Virus record (IMG/VR): IMGVR_UViG_2531839178_000011
Coordinates: 1-11,238 of that record
DNA length: 11,238 nucleotides
Strand: one strand, 5' to 3'
From: a virus
Lineage: Duplodnaviria > Heunggongvirae > Uroviricota > Caudoviricetes
In this document: positions 1 through 11,238 of the stretch, piece after piece
Layout of the letters: each line of letters starts with the position of its first letter
Position numbering within the stretch: the first letter of the stretch is position 1
Program-made: the position numbers and the translations under genes
Notes under the pieces: model-generated
The model's database searches: none
The model's input: the letters and a program-made list of their open reading frames with translations, nothing else
Told to the model about the DNA's origin: nothing

Positions 1-75
1 CCCCATCAGCGACGTCTTGTGAAAATTGTCCTGTCTGGCAACAATCGCGCCCATCTATATTGATGGACACGAACG

Positions 76-750
76 ATGAATTCCCAGGCAACAAAAGATA
101 TTCCCTGCTTCCGTTCTTATTTGCCTGATGCCCTGCGTTTAAGATTTGAAGATAAACTGACCATCCGGGCCATCGCTCAGCGTCTGGGTCTCAGTCATTC
201 CACAATACATACGCTTCTTCAGCGATTTCTTGCATCCGGTATCGCATGGCCATTGCCCGATTCAGTTTCATTCGCTCAACTTGACGCCATCCTTTATGCC
301 AACAGAAAGAAGGAATTAACAGAGCCTCAAATCAGAGAAGGCTCATGGCGAAAAGAACGGCGAACCAGCTATAGCCGTGAATTTAAGGTCCGTCTGGCTA
401 AGCAGGCGTTACAGCCTGGGGCTGTTGTTGCCCGGATCGCCAGAGAACACGATATCAATGATAACCTGCTGTTTAAATGGAAAAGCCAGTACGAGGACGG
501 CTTACTGAGCGATGATGACATACAGGAATGCATGCCTGTCCCGGTGGCACTGACTGATACGCCGGAGCCGACCAGACCAGTTACAAATCCCTTCTGGCGT
601 AACAAGCATGATGAGCGCCCTGAGGGGGCTCCCGGAAACGTCCCACGGTGCGAGCTGCATCTTAAATCAGGTGTGGTAAAACTGTTTGACCCTCTCACTC
701 CGGAACTGTTACGGGCGCTAATCCGCGAAATGAAAGGGGGTATCCGATGA
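76..750 (+). CDS. tnpA: IS66-family accessory protein (TnpA/orf1-like), 224 aa with two helix-turn-helix-like segments
   Basis: The C-terminal half (RRTSYSREFKVRLAKQ...VARIAREHDINDNLLFKWKSQY) is an insertion-sequence orfA-type helix-turn-helix. The stop overlaps the next start as ATGA (747-750). The protein is longer than I expect for IS66 orf1, so the true start may be downstream of 76. Confidence 0.75.
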   Translation: MNSQATKDIPCFRSYLPDALRLRFEDKLTIRAIAQRLGLSHSTIHTLLQRFLASGIAWPLPDSVSFAQLDAILYANRKKELTEPQIREGSWRKERRTSYSREFKVRLAKQALQPGAVVARIAREHDINDNLLFKWKSQYEDGLLSDDDIQECMPVPVALTDTPEPTRPVTNPFWRNKHDERPEGAPGNVPRCELHLKSGVVKLFDPLTPELLRALIREMKGGIR

Positions 751-1094
751 TAACGCTGCCGACCGGTACCAGAATCTGGATCATCGCTGGCATCACAGAT
801 ATGCGTTGTGGCTTCAATGGCCTGGCTTCGAAGGTGCAGAACACGCTGAAAGATGACCCGTTCTCCGGGCATATCTTCGTCTTCCGGGGCCGCAGTGGCA
901 AAATGGTGAAAATACTGTGGGCCGATCGTGACGGGTTATGCCTGTTCGCCAAACGCCTGGAACGGGGCCGCTTCGTCTGGCCGGTGACCCGGGAAGGGAA
1001 AGTGCACCTGACGCCAGCTCAGTTATCCATGCTACTGGAGGGGATCGCGTGGCAACATCCCAAACGGACAGAACGGCCTGGCATCCGGATATAA
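747..1094 (+). CDS. tnpB: IS66-family Orf2 (TnpB of IS66; unrelated to the IS200/IS605 TnpB nuclease)
   Basis: 115 aa, MITLPTGTRIWIIAGITDMRCGFNGLA...LWADRDGLCLFAKRLERGRFVWP, a typical IS66 orf2 length and sequence pattern. Translationally coupled to the upstream ORF by an ATGA overlap. Confidence 0.9.
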   Translation: MITLPTGTRIWIIAGITDMRCGFNGLASKVQNTLKDDPFSGHIFVFRGRSGKMVKILWADRDGLCLFAKRLERGRFVWPVTREGKVHLTPAQLSMLLEGIAWQHPKRTERPGIRI

Positions 1095-1113
1095 CCCGTG
1101 ATAAAACAAGGGA

Positions 1114-2715
1114 ATGAACAATGAACTCCCCGATGATATTGAGCTGCTTAAAGCCATGTTGCGTAAGCAACAGAGTCGGCTTCGACAGTATGCCTGTCAG
1201 GTCGCGGGCTATGAGCAGGAAATTGAACGGCTGAAAGCGCAACTCGACAGGTTGCGTCGTATGTTGTTCGGCCAGAGTTCAGAGAAAAAGCGTCATAAGC
1301 TTGAAAATCAGATCCGACAGGCAGAAAAACGACTGTCGGAACTGGAAAACCGGCTGAACACAGCCAGAAATCTTCTGGAAGATGCATCGTCAGTCACAGA
1401 TTCACCTGACACCAGTCCCCCGTCAGAAAACCCGATCGCCAGTAAGCCTGAATCCCCGGGACGAAAATCTTCACGAAAACCGCTGCCGGCAGAACTTCCC
1501 CGGGAGACACATCGCCTTCTGCCTGCTGAAACCAGTTGCCCGGCCTGTGGAGGTGTTCTGAAAGAAATGGGGGAAACAATCTCAGAGCAACTGGATATCA
1601 TTAATACCGCCTTTAAAGTTATCGAAACCATACGTCCCAAACTGGCCTGTAGCCGGTGTGATGTCATCGTTCAGGCACCACTTCCCCCTAAACCGATCGA
1701 ACGCGGTTATGCCAGTGCAGGGTTACTTGCACGGATCCTGGTCAGCAAATATATGGAACATATCCCTTTATATCGCCAGTCAGAAATATACGCGCGACAG
1801 GGCGTGGAGCTGAGCCGTAATACCATGGTGCGCTGGGTATCAGAAATGGCAGACAAACTCCGTCCTCTGTATATAGCGCTGAATGACTATGTTCTGGAGG
1901 CAGGAAAGGTGCACGCAGATGACACTCCGGTGAAAGTACTGGCCCCGGGGAACGGAAAGACGAAAACGGGTCGTCTGTGGGTATACGTCAGGGATGATCG
2001 TAATGCGGGTTCATCCCTGCCGGCAGCCGTCTGGTTCGCGTATTCGGCAGATCGCAAAGGAGAACATCCGCAGCTCCACCTGGCAAAGTATCAGGGCGTA
2101 CTGCAGGCTGATGCCTATGCAGGTTATAACGTACTGTACGAAACGGGCCGGGTGAAGGAAGCCGGGTGCCTGGCCCACGCCCGCCGAAAAATCCATGACG
2201 AGGATGTGCGCCGTCCGACAGAAATGACTCAGGAAGCGCTCAGACGGATAGCAGAGTTATACGACATAGAAGCGGAGATACGTGGCAGTCCGGCAGAGGA
2301 ACGGCTTGCAGTCAGAAAAGCCAGAAGCGTCCAGTTGATGCAGTCGTTGTACGACTGGATACAGTTGCAGAGGAAAACGCTGTCGAAACATGCGGAGATG
2401 GCGAAGGCGTTCGACTATATCCTGAATCACTGGAATGCGCTGAACGAGTTCTGTCGTGACGGCTGGGTGGAAATAGACAACAACATCGGTGAAAACGCGT
2501 TACGATCGGTGGCGGTTGGAAGAAAAAATTATCTCTTTTTCGGCTCAGACAAGGGAGGAGAAAGTGCGGCGATCATCTACAGTCTGCTGGTCACCTGCAA
2601 ACAGAACGAAGTGGAGCCGGAGGACTGGTTGCGCGAAGTGATCGAGAAGCTCAATGACTGGCCGTCGAACCAAGTGCATGAACTGCTGCCCTGGAACTTC
2701 TCGTCTGTAAAATAA
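1114..2715 (+). CDS. tnpC: IS66-family transposase (TnpC/orf3)
   Basis: 533 aa with an N-terminal coiled-coil/leucine-zipper region ([14 protein letters not shown]...[12 protein letters not shown]) and CxxC...CxxC zinc-finger-like motifs (CPACGG...CSRCD), followed by a large catalytic domain. It sits 20 bp after orf2 and is preceded by AAGGGAATGAACAATG. Confidence 0.92.
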
Positions 2716-2730
2716 TCCTTACGCTACGTA

Positions 2731-2747
2731 CTTCTCGGGGCGCTTAC
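2731..2747. repeat. Right terminal sequence of the IS66-family element (inverted-repeat end ...GCGCTTAC)
   Basis: CTTCTCGGGGCGCTTAC lies 16 bp after the tnpC stop. Its reverse complement begins GTAAGCGCCCCGAGAAG. The full extent of the repeat cannot be set without the left end. Confidence 0.5.
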
Positions 2748-2748
2748 T

Positions 2749-3054
2749 GAAAAAGCAGAAACCAAAGGCGCGAAAGCCGCAAAGAACAGCGCTGCACAGG
2801 AAAACCCGGCACCGCTGGCAGACGTTATTGTGGCTGACGGTCAGGCGAATGAACCACGTCCGGCTGAAGACCCGGTTGCTGTACAGGGTGACGCCCCTGT
2901 CCGGCTGAACGTCAGGGCCGTGTCTGAAAACGGGTTCTGGCGCTGTGGCCGTTTCTGGTCACATATCGGTGAGGATGTGGCGGTGAGCGCTGCGGTTGCC
3001 ACCCGCCTGATGGCAGAGCCGAATCTGATTGTCCGGGAAGCGGAGAAAGGCTGA
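2749..3054 (+). pseudogene. 3' fragment of a phage head-region gene, apparently 5'-truncated by the IS66-family insertion
   Basis: Frame 1 is open from the IS terminus to the TGA at 3052-3054 and reads ...AKAAKNSAAQENPAPLADVIVADGQANEPRPAEDPVAVQGDAPVRLNVRAVSENGFWRCGRFWSHIG...EAEKG. The first in-frame start is a GTG at 2830 with no convincing Shine-Dalgarno. Its position directly upstream of the gp36-like gene suggests a Mu gp35-type head-associated protein, but the family is not confidently recognised. Confidence 0.5.
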
Positions 3055-3176
3055 TGGGATACATCACGCAGGAAGACCTGTTACGCGCGGACGGCAGAGC
3101 CGAATCTGATTGTCCGGGAAGCGGAGAAAGGCTGATGGGATACATCACGCAGGAAGACCTGTTACGCGCGGACGGC
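3015..3176. repeat. Perfect tandem direct duplication, 2 x 81 bp (3015-3095 and 3096-3176)
   Basis: The two 81-bp units are identical base for base and are bounded by GGCA microhomology at 3012-3015, 3093-3096 and 3174-3177. Each unit carries the upstream gene's TGA, a GGAGAAAGG Shine-Dalgarno and the ATG plus first 14 codons of the next gene. Confidence 0.95.
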
Positions 3177-3572
3177 AATCTTGTCTGGAACATGGCGATT
3201 AACCGGGAAACCAACGGGCTGGATGAAGACAAAATCCGTCAGGCCATCAGTGATGCGGAAGCGGAAATTGATTCGTTTCTGTCCCGCCGCTACCAGCTGC
3301 CGCTGGGGGTGACGGAAATCCCGCGCCCGCTGCAACGCGTGGCGGTATCGCTGGCGTTTTACTGGTTATCAGAGCGTGACAATCAAATCACGGAGCTGAT
3401 CCAGAAACGCTACGACGACGCCATTAAAACCCTGCGTGAAATGGCGAACGGCACCCGTGACCTGGGCCTGCCGACGTATGCCACCCCGGCAGAAACCGAC
3501 AACGGGAAAATTATTGTGGTGGGTGCCAATGCCCGGCTGTTCACCCGTAACAACCTGAAAGGGGTGCTGTGA
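3054..3572 (+). CDS. Mu gp36-like phage protein (DUF1320-type), with a 27-aa N-terminal duplication if translated from the first ATG
   Basis: MGYITQEDLLRADG...AISDAEAEIDSFLSRRYQLPL...KRYDDAIKTLREMANGTRDLG matches the Mu gp36 family pattern as I recall it. The second in-frame ATG at 3135, with an identical Shine-Dalgarno, would give the native-length protein. The stop overlaps the next start as ATGA. Confidence 0.8.
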   Translation: MGYITQEDLLRADGRAESDCPGSGERLMGYITQEDLLRADGNLVWNMAINRETNGLDEDKIRQAISDAEAEIDSFLSRRYQLPLGVTEIPRPLQRVAVSLAFYWLSERDNQITELIQKRYDDAIKTLREMANGTRDLGLPTYATPAETDNGKIIVVGANARLFTRNNLKGVL

Positions 3573-4114
3573 TGGGGATTTCTGTACAGGTCAGCGGTGA
3601 CCAGCGTCTGGAGGATATCCGCCGCGCCGTTGAAAAGCTGGCAGAGGGTTCATTGCAGTCAGAGCTGCTGGAAAGCATCGGTGCGGTGGTGGAATCACAG
3701 ACCCGCCGCCGCATCATCGATGAGAAAACCAGTCCGGGTGGCGAACGCTGGCCGGACTGGTCTGACGGGTACAAAAAGACCCGCCACGGCAACCAGAGTC
3801 TGCTGCGCGGTGAAGGCCATCTGCTGGAGAGTATCCAGTACATCGTGGAAAACCGCGTGGTGCGTATCGGTTCACCGCTGGATTATGCCCGCATCATGAA
3901 TGACGGCTTTTCCGGCAGCGTGCCGGTCAGCGCCCACAAACGGCTTATCTCGCAGTGTTTCGGGCGGGCGCTGAAATATCCGGTCTGGCAGACCGTCGGC
4001 GCACATCACCGCATGATGAACATTCCGCAACGTGAATTTCTGGGGCTGTCTTCTGCCAGCCAGCAGGAGCTGCAACAGGTTATCAGTCATTTCTGGAAGG
4101 AGGTTCTGCCATGA
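3569..4114 (+). CDS. Phage virion morphogenesis / tail completion protein (Mu G / P2 S-like family)
   Basis: 181 aa; the segment ...GERWPDWSDGYKKTRHGNQSLLRGEGHLLESIQYIVENRVVRIGSPLDYARIMNDGF is characteristic of this family. ATGA overlaps at both ends. Confidence 0.8.
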   Translation: MMGISVQVSGDQRLEDIRRAVEKLAEGSLQSELLESIGAVVESQTRRRIIDEKTSPGGERWPDWSDGYKKTRHGNQSLLRGEGHLLESIQYIVENRVVRIGSPLDYARIMNDGFSGSVPVSAHKRLISQCFGRALKYPVWQTVGAHHRMMNIPQREFLGLSSASQQELQQVISHFWKEVLP

Positions 4115-4722
4115 CAGAACAACGCCCTGAACTGCGCACACCGGGGAGCACCGTTGCGGCCGCAGAGCACATTGTGGCCTGGCTGCAGACGGCCCTTCAG
4201 GGGGACACCCCTGACCGGGCTGACGTGGTGGAGCGTCACATCGGCCAGTTCAACAGCCCGGATGAAGTGAAACGCTATCTGTCCGGTCGCACCGGCTGTA
4301 TCCGTGTCGCGGCCCTGCGTGTCCGGGATATCAACCCGCGCGGCGGGCTGTCCGGTCTGGTCACCTGGGTGGCTTACATCATGGCGACGGATTCGTGGGG
4401 GTATTCCCGCGACGTGCGCTGTGAAGTGCTGGCCGGAAAGGTGATCAAACGCCTGCTGTCGTCGGATGCCACAGCGGGCATGGGGGCTGAACGCATGGCT
4501 GCTGATGTGCGGGCAGACAACATTTACTCCGTCAGCCTCGACGGGCTGGGTGTCACCATGTGGGCGGTGACGTGGGAGCAGGAATTCCGGCTGGATGAAG
4601 AGATTGATCTCGCCGCGCTCCCGGATTTCCTGCGCCTCGGGGCGACACTGCGCAGCGGCGAACACACTGAAATTAACGACGTGATCCATGTACGGGGTGA
4701 CGATGGAACAGAAACTGATTAA
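4111..4722 (+). CDS. Mu gp37-like phage protein (DUF1834-type)
   Basis: 203 aa, in the position and of the size of the gp37 homologue between gp36 and the sheath in Mu-like tail modules; ATGA-coupled start. The family call is from memory and position. Confidence 0.65.
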   Translation: MTEQRPELRTPGSTVAAAEHIVAWLQTALQGDTPDRADVVERHIGQFNSPDEVKRYLSGRTGCIRVAALRVRDINPRGGLSGLVTWVAYIMATDSWGYSRDVRCEVLAGKVIKRLLSSDATAGMGAERMAADVRADNIYSVSLDGLGVTMWAVTWEQEFRLDEEIDLAALPDFLRLGATLRSGEHTEINDVIHVRGDDGTETD

Positions 4723-4888
4723 GCCAGCGCGGGAAAACGTCCGTGTCCGTAAACCGGATGGCGCACATTTATCCCCGGAAGGGGAACGTCTCAACGTCTG
4801 CGCTTACTGGCTGCGCCGTGAAGCCGAGGGAGATGTGGAAATAACCACACTTCCGAAAAATAACAACAAAACCAGAGGGAAAAAATAA
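4688..4888 (+). CDS. Mu gp38-like small phage protein (DUF2635-type)
   Basis: Small ORF immediately before the sheath gene, with its stop overlapping the sheath start (TAATG). An alternative start at ATG 4703 (MEQKLIKPAREN...) has a better GGGGTGA Shine-Dalgarno-like sequence and may be the real start. Confidence 0.55.
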   Translation: MYGVTMEQKLIKPARENVRVRKPDGAHLSPEGERLNVCAYWLRREAEGDVEITTLPKNNNKTRGKK

Positions 4889-6361
4889 TGTCGCTGGGTT
4901 CCATTCCTGATGATATCCGCGTCCCGCTTGTCTGGATCGATATCGACAATTCACAGGCGCTGGAGGGTGCATCCGCGCAAAGCCGAAAAATTCTGGTCAT
5001 GGGCCATGCGGTATCGTCCGGCAGCGCAGACGCCCTGTCACTGACCCGTATCACCAGTGACAGCCAGGCAGACCAGCTTTATGGCAAAGGGTCGATGCTG
5101 GCTGAAATGCTCAAAATGCTGCGTCGTGCCAACACGTACACGGAAACCTGGGCGATGCCGGTTGCCGCTCCTGAAGGCGCTGCCGCAAAAGCCACGCTGA
5201 CCGTGCTGGGTACAGCGACCGAAGCCGGAACGGTGGCACTGCTGATTAACGGTGTGTCCGTTCAGGTGAGCGTGAGCGCCGGGGATACGAAGGAAAACAT
5301 TGCAAAAGCCATTGCTGATGCGGTGACGAAAAAGCCTGCCACGCAGGTGGCCGCTGCGGTGAAGGATGATGCCACGGATACCGTGGAGCTGACCGTGAAC
5401 TGGCACGGCGTCACCGGCAACGGTGCCGACGTTCGCCTGAACTACCACACCGGTGAAGCCTTCCCGGCAGGTGTGAAGGTGACCGCAACCGCGTTTACCG
5501 GCGGCACCGGGACACCGGAAATGGCAGACGCCGTTGCGGCCATCGGCCCGGAGTGGTTTACCGATATCATCGCCCCGTTCACCGACACGAAAAGCCTGAA
5601 CACCCTGCGTGATGAACTGCTGAACCGCTGGGGGCCGCTCAAAATGATGGAAGCGCAGCTGTGGACGGCGTTTTGTGGCACGCACGGGGAAACCGGCACG
5701 TTTGGTGAAACCCGCAATGACTGGCTGATTAGCTGCATCGGCACCAACCTGTCGCCGCATCCGGCGTGGATGTGGGCCGCGTCATACGGCGCAACGGCAG
5801 CGTATCACCTTGCCATTGACCCGGCGCGTCCGCTTCAGACGCTGGTCCTGACCGGCATTCTGCCGCCTGCGCGTAATGTTCGCTGGGATATGGGAACGTA
5901 ACCTGCTGCTGCATGACGGCATTGCCACGCACATGGTGGACGCCGGGGATAACGTCTGCATCGAGCGTGAAATCACCATGTACCGGGTTAACCAGTACGG
6001 TGATGCGGATGTGTCGTATCTTGATGTGCAGTCACCCGCCACGCTGGGCCGTATCCGTTACATCATTAAAAACCGTTTCTCGAACCGTTATCCGCGCCAC
6101 AAGCTGGCGGATGATGACGTGCTGGACTCGCTGGATGCGGGGCAGCCGGTGATGACGCCGAAGCTGTGCACTGCAGAGCTGCTGGATATCTGCCAGACCG
6201 AACTTCTCCCGGCGGGCCTTGTGGAAAACTTCAGCGATTACAGGGACACGCTTCAGGTGACACGCGACAGCAGCGATAAAAACCGCCTGAACTTTATCTG
6301 CCACCCGAATCTGGTGAACCAGTTGCGTGTGCTGGCAGGCCTGATTCAGTTCAAGCTTTAA
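4888..6361 (+). pseudogene. Phage contractile tail sheath protein (Mu L-like), reading frame broken once
   Basis: Frame 1 (4888-5901, 337 aa) and frame 2 (open from 5852 to 6361) together give about 490 aa, a full-length sheath. The switch must lie in 5852-5898. The start is preceded by AGAGGGAAAAAATA. This may be a real mutation or a sequence error. Confidence 0.8.
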
Positions 6362-6370
6362 GGGGGCCAC

Positions 6371-6727
6371 ATGGCAAAAATTCTTGGCATGGCGACCATT
6401 CGCGTGAATGGCCGCGAAATTAAAACCGAGGGGAAATCCACGCTGAATCCGGGCGGCTTCAGCCGCACCCAGCATATGGGCGGCGGCAAGGTCTGGGGTA
6501 TCTCCAGCAAGATGGCCTCGCCGTCCATCAAGGTAACCATTGCGGCGGCAGCGGATATGGACGTGATTGAAATCAGCAACTGGGAAGATGTCACGGTGAT
6601 GTTCTACGGCGACAACGGCCTGAACTACATGATGACGGGTTCCGCCACGGATAACCCGGCAGAGCTGGACGAGGATTCCGGCACCATCAGTGCCAACTTT
6701 ATCGGTGAAAAATGCGTGAAGGTGTGA
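6371..6727 (+). CDS. Phage tail tube protein (Mu M-like)
   Basis: 118 aa, directly downstream of the sheath gene, with a Shine-Dalgarno AAGGGGG before the ATG. Size and position match a contractile-tail tube protein. Confidence 0.8.
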   Translation: MAKILGMATIRVNGREIKTEGKSTLNPGGFSRTQHMGGGKVWGISSKMASPSIKVTIAAAADMDVIEISNWEDVTVMFYGDNGLNYMMTGSATDNPAELDEDSGTISANFIGEKCVKV

Positions 6728-6728
6728 C

Positions 6729-7124
6729 ATGGCCGCAATGGAATTTGAACTGAAACACGGGCTTCTGACCGGCAAAGGCACGGCAGATGAAACCCTGCAT
6801 AAAACCGTGAAACTGCGCGAACTGACCGCCAGTGATGTGATTGATGCGCAACTGGCCGCAGAACGCGTCGTCATGGGCGGGAACGGAAAGGCGGTGGCCT
6901 ACTGTTCTGAGGTGCTGATGGGACTGGAGATGATGCGCCGTCAGGTTGCGTCAATCGGTAATATCCCCGGCCCGCTGGACATGAAACAGCTGCGAATGCT
7001 CCACCCGGCAGACCTTGAGCTTATCAGCACGAAAGCGGCTGTGCTGGATGACATGCTTGAGGAGGTGGCAACGCGGGGGCGAACTGATGCCGCTGGCGTC
7101 GGCACTGATGAACCTGCTGGTTAA
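6729..7124 (+). CDS. Phage tail assembly chaperone (Mu gp41-like)
   Basis: 131 aa between the tube and tape measure genes, the conserved position of the tail assembly chaperone. An overlapping +1-frame extension is annotated separately. Confidence 0.65.
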   Translation: MAAMEFELKHGLLTGKGTADETLHKTVKLRELTASDVIDAQLAAERVVMGGNGKAVAYCSEVLMGLEMMRRQVASIGNIPGPLDMKQLRMLHPADLELISTKAAVLDDMLEEVATRGRTDAAGVGTDEPAG

Positions 7125-7224
7125 CCTGTCTTCGCGATTCAGCATTCAGTACCTGGAACAGCTGCCCCTGCGGCAGTTGTTCCGCCTGATAAAGCAACTG
7201 GAGAAACAGCATGGCAACAGGTAA
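6985..7224 (+). other. Out-of-frame (+1) extension ORF overlapping the chaperone 3' end; candidate translational frameshift product
   Basis: Frame 1 is open from 6985 to 7224 and overlaps the tape measure start at 7211. Its distal part (ELMPLASALMNLLVNLSSRFSIQYLEQLPLRQLFRLIKQLEKQ) looks like real protein, while the chaperone's frame-3 tail (RGRTDAAGVGTDEPAG) looks degenerate. The -1 frame is full of stops. Confidence 0.4.
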
Positions 7225-8953
7225 CCGTCTCAGCACGGAAATCATGATCAACCTTGCCGGGAACCTGACCGCCAAAGCCCGGCAGTACGGTGCAAACATG
7301 TCGCAGTTCGCCCGGAACAACCAGAAGGCCATGCGCCTGGTCAAAGCCACAACGGAGGCTGCCGGGCGCAGTCTGGATGCGCTTGGCAACCGCTACACGG
7401 CGATGATTGCCGGGTTCGGTGGTGGTATGACCCTTAAAGGCCTGACAGATTTTGATGCGCAAATCCGCCGTGCGGGTACAAATGCAAAACTGACCGATGA
7501 GCAGGTATCCCGTTTAAGAAAAAACATCCGGGAAACCGCCAGAATGTCAGACATTCGCCTCAGTGCCCAGGTCTTACTGGAAGGCCAGGATGCACTGTAT
7601 GGCCTGACCGGTAAGCCGGAATTTGTTGAAAAAAACATCCGCAATCAGGGGCTGGCCACGCAGGCATTCGGGACTGCGCCACAGGATGCCGCGGCACTGA
7701 TGGCACAGATGTCCGAAAAACAGATTGAAGCGCCTCAGGAGGTTGAAGGCATGTTCGACCGCTTCTACCACCAGTTTTCCATTGGTTCGGTTGGTGTGGA
7801 TCAACTGGCGCGTGTATCAGCAAAACTGTTTTCGATTTATACCGGTGGTGGCAAAGAGGCGATGGCCCAGTTGGGGGCACTTGAACAGATGCTGGCAAAA
7901 ACAACCGGCTCTGCGGATGAAGCGGTGACCGCGCTGAACAGTATCTGGAGTGAAGTCACCCGAAAAGACAATATCAAGTTTCTGAAAAGAAACGGGGTTG
8001 ATGTGCTTGATCCTGTCACAGGAAAACCCCGTCTGCCTTATGACGTAATCAGAGACGTTGTCAGGCGGGCAAAATTTAATGAGCAGAACTTGCAGGATGT
8101 TTTCGGGGATACTTCCATGCGTGGATTAAGGGCACTGCTCAGTGAAGACGCCCTTCAGCTAACAGAAAAAATGATTTACGCCCCGGTTGAATCCGGTGCC
8201 ATGAGAAAAGCTGCGGAGAAAAACGCCCGGAGTTTTCAGTCTGCGATGCAGTCCCTGAAGAATGAATATGAGGTTTTTGCTGAAAAAAATCTGGCAAAAC
8301 CCGTTCAGGACCTGGCGGATGCCATCAACAGCGTGGACCAGAACTGGTTGCAGGTCGGTAAATATATGGCAATTGCGCTGGGTGGCATTATCGCCGTACG
8401 TAAGACGTACAAGCTCGGTAAAACCATCCACGACATCATGAATCCCAAAGGGAAAGGCAAAGGGATACCCGGCAGCGTGGCAGACGGCAACCCCGGCTTT
8501 GCCATCGGGCTGTCACCGGATTATCAGCCGGTATCTGACAGCCTGCAAAAGAACATTGACGACTTCCGCCAAGTGGTTGTGCTGGGAGCCCTGCTGGGAC
8601 AGGCCAGTGCCGTGGCCTCGATGACGTTCGATACCCGTGATGCGGCGTTATCTGCCGGTGACACGCTGGCGGCTGAACTGCATGAGCAGGCGGTGGCGGC
8701 GGTGGAAAACAACCAGCGGACATTGTGGCGAACGCTGCGCGATTTACGGCAGGCCGTGATTACGGATGCCCGCGAGCGTGCCGCCCGTCTGCCGGAAACC
8801 CGGCAGGTGACGCTGACCACAACCACCTCTGCCGCATTGCTGGCATGGCGCGAGCATGGTGACACACGCCGACGGGATGAAATCGTGCAGCGTAACCGCC
8901 TGCGTCATCCGTCATTCATCCTGCCGACGCAACCTGTGGAGATCACCGACTGA
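7211..8953 (+). CDS. Phage tail tape measure protein
   Basis: 580 aa, the largest ORF, immediately after the chaperone/frameshift region. It is helical and Ala/Gln/Leu-rich with a hydrophobic segment (YMAIALGGIIAVRKTYKLG). Shine-Dalgarno GGAGAAACA before the ATG; its stop overlaps the next start (TGATG). Confidence 0.8.
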   Translation: MATGNRLSTEIMINLAGNLTAKARQYGANMSQFARNNQKAMRLVKATTEAAGRSLDALGNRYTAMIAGFGGGMTLKGLTDFDAQIRRAGTNAKLTDEQVSRLRKNIRETARMSDIRLSAQVLLEGQDALYGLTGKPEFVEKNIRNQGLATQAFGTAPQDAAALMAQMSEKQIEAPQEVEGMFDRFYHQFSIGSVGVDQLARVSAKLFSIYTGGGKEAMAQLGALEQMLAKTTGSADEAVTALNSIWSEVTRKDNIKFLKRNGVDVLDPVTGKPRLPYDVIRDVVRRAKFNEQNLQDVFGDTSMRGLRALLSEDALQLTEKMIYAPVESGAMRKAAEKNARSFQSAMQSLKNEYEVFAEKNLAKPVQDLADAINSVDQNWLQVGKYMAIALGGIIAVRKTYKLGKTIHDIMNPKGKGKGIPGSVADGNPGFAIGLSPDYQPVSDSLQKNIDDFRQVVVLGALLGQASAVASMTFDTRDAALSAGDTLAAELHEQAVAAVENNQRTLWRTLRDLRQAVITDARERAARLPETRQVTLTTTTSAALLAWREHGDTRRRDEIVQRNRLRHPSFILPTQPVEITD

Positions 8954-10055
8954 TGGAATCCGTGATTCTTACCGTTGACGGCAAACTGTGGGAAGGCTGG
9001 ACGGAAATGTCCGTCAGCCGTTCCCTGAAGGCGATTGCCGGTGAGTTTGAACTCAGTGTGACAACCCGCTGGTCAGCGGCGGCACCGCGCGTGATTCGTG
9101 AGGGGCAACCCTGCACGGTCAGGCTGGGCGCGGATACCGTGCTGACGGGGTATATCGATGATTTTATTCCCGGCTATGAGGCTGAAAACGTGGAGATTCG
9201 CGTCATGGGGCGCGATAAAACCGGCGACCTGGTGGACTGCTCTGTGGTGCATTCGTCCGGGAAATGGAAAGGCGTGCGGCTTGAACAGGTGGCGGCTGAT
9301 GTCTGCCGCCCGTTCGGGATAACCGTCATCACGGAAACCCCGACCGGGGAGGCATTTGCGTCTGTCGTTCTGGAACAGGGTGAAACGGGCTTTGAACTGC
9401 TCGACCGGCTGGCAAAACAGCGCGGCGTTCTGCTGACGTCTGACGGCGCGGGTAACCTGATTATCACCCGCGCCTCTTCCGTTCGCGCGGGCGTGTCACT
9501 GGTGCTGGGAAAAATATCCTCGCCGCCCGTGGGCGCTTCAGCTGGCGGGAGCGTAACAGCCAGTACATCATCAAGGGCACCACCAGTGCCCGTGGCAAAC
9601 TGTGGGACAGCCAGCCTGCCCCGATGGTGGGCGGTCGCCAGTACATCACCGAAGCCCCGGAAATTAACCGTTACCGCCCGCGCATTCTGGTCAATGAAGA
9701 CAGCCTGACCGTGGGCGGGGCCAGCATTCGCGGGGAATGGTACAAAGCCCGGATGCTGGGAGAGTCCCGCACGACGGAAATCACGGTGGCAGGCTGGCGC
9801 GAACAGGGCGACAGCGGCCCGCTGTGGCAGACCAACCGCCTTGTCGATATCGACGACAGCATTCAGAACCTGAAAACCACCTGGCTGATATCCGGGGTGA
9901 CATGGACGGATGGCGCACAGGGGAGGATGACGGTTCTGGCGCTGGTTCCGCCTGAATCACTGGACATGCCGGAAATGAAAGCGAAGACGAAAAAACAAAG
10001 GCGGTGGCCACATGGGATTAAACGCAATTGCCCGCCGCCTGCGACTGATGGTTGA
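8953..10055 (+). pseudogene. Phage baseplate hub / tail protein D (P2 gpD / Mu P-like), reading frame broken at an A5 run
   Basis: Frame 1 (8953 to about 9510) and frame 3 (open from 9456 to 10055) join into one protein of about 367 aa (...ITRASSVRAGVSLVLGK/NILAARGRFSWRERNSQYIIKG...). The junction is the A5 run at 9510-9514; one more A restores the frame. This may be a real mutation or a homopolymer sequence error. Confidence 0.8.
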
Positions 10056-10548
10056 CCGCGCTGTTGTCCGCCTGGTGTCTGACGGTCTGGCACGGCAGAA
10101 CCTGCAAATTCAGACGCTGGCAGATGCCACCGATGACGACGTGGAACGCTTCCAGAACTACGGGTTTACGTCCGTTCCGCCGGAAGGTTCTGAAGCCATT
10201 GTGATGGCCGTTGGCGGACGGCGTGACGGGCTGGTTGCCATCGCGGTGGAAGACAAGCGATGTCGCCCGAAAGGACTGTCCCCCGGCGATGTCAGGGTGT
10301 ATCACCGGGACGGCAAATCACACATCACCCTGAAGGAAAACGGCGTCATTGAAATCACAGGAGAACAATTAGACTTTTCAGGGAAAACGGTAAATCTCAC
10401 TGCCGACGAACTGCTGAATATTATCGGTAAACAAATGAAATTCGTCGGTCCCTGTGAATTCACTGAAGATGTCAGAATCAAGGGTAAATCATTCAGCGAA
10501 CACATTCATAAGGACGGCGACAATGAGAATACATCACCGCCCGTATGA
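10012..10548 (+). CDS. Phage baseplate assembly protein V / spike-like protein (Mu gp45-like)
   Basis: 178 aa, preceded by AAAGGCGG. Position after the hub gene and size fit the V/spike family. It overlaps the hub ORF's 3' end by 44 nt. Confidence 0.75.
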   Translation: MGLNAIARRLRLMVDRAVVRLVSDGLARQNLQIQTLADATDDDVERFQNYGFTSVPPEGSEAIVMAVGGRRDGLVAIAVEDKRCRPKGLSPGDVRVYHRDGKSHITLKENGVIEITGEQLDFSGKTVNLTADELLNIIGKQMKFVGPCEFTEDVRIKGKSFSEHIHKDGDNENTSPPV

Positions 10549-10997
10549 CGACAGAAATCCGCTGGAATAACATGCTCTCACGGGGTGACATCACCGTCAC
10601 CCATAACGGCCTCTCACGGGATGAGGGGCTGGTCACTCAGGTTCTTATCTGCCTTTTCACCGATGCCCGCGCTGATGACGATGATGTCATTCCTGACGGC
10701 TCCGGCGACCCGCGCGGCTGGCCGGGCGACACGTACAGCGATTTTTCGTGGGGTTCCCGCCTGTGGCTGCTTGAGCGTGAAAAGCTGACGGAAGATGTCC
10801 GCCTGCGCGTGGAAGATTACGCGCGGCTGTCCATGCAGCCGCTTCTGCGTGCCGGTTACGCCCGTAACGCCACCGTCACGGCCAGCATCATCATTCCTGA
10901 CCGTATTGCCTTTCTGGTGGTGTTAACCCGCCCGGACAAAACCACACTCAGAATCGAAATCACCCGTCGATGGGAGGCCACCATTAATGCCGTATGA
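10545..10997 (+). CDS. Mu gp46-like baseplate protein (GP46 / gp25-W-like)
   Basis: 150 aa, ATGA-coupled to the upstream gene, in the position of gp46 in Mu-like baseplate modules. Confidence 0.7.
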   Translation: MTTEIRWNNMLSRGDITVTHNGLSRDEGLVTQVLICLFTDARADDDDVIPDGSGDPRGWPGDTYSDFSWGSRLWLLEREKLTEDVRLRVEDYARLSMQPLLRAGYARNATVTASIIIPDRIAFLVVLTRPDKTTLRIEITRRWEATINAV

Positions 10998-11238
10998 AAT
11001 CCCCACGCTGGGCAAACTGATTGCCGACGGCGAAAAAGATATTGCGTATGAACTCGGCCTGCAAAAGCTGCCGCCTGTCAGTGTTGAGCAGGCGCTGAAC
11101 GTGTCATTCAGCAGTCAGGTCCGGGATTTATACGACCATCAGAGCTGGATTAAGGACCAGATAATCCCGTCCACCACGTCTGATGATGAAACCATTATCA
11201 AAACAGCAAAGTATGAAGGCGTTATCCGCAAGCAGGCC
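10987..11238 (+). CDS. Baseplate J-like protein (Mu gp47-like), 5' part only; continues past the window end
   Basis: ATG at 10987, with frame 1 open for 84 codons to the window edge (MPYEIPTLGKLIADGEKDIAYELGLQKLPPVSVEQALN...). It overlaps the gp46-like stop by 11 nt and sits in the expected position of the J-like baseplate wedge gene. Confidence 0.7.
   Translation, partial: MPYEIPTLGKLIADGEKDIAYELGLQKLPPVSVEQALNVSFSSQVRDLYDHQSWIKDQIIPSTTSDDETIIKTAKYEGVIRKQA

What the first reader, a model, noticed from the sequence alone, without database searches (positions are those of the whole stretch)
2716..2860. IS66-family element abuts a Mu-like late operon, leaving a head-region gene without its 5' end
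The IS terminus (...GCGCTTAC, 2747) is followed at once by an open frame that runs without a start codon or Shine-Dalgarno into a phage gene ending at 3054. This is what an insertion into, or an IS-mediated deletion of, the phage head module would leave. Portal, protease, capsid and terminase genes are not in the window, so the tail module may be separated from its head genes.
Basis: partly seen in the sequence, partly recalled or inferred. Interest (0 to 1): 0.45.

Follow-up and report, generated by a model that had tools for sequence, protein, structure and literature searches.

The report
IS-truncated Mu-like prophage remnant in Shigella
An ISSfl3 insertion sequence marks the point where about 19 kb of a Mu-like prophage, including all its head genes, was deleted in a Shigella boydii lineage, which is ordinary IS-driven prophage decay.

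Summary
The window is a whole Shigella boydii draft contig. It begins 7 nt inside a 2754-bp ISSfl3 (IS66 family) element, whose right end (…GGGGCGCTTAC) is at 2747. The next base is nt 6 of a conserved 103-aa gene. In intact Mu-like prophages this gene lies between the major head gene gpT and the gp36 adaptor gene. All homologues start MSEK…, so the GTG at 2830 is internal codon 30, not the natural start.

The same junction occurs in 13 contigs, three of them chromosome-scale. In four of them that span the IS, the left flank carries no TGAAAAAG duplication and no head genes. The least-rearranged relative reads: T6SS gene | 208 bp of prophage left end | ISSfl3 | truncated gene … tail genes … com, mom, right end | rest of the T6SS gene. 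This is an IS-associated internal deletion of about 18.7 kb. It removed the repressor, transposase, Mor, lysis, terminase, portal, protease and capsid genes.

The closest chromosome-scale relative has zero mismatches over 8.5 kb of phage DNA and a further-rearranged left flank. The tail genes are decaying: sheath and baseplate-hub genes are frameshifted.

This is a known process and of low interest.

The parts
1..2747 (+). ISSfl3 (IS66 family), lacking only its first 7 nt (GTAAGCG) because the contig starts there. The full element is 2754 bp.
   Evidence: 99.7-99.9% identical to copies annotated 'IS66-like element ISSfl3 family transposase'. Ends defined on L003.
76..750 (+). tnpA (224 aa), IS66 accessory protein
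   Evidence: NCBIfam NF038385 IS66_access_TnpA, E=7e-85.
747..1094 (+). tnpB (115 aa), IS66 accessory protein
   Evidence: Pfam PF05717 TnpB_IS66.
1114..2715 (+). tnpC (533 aa), IS66-family DDE transposase. Its stop TAA at 2713-2715 is in the same frame as the phage gene remnant.
   Evidence: NCBIfam NF033517 transpos_IS66, E=5e-140; frame.
2737..2747 (+). Right terminal inverted repeat GGGGCGCTTAC of ISSfl3
   Evidence: Perfect 11-nt complement of the left end GTAAGCGCCCC in the full copy L003.
2748..3054 (+). Remnant (nt 6-312) of a 103-aa conserved Mu-like head-region gene (phrog_10420, function unknown; Mu gp35 position). It has lost its ATG, ribosome-binding site and upstream operon.
   Evidence: 100% identical to L001 6001-6307; the intact CDS is L001 5996-6307. 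Homologues all start MSEK. phrog_10420 aligns over residues 1-103.
2830..3054 (+). 74-aa ORF called by annotators, starting at GTG. It is codon 30 onward of the real gene, not a natural start.
   Evidence: Named 'MULTISPECIES: hypothetical protein [Shigella]' on 13 contigs.
3012..3177 (+). Perfect 81-bp tandem duplication (2.0 copies) spanning the stop/start overlap of the truncated gene and the gp36 gene. Unique to this contig.
   Evidence: TRF period 81, 100% match. Absent from L005-L008 and from the intact prophages L001 and L002. The resulting 172-aa protein is seen on this one contig only.
3135..3572 (+). gp36-family head-tail adaptor gene (145 aa from its native start; 172 aa if read from the duplicated ATG at 3054)
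   Evidence: PF07030 Phage_Mu_Gp36; phrog_195 head-tail adaptor, E=6e-47.
3569..4114 (+). Tail completion / virion morphogenesis gene
   Evidence: PF05069; phrog_26.
4888..6361 (+). Tail sheath pseudogene. A 2-bp (CC) deletion at 5892/5893 splits it into 337-aa and 161-aa ORFs.
   Evidence: Intact gene is 491 aa in L001 and L014. The indel was located and is shared only with PSSP01000001.1 (L007).
7211..8953 (+). In-frame fusion of the tape-measure gene and the DNA-circularisation gene, caused by a 1376-bp deletion at 8467/8468 between CCCGGC direct repeats
   Evidence: Relatives have 614-aa and 424-aa genes here.
8953..10055 (+). gp44/gpP baseplate-hub pseudogene, with 1-nt losses in A-runs at 9509/9510 and 9989/9990
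   Evidence: Intact gene is 356 aa in L014. It is truncated to 251 aa in L006, L007 and L008 and 278 aa in L005.
10012..11238 (+). gp45, gp46 and the start of the gp47 baseplate genes, running to the contig end
   Evidence: PF06890 and PF07409.

Best explanation
The window is the left edge of a defunct Mu-like (transposable) prophage remnant in Shigella boydii.

Proposed history:
- A roughly 35-kb Mu-like phage transposed into a T6SS-cluster gene.
- An ISSfl3 (IS66-family) element entered the phage.
- An ISSfl3-associated deletion then removed everything between nt ~209 of the phage left end and nt 5 of the 103-aa gene that follows the major head gene gpT. The deletion arose either by recombination between two directly oriented ISSfl3 copies or by intramolecular transposition of one copy.
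- One ISSfl3 now sits at the deletion joint.

The deleted segment is about 18.7 kb in the coordinates of an intact relative. It held the repressor, ner-like gene, MuA and MuB transposase genes, gam, mor, lysis genes, terminase, portal, gpF, protease/scaffold and the major head gene.

What remains is a start-less 3' part of the 103-aa gene, the adaptor, tail and baseplate genes, com-mom and the right end.

The remnant cannot make heads, transpose, lyse cells or activate its own late promoters, and it is accumulating frameshifts. In the closest chromosome-scale relative of the source strain the IS left flank has since been exchanged again by a further IS-mediated rearrangement.

Shown: the junction, the truncation, the absence of a target duplication, the flank identities and the retained left end. 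Inferred: the order of events and which of the two deletion mechanisms acted.
For: 1. Junction. Homology to intact prophages starts exactly at 2748, 5 nt after their ATG.

2. True start. All homologues from E. coli and Salmonella begin MSEK, with E3, K4, T7, K8, K11, K14, N15, E20, P22, L25, A26 and D27 invariant. The phrog_10420 profile covers residues 1-103.

3. Intact context. 45 E. coli genomes have gpT, this gene and gp36 contiguous. Terminase, portal, gpF, protease and gpT lie directly upstream.

4. Same junction elsewhere. It occurs in 13 Shigella contigs.

5. Left flanks. They read ...GGCTCTAAAT|GTAAGCG in CP026836.1, CP027027.1 and UYIS01000006.1, and ...GCAGTCACT|GTAAGCG in PSSP01000001.1. 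No TGAAAAAG duplication is present.

6. Retained left end. In UYIS01000006.1 the 208 bp left of the IS start TATGACTAGGTAATTTATTCAAGATAACC. That is the terminus of the intact prophage in CP065615.1. The segment carries the same TTCAAGATA repeats, in inverted orientation, as the right end.

7. Chromosomal flanks. T6SS DNA flanks both sides. Against an uninterrupted cluster (E. coli S10) the left flank ends at L024:12004 and the right flank starts at 12001. The event is therefore internal to the prophage and is a deletion, not an inversion.

8. Decay. There is a sheath frameshift, gp44 frameshifts and a tape-measure/circularisation fusion.

9. Background. IS-mediated gene disruption, deletion and rearrangement are described as hallmarks of Shigella genomes (PMC7373316).
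Against: The source contig stops 7 nt inside the IS, so its own left flank is unseen.

The closest chromosome-scale relative, PSSP01000001.1, has 0 mismatches over 8.5 kb of phage DNA. It carries a different left flank: a fragment of another IS66-like element, then IS4, then uppS-cdsA-rseP-bamA. I could not scan that genome for a relocated left-end/ISSfl3 junction or for head genes elsewhere.

Beyond nt 76 the retained 208-bp left end is not homologous to the intact E. coli relative. The size of the deleted segment is therefore an estimate from a related phage, not the parental one.

The two deletion mechanisms cannot be told apart from the sequence.
Confidence: 0.85

Rival explanations
1. Simple ISSfl3 insertion into the 103-aa gene. 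The first 13 nt of the gene and the whole head module would lie immediately across the IS, flanked by the 8-bp duplication TGAAAAAG, and the prophage would otherwise be complete.
For: ISSfl3 does make 8-bp duplications (GGGAAGTC around the copy in L003). The source contig does not show its own left flank.
Against: All four related contigs that span the IS lack TGAAAAAG on the left and have no head genes within 7 kb upstream. This includes one with 0 mismatches to the window across 8.5 kb of phage DNA. In three of them the left neighbour is the prophage's own left end.
Confidence: 0.03
2. IS-IS recombination inverted or translocated the head and early half of the prophage rather than deleting it, so the head genes persist elsewhere in the chromosome.
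For: Two different left flanks exist among genomes with the identical right junction. At least one ISSfl3-mediated rearrangement therefore occurred after the founding event. Shigella genomes carry many ISSfl3 copies.
Against: In UYIS01000006.1, CP026836.1 and CP027027.1 the IS is flanked by the prophage left end on one side and the truncated gene on the other, in the same orientation. T6SS DNA lies on both outer sides. That is the signature of a deletion. The different flank in PSSP01000001.1 is IS debris, not phage DNA.
Confidence: 0.08
3. The gene naturally starts at GTG 2830 and the IS sits in an intergenic site, so nothing is interrupted.
For: Annotators call a 74-aa ORF from this GTG.
Against: Homologues are 101-113 aa and all start MSEK. 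The 29 residues before V30 are conserved at protein level. Intact prophages annotate the 103-aa CDS. There is no Shine-Dalgarno-like sequence before 2830 (sequence).
Confidence: 0.01
4. The IS-phage junction is an assembly chimera produced at a collapsed repeat in a draft genome.
For: The window is a 2012-era draft contig that starts inside a multicopy IS. It also carries two structural oddities, the 81-bp duplication and the 1376-bp deletion, seen in no other assembly.
Against: The identical junction is present in 12 other contigs from independent assemblies, three of chromosome size.
Confidence: 0.01

Closest known systems
ISSfl3 (IS66 family; ISfinder name as used in RefSeq annotation)
   Same: 99.7-99.9% DNA identity over 2747 bp. 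It has the tnpA-tnpB-tnpC organisation, the GTAAGCGCCCC terminal repeats, and an 8-bp duplication in a reference copy.
   Different: In the relatives, this copy has no flanking target duplication because it sits at a deletion or recombination joint.
Mu-like (transposable) prophages of E. coli, Shigella and Salmonella, e.g. the ~35-kb prophage of E. coli FDAARGOS_943 (CP065615.1, about 338.1-372.8 kb)
   Same: 98-100% identical from the truncated gene to the tape-measure gene. The late-gene order is the same: gpT, 103-aa gene, gp36, tail completion, sheath, tube, gp41, TMP, N, gp44-48, fibres, com, mom.
   Different: The remnant lacks about 18.7 kb (early region, lysis and head genes), and its tail genes carry frameshifts.
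IS-driven genome degradation in Shigella (Hawkey et al. 2020, PMC7373316)
   Same: An IS interrupts a gene and is associated with deletion and rearrangement between IS copies. The neighbourhood also holds nested IS4, ISSfl7 and IS630-family insertions.
   Different: That paper concentrates on IS1, IS2, IS4, IS600 and IS911 and on metabolic genes. Neither 'IS66' nor 'prophage' occurs in its main text.
Phage Mu gp35 / Haemophilus FluMu HI1506 (position-equivalent small gene between the major head gene and gp36)
   Same: Same gene position. Some RefSeq records name the intact 103-aa homologue 'HI1506-related protein'.
   Different: Homology was not confirmed here. There was no Pfam, NCBIfam or PDB sequence hit, and the AlphaFold model was too poor for a fold search.

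Membership tests
IS66 family / ISSfl3 | Three consecutive genes tnpA, tnpB and tnpC (DDE transposase) | tested here: met
   ORFs at 76-750, 747-1094 and 1114-2715. NF038385 E=7e-85; PF05717; NF033517 E=5e-140.
IS66 family / ISSfl3 | Terminal inverted repeats starting GTAAGCG | tested here: met
   The right end GGGGCGCTTAC is at 2737-2747. The left end GTAAGCGCCCC is seen in the full copies L003, L005, L006, L007 and L013. The window lacks the first 7 nt.
IS66 family / ISSfl3 | 8-bp target-site duplication | tested here: not met
   Met for the reference copy L003 (GGGAAGTC). For this copy in relatives the left 8-mers are CTCTAAAT or CAGTCACT against TGAAAAAG on the right. This is the expected result for a copy at a deletion or recombination joint and does not argue against IS identity.
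IS66 family / ISSfl3 | Near-identity to the named element | tested here: met
   99.7-99.9% over 2747 bp to copies annotated ISSfl3.
Mu-like transposable prophage | Mu-type late gene order with gpT, gp36, sheath, tube, gp41, gp44-gp48, com and mom | tested here: met
   Pfam hits along the window and relatives.
Mu-like transposable prophage | MuA-type transposase, MuB-like ATPase, Gam and Mor in the early region | tested here: met
   Present in the intact relative CP065615.1. Absent from the remnant because that region is deleted.
Mu-like transposable prophage | Insertion at many different chromosomal sites with a short target duplication | tested here: met
   The eight copies that carry this right end all have a different sequence immediately after it. 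Four bp (AGAA; GAAA) are shared by the left and right flanks in the two copies where both are seen. Mu itself makes 5 bp (own knowledge), so the duplication length differs or the exact terminus is 1 nt off.
IS-mediated deletion joint | A single IS lacking a target duplication, flanked by two non-adjacent parts of the same replicon in conserved orientation | tested here: met
   Prophage nt 1-208 | ISSfl3 | nt 6 of the 103-aa gene onward, with both outer flanks contiguous in an uninterrupted T6SS cluster. This was seen in relatives, not in the source contig itself.
Domesticated tail-only element (tailocin / R-pyocin-like) | Intact sheath, tube and baseplate genes plus their own regulator and lysis cassette | tested here: not met
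   The sheath gene is frameshifted in the window and L007. gp44 is frameshifted in the remnant copies whose gene calls cover it (L005-L008). mor and the lysis genes lie in the deleted segment.

The most novel reading that the evidence does not exclude
The head-less tail cluster is not just debris. It has been retained across S. boydii and S. dysenteriae lineages as a tailocin-like or trans-complementable tail module. Its transcription would come from read-through out of ISSfl3 tnpC, which is in the same orientation and the same frame, with no terminator-like site in between. Alternatively it would be activated in trans by a resident intact Mu-like prophage.
Probability: 0.03. Interest if true: 0.4.

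Novelty: already known. Interest (0 to 1): 0.1.

Why it matters
The practical value is for annotation:
- The 74-aa "hypothetical protein [Shigella]" (MULTISPECIES record) is a 5'-truncated fragment of a 103-aa phage gene and should be marked as a pseudogene.
- The region is a non-inducible prophage remnant. It lacks head, lysis and transposition genes, so it should not be counted as an intact prophage.
- The identical ISSfl3 junction is a shared derived marker for a Shigella boydii / S. dysenteriae sub-lineage.
- The phage landed in a T6SS-cluster gene, which adds one more lesion to that cluster.

None of this changes what is understood about IS66 elements, Mu-like phages or Shigella genome decay.

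Tried and rejected
- **Phage collection searches.** Megablast of 2748-3700 gave only a 74%-identical Klebsiella phage hit downstream of the gene. tblastn of the 103-aa protein gave nothing. No cultured-phage reference exists in that collection.
- **Function of the 103-aa protein.** There was no Pfam, NCBIfam or PDB sequence match. The only hit was phrog_10420, of unknown function. AlphaFold2 with a 14-sequence alignment gave mean pLDDT 54 and pTM 0.30, with a disordered N-terminal half and a small beta/alpha C-terminal part. That is too poor for a meaningful fold search, so none was run. The 'HI1506-related' label used in some RefSeq records could not be verified.
- **Same junction in E. coli.** None of the 5426 complete E. 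coli genomes carries it. It turned up only through the exact-protein look-up of the 74-aa ORF.
- **Literature by accession number.** This gave only the species of CP026836.1, which is S. boydii. Papers mentioning ISSfl3 were irrelevant resistome surveys.
- **Promoter and terminator scan of 2400-3300.** No sigma-70-like site and no plus-strand terminator were found. This is uninformative beyond showing that nothing obvious blocks read-through.
- **Public collection scans.** I did not scan genome contigs or metagenome contigs for the reciprocal junction. GTDB keeps one representative for E. coli plus Shigella (own knowledge), so a negative result would mean nothing.
- **Head genes elsewhere in the Shigella genomes.** I could not check this, because the tools cannot search a named assembly.

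Full report
**What the window is.**
An exact-protein look-up shows the 11,238-bp window is the complete draft contig AKNA01000011.1 of assembly GCA_000268145.1. The one protein unique to it is named "[Shigella boydii]" by NCBI.

**The insertion sequence.**
- Bases 1-2747 are 99.7-99.9% identical to copies annotated "IS66-like element ISSfl3 family transposase".
- They encode tnpA (76-750), tnpB (747-1094) and tnpC (1114-2715), with strong NCBIfam and Pfam matches.
- A complete copy in E. coli FDAARGOS_943 (L003 394-3147, 2754 bp) starts GTAAGCGCCCCATCAGC and ends CTTCTCGGGGCGCTTAC. Its terminal inverted repeat is 11 nt, and it is flanked by the 8-bp duplication GGGAAGTC.
- The window begins at the 8th base of the element.

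**The interrupted gene.**
- Megablast against 5426 complete E. coli genomes gives phage matches that all begin at window position 2748.
- In intact prophages such as E. coli FDAARGOS_943 (L001) and VL40 (L002), the sequence reads ...aaaaggcagagtcATGAG|TGAAAAAGCAGAAACC. A 312-nt CDS (103 aa) is annotated from that ATG.
- The window therefore retains nt 6-312 of the gene at 100% identity. It has lost the ATG, the ribosome-binding region and everything upstream.
- The frame stays open back to 2716 only because IS sequence happens to be open in that frame. The preceding TAA is the tnpC stop, so tnpC and the remnant share a frame.
- A database search found 22 homologues in E. coli and Salmonella. 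The full-length ones are 101-113 aa and all start MSEK, and the 29 residues before the GTG-encoded V30 are conserved.
- The PHROG profile phrog_10420 aligns to residues 1-103.
The 74-aa ORF annotated in Shigella records is an artefact of gene calling on a pseudogene.
- The gene's function is unknown. There was no Pfam, NCBIfam or PDB hit, and the AlphaFold model was poor.
- In intact prophages it lies between the major head gene gpT and the gp36-family head-tail adaptor. Its stop overlaps the adaptor's ATG (TGATG), which suggests translational coupling. That last point is an inference.

**Insertion or deletion?**
Looking up the exact 74-aa ORF found 13 contigs, all of which (among those fetched) carry the identical junction ...GCGCTTAC|TGAAAAAGCAG. 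Three are chromosome-scale: CP026836.1, CP027027.1 and PSSP01000001.1. CP026836.1 is S. boydii according to PMC12817139.

- In the four contigs that span the IS, the 8 bp before the left end are CTCTAAAT (three contigs) or CAGTCACT (one), never TGAAAAAG. No phage head gene lies within 7 kb upstream.
- The draft contig UYIS01000006.1 (L013) shows the least-nested state. A T6SS-cluster gene ends ...CCGTGAGAA, then come 208 bp, then the ISSfl3 left end.
- Those 208 bp begin TATGACTAGGTAATTTATTCAAGATAACC. That is exactly the left terminus of the intact prophage in CP065615.1, where chromosomal DNA stops at ...ctgggaaa|.
- The 208 bp contain several TTCAAGATA motifs. These are the reverse complement of the TATCTTGAA repeats at the prophage right end, which fits transposase-binding sites. 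That reading is an inference.
- Downstream, the remnant runs through the tail, baseplate and fibre genes, com and mom to the right end ...TTTTGCGCGCTTTA. It then continues into the rest of the same T6SS gene and tssM.
- Against an uninterrupted T6SS cluster (E. coli S10, L024), the left chromosomal flank ends at 12004 and the right one starts at 12001.
- The chromosome is therefore intact on both sides, and the loss is internal to the prophage: from nt ~209 to nt 5 of the 103-aa gene.
- In the coordinates of the intact CP065615.1 prophage (about 35 kb) this is about 18.7 kb. It holds the repressor-like gene, an HTH gene, the Mu transposase, an AAA ATPase, gam, mor, the lysis genes, both terminase subunits, the DUF935 portal, the head morphogenesis protein, the protease and gpT.
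The "simple insertion" option is not seen in any relative.

**Later events.**
- CP026836.1 and CP027027.1 carry independent IS630-family and ISSfl7 (IS5-family) insertions 8-10 nt inside the retained left end.
- PSSP01000001.1 is identical to the window at every aligned base of the 8.5 kb of phage DNA and shares its 2-bp sheath frameshift. Its ISSfl3 left flank is instead a fragment of a different IS66-like element, interrupted by IS4 and next to uppS-cdsA-rseP-bamA. Its right prophage flank is still tssM.
- At least one further ISSfl3-mediated rearrangement therefore happened in the lineage closest to the source strain. The source contig's own left flank remains unseen.

**State of the remaining tail genes in the window.**
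- Sheath: a 2-bp deletion at 5892/5893 splits the gene into 337-aa and 161-aa ORFs, against 491 aa intact.
- gp44 baseplate hub: 1-nt losses in A-runs at 9509/9510 and 9989/9990 leave 251 aa, against 356 aa intact.
- Tape-measure and DNA-circularisation genes: fused by a 1376-bp deletion between CCCGGC repeats at 8467/8468.
- An 81-bp perfect tandem duplication lies at 3012-3177.
- The last two are unique to this contig and may be assembly artefacts.
- With mor and the rest of the early and middle region deleted, the late promoters have no cis-encoded activator. This follows from established Mu biology and is an inference.

**Comparison with what is known, and verdict.**
- The element is ISSfl3, and the phage belongs to an annotated Mu-like prophage group present in 48 of 5426 complete E. 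coli genomes.
- IS-driven interruption, deletion and rearrangement is the textbook mode of Shigella genome decay (PMC7373316).
- Nothing here departs from that picture.
- The most novel reading still open is that the tail module is retained or expressed as a tailocin-like unit, perhaps by read-through from tnpC, since no terminator-like site intervenes. The frameshifts in sheath and baseplate genes argue against it, and I give it about 3%.
- Overall: observation confirmed, interpretation supported in its deletion form, novelty "already known", interest low (0.1).

Noticed in passing
window 3012-3177: A perfect 81-bp tandem duplication spans the end of the truncated gene and the start of the gp36 adaptor gene. 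It is in frame and gives a 172-aa gp36 variant with 27 extra N-terminal residues. The variant is seen on this single contig among about 15 billion proteins. The duplication is absent from the otherwise identical PSSP01000001.1, so it may be an assembly artefact.
   Followed up: partly
window 8467/8468 (ORF 7211-8953): A 1376-bp deletion between 6-bp CCCGGC direct repeats fuses the tape-measure gene to the DNA-circularisation gene in frame, giving 580 aa. It is unique to this contig.
   Followed up: partly
window 5892/5893 (sheath) and 9509/9510, 9989/9990 (gp44): Several frameshifts were located. A 2-bp CC loss in the sheath gene is shared only with PSSP01000001.1. There are 1-nt losses in A-runs of the baseplate-hub gene, and gp44 is truncated in the remnant copies whose gene calls cover it, L005-L008.
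   Followed up: yes
window 1 and 11238 (contig ends): The contig begins exactly 7 nt inside the ISSfl3 left end, which is typical of an assembly break at a repeat boundary. Its right end falls inside the gp47 baseplate gene, where relatives have no IS.
   Followed up: partly
L006 6061-7216, L005 5781-7170, L013 843-1086; L024 ~12001-12004: In relatives the Mu-like prophage sits inside a T6SS-cluster gene (KPHS_23130-family protein, just upstream of tssM) and splits it. Only 4 bp (AGAA) are duplicated at the two ends. The intact copy in CP065615.1 likewise shares 4 bp (GAAA), where Mu itself makes 5 bp.
   Followed up: partly
L005 ~5808-7000 and L006 ~6090-7010: Two different IS elements, IS630-family and ISSfl7 (IS5 family), inserted independently within 2 nt of each other in the first 8-10 nt of the prophage left end (TATGACTA|GG). 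This probably reflects their TA and CTAG target preferences.
   Followed up: no
window 2713-2748: The tnpC stop codon TAA is in the same reading frame as the phage gene remnant, and no terminator-like site lies between them. Read-through transcription, or rare stop-codon read-through, could express the remnant as a fusion.
   Followed up: no
L014/L015 (CP065611.1) and L021/L022 (CP065615.1): Two FDA-ARGOS 'E. coli' genomes each carry two copies of this Mu-like prophage at different chromosomal sites, together with many ISSfl3 copies. This suggests the phage is, or recently was, actively transposing in Shigella/EIEC-like backgrounds.
   Followed up: no

Follow-up and report, generated by a model that had tools for sequence, protein, structure and literature searches.

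A Mu-like prophage tail and baseplate region in Shigella boydii 965-58 that probably decayed in steps

Introduction

Contig AKNA01000011.1 (GCA_000268145.1) of Shigella boydii 965-58 carries a run of phage tail genes with several lesions, and the question that it raises is whether these lesions record the decay of a prophage or the errors of a draft assembly. The whole contig, 11,238 nucleotides in length, is the window analyzed here. A first-pass annotation made from the sequence alone had allowed either a recently inactivated Mu-like prophage or error-prone assembly. Drawing support from other assemblies rather than from reads, we conclude, with a probability of roughly 0.87, that the region corresponds to the half of a Mu-like myovirus prophage that encodes tail and baseplate, an old, non-viable remnant that appears to have undergone stepwise neutral decay.

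Results

The window matches an intact E. coli prophage in gene content and order, with 98-99.5% identity, and its genes include Pfam families of the Mu type. They follow the Mu order of a gp36-like gene, virion morphogenesis, sheath, tube, gp41 chaperone, tape measure, N, P (hub), gp45, gp46 and gp47 (J), with PF07030, PF05069, PF04984/PF17482, PF10618, PF23746, PF05954/GpP-like, PF06890 and PF07409 arranged accordingly (Table 1). The right end typical of Mu, where com and mom come after the tail-fibre genes, lies beyond the window: sister loci L007-L010, like the E. coli locus L001, encode Zn_ribbon_Com and Mom downstream.

Table 1. Features of the 11,238-nt window. Lengths described as conserved are relative to the E. 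coli locus L001.
Feature	Position	Strand	Remarks
ISSfl3-family IS66 element	1-2747	+	Pfam HTH_Tnp_1, TnpB_IS66, DDE_Tnp_IS66 (precomputed)
IS66 tnpA	76-750	+	ORF of 224 aa
IS66 tnpB	747-1094	+	ORF of 115 aa
IS66 tnpC	1114-2715	+	ORF of 533 aa
5'-truncated small ORF	2748-3054	+	compared with L001 5996-6307; 103 aa in intact relatives
Perfect 81-bp tandem duplication	3012-3177	+	period 81, 2.0 copies, 100% matches (Tandem Repeats Finder)
Mu gp36-like (DUF1320, 'gp436') gene	3054-3572	+	PF07030
Virion morphogenesis (Phage_tail_S) gene	3572-4114	+	intact; length conserved
203-aa hypothetical gene	4111-4722	+	intact; length conserved
DUF2635 gene	4703-4888	+	intact; length conserved
Tail sheath pseudogene	4888-6361	+	2-bp deletion; 491-aa protein split
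Tail tube gene	6371-6727	+	intact; PF10618
Mu gp41-like tail assembly chaperone gene	6729-7124	+	intact; PF23746
Tape-measure::N chimera, 580 aa	7211-8953	+	1376-bp deletion, in frame
Baseplate hub (Mu P/gp44-like) pseudogene	8953-10021	+	two 1-nt deletions in A runs
gp45/V-like spike gene	10012-10548	+	intact; PF06890, PF07409 for the region; length conserved
gp46 gene	10545-10997	+	intact; length conserved
Baseplate J/gp47-like gene start	to 11238	+	cut by contig end

The left part of the window is occupied by an IS66-family element, recognizable from its tnpA-tnpB-tnpC triplet with a DDE_Tnp_IS66 transposase and 99.8-99.9% identical to copies on Shigella and E. coli plasmids that are annotated as 'IS66-like element ISSfl3 family'. 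It has terminal inverted repeats of the GTAAGCG type. The right repeat (...ACTTCTCGGGGCGCTTAC), with CGCTTAC at 2741-2747, stops at 2747 and prophage DNA runs from 2748; the left repeat lacks its first 7 nt because the contig begins there, the complete end being GTAAGCGCCCC in sister locus L004, that is, GTAAGCG|CCCCATCAGC. As had been noted at first pass, the boundary at 2747|2748 cuts an ORF. Since the corresponding sequence in the intact E. coli relative is ATGAG|TGAAAAAG, the small ORF is missing only its first 5 nt; together with ATGAG its ribosome-binding site is gone, and a 74-aa ORF with a GTG start (2830-3054) is left.

What lies to the left of the element can be read from L004, which is part of the 5.1-Mb contig PSSP01000001.1. 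There the IS is preceded by an IS4 element and then by uppS-cdsA-rseP-bamA, and no 8-bp target-site duplication surrounds it, the flanks being CAGTCACT on the left and TGAAAAAG on the right. Because these flanks are unlike, the IS marks the boundary of a deletion or rearrangement, and because it adjoins housekeeping genes without a target duplication, the head, lysis and transposition genes are missing at that locus. The window itself is devoid of transposase A/B, repressor and transposable-phage ends, which a functional Mu-like prophage needs. Strain 965-58, whose left IS flank lies outside the contig, has probably lost the head and early genes too, as its sister genomes suggest, although the missing half of the prophage may instead have been relocated by an IS-mediated inversion.

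These observations bear on the proposal that the prophage was inactivated recently and is otherwise complete, with the IS as a simple insertion and the rest of the phage just to its left. Such a history would account for genes that are intact and translationally coupled between the lesions and that share 98-99.5% identity with an E. coli prophage which seems complete, and it could draw on the position of the left flank beyond the contig end. It is nonetheless very unlikely, given that all sisters reaching the site (L004-L014) have the same IS/prophage junction, that in PSSP01000001.1 the IS has the surroundings just described, that the first hub frameshift (below) is common to S. boydii and S. 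dysenteriae assemblies, and that the fibre gene is also IS-interrupted in sisters. With the junction and this frameshift present in every sister locus compared, the word "recently" in the first-pass annotation finds no support.

Downstream of the boundary, Tandem Repeats Finder confirmed the zero-divergence duplication that had been reported. Its 81-bp unit takes in the stop of the ORF upstream and, from the gp36-like gene, the ribosome-binding site, the ATG and the opening 14 codons; it is bounded by GGCA microhomology (GA[T/C]GGCA) and is joined at TACGCGCGGACGGCAGAGCCGAATCT, within 3082-3107. Read from its duplicated start at 3054, the gp36-like product is 172 aa long; from the native ATG at 3135 it is 145 aa, and this shorter form is present in sisters. 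As the duplication is in frame (27 codons) and leaves the gene with an entire ribosome-binding site and its ATG at 3135, it is not clearly inactivating. In a diagnostic k-mer matrix, the junction was found in none of the sister loci compared and was seen only in the window. A partial 167-aa cluster member (P0014) considered as a second carrier proved to be merely upstream read-through on a 517-bp contig.

Public-run assemblies speak to this duplication indirectly. Both Logan contigs that bear the tape-measure::N fusion begin at window position 3148, 30 nt before the first base past the repeat, and the six other Logan contigs fetched, which lack the fusion, are continuous from the IS end. Logan assemblies use k=31, and a de Bruijn graph of that k would branch at 3148 if the 30-mer at 3148-3177 had two continuations. 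We lean towards regarding the duplication as a real event. In other Logan samples, contigs that start at the IS end do so at 2719-2721, against an expected 2718, which is 1-3 nt off the same rule.

Both frame breaks reported at first pass, in the sheath and hub genes, were found where they had been placed. In the sheath gene, CC is lost from ATGCCGGAAC between 5892 and 5893, leaving ORFs at 4888-5901 (337 aa) and 5876-6361 (161 aa). The same allele is present in L003-L006, L008 and L014, and the gene is intact in L007, L009-L013 and L015; exact matches to the sheath fragments occur on 8 contigs (10 by contig look-up), among them the 5.1-Mb contig and Logan assemblies of public runs. In the hub gene, GGGAAAAAAT has become GGGAAAAAT, a change from A6 to A5 at 9510-9514 that the k-mer matrix places in 11/11 sister loci covering the site, and the resulting 251-aa fragment is found on 95 contigs, indexed in 104 collection blocks, from S. 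boydii and S. dysenteriae.

The hub gene does not have a single break, as had been supposed, because a second 1-nt loss (A7 to A6) lies at 9990-9995. Nor is every other gene intact: a 1376-bp deletion with its junction at 8468-8473 has taken out the tape-measure gene's 3' third, along with codons 1-265 of the gene for DNA circularization (Mu N-like), and fuses tape-measure residues 1-421 to the C-terminal ~160 residues of the Mu N-like protein. The breakpoints share CCCGGC microhomology. A Pfam search with the 580-aa chimera gave no hit, so PF07157 (DNA_circ_N) has been lost. An identical chimera is encoded in Logan run ERR200314 and on one further Logan contig. Also overlooked at first pass, along with the deletion and the second hub frameshift, was a 12-bp in-frame indel in the tape-measure gene relative to L001, at 8337|8338; the -12 allele recurs in other assemblies, and we do not count it as a lesion, the tape-measure lengths among relatives including 545, 597, 614 and 618 aa.

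Could the frame breaks, duplication and deletion all be errors of the 2012 draft assembly, over a true locus that is intact? Two of the three frame breaks are indeed 1-nt losses in A runs, the classic pattern of homopolymer error, the 172-aa duplicated protein and the 143-aa C-terminal hub fragment occur on no other contig, and joining of overlapping contig ends can yield a perfect tandem repeat. We nevertheless consider this extremely unlikely. The sheath, hub A5 and tape-measure::N alleles recur in independent assemblies, including public-run and multi-megabase contigs, and concatenation of contig ends was rejected as the main reading of the duplication because GGCA microhomology bounds the unit and two independent Illumina assemblies have a contig break that matches it. 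Of the five large lesions, four can no longer be put down to assembly error. The first-pass annotation had named, as its own refutation, resequencing that removes both frame breaks and the duplication; independent assemblies retain both frame breaks. The A6 run at 9990-9995 stays private to the window, with A7 in 11/11 sister loci covering the site, and could therefore be a homopolymer error; a miscall and a private slippage mutation seem about equally probable.

The persistence of the A5 allele raises the thought of a retained, partly functional tail-like device in which -1 ribosomal slippage on G_GGA_AAA would bypass the first hub frameshift, a reading whose probability is close to negligible: the A5 run does sit in an in-register X_XXY_YYZ heptamer (9507-9513) where a -1 slip would restore the wild-type LGKNIL, the allele is maintained in >100 assemblies, and many sisters have intact sheath, tube, tape-measure and N genes, but intact relatives encode a single 356-aa hub ORF with A6, so the A5 break is derived, further disabling lesions lie in the J, gp48, fibre and sheath genes of sisters, and at near-zero divergence the retention of A5 needs no selection. 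Programmed frameshifting at the sheath and hub breaks was set aside on similar grounds, intact relatives having single ORFs for both (hub 356-357 aa, sheath 491 aa). Were slippage to occur, sisters with intact sheath, tape-measure and N genes might still make a little tail-like structure.

Across the 14 loci of the k-mer matrix, the lesions are nested, which upholds the decaying-prophage branch of the earlier reading. Loci with the 2-bp sheath deletion differ from the window by 0-2 substitutions and those with an intact sheath by 7-9, and the tape-measure::N fusion is limited to the window, ERR200314 and the one other Logan contig. The ERR200314 contig corresponds to window positions 3148-10953 (7807 nt) with no mismatch and one 1-nt gap, in the A7/A6 run. 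ERR200314 could be the same strain resequenced, in which case it validates the sequence and does not show inheritance. Sisters have private lesions of their own: a truncated J gene with loss of gp48, a TGG to TAG nonsense mutation, a sheath frameshift distinct from that of the window, and a fibre gene interrupted by an IS.

Stepwise decay would then have run as follows. In an ancestor of the S. boydii / S. dysenteriae lineage, a copy of ISSfl3 would have become the left boundary, with everything upstream of the first post-capsid ORF lost, and the A6 to A5 change in the hub gene would belong to the same earliest stage. Loss of CC from the sheath gene in a subclade would have come next. Later, in the 965-58 sublineage, 1376 bp would have been deleted between two CCCGGC hexamers, fusing tape measure and N, and 81 bp would then have been duplicated between two GGCA tetramers. 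The A7 to A6 change near the 3' end of the hub gene, if genuine, would be last and confined to the deposited contig.

Discussion

All the small events lie in sequence contexts typical of replication slippage or of illegitimate recombination mediated by microhomology. The locus has neither head, lysis nor transposition genes, and its sheath, tape measure, N and hub are broken; in such a state there would be no selection against more damage. In practical terms, the sheath, tape-measure/N and hub ORFs of this contig should be annotated as cryptic-prophage pseudogenes or, for the fusion, as a chimera, and not as functional tail proteins, and the draft contig can be trusted at every base save possibly one. 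The nested lesions are useful lineage markers and provide a small, clean case of stepwise neutral prophage decay in an IS-rich, genome-reducing pathogen; as a process, the stepwise decay of prophage remnants is already well documented, and the importance of this case beyond annotation is small.

Among intact counterparts, the closest are a Mu-like prophage in E. coli FDAARGOS_943 (NZ_CP065615.1, 4493883-4515684) and related prophages in E. coli and Shigella genomes, whose gene content and gene order from the small ORF through to J agree with those of the window, at 97.9-99.5% identity. Compared with the FDAARGOS_943 prophage, all phage sequence to the left of the small ORF is missing from the window, which has in addition the 81-bp duplication, the 2-bp sheath deletion, the 1376-bp tape-measure::N deletion and the two hub frameshifts. 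Five sister remnants (PSSP01000001.1, CP027027.1, UYIS01000022.1, AMJQ01000014.1 and AFFZ01000017.1, the last from S. dysenteriae 155-74) share the identical ISSfl3 junction and the hub A5 allele and, across about 8.2 kb, are separated from the window by 0-9 substitutions. They are without the duplication junction, the tape-measure::N deletion and A6 at 9990-9995, and several have an intact sheath gene or private lesions.

In type, the remnant resembles SfMu of Shigella flexneri, a Mu-like transposable myovirus with remnants and cryptic copies in many strains; a cryptic Mu-like prophage of S. boydii is mentioned in the same work (PMC4406740). A megablast search of 50,697 phage records with the tail module as query returned no sequenced phage close at the nucleotide level, the best match being a Klebsiella phage with 72% identity over 17% of the query, and by that search the remnant would be a Mu-like lineage other than SfMu. 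Every Shigella reference genome contains at least 199 pseudogenes (PMC7373316), and as in the IS-driven degradation described there, an IS bounds the remnant, an IS interrupts it and pseudogenes accumulate. ISSfl3, of the IS66 family, is not among the five dominant Shigella IS types of that study, and unlike the degradation that it describes, the lesions here are mostly small slippage events rather than IS insertions.

Identity of the locus and its left boundary

An exact protein look-up followed by a contig look-up matched the window base for base, over its full 11,238 nt, to AKNA01000011.1 from Shigella boydii 965-58 (GCA_000268145.1). The sequence from 2748 to the end of the window runs colinear with the half of a Mu-like prophage that encodes tail and baseplate, its Pfam families follow the Mu order (Phage_Mu_Gp36, Phage_tail_S, DUF2635, sheath, tube, Gp41_Mu, GpP/hub, Gp45 and GP46), and the top complete-genome match for this part is E. 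coli FDAARGOS_943 (97.9-99.5% identity), whose element spans terminase through com/mom and appears complete within the stretch fetched.

The IS66-family element on the left is 99.8-99.9% identical to copies from Shigella and E. coli plasmids annotated as 'IS66-like element ISSfl3 family'. In sister locus L004, part of the 5.1-Mb contig PSSP01000001.1, the left inverted repeat reads GTAAGCG followed by CCCCATCAGC, and the window begins 7 nt inside this repeat; the last base of the right inverted repeat is 2747. At the boundary, TGAAAAAGCAG follows ACCATGAG in the intact relative and follows the IS in the window, so that all the interrupted 103-aa ORF has lost is ATGAG together with the signals upstream of it. 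To the left of the same IS copy, PSSP01000001.1 carries an IS4 element and uppS, cdsA, rseP and bamA, and genes for capsid, lysis, replication and transposition are missing from this locus in that contig. Because the 8 bp flanking the IS there are unequal (CAGTCACT on one side and TGAAAAAG on the other), the IS marks a deletion or rearrangement boundary and not a simple insertion. The first-pass annotation had considered a recently inactivated prophage; decay is borne out, but the reading fails on both recency and completeness, given the flanks in PSSP01000001.1, the missing genes and the unequal IS flanks.

The tnpA, tnpB and tnpC ORFs are all intact in the window's ISSfl3 copy, and sister copies are decaying: L004 (at 5390-5397) and L009 carry 8 extra bases in tnpA, and a deletion of ~44 bp in tnpC, equal to window 1462-1505, occurs in L007, L009 and L011. 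In S. flexneri CP100042.1 (1-1500) an IS66-family element in opposite orientation abuts a 5'-truncated tape-measure gene of a related Mu-like prophage, a second, independent IS66 hit in such a tail module.

Lesions in the tail module

The IS boundary, the duplication and the sheath and hub frame breaks, all listed in the first-pass annotation, are true features of the sequence and lie where that annotation placed them, although that list was incomplete and missed three further differences. Its statement that every other gene is intact does not hold: base-level comparison with the intact relative revealed a 1376-bp deletion, with CCCGGC at both breakpoints, that leaves residues 1-421 of the tape-measure protein joined to the final ~160 of the DNA-circularization (Mu N-like) protein; since the two genes occupy different frames, this fusion is in frame. 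The resulting chimera gave zero Pfam hits, and the DNA_circ_N domain is therefore gone. Relatives differ in the length of the tape-measure protein (545, 597, 614 and 618 aa), and the in-frame loss of 12 bp between CCAGAAC repeats is therefore treated as a polymorphism.

In the sheath gene ATGCCGGAAC has become ATGGGAAC. The hub gene, for which a single break had been reported, has two: the known change from GGGAAAAAAT to GGGAAAAAT (A6 to A5) and a 1-nt deletion (A7 to A6) that rewrites the final 8 residues and extends the ORF to 10055. Re-adding one A to each run yields a 356-aa hub that shares ~99% identity with its E. coli counterpart.

The hub A5 allele places an in-register G_GGA_AAA heptamer (X_XXY_YYZ) at 9507-9513 (CTG GGA AAA ATA). 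With a -1 slip at this site the hub would regain its wild-type residues LGKNIL, but functional bypass by this route is highly improbable given so much other damage. Programmed frameshifting as a family trait is excluded, as intact relatives encode single ORFs.

Features of the window and their occurrence among sister loci and Logan contigs (L003-L015)
Feature	Coordinates	Detail	Occurrence	Basis
IS66-family element	1-2747	tnpA 76-750, tnpB 747-1094, tnpC 1114-2715		Pfam families
ISSfl3/prophage junction			each sister locus reaching the site	k-mer matrix
81-bp duplication	3012-3177	period 81, 2.0 copies, 100% matches	junction in window only; indirect support from two Logan contigs	Tandem Repeats Finder; k-mer matrix
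Sheath -2	between 5892 and 5893	loss of CC	L003-L006, L008, L014; 491-aa sheath intact in L007, L009-L013, L015	
Tape-measure/N chimera	7211-8953	580-aa ORF, product of the 1376-bp deletion		
12-bp tape-measure allele	between 8337 and 8338	in-frame loss	11 of 11 sister loci covering the site	k-mer matrix
Tape-measure/N deletion	junction 8468-8473	1376 bp	window, Logan contig ERR200314_382 and one more Logan contig	
Hub A5	9510-9514	A6 to A5	11 of 11 sister loci covering the site	k-mer matrix
Hub A7 to A6	9990-9995	1-nt deletion	window only; A7 in 11 of 11 sister loci covering the site	

Nested distribution among independent assemblies

The comparison with sister strains that had been proposed was carried out with a diagnostic k-mer matrix (14 loci) and pairwise BLAST on independent assemblies, as distinct from reads, of this remnant, some of them built by Logan from public sequencing runs. 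The lesion pattern is strictly nested. The 251-aa hub fragment is present in S. boydii and S. dysenteriae alike, on 95 contigs (104 indexed blocks), and substitutions relative to the window number 0-2 in broken-sheath loci and 7-9 in intact-sheath loci. Wholesale assembly error, the other reading first offered, is refuted by these shared lesions. Its one possible exception is a single base that had gone unlisted, the A7 to A6 change: the ERR200314 contig matches window 3148-10953 (7807 nt) with zero mismatches and one gap, at this run. Being private to the deposited contig, the change is about as likely to be a homopolymer miscall as strain-private slippage.

The duplication is milder than had been implied. 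Its 81 bp (27 codons) are in frame and double the ribosome-binding site and ATG, so that the native 145-aa gp36-like ORF still begins at 3135. Among the loci of the k-mer matrix its junction is found in the window only, which leaves an end-to-end joining artefact to be weighed. In the ancestral sequence, however, GGCA (GATGGCA...GACGGCA) bounds the duplicated unit exactly 81 nt apart, a coincidence under such joining and the signature expected of slipped-strand duplication. Moreover, the ERR200314 contig begins at 3148, and the first base past the repeat, 3178, lies 30 nt further on. Logan assemblies use k=31, and this break fits the duplication because a break there in such a de Bruijn graph requires two different continuations of the 30-mer 3148-3177, as the duplication would supply. 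Look-up of the 140-aa partial product returned two Logan contigs, and Logan contigs with the fusion also number two; the six others fetched, none with the fusion, run from the IS end through the duplication region. These patterns indicate that the duplication is very probably a true event, inherited together with the tape-measure/N deletion, though this is not proven.

Probable stepwise decay of the remnant

These comparisons establish the positions, sizes, sequence contexts and nesting of the lesions. From the nesting we infer that the IS boundary and hub A5 came first and the sheath deletion next; the 81-bp duplication and the tape-measure/N deletion would have followed, with A7 to A6 as the most recent change. 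The likely causes would be slippage during replication at short runs (A6, A7, CC) and, at CCCGGC, GGCA and CCAGAAC, deletion and duplication mediated by microhomology, and the lesions were presumably neutral.

To the right of the window, sisters carry J, gp48, tail-fibre genes and com/mom, beyond which lies either IS4 or a gene for type VI secretion. J is truncated to 324 aa and gp48 lost in L007 and L009-L011, both genes are intact in L004 and L008, and one tail-fibre gene is broken by a DDE_Tnp_1 IS in L004 and L007-L011. A TGG to TAG nonsense change at the equivalent of window 4181, in a 203-aa hypothetical gene (called product 165 aa), is an independent private lesion of the Logan assemblies L005 and L014; a different sheath frameshift (P0021) and an extra hub change (P0056) were also found. 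Such separate damage is the mark of a remnant free of selection, with each branch decaying on its own. This fits known Shigella biology, as each Shigella reference genome holds at least 199 pseudogenes (PMC7373316) and cryptic Mu-like prophages, one of them in S. boydii, have already been noted (PMC4406740); stepwise prophage-remnant decay of this kind is an ordinary, known phenomenon.

All fetched Logan contigs that extend this far (L003, L005 and L012-L015) stop within gp46, at the equivalent of window 10953, and the deposited contig ends at 11238, within the J gene. These ends suggest a repeat here or a branching of the graph, such as a second, related Mu-like segment elsewhere in the same genomes might cause. 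On E. coli chromosome CP065611.1, two distant copies of a related tail module (~4.66 Mb and ~0.51 Mb) have intact hub, sheath and N genes, and several transposed copies are the expectation for an active Mu-like phage. E. coli strain 06-00048 holds the related prophage tail module (~95% identity) in two records, the 136-kb NZ_CP012497.1 and the 5.5-Mb chromosome NZ_CP015229.1.

Follow-up and report, generated by a model that had tools for sequence, protein, structure and literature searches.

An IS66-family element joined to the tail genes of a Mu-like prophage

The stretch of DNA analyzed here, called the window below, is the entire contig AKNA01000011.1 (11,238 bp) of the Shigella boydii draft assembly GCA_000268145.1. 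Its features are listed in Table 1. The window begins with an insertion sequence (IS), which was assigned to the IS66 family because it carries an orfA with an HTH domain, TnpB_IS66, DDE_Tnp_IS66 and the terminal inverted repeat GTAAGCG..., seen at the right end as ...CGCTTAC (2741-2747). This right end was 100% identical to the ISSfl4 copies of S. flexneri virulence plasmids; the left end and the 8-bp target duplication fall beyond the contig. All of the window that follows the IS is the tail-gene half of a Mu-like prophage.

In an intact prophage of this kind (locus L001, in E. coli FDAARGOS_943) the genes run in the order terminase, portal, Mu F-like protein, protease, major head gene, 103-aa gene, gp36-like gene, virion morphogenesis gene, sheath, tube, tape measure, DNA circularisation and baseplate. 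The head, terminase and portal genes are all missing from the window, where the IS replaces everything upstream of the remnant of the 103-aa gene and also the first 5 nt of that gene, ATG included. The 103-aa gene is annotated as 'hypothetical' or 'HI1506-related' in intact prophages, and its truncated ORF was found on 13 contigs. NCBIfam gave no family name for this gene or for the gp36-like gene downstream of it. The latter does belong to the phage Mu gp36 family (PF07030, DUF1320, also called the 'gp436 family'), a late gene at the boundary of head and tail genes. Residues 30-152 of the 172-aa form matched the Pfam Mu Gp36 model with E = 7e-31 and 107.4 bits against a cut-off of 24.7, and the succession of major head gene, 103-aa gene, gp36-like gene, virion morphogenesis gene, sheath and tube is Mu-like as well.

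Table 1. Features of the IS/prophage junction, the duplication and the deletion junction (window positions)
Feature	Position	Strand	Remarks
ISSfl4-like IS66-family IS	1..2747	+	Left end lost at contig start; right terminal repeat ...GGGGCGCTTAC to 2747
IS ORFs, all three intact	76-750, 747-1094, 1114-2715	+	Pfam HTH_Tnp_1, TnpB_IS66, DDE_Tnp_IS66
Remnant of the 103-aa gene, which lies 3' of the major head gene in intact prophages	2748..3054	+	From alignment to L001 8996-9307
Mechanical ORF of the 103-aa gene remnant	2830-3054	+	GTG start, 74 aa, TGA at 3052-3054
Repeat copy 1 with GGCA borders	3012-3096		GGCA at 3012-3015 and 3093-3096; functional stop of the upstream ORF; first SD/ATG
First SD/ATG (copy 1)	GGAG 3042-3045, ATG 3054-3056		
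gp36-like gene (PF07030, DUF1320, 'gp436 family')	3054..3572	+	172 aa from ATG 3054; 145 aa from ATG 3135
New junction	~3087-3102		...GCGGAC-GGCA-GAGCCG...
Junction sequence for read matching, short form			GCGGACGGCAGAGCCG
Junction sequence for read matching, flanked form			...TTACGCGCGGACGGCAGAGCCGAATCTG...
Repeat copy 2 with GGCA borders	3093-3177		GGCA at 3093-3096 and 3174-3177; second SD/ATG
Second SD/ATG (copy 2)	GGAG 3123-3126, ATG 3135-3137		Start of the native-length gp36-like protein
CCCGGC microhomology at the 1,376-bp deletion junction	8468..8473		From comparison with relatives

Several of the tail genes are broken. A 2-nt deletion at about 5890-5895 (ATGCCGGAACG -> ATGGGAACG) divides the sheath gene into ORFs 4888-5901 and 5876-6361. 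This deletion is common only to two other loci, the nearest relative (L015; PSSP01000001.1, a 5.1-Mb contig of GCA_002968135.1) and a contig of the Logan assembly collection (L022; ERR200314_382, from run ERR200314), and the 491-aa gene is intact in all other loci. Further downstream, a 1,376-bp deletion fuses the tape-measure and DNA-circularisation ORFs into one ORF of 580 aa (7211-8953). The deletion was seen against all relatives except L022, in the same private sub-lineage as the duplication described below, and, apart from the window, only two Logan contigs are on record with the 580-aa fusion. A search of 2500-3700 for sigma-70-like promoters gave none, and no late promoter or activator is present at the locus. 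Because it has no head genes, because its sheath, tape-measure and baseplate genes are broken and because no promoter is visible, the locus is a dead prophage remnant. Read-through transcription from the IS into the locus is conceivable.

Two other departures from the intact prophages were observed in this region. The gp44/GpP-like baseplate gene (8953-9708) is cut down in the window to 251 aa from the 356 aa of intact prophages. It is also shortened in those loci with the IS junction in which a gene call was made (to 278 aa in L013 and to 237 aa in L008), and the truncation appears to be an older lesion of the IS-bearing lineage. The tape-measure region is mosaic: window 7470-8470 was about 86% identical to L001 13644-15967 or could not be aligned with it, and the flanks were 98-99.5% identical.

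A perfect 81-bp duplication across a stop/start junction

A first-pass annotation of the window, made from its sequence, had described a perfect, in-frame 81-bp duplication flanked by GGCA, and two methods returned the same structure. Tandem Repeats Finder reported one array at 3012-3177 with a period of 81, 2.0 copies, 100% matches, 0 indels and a score of 332. Direct comparison gave an 85-nt run of identity between 3012-3096 and 3093-3177, that is, 81 nt plus the 4-nt GGCA border, and a run of this length cannot be chance. The two copies are direct repeats placed head to tail, with nothing between them and a single new junction. In the unduplicated ancestral state, represented by L001 and L015, GGCA stands at both ends of the unit (...CTGATGGCAGAGCC... 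and ...GCGGACGGCAATCTT..., 81 bp apart), and after the duplication there are three GGCA repeats with one new junction. In every respect that can be tested, the array is a microhomology-mediated tandem duplication.

The unit takes in the last 13 codons of the upstream ORF with its TGA stop (3052-3054) and, from the gp36-like gene, the GGAG Shine-Dalgarno (SD) sequence, the overlapping ATG and the first 14 codons. The whole set of stop, SD and start is repeated 81 nt downstream. Because the unit spans the overlapping stop/start TGATG, both ORFs are intact after the duplication: copy 1 supplies the stop of the upstream ORF, as before, and copy 2 the SD and the start of the native gp36-like ORF. 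The gp36-like gene thus has the second ribosome-binding site and ATG that had been claimed for it in the first-pass annotation, which had also proposed a possible 27-aa N-terminal extension if translation began at 3054. The comparison of the two forms, 172 aa and the native 145 aa, agrees with this. The 81-nt spacer between the two ATGs has no stop in the gp36 frame, so a ribosome starting at the first ATG would make the 172-aa protein.

The extension consists of MGYITQEDLLRADG, which repeats the first 14 residues of gp36, followed by the 13 residues RAESDCPGSGERL, which are the tail of the upstream gene read in another frame. All 27 extra residues lie outside the PF07030 domain, which begins at residue 30. 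The 172-aa product is RefSeq WP_000540586.1, and the source name given on the proteins of the contig is Shigella boydii. The length annotated in this strain, 172 aa in place of 145 aa, results from the duplication alone. WP_000540586.1 is therefore a by-product of the duplication and is not to be read as a natural N-terminal variant of the family.

An independent assembly and the copy number in relatives

The first-pass annotation had left open whether the duplication was very recent, unstable or an artefact of assembly. In the last case, an 81-bp overlap of read groups or contigs would have been left unmerged in the 2012 draft, and the true genome would carry one copy. Identical copies are what an unmerged overlap would give, AKNA01000011.1 is a draft contig and short (11,238 bp), the 172-aa product is encoded by this assembly only, and the assembly holds a probable homopolymer miscall at about 9990 (A6 instead of A7). 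We used the position at which contigs break in the Logan assemblies as a read-level proxy, so that the break position stands in for reads. Logan is built with k=31, and all 31-mers are distinct within an accession (PMC12424806). No Logan contig can therefore run through a perfect 81-bp tandem repeat; where the junction is present in the reads, the contig has to end at the borders of the repeat.

A simulated k=31 graph of the two-copy window had unitig starts at 3012, 3067, 3093 and 3148, the 'exit' unitig beginning at 3148. When one copy was removed from the window, the graph had no break anywhere in 2700-3400. The first base of the Logan contig from run ERR200314 (L022) corresponds to window 3148, and the contig is identical to window 3148-9995. 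Both the sheath frameshift and the junction of the 1,376-bp deletion are present in it. A break at 3148 leaves a partial product of 140 aa, which was found on only 2 contigs in the entire collection, the same number as the Logan contigs with the 580-aa fusion. The controls were Logan contigs from one-copy runs that have the same IS junction, for which the predicted 111-aa partial product was indexed in 51 blocks; 6 contigs were retrieved and checked. All six start at 2719, the IS border, cross the site with a single copy of the unit and run into the 145-aa gp36-like gene.

By this proxy, the junction is present in an independent read set of the lineage. Because an independent, read-based k=31 assembly breaks at 3148, the exact base that junction-bearing reads predict, an assembly artefact is unlikely. 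Other results also speak against it: the break is confined to 2 Logan contigs with the same private deletion, the control contigs are unbroken (6/6), and 4 bp of border homology would be improbable for a random concatenation (1.6-2.5%). Moreover, the other private rearrangement, the 1,376-bp deletion, was confirmed in L022, suggesting that the structure of the contig is otherwise trustworthy. We consider it very likely that the duplication is real. In the same way, contig ends in fixed-k assemblies (Logan, for example) are usable as indirect read evidence for small, perfect tandem duplications.

The homopolymer at about 9990-9995 reads A6 in the window and A7 in L022, L015, L001 and the others except L010 (AKMV01000036.1). 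This sole other A6 comes from the same AK-prefixed sequencing batch. The A6 creates an overlapping ORF (9624-10055) and is probably a homopolymer miscall typical of the AK-prefixed project, with no sign of structural misassembly.

One Shigella chromosome (CP026836.1) carries both a near-complete Mu-like prophage (L004) and an IS-truncated remnant (L005), showing that paralogous copies coexist in some strains. A single-nucleotide difference between paralogues was considered as a cause of the Logan break and was rejected; 0 of 20 related loci vary at the two positions that this would require.

Look-ups of exact proteins added 27 loci, of which 26 cover the duplication site. Each of the 26 has one copy, and 18 of them share the identical IS/prophage junction and so go back to the same IS insertion. 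The top matches in complete E. coli genomes likewise have one copy, 853 bases of the query corresponding to 772 bases of the record (a difference of 81), and they include two at 99.9-100% identity, each with one copy. A 70-nt query across the new junction had no contiguous match in 5,426 complete E. coli genomes, every listed match being in two pieces. A 37-mer of the junction had 0 exact matches in GTDB species representatives and JGI metagenome contigs, the GTDB scan presumably being weakly informative if Shigella genomes sit under E. coli there. The index of the collection has the native 145-aa product in 728 blocks but the 172-aa product on AKNA01000011.1 only. In the phage collection, the sole megablast match was a distant Klebsiella phage (74.6% identity, 46% of the query covered), which did not serve as a comparator. 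In the plasmid collection there was one prophage-bearing plasmid, with one copy, and the remaining matches were to the IS end only.

The closest comparison is with L015. It has 0 mismatches to window 3096-8473 and shares the sheath frameshift, yet it has one copy and lacks the 1,376-bp deletion. Because L015 has one copy with no SNPs, the duplication postdates every point substitution in the surrounding DNA of about 8 kb. These results bear out the expectations of the first-pass annotation that related prophages carry a single copy and that the event is very recent.

The same comparisons bear on whether the site is a copy-number-variable (VNTR-like, contingency) locus that regularly expands and contracts in this phage family. 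In general, 81-bp tandem repeats can gain or lose copies by recombination. However, there is exactly one copy at the 26 other loci and in all top E. coli matches, so that copy number does not vary among strains outside the sub-lineage, and neither a third copy nor divergence between copies was seen at any locus. The unit, moreover, is ordinary coding sequence across a gene junction and not a repeat-prone motif. We regard a variable locus of this kind as extremely unlikely.

Origin and consequences of the duplication

The anatomy of the repeat points to slippage or template switching. A nascent strand ending in GGCA (the single-copy equivalent of 3174-3177) would re-pair with the GGCA 81 bp behind (3012-3015), and the 81-bp interval would then be copied a second time. 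Such slippage or template switching would take place inside one replication fork and would be RecA-independent; the presence of only 4 bp of homology suggests this independence during replication. With so little homology, unequal exchange through RecA is improbable. The border is itself short: identity of at least 4 nt at the borders of random junctions is expected in 1.6% (analytical) to 2.5% (empirical, for this sequence) of cases, so that a border like this one would occur by chance in about 2% of junctions. Folding the DNA of 3000-3190 yielded a z-score of -2.6, which is modest, and no convincing hairpin joining the GGCA repeats, and secondary structure was therefore left out of the mechanism. 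The 1,376-bp deletion between CCCGGC repeats would be the opposite outcome of the same class of error in the same sub-lineage.

Template switching has been invoked for E. coli tandem repeats whose borders share 4-15 bp of G-rich homology; where such a switch stays inside one fork, its reach is put at a few hundred to a few thousand bp (Slack et al. 2006, PMC1428787). The duplication in the window resembles those repeats in being a head-to-tail direct repeat with a single new junction, in having a short G-rich repeat (GGCA) at both ends and in offering no long homology that RecA could use, and here a deletion between 6-bp repeats is found in the same lineage. It differs from them in that the unit is 81 bp, a size that fits slippage within a fork, whereas the amplicons there were 7-32 kb. 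It also differs in coming from a natural isolate and not from a selection experiment, with no sign of selection or of further amplification.

The way in which the lesions are shared suggests the order of events. The IS insertion and the gp44-like truncation, common to all loci with the IS junction, would have come first, the 2-nt sheath deletion (L015, L022 and the window) second, and the two lesions that the window shares with the two Logan runs, the 81-bp duplication and the 1,376-bp deletion, last. The window and the two Logan runs might represent one culture-collection strain that was sequenced repeatedly, in which case the last two events would belong to one strain and not to a clade.

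We also asked whether the duplication might have been adaptive. It could have uncoupled the gp36-like gene from the ORF decapitated by the IS, given it an independent ribosome-binding site and ATG, or provided a useful 27-aa N-terminal extension, for example in a domesticated tail-like particle. Both frames are kept, the 81-nt spacer is free of stops in the gp36 frame, and the event lies directly downstream of the IS-damaged gene. However, the tail module cannot work, given the sheath frameshift, the fusion of the tape-measure and circularisation ORFs and the gp44-like truncation; there are no head genes, and no promoter was detected. The duplication is found in one sub-lineage only and shows zero divergence. 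An open frame over 13 out-of-frame codons would be expected by chance about half the time, and the native SD and ATG are already present in the one-copy relatives, so that nothing new was gained. An adaptive origin therefore seems to us scarcely credible.

A related reading takes the duplication as an uncoupling, caught in the act, of overlapping and translationally coupled phage genes. A duplication that spans the junction would insert a spacer made from the head of one gene and the tail of the other, and it would at once provide an isoform with an alternative start, whose new N-terminal residues would be overprinted from the 3' end of the neighbor. With transcription of the locus from the IS, gp36-like proteins of both 172 aa and 145 aa would be expected in the strain. 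We think this very unlikely for the duplication in the window.

The best explanation, which we hold with good confidence, is a real and very recent slippage duplication that is private to one S. boydii sub-lineage and selectively neutral, in a dead prophage remnant. Neutrality is suggested by the context, because the remnant is truncated by the IS and lacks head genes, has no visible promoter and has broken sheath, tape-measure and baseplate genes. The duplication would thus be neutral noise of genome decay, fixed by drift or carried in a clonal line. Since the head genes are missing and the tail genes broken, the 27-aa extension is without plausible function, and the choice between the two ATGs is of little biological consequence in an IS-truncated remnant with several pseudogenes.

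This is a well-known kind of mutation in a well-known setting, the decay of prophages and genomes in Shigella, and nothing in it lies outside established knowledge. Its biological weight is small: it is one more rearrangement in a decaying Shigella prophage, by microhomology-mediated slippage under relaxed selection. The duplication and the deletion between CCCGGC repeats are of some practical use as clean markers for one S. boydii sub-lineage. As in other decaying ('grounded' or cryptic) Shigella prophages eroded by IS elements, an IS66-family element truncates the prophage, and there are frameshifts, deletions and IS-mediated changes in the flanks. Prophage decay is usually described as a loss of DNA. 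In contrast, one of the lesions here is a small gain, which leaves both neighboring ORFs intact.

To the left of the same IS/prophage junction, the chromosomal DNA differs from strain to strain. It is a T6SS vgrG island in L005, L012, L013 and L014, relA-mazEF-pyrG-eno in L008 and bamA-rseP-cdsA-uppS in L015, suggesting that IS-mediated inversions or deletions followed the original insertion. In several of the strains with differing left flanks, the IS ORFs themselves are broken.

Follow-up and report, generated by a model that had tools for sequence, protein, structure and literature searches.

In contractile sheaths, among them R-type pyocins, T4 and T6SS, each subunit interlocks with its neighbours through its terminal segments, and assembly of the subunits into a sheath requires their C-terminal part. 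In Mu-type sheath loci, the genes follow the order DUF2635, sheath, tube and gp41-like assembly chaperone, and the same gene order was observed in the locus described here. The analysed stretch of DNA (hereafter the window, 11,238 nucleotides) corresponds, over its full length, to contig AKNA01000011.1 of Shigella boydii 965-58 (assembly GCA_000268145.1); a literature search for strain 965-58 returned no paper. For Shigella in general, the expansion of insertion sequences (ISs) and the accumulation of pseudogenes are well described (PMC7373316, PMC8072062). We conclude, with a probability of about 0.95, that the sheath gene of the window is an ordinary pseudogene of the Mu gpL family, broken by an inherited CC deletion in a decayed Mu-like prophage of S. 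boydii.

Reading frames and domains of the sheath gene

The sheath gene is distributed over two overlapping reading frames, which are listed with the other features of the locus in Table 1. Frame 2 is open from just past the TGA at 5849-5851 up to 6361, according to both direct reading and the ORF list. No single uninterrupted ORF covers the whole sheath, since the frameshift at 5892/5893 leads to a stop codon at 5899-5901, and the last two residues of the N-terminal fragment (G-T) are out of frame. In the Pfam analysis, the N part matched PF04984 (Phage_sheath_1) at residues 205-334, over just 137 of the 168 profile positions, and also PF17481 (Phage_sheath_domII), while the C part contained a complete PF17482 (Phage_sheath_1C, 104/104 profile positions). 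The 337-aa and 161-aa ORFs amount to 498 aa with their short overlap included, and the intact orthologues to 491 aa. The first-pass annotation had placed a switch from frame 1 to frame 2 within a 47-bp interval (5852-5898) and had regarded both parts as genuine sheath sequence of normal total length. These coordinates were confirmed and, being fixed features of the sequence, raise no question of chance, the CC deletion falls within the interval, and the domain matches and summed length bear out the identity of both parts.

Table 1. Coordinates of the sheath gene fragments, lesions and neighbouring features in the window
Feature	Position	Strand	Description
ISSfl3 (IS66 family)	1..2747	+	near-complete; tnpA 76-750, tnpB 747-1094, transposase 1114-2715
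N-terminal sheath fragment	4888..5901	+	frame 1, 337 aa, TAA at 5899-5901; EIQ36129.1 / WP_004996586.1
Frame-2 ORF from ATG 5876	5876-6361	+	161 aa; EIQ36130.1 / WP_004996588.1
2-base deletion site	5892..5893	+	intact ATG CCG GAR (Met-Pro-Glu); window ATGGGAA, CC missing between 5892 and 5893
C-terminal third of sheath gene	5894..6361	+	now frame 2; end of subtilisin-like domain and whole C-terminal domain
Synonymous polymorphism	5896	+	A; G in VL40 and NCCP 13717; GAG>GAA, synonymous in the original frame
1370-bp deletion junction	8468..8473	+	relative to intact prophage; microhomology CCCGGC (6 bp)
Baseplate gene gpP	8953..10055	+	356 aa when intact; broken by two 1-nt deletions in A runs

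The 2-base deletion

Through alignment to the intact sheath genes of VL40 and NCCP 13717, the indel was located to the base, as the first-pass annotation had expected of an alignment to intact Mu-like sheaths. The orthologues read GAT ATG CCG GAG CGT, and the same stretch of the window reads GATATGGGAACGT. The missing CC was also present in the MAFFT indel lists over a wider region, drawn up against intact E. coli prophages including FDAARGOS_943. At the deletion site, the deletion form is ATGGGAACG and the intact form, with CC, is ATGCCGGAA or ATGCCGGAACG. The lost CC sits within GCCGG and no long run is present, so the earlier description of a break away from any obvious homopolymer was correct. 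An indel had likewise been rightly implied, but its description as an extra or missing base has to be amended, as two bases are deleted and repair of the ORF needs two added.

A 122-nt query in which CC was restored and the A at 5896 was kept matched the intact sheath genes of at least 8 E. coli prophages at 100% identity. For this reason, the G>A change at 5896 is considered an older polymorphism and the CC deletion the sole sheath lesion; a single complex mutation comprising both changes was considered and rejected on the same evidence.

The repaired protein and its intact relatives

With CC put back, the gene encodes a 491-aa protein that differs at 2 residues from VL40 and at 6 from FDAARGOS_943. 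This protein shares 40.1% identity with Mu gpL across residues 1-491 (tblastn), and its residues 2-490 align to residues 5-494 of 9khy, a solved tail sheath of 495 aa (phmmer, E = 5e-112). It scored 106 bits against PF04984 (cut-off 31.4) and 45.5 bits against PF17482 (cut-off 26.9). The full-length collinearity with Mu gpL-type sheaths holds only when CC is restored. Furthermore, genes neighbouring the sheath gene match PF10618 (Tail_tube), PF23746 (Gp41_Mu), PF06890 (Mu_Gp45), PF07409 (GP46) and PF07030 (Mu_Gp36), and the sheath is followed by a tube gene and a tail assembly chaperone, the arrangement of a Mu-like tail module. The "Mu-like" label given in the first reading of the sequence is supported by the full-length identity to Mu gpL and by the Mu-named families on the adjacent genes.

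A megablast search of positions 4888-6361 against complete E. coli genomes gave full-length sheath matches in 45 genomes, at 95-99% identity. Among the matches listed, each spans 1476 nt, where the window has 1474 nt, and carries the annotation of a single tail sheath CDS. No mutant allele was found in the complete E. coli genomes, where the full-length matches were all 1476 nt and none attained 99% identity. In each of 176 phage records, one location accounts for at least 80% of the repaired protein. The closest phage protein match was that of Klebsiella phage Kp4866-3 (74.7%), and a search of the phage collection for a near-identical genome found none, the DNA matches reaching only 72-74%. 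The idea, raised at the outset, that two separate sheath-like ORFs could be the conserved state is contradicted by the single 1476-nt ORF of the 45 E. coli genomes and by the phage records that align in one place.

Other variants of this gene were observed as well. Codon 263 (5674-5676) encodes Cys in the S. boydii allele and Arg in both intact E. coli orthologues compared, in WP_284521048.1 and in the E. coli 2.3916 product; Cys263 is the only non-synonymous difference that sets the allele apart from both intact orthologues. WP_284521048.1 is itself a broken S. boydii allele, with a different frameshift near residue 353, and E. coli 2.3916 carries another, whose 310-aa product follows the sheath sequence only up to residue 308. 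It appears that the sheath gene of this Mu-like prophage family has been inactivated on more than one occasion, or else that these records carry errors of their own.

Recurrence of the deletion among assemblies

The mutant motif GGGATATGGGAACGTAAC was found in identical form in four more assemblies, namely GCA_002968135.1 (on a 5.1-Mb contig) and the Logan assemblies of SRR11791543, ERR200314 and SRR8186662, and the same four encode the 337-aa product. The independence of the five assemblies was judged from their accession numbers and structural differences. The 81-bp duplication of the window is present in none of the four others, the A-run deletion at 9989 in no other assembly that covers the site, and the 1370-bp deletion in the window and ERR200314 only. 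Because other positions in the locus differ from the window, the assemblies are not copies of one dataset, and a sequencing artefact is very unlikely because the deletion recurs in assemblies that differ elsewhere.

These observations bear on the possibility that the frameshift is a sequencing or assembly error of the 965-58 draft and that the sheath is intact in the actual genome. The window, a short draft contig, has two oddities of its own that may be artefacts, the A lost after 9989 and the perfect 81-bp tandem duplication at 3012-3177. However, the identical 2-base deletion is found in a 5.1-Mb NCBI contig and in three different SRA runs, none of these assemblies carries the two oddities, the site is not a homopolymer run, and the exact 337-aa and 161-aa products, both named at NCBI as S. 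boydii proteins, are each found on 8 contigs. An error is accordingly a very improbable explanation. Of the two readings offered in the first-pass annotation, inactivation by an indel during prophage decay is supported and a sequencing error is not, given the same deletion in four other assemblies that differ elsewhere in the locus. Sequence comparison thus indicates that the CC deletion is most likely an inherited mutation and that error is effectively excluded.

Other lesions in the prophage

The right end of ISSfl3, a terminal repeat (...GGGGCGCTTAC), finishes at 2747, and homology to the prophage starts abruptly at 2748, 5 nt into the gene that follows gpT (major head gene) in FDAARGOS_943. 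Since the homology begins just past the major head gene, all head and early genes are gone and have been replaced by ISSfl3. In the long contig of GCA_002968135.1, an IS4-family element lies ahead of ISSfl3, and still further ahead are the chromosomal genes uppS, cdsA, rseP and bamA. The ISSfl3 copy in that assembly has 8 extra bases (AATACATA) after the position corresponding to 203 of the window, and tnpA is broken there.

Downstream of the sheath, the 1370-bp deletion has created a fused 580-aa ORF at 7211-8953, in which the opening ~420 codons come from the start of the tape-measure gene and the remaining ~160 from the end of the DNA-circularisation gene. GCA_002968135.1 and SRR11791543 are without this deletion and keep separate genes of 614 aa and 424 aa. 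The 1370-bp deletion is considered younger than the sheath lesion because it is common only to the window and ERR200314. In gpP, one A is gone from the A run after 9509 in the window, GCA_002968135.1, SRR11791543 and ERR200314, and the gene is frameshifted in every strain that covers it. The second A loss in gpP, after 9989, is confined to the window and may be a homopolymer sequencing error. Additionally, the tail-fibre gene of GCA_002968135.1 is interrupted by an IS of ~1.3 kb (19245-20545) that encodes a 397-aa DDE_Tnp_1 transposase. On comparison across the assemblies, the sheath frameshift is evidently one of at least four lesions common to the lineage.

Two further features were noted in this region. 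The perfect tandem duplication in the window (2.0 copies, 100% match) lengthens a gp36-like ORF from 145 to 172 aa; either a strain-specific change or an artefact of assembly could account for it. In the tail fibre, ~10 bp of fibre-gene sequence (positions 14309-14318 of the FDAARGOS_943 prophage) align to either flank of the IS and resemble a target-site duplication.

History and probable consequence of the sheath lesion

The sheath gene carries a frame-disrupting change relative to intact orthologues, the lesion recurs in other assemblies, and other essential genes of the prophage are lost or broken, all of which is the pattern looked for in a pseudogene. The CC deletion arose in an ancestor of an S. 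boydii lineage and has been passed on since. It shifts the frame after Met335, adding Gly-Thr before the stop, and the predicted product is without the final ~30 residues of the subtilisin-like domain (residues 205-365) and without the whole C-terminal domain. A sheath subunit truncated in this way should not polymerise, because the terminal segments interlock neighbouring subunits, and we infer that sheath function has been lost. The remnant would in any case be incapable of making particles, with its head genes lost to ISSfl3, gpP frameshifted and an IS in the tail fibre of a related strain.

The age of the break can be judged from the repaired gene. Relative to the VL40 codons, it shows 19 synonymous and 2 non-synonymous differences, a ratio that marks purifying selection during almost all of the divergence and, in turn, points to a sheath break that is recent relative to it. 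As for the C-terminal piece, in-frame ATGs at 5876 and 5933 could in principle allow some translation. Inspection of the sequence revealed no Shine-Dalgarno-like sequence before ATG 5876, and translation of the C-terminal ORF is therefore probably weak or absent.

Two readings in which the broken gene would still be functional were weighed against this history. The 47-nt overlap of the two frames makes a programmed shift geometrically possible, in which a +1 or -2 shift within 5852-5898 would give a full-length sheath. This is extremely unlikely. The arrangement in two frames is a derived one, restricted to this S. boydii lineage, whereas all close orthologues and Mu-type phages have one ORF; the two frames are therefore not conserved among homologues, the E. 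coli and Mu-type phage genes being single ORFs. The final codons before the frame-1 stop are ATG GGA ACG TAA, and on inspection the overlap contains no recognisable +1 site, with neither a CUU-UGA-C-type nor a CCC-UGA-type motif and no upstream Shine-Dalgarno stimulator. Reading of 5852-5901 for a slippery or hungry-codon site with a stimulator likewise revealed no known +1 or -2 motif. Moreover, with the head genes absent and the baseplate gene broken, there would be no selection for a working sheath.

It can also be proposed that the gene is functionally split and that the 337-aa and 161-aa polypeptides jointly form a sheath, for example in a domesticated tailocin, given that both pieces retain near-perfect sheath sequence and that the surviving module is the tail and not the head. 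The break, however, lies inside the subtilisin-like domain (PF04984) and not between domains, and ATG 5876 lacks the preceding ribosome-binding sequence already mentioned. The remaining tail genes are damaged as well, with gpP frameshifted, an IS in the tail fibre (GCA_002968135.1) and the tape-measure gene fused by deletion (window), and a recent break accounts for the good sequence preservation. A split gene is hardly credible on this evidence. There is similarly only a minute chance that the tail module has been kept as a tailocin-like device whose sheath comes from two polypeptides acting together or from +1 recoding at a low level across 5852-5898. Inherited decay of a formerly intact sheath gene is the reading adopted here.

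With respect to annotation, WP_004996586.1 and WP_004996588.1, deposited as two "sheath family" proteins, each represent half of the same pseudogene, and their records should say so. The locus represents a clean, dated case of stepwise prophage decay in Shigella that combines lineage-shared and strain-specific lesions, and these lesions could be used as lineage markers.

Comparison with known systems

When repaired, the S. boydii protein (491 aa) is collinear end to end with Mu gpL and with 9khy (495 aa) and possesses the same three Pfam domains. It differs from Mu gpL in that the gene is cut by the 2-base deletion after codon 335 and no full-length product is encoded. Close relatives are intact Mu-like prophages of E. 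coli (for example those of VL40, FDAARGOS_943 and RM11911), which share 96-98.5% nucleotide identity over 2748-11238 and have the same genes in unchanged order. The intact E. coli prophages have head genes, a 1476-nt sheath ORF, a full tape-measure gene, a DNA-circularisation gene and an intact gpP, whereas in the S. boydii copy all of these are lost or broken.

The sheath lesion fits the known decay of prophages in Shigella and is ordinary in this respect, with no new biology. The ISs of the remnant comprise ISSfl3 on the left and, in GCA_002968135.1, the IS4-family element further upstream and the IS in the tail fibre. As in the IS-driven genome reduction and pseudogene build-up of Shigella (PMC7373316, PMC8072062), the remnant is bounded and interrupted by ISs and has acquired small frameshifts in addition; it differs from that process in the sheath gene itself, where the lesion is a small deletion and not an IS insertion.

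Follow-up and report, generated by a model that had tools for sequence, protein, structure and literature searches.

An inherited one-nucleotide deletion in the baseplate hub gene of a decaying Mu-like prophage remnant of Shigella

Introduction

Cryo-electron microscopy of phage Mu has described gp44 as a trimer whose tube-like domains form a pseudo-hexameric ring and whose C-terminal domain holds both the spike and the tape measure's C-terminus (PMC11915804). The stretch of DNA analysed here (11,238 nucleotides, hereafter the window) is contig AKNA01000011.1 of assembly GCA_000268145.1, the species name Shigella boydii being taken from the names under which the sources list the proteins of this contig. 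Its tail genes are Mu-like neighbours (sheath, tube, gp41-type chaperone, tape measure, gp43/DNA-circularization, hub, gp45 spike, gp46), with the order gp43-like, hub, gp45 spike, gp46 the same as in Mu, and in the window as in 20 related loci the hub lies between the genes for gp43 (DNA circularization/tube initiator) and gp45 (spike). When its reading frame is repaired, the hub aligns end to end with Mu gp44 (gene P; 1WRU/9KI1) and with the MuSo2 protein 3CDD, with which it has the Pfam domains GpP-like_1st, Gp44-like_2nd and GpP_4th in common. Unlike Mu gp44, however, the window hub has been interrupted after codon 187 by a 1-nt deletion and carries a second 1-nt deficit near its 3' end, and unlike a viable Mu phage, it sits in a head-less, IS-ridden remnant.

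Two further systems are relevant to such a locus. IS expansion and reductive evolution have shaped Shigella genomes, whose IS-driven decay is well known. Like the pseudogenes of other defective prophages of Shigella and E. coli, the remnant, taken over the window and its related loci, carries multiple independent inactivating lesions (IS66, IS3-family and IS4-family elements, small indels and a microhomology-bounded deletion) that are nested by strain phylogeny; set against that class it shows nothing unusual and is a typical member. The second system is the programmed −1 frameshift sites of bacterial IS elements and of dnaX, which combine an X_XXY_YYZ heptamer with stimulators (Sharma et al. 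2014, PMC4066793). The window likewise has an in-phase heptamer and a downstream hairpin, but unlike the programmed sites, it stems from a recent deletion, it is not conserved and its hairpin is indistinguishable from chance.

The comparisons reported below indicate, with a probability of about 0.9, that the hub gene was broken by a real 1-nt deletion (A6 to A5) passed on by vertical inheritance, and that the gene is a pseudogene in one S. boydii / S. dysenteriae lineage of this Mu-like remnant.

Results

In frame 1 the hub gene reads GTG CTG GGA AAA ATA TCC, with a run of exactly five A residues (Table 1). The frame-1 ORF that starts at 8953 reads ...VSLVLGK, continues into low-complexity ISSPPVGASAGG... 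and stops at 9706-9708; its 251 residues comprise 187 native ones followed by 64 that are out of frame. Frame 3 reads NILAARGRFSWRERNSQYIIKG... from 9513 and remains open until 10055. The original prediction had described a baseplate hub gene broken at A5, a low-complexity continuation in the original frame, and frames 1 and 3 that join into one continuous protein. All of this is borne out; one correction concerns the last residues that are in frame, which are G186 and K187.

Table 1. Features of the window discussed in the text (nt, nucleotides; aa, amino acids).
Feature	Position	Strand	Basis or remark
IS66-family element, three intact ORFs (224, 115, 533 aa)	76..2715	+	Pfam HTH_Tnp_1, TnpB_IS66, DDE_Tnp_IS66
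Perfect 81-bp tandem duplication (2.0 copies, 100% match)	3012..3177	+	Repeat over gp36-like gene start
Tail sheath gene, now two ORFs (337 and 161 aa)	4888..6361	+	2-nt CC deletion between 5892 and 5893
In-frame fusion of tape-measure N-part and gp43 C-part, 580-aa ORF	7211..8953	+	1,376-nt deletion
Hub pseudogene (Mu gp44/GpP-like), 5' part, frame 1, residues 1-187	8953..9513	+	Pfam GpP-like_1st (4-88), Gp44-like_2nd (90-173)
In-phase X_XXY_YYZ −1 slippery heptamer G_GGA_AAA, created by the A6 to A5 deletion	9507..9513	+	Sequence reading
A5 run, frameshift site; ancestral A6	9510..9514	+	Comparison with related loci
Hub pseudogene, 3' part, frame 3, ancestral residues 188-346	9513..9989	+	Pfam GpP_4th (258-338 of restored protein); alignment to 3CDD, 1WRU
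Second 1-nt deficit, A6 vs A7	9990..9995	+	Private to window contig
Spike gene (Mu gp45-like), intact	10012..10548	+	Pfam Phage_Mu_Gp45

A repaired hub protein of 356 aa was obtained by inserting one A at each of two sites, the A5 run and the run at 9990-9995. Its residues 2-348 align with two solved hub proteins, uninterrupted at the junction and at a level far above chance, namely 3CDD, the 43-kDa tail protein of MuSo2 (E=1.7e-101), and gp44 of phage Mu (1WRU/9KI1, E=2.8e-63). Pfam recognizes GpP-like_1st, Gp44-like_2nd, Phage_GPD and GpP_4th (PF21683, PF22255, PF05954 and PF21929) in the repaired protein. Instead of an uninterrupted hub ORF of ~356-380 aa, the window contains a 251-aa and a 143-aa ORF, and within the Mu gp44/GpP baseplate hub family the locus counts as a pseudogene and not as a working member. 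The truncated product retains domains 1 and 2 only. Without the second tube-like half, and without the C-terminal domain by which the hub touches spike and tape measure, the 251-aa protein would be unable to build a trimeric, pseudo-hexameric hub.

Related loci were compared by means of a SNP matrix covering ~7.5 kb and 19 loci, with E. coli as the outgroup, which resolved three clean clades. Clade I (the window, L013, L004 and L011) has A5 in the hub and a sheath gene that has lost CC; clade II (L003, L005-L007, L009, L010 and L012) has A5 and an intact sheath gene; clade III (L014-L021, named S. boydii) has A6 and an IS3-family insertion upstream of the sheath gene. A6 is found at the hub site in clade III and in the E. 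coli-type loci L001 and L002, and every hub homologue outside clades I and II is a single ORF with A6. In E. coli relatives that are 96-99.5% identical at the DNA level, A6 goes with an uninterrupted 1,071-nt CDS of 356 aa. In the comparison with homologues, which had been proposed as a check, hub proteins are 356-357 aa long, with no end close to residue 186. With a 91-nt probe that spans the site, 57 matching places were obtained in 49 complete E. coli genomes, 98.9% being the best identity; as all 57 matches span 92 nt against the 91-nt query, they have A6 and none has A5. Scanning GTDB species-representative genomes for the exact site, with either A5 or A6 allowed, gave no match, nor did scanning a phage collection with the hub region, and an Rfam scan of the whole window returned no family.

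The repaired window protein itself exists in nature. Exactly this sequence (P0036) is encoded by clade III S. boydii assemblies, among them CP026875.1 and AERN01000091.1, its N-terminal 187 residues being identical to those of the window hub, and the remnant that carries it lies in the same chromosomal context (IS66 on the left; Mom, a 205-aa gene and IcmF on the right). R214 and A235, which lie downstream of the frameshift, were considered as signs of relaxed constraint; this reading was rejected because intact P0036 has both. Substitutions downstream of the frameshift since the event number zero, so relaxed selection cannot be shown and the event is young.

The hub is one of several damaged genes. 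Homology to a complete E. coli prophage starts only at window position 2748, just after the major-head gene of that prophage, and the IS66-family element abuts this point, which implies that the head, lysis and early genes are gone. The CC deletion in the sheath gene also occurs in L004, L011 and L013, where it defines a sub-clade, while the other loci have an intact gene of 491 aa. The 1,376-nt deletion, with 6 nt of microhomology at its junction (8468-8473), is common to the window and L013 (ERR200314) only; relatives have separate genes of 614 and 424 aa in place of the fusion. The lesions are nested in the order IS66, hub A5, sheath CC loss and 1,376-nt deletion. Two hub variants (P0002 and P0006) have the same junction and are further decayed by other indels, and IS elements have inserted into the tail-fibre region of related loci. 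With essential modules lost and several independent inactivating lesions accumulated, the element is a defective (cryptic) prophage. Given that the sheath, tape-measure and tube-initiator genes are broken as well, the hub gene would have no remaining function in the window strain.

Some lesions lie outside this series. Both the stop of a 74-aa ORF and the start of the gp36-like gene fall within the 81-bp duplication, and the gp36-like product is 172 aa vs 145 aa. L003-L012, the other loci in which this region is represented, lack the duplication, and L013 starts inside the second copy, as expected if that genome has the repeat. In L003, L005 and L007, the IS66 transposase gene has an internal deletion that starts at window position 1457. 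In L014/L015 (3239-4395), the DUF2635 gene has been destroyed by an IS3-family element (rve transposase) inserted between the 203-aa gene and the sheath gene, so the copy in the intact-hub clade is also defective, by a different lesion. The Logan contigs L009-L013 all have the same right end, at about window position 10953 inside the gp46 gene, which points to a repeat that also occurs in another copy of a Mu-like prophage in those genomes.

Loss of the frame need not mean that all full-length protein is lost, since the deletion placed a slippery heptamer in phase at the frame junction, with GGA AAA as the zero-frame codons. Upon a −1 slip both tRNAs re-pair perfectly (GGA to GGG, AAA to AAA) and reading continues AAT ATC CTC, which yields LGK-NIL, the wild-type sequence. 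The measurements on this motif in Sharma et al. (2014, PMC4066793) show that it is shifty in E. coli, frameshifting amounting to 0.117% for the heptamer by itself, to 0.51% when the IS911 stimulators are present and to 17% when it is combined with the IS3 pseudoknot. By analogy, an efficiency of about 0.1-0.5% would be expected at the window site. A GC-rich hairpin (predicted at −18.8 kcal/mol) starts 8 nt downstream of the heptamer, leaving a 7-nt spacer. Its stability does not stand out from that of shuffled sequences (z = −1.11, 36 of 200 shuffles folding as well; z = −1.54 for the 87-nt context), and it pre-exists in the intact allele.

Low-level leakiness at the hub frameshift is therefore plausible, and complete loss of the full-length product is not proven. 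A stronger proposal is that the locus is a leaky 'pseudo-pseudogene', in which −1 slips provide a low level of full-length wild-type hub that is biologically used. It would apply mainly to clade II, in which sheath, tube, tape measure, gp43, spike and gp46 are intact. Against it stand the homologues outside clades I and II, which are all single ORFs, so that a two-ORF arrangement is not conserved, and the state of the element, which has no head genes, is still decaying and in the window strain has three other broken tail genes. As the arrangement is not conserved and the element is decaying, nothing suggests that any leakiness is used, and I regard such use as highly unlikely. A shade less likely still is the more specific notion that in clade II a trickle of slipped wild-type hub limits or tunes the assembly of tail-like (tailocin-like) particles from the head-less Mu remnant. 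Transcriptional slippage was set aside as a means of rescue, as efficient slippage of this kind would require runs of ~8-9 A or T.

The presence of A5 and A6 alleles in near-identical backgrounds within Shigella boydii, together with the existence of the exact repaired protein, could also be taken to mean that the hub is a contingency locus, in which reversible A5/A6 switching turns its expression off and on. The distribution of the alleles on the SNP tree speaks against this. Clades I and II have A5 in common along with five derived SNPs (6579, 7099, 7327, 8572 and 10204), and homoplasy is absent; the A5 and A6 clades are further split by at least 12 SNPs, as fits a single change, and the length of the tract does not vary among close relatives independently of phylogeny. 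This congruence indicates a single inherited deletion, not a reversible switch. A run of 5-6 nt is, moreover, shorter than the tracts typical of contingency loci, and since the surrounding element has no head genes and is still decaying, there would be nothing useful to switch. Phase variation is thus barely credible here.

The same verdict applies to the proposal that the true run is A6 and that the gene is intact in the window strain, the A5 being a sequencing or assembly error. Homopolymer under-calls are common, and there is indeed one homopolymer difference that is private to the window contig, at 9990-9995. How reproducible A5 is was assessed across independent assemblies only. A protein identical to the truncated 251-aa product (WP_004996591.1, 'MULTISPECIES [Shigella]', including S. 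dysenteriae 155-74) was found on 95 contigs (104 index blocks) that stem from many independent projects and assemblers. The carriers comprise three megabase-scale contigs, several draft genomes and many Logan assemblies of raw runs, and include CP027027.1, PSSP01000001.1 and UYIS01000022.1. A5 was present in 10 of the 10 fetched loci inspected and is the allele of the window and L003-L013. The indel being reproduced in this way, an error private to the window assembly is excluded. The five SNPs congruent with A5 point in the same direction, as does the general quality of the window contig, which has one private indel in 7.8 kb relative to its closest relative, with 28 of 29 homopolymers of at least 5 bases identical. 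An error at this site is accordingly extremely improbable.

An E. coli locus shows what a genuine error looks like. In L022 (GCA_027274555.1, JAPXBT010000005.1, 1-10291), the hub is also broken at the junction, which could be counted in favour of an error in the window as well. Relative to L001, this locus has no fewer than 22 single-base indels over 8.4 kb, most of them in homopolymers, and almost all of its tail genes are fragmented. To judge from its sequence, it looks like an uncorrected error-prone assembly, and its 'truncated hub' (MCZ5371851.1) is probably an artefact. The hub protein P0003, which comes from this assembly and has an LGK-ISS junction like that of the window, had suggested an independent recurrence in E. 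coli, which is rejected on account of these indels and fragmented genes. The signature of L022 is not seen in the window.

The original prediction held that one additional A restores the frame. This is true of the A5 run, but it does not fully restore the gene, because there is a second deficit at 9990-9995 which the prediction overlooked. At this position the window has A6, and all 19 other loci have A7 or AAGAAAA. It is the sole difference over 7,807 bp between the window and its closest relative, L013, which is the Logan assembly of ERR200314. As a result of the deficit, the last 8 residues of the hub, TKAVATWD, are replaced by 19 foreign residues, and the ancestral stop (TAA, 10019-10021) is missed in favour of one at 10053-10055. 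The ATG of the spike gene and the ancestral hub stop overlap by 10 nt, as they do in L001. The 143-aa product that results from the deficit is recorded on 1 contig only, so that, in contrast to A5, this indel is not reproduced in independent assemblies, A6 occurring in the window contig alone. For an indel that is private and lies in a 7-mer, the alternatives are a homopolymer miscall and a mutation of very recent date. I consider the miscall the likelier of the two, a rather confident preference that is my own estimate and draws on the homopolymer miscalls familiar from draft assemblies.

Discussion

The inherited A6 to A5 deletion in the hub gene fits the following history of the remnant. 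The ancestral hub gene was a single ORF of 356 aa, as it still is in clade III. Loss of one A from the short homopolymer would have occurred by an event of the replication-slippage type. The allele distribution places the change from A6 to A5 once, after the IS66 element had taken out the head module, and before the lesions of the sub-lineages, i.e. the loss of CC from the sheath gene, the 1,376-nt deletion in the tape-measure/gp43 region and further indels in the hub gene itself. The original prediction had named both error and real slippage or phase variation as possible causes of a homopolymer indel. A real mutation of the slippage type stands; error fails on the 95 contigs and the ten A5 loci, and phase variation on the SNP tree. 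Its core reading was right, although it did not recognize the defective state of the whole prophage.

The hub frameshift is ordinary gene decay that has already been catalogued, the truncated product being in RefSeq. With regard to annotation, the 251-aa and 143-aa 'proteins' should be recorded as one pseudogene. The locus may also serve as a worked example of how a real frameshift can be told from a homopolymer miscall without raw reads, the approach consisting of an exact-product look-up over independent assemblies combined with congruence with a SNP tree. The nested lesions (IS66, hub A5, sheath CC loss and the 1,376-nt deletion) provide cheap lineage markers for S. boydii / S. dysenteriae strains. 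Beyond annotation hygiene the importance of the finding is small.

A separate observation concerns the gp41-type tail assembly chaperone. A second ORF, of 69 aa and in the +1 frame (7015-7224), overlaps with that of the chaperone (6729-7124, frame 3) and reaches the start of the tape-measure gene, and a GGGGG run lies at 7075-7079. There is no canonical −1 heptamer in this region (6729-7224); the 69-aa ORF may be a frameshift extension of the chaperone.
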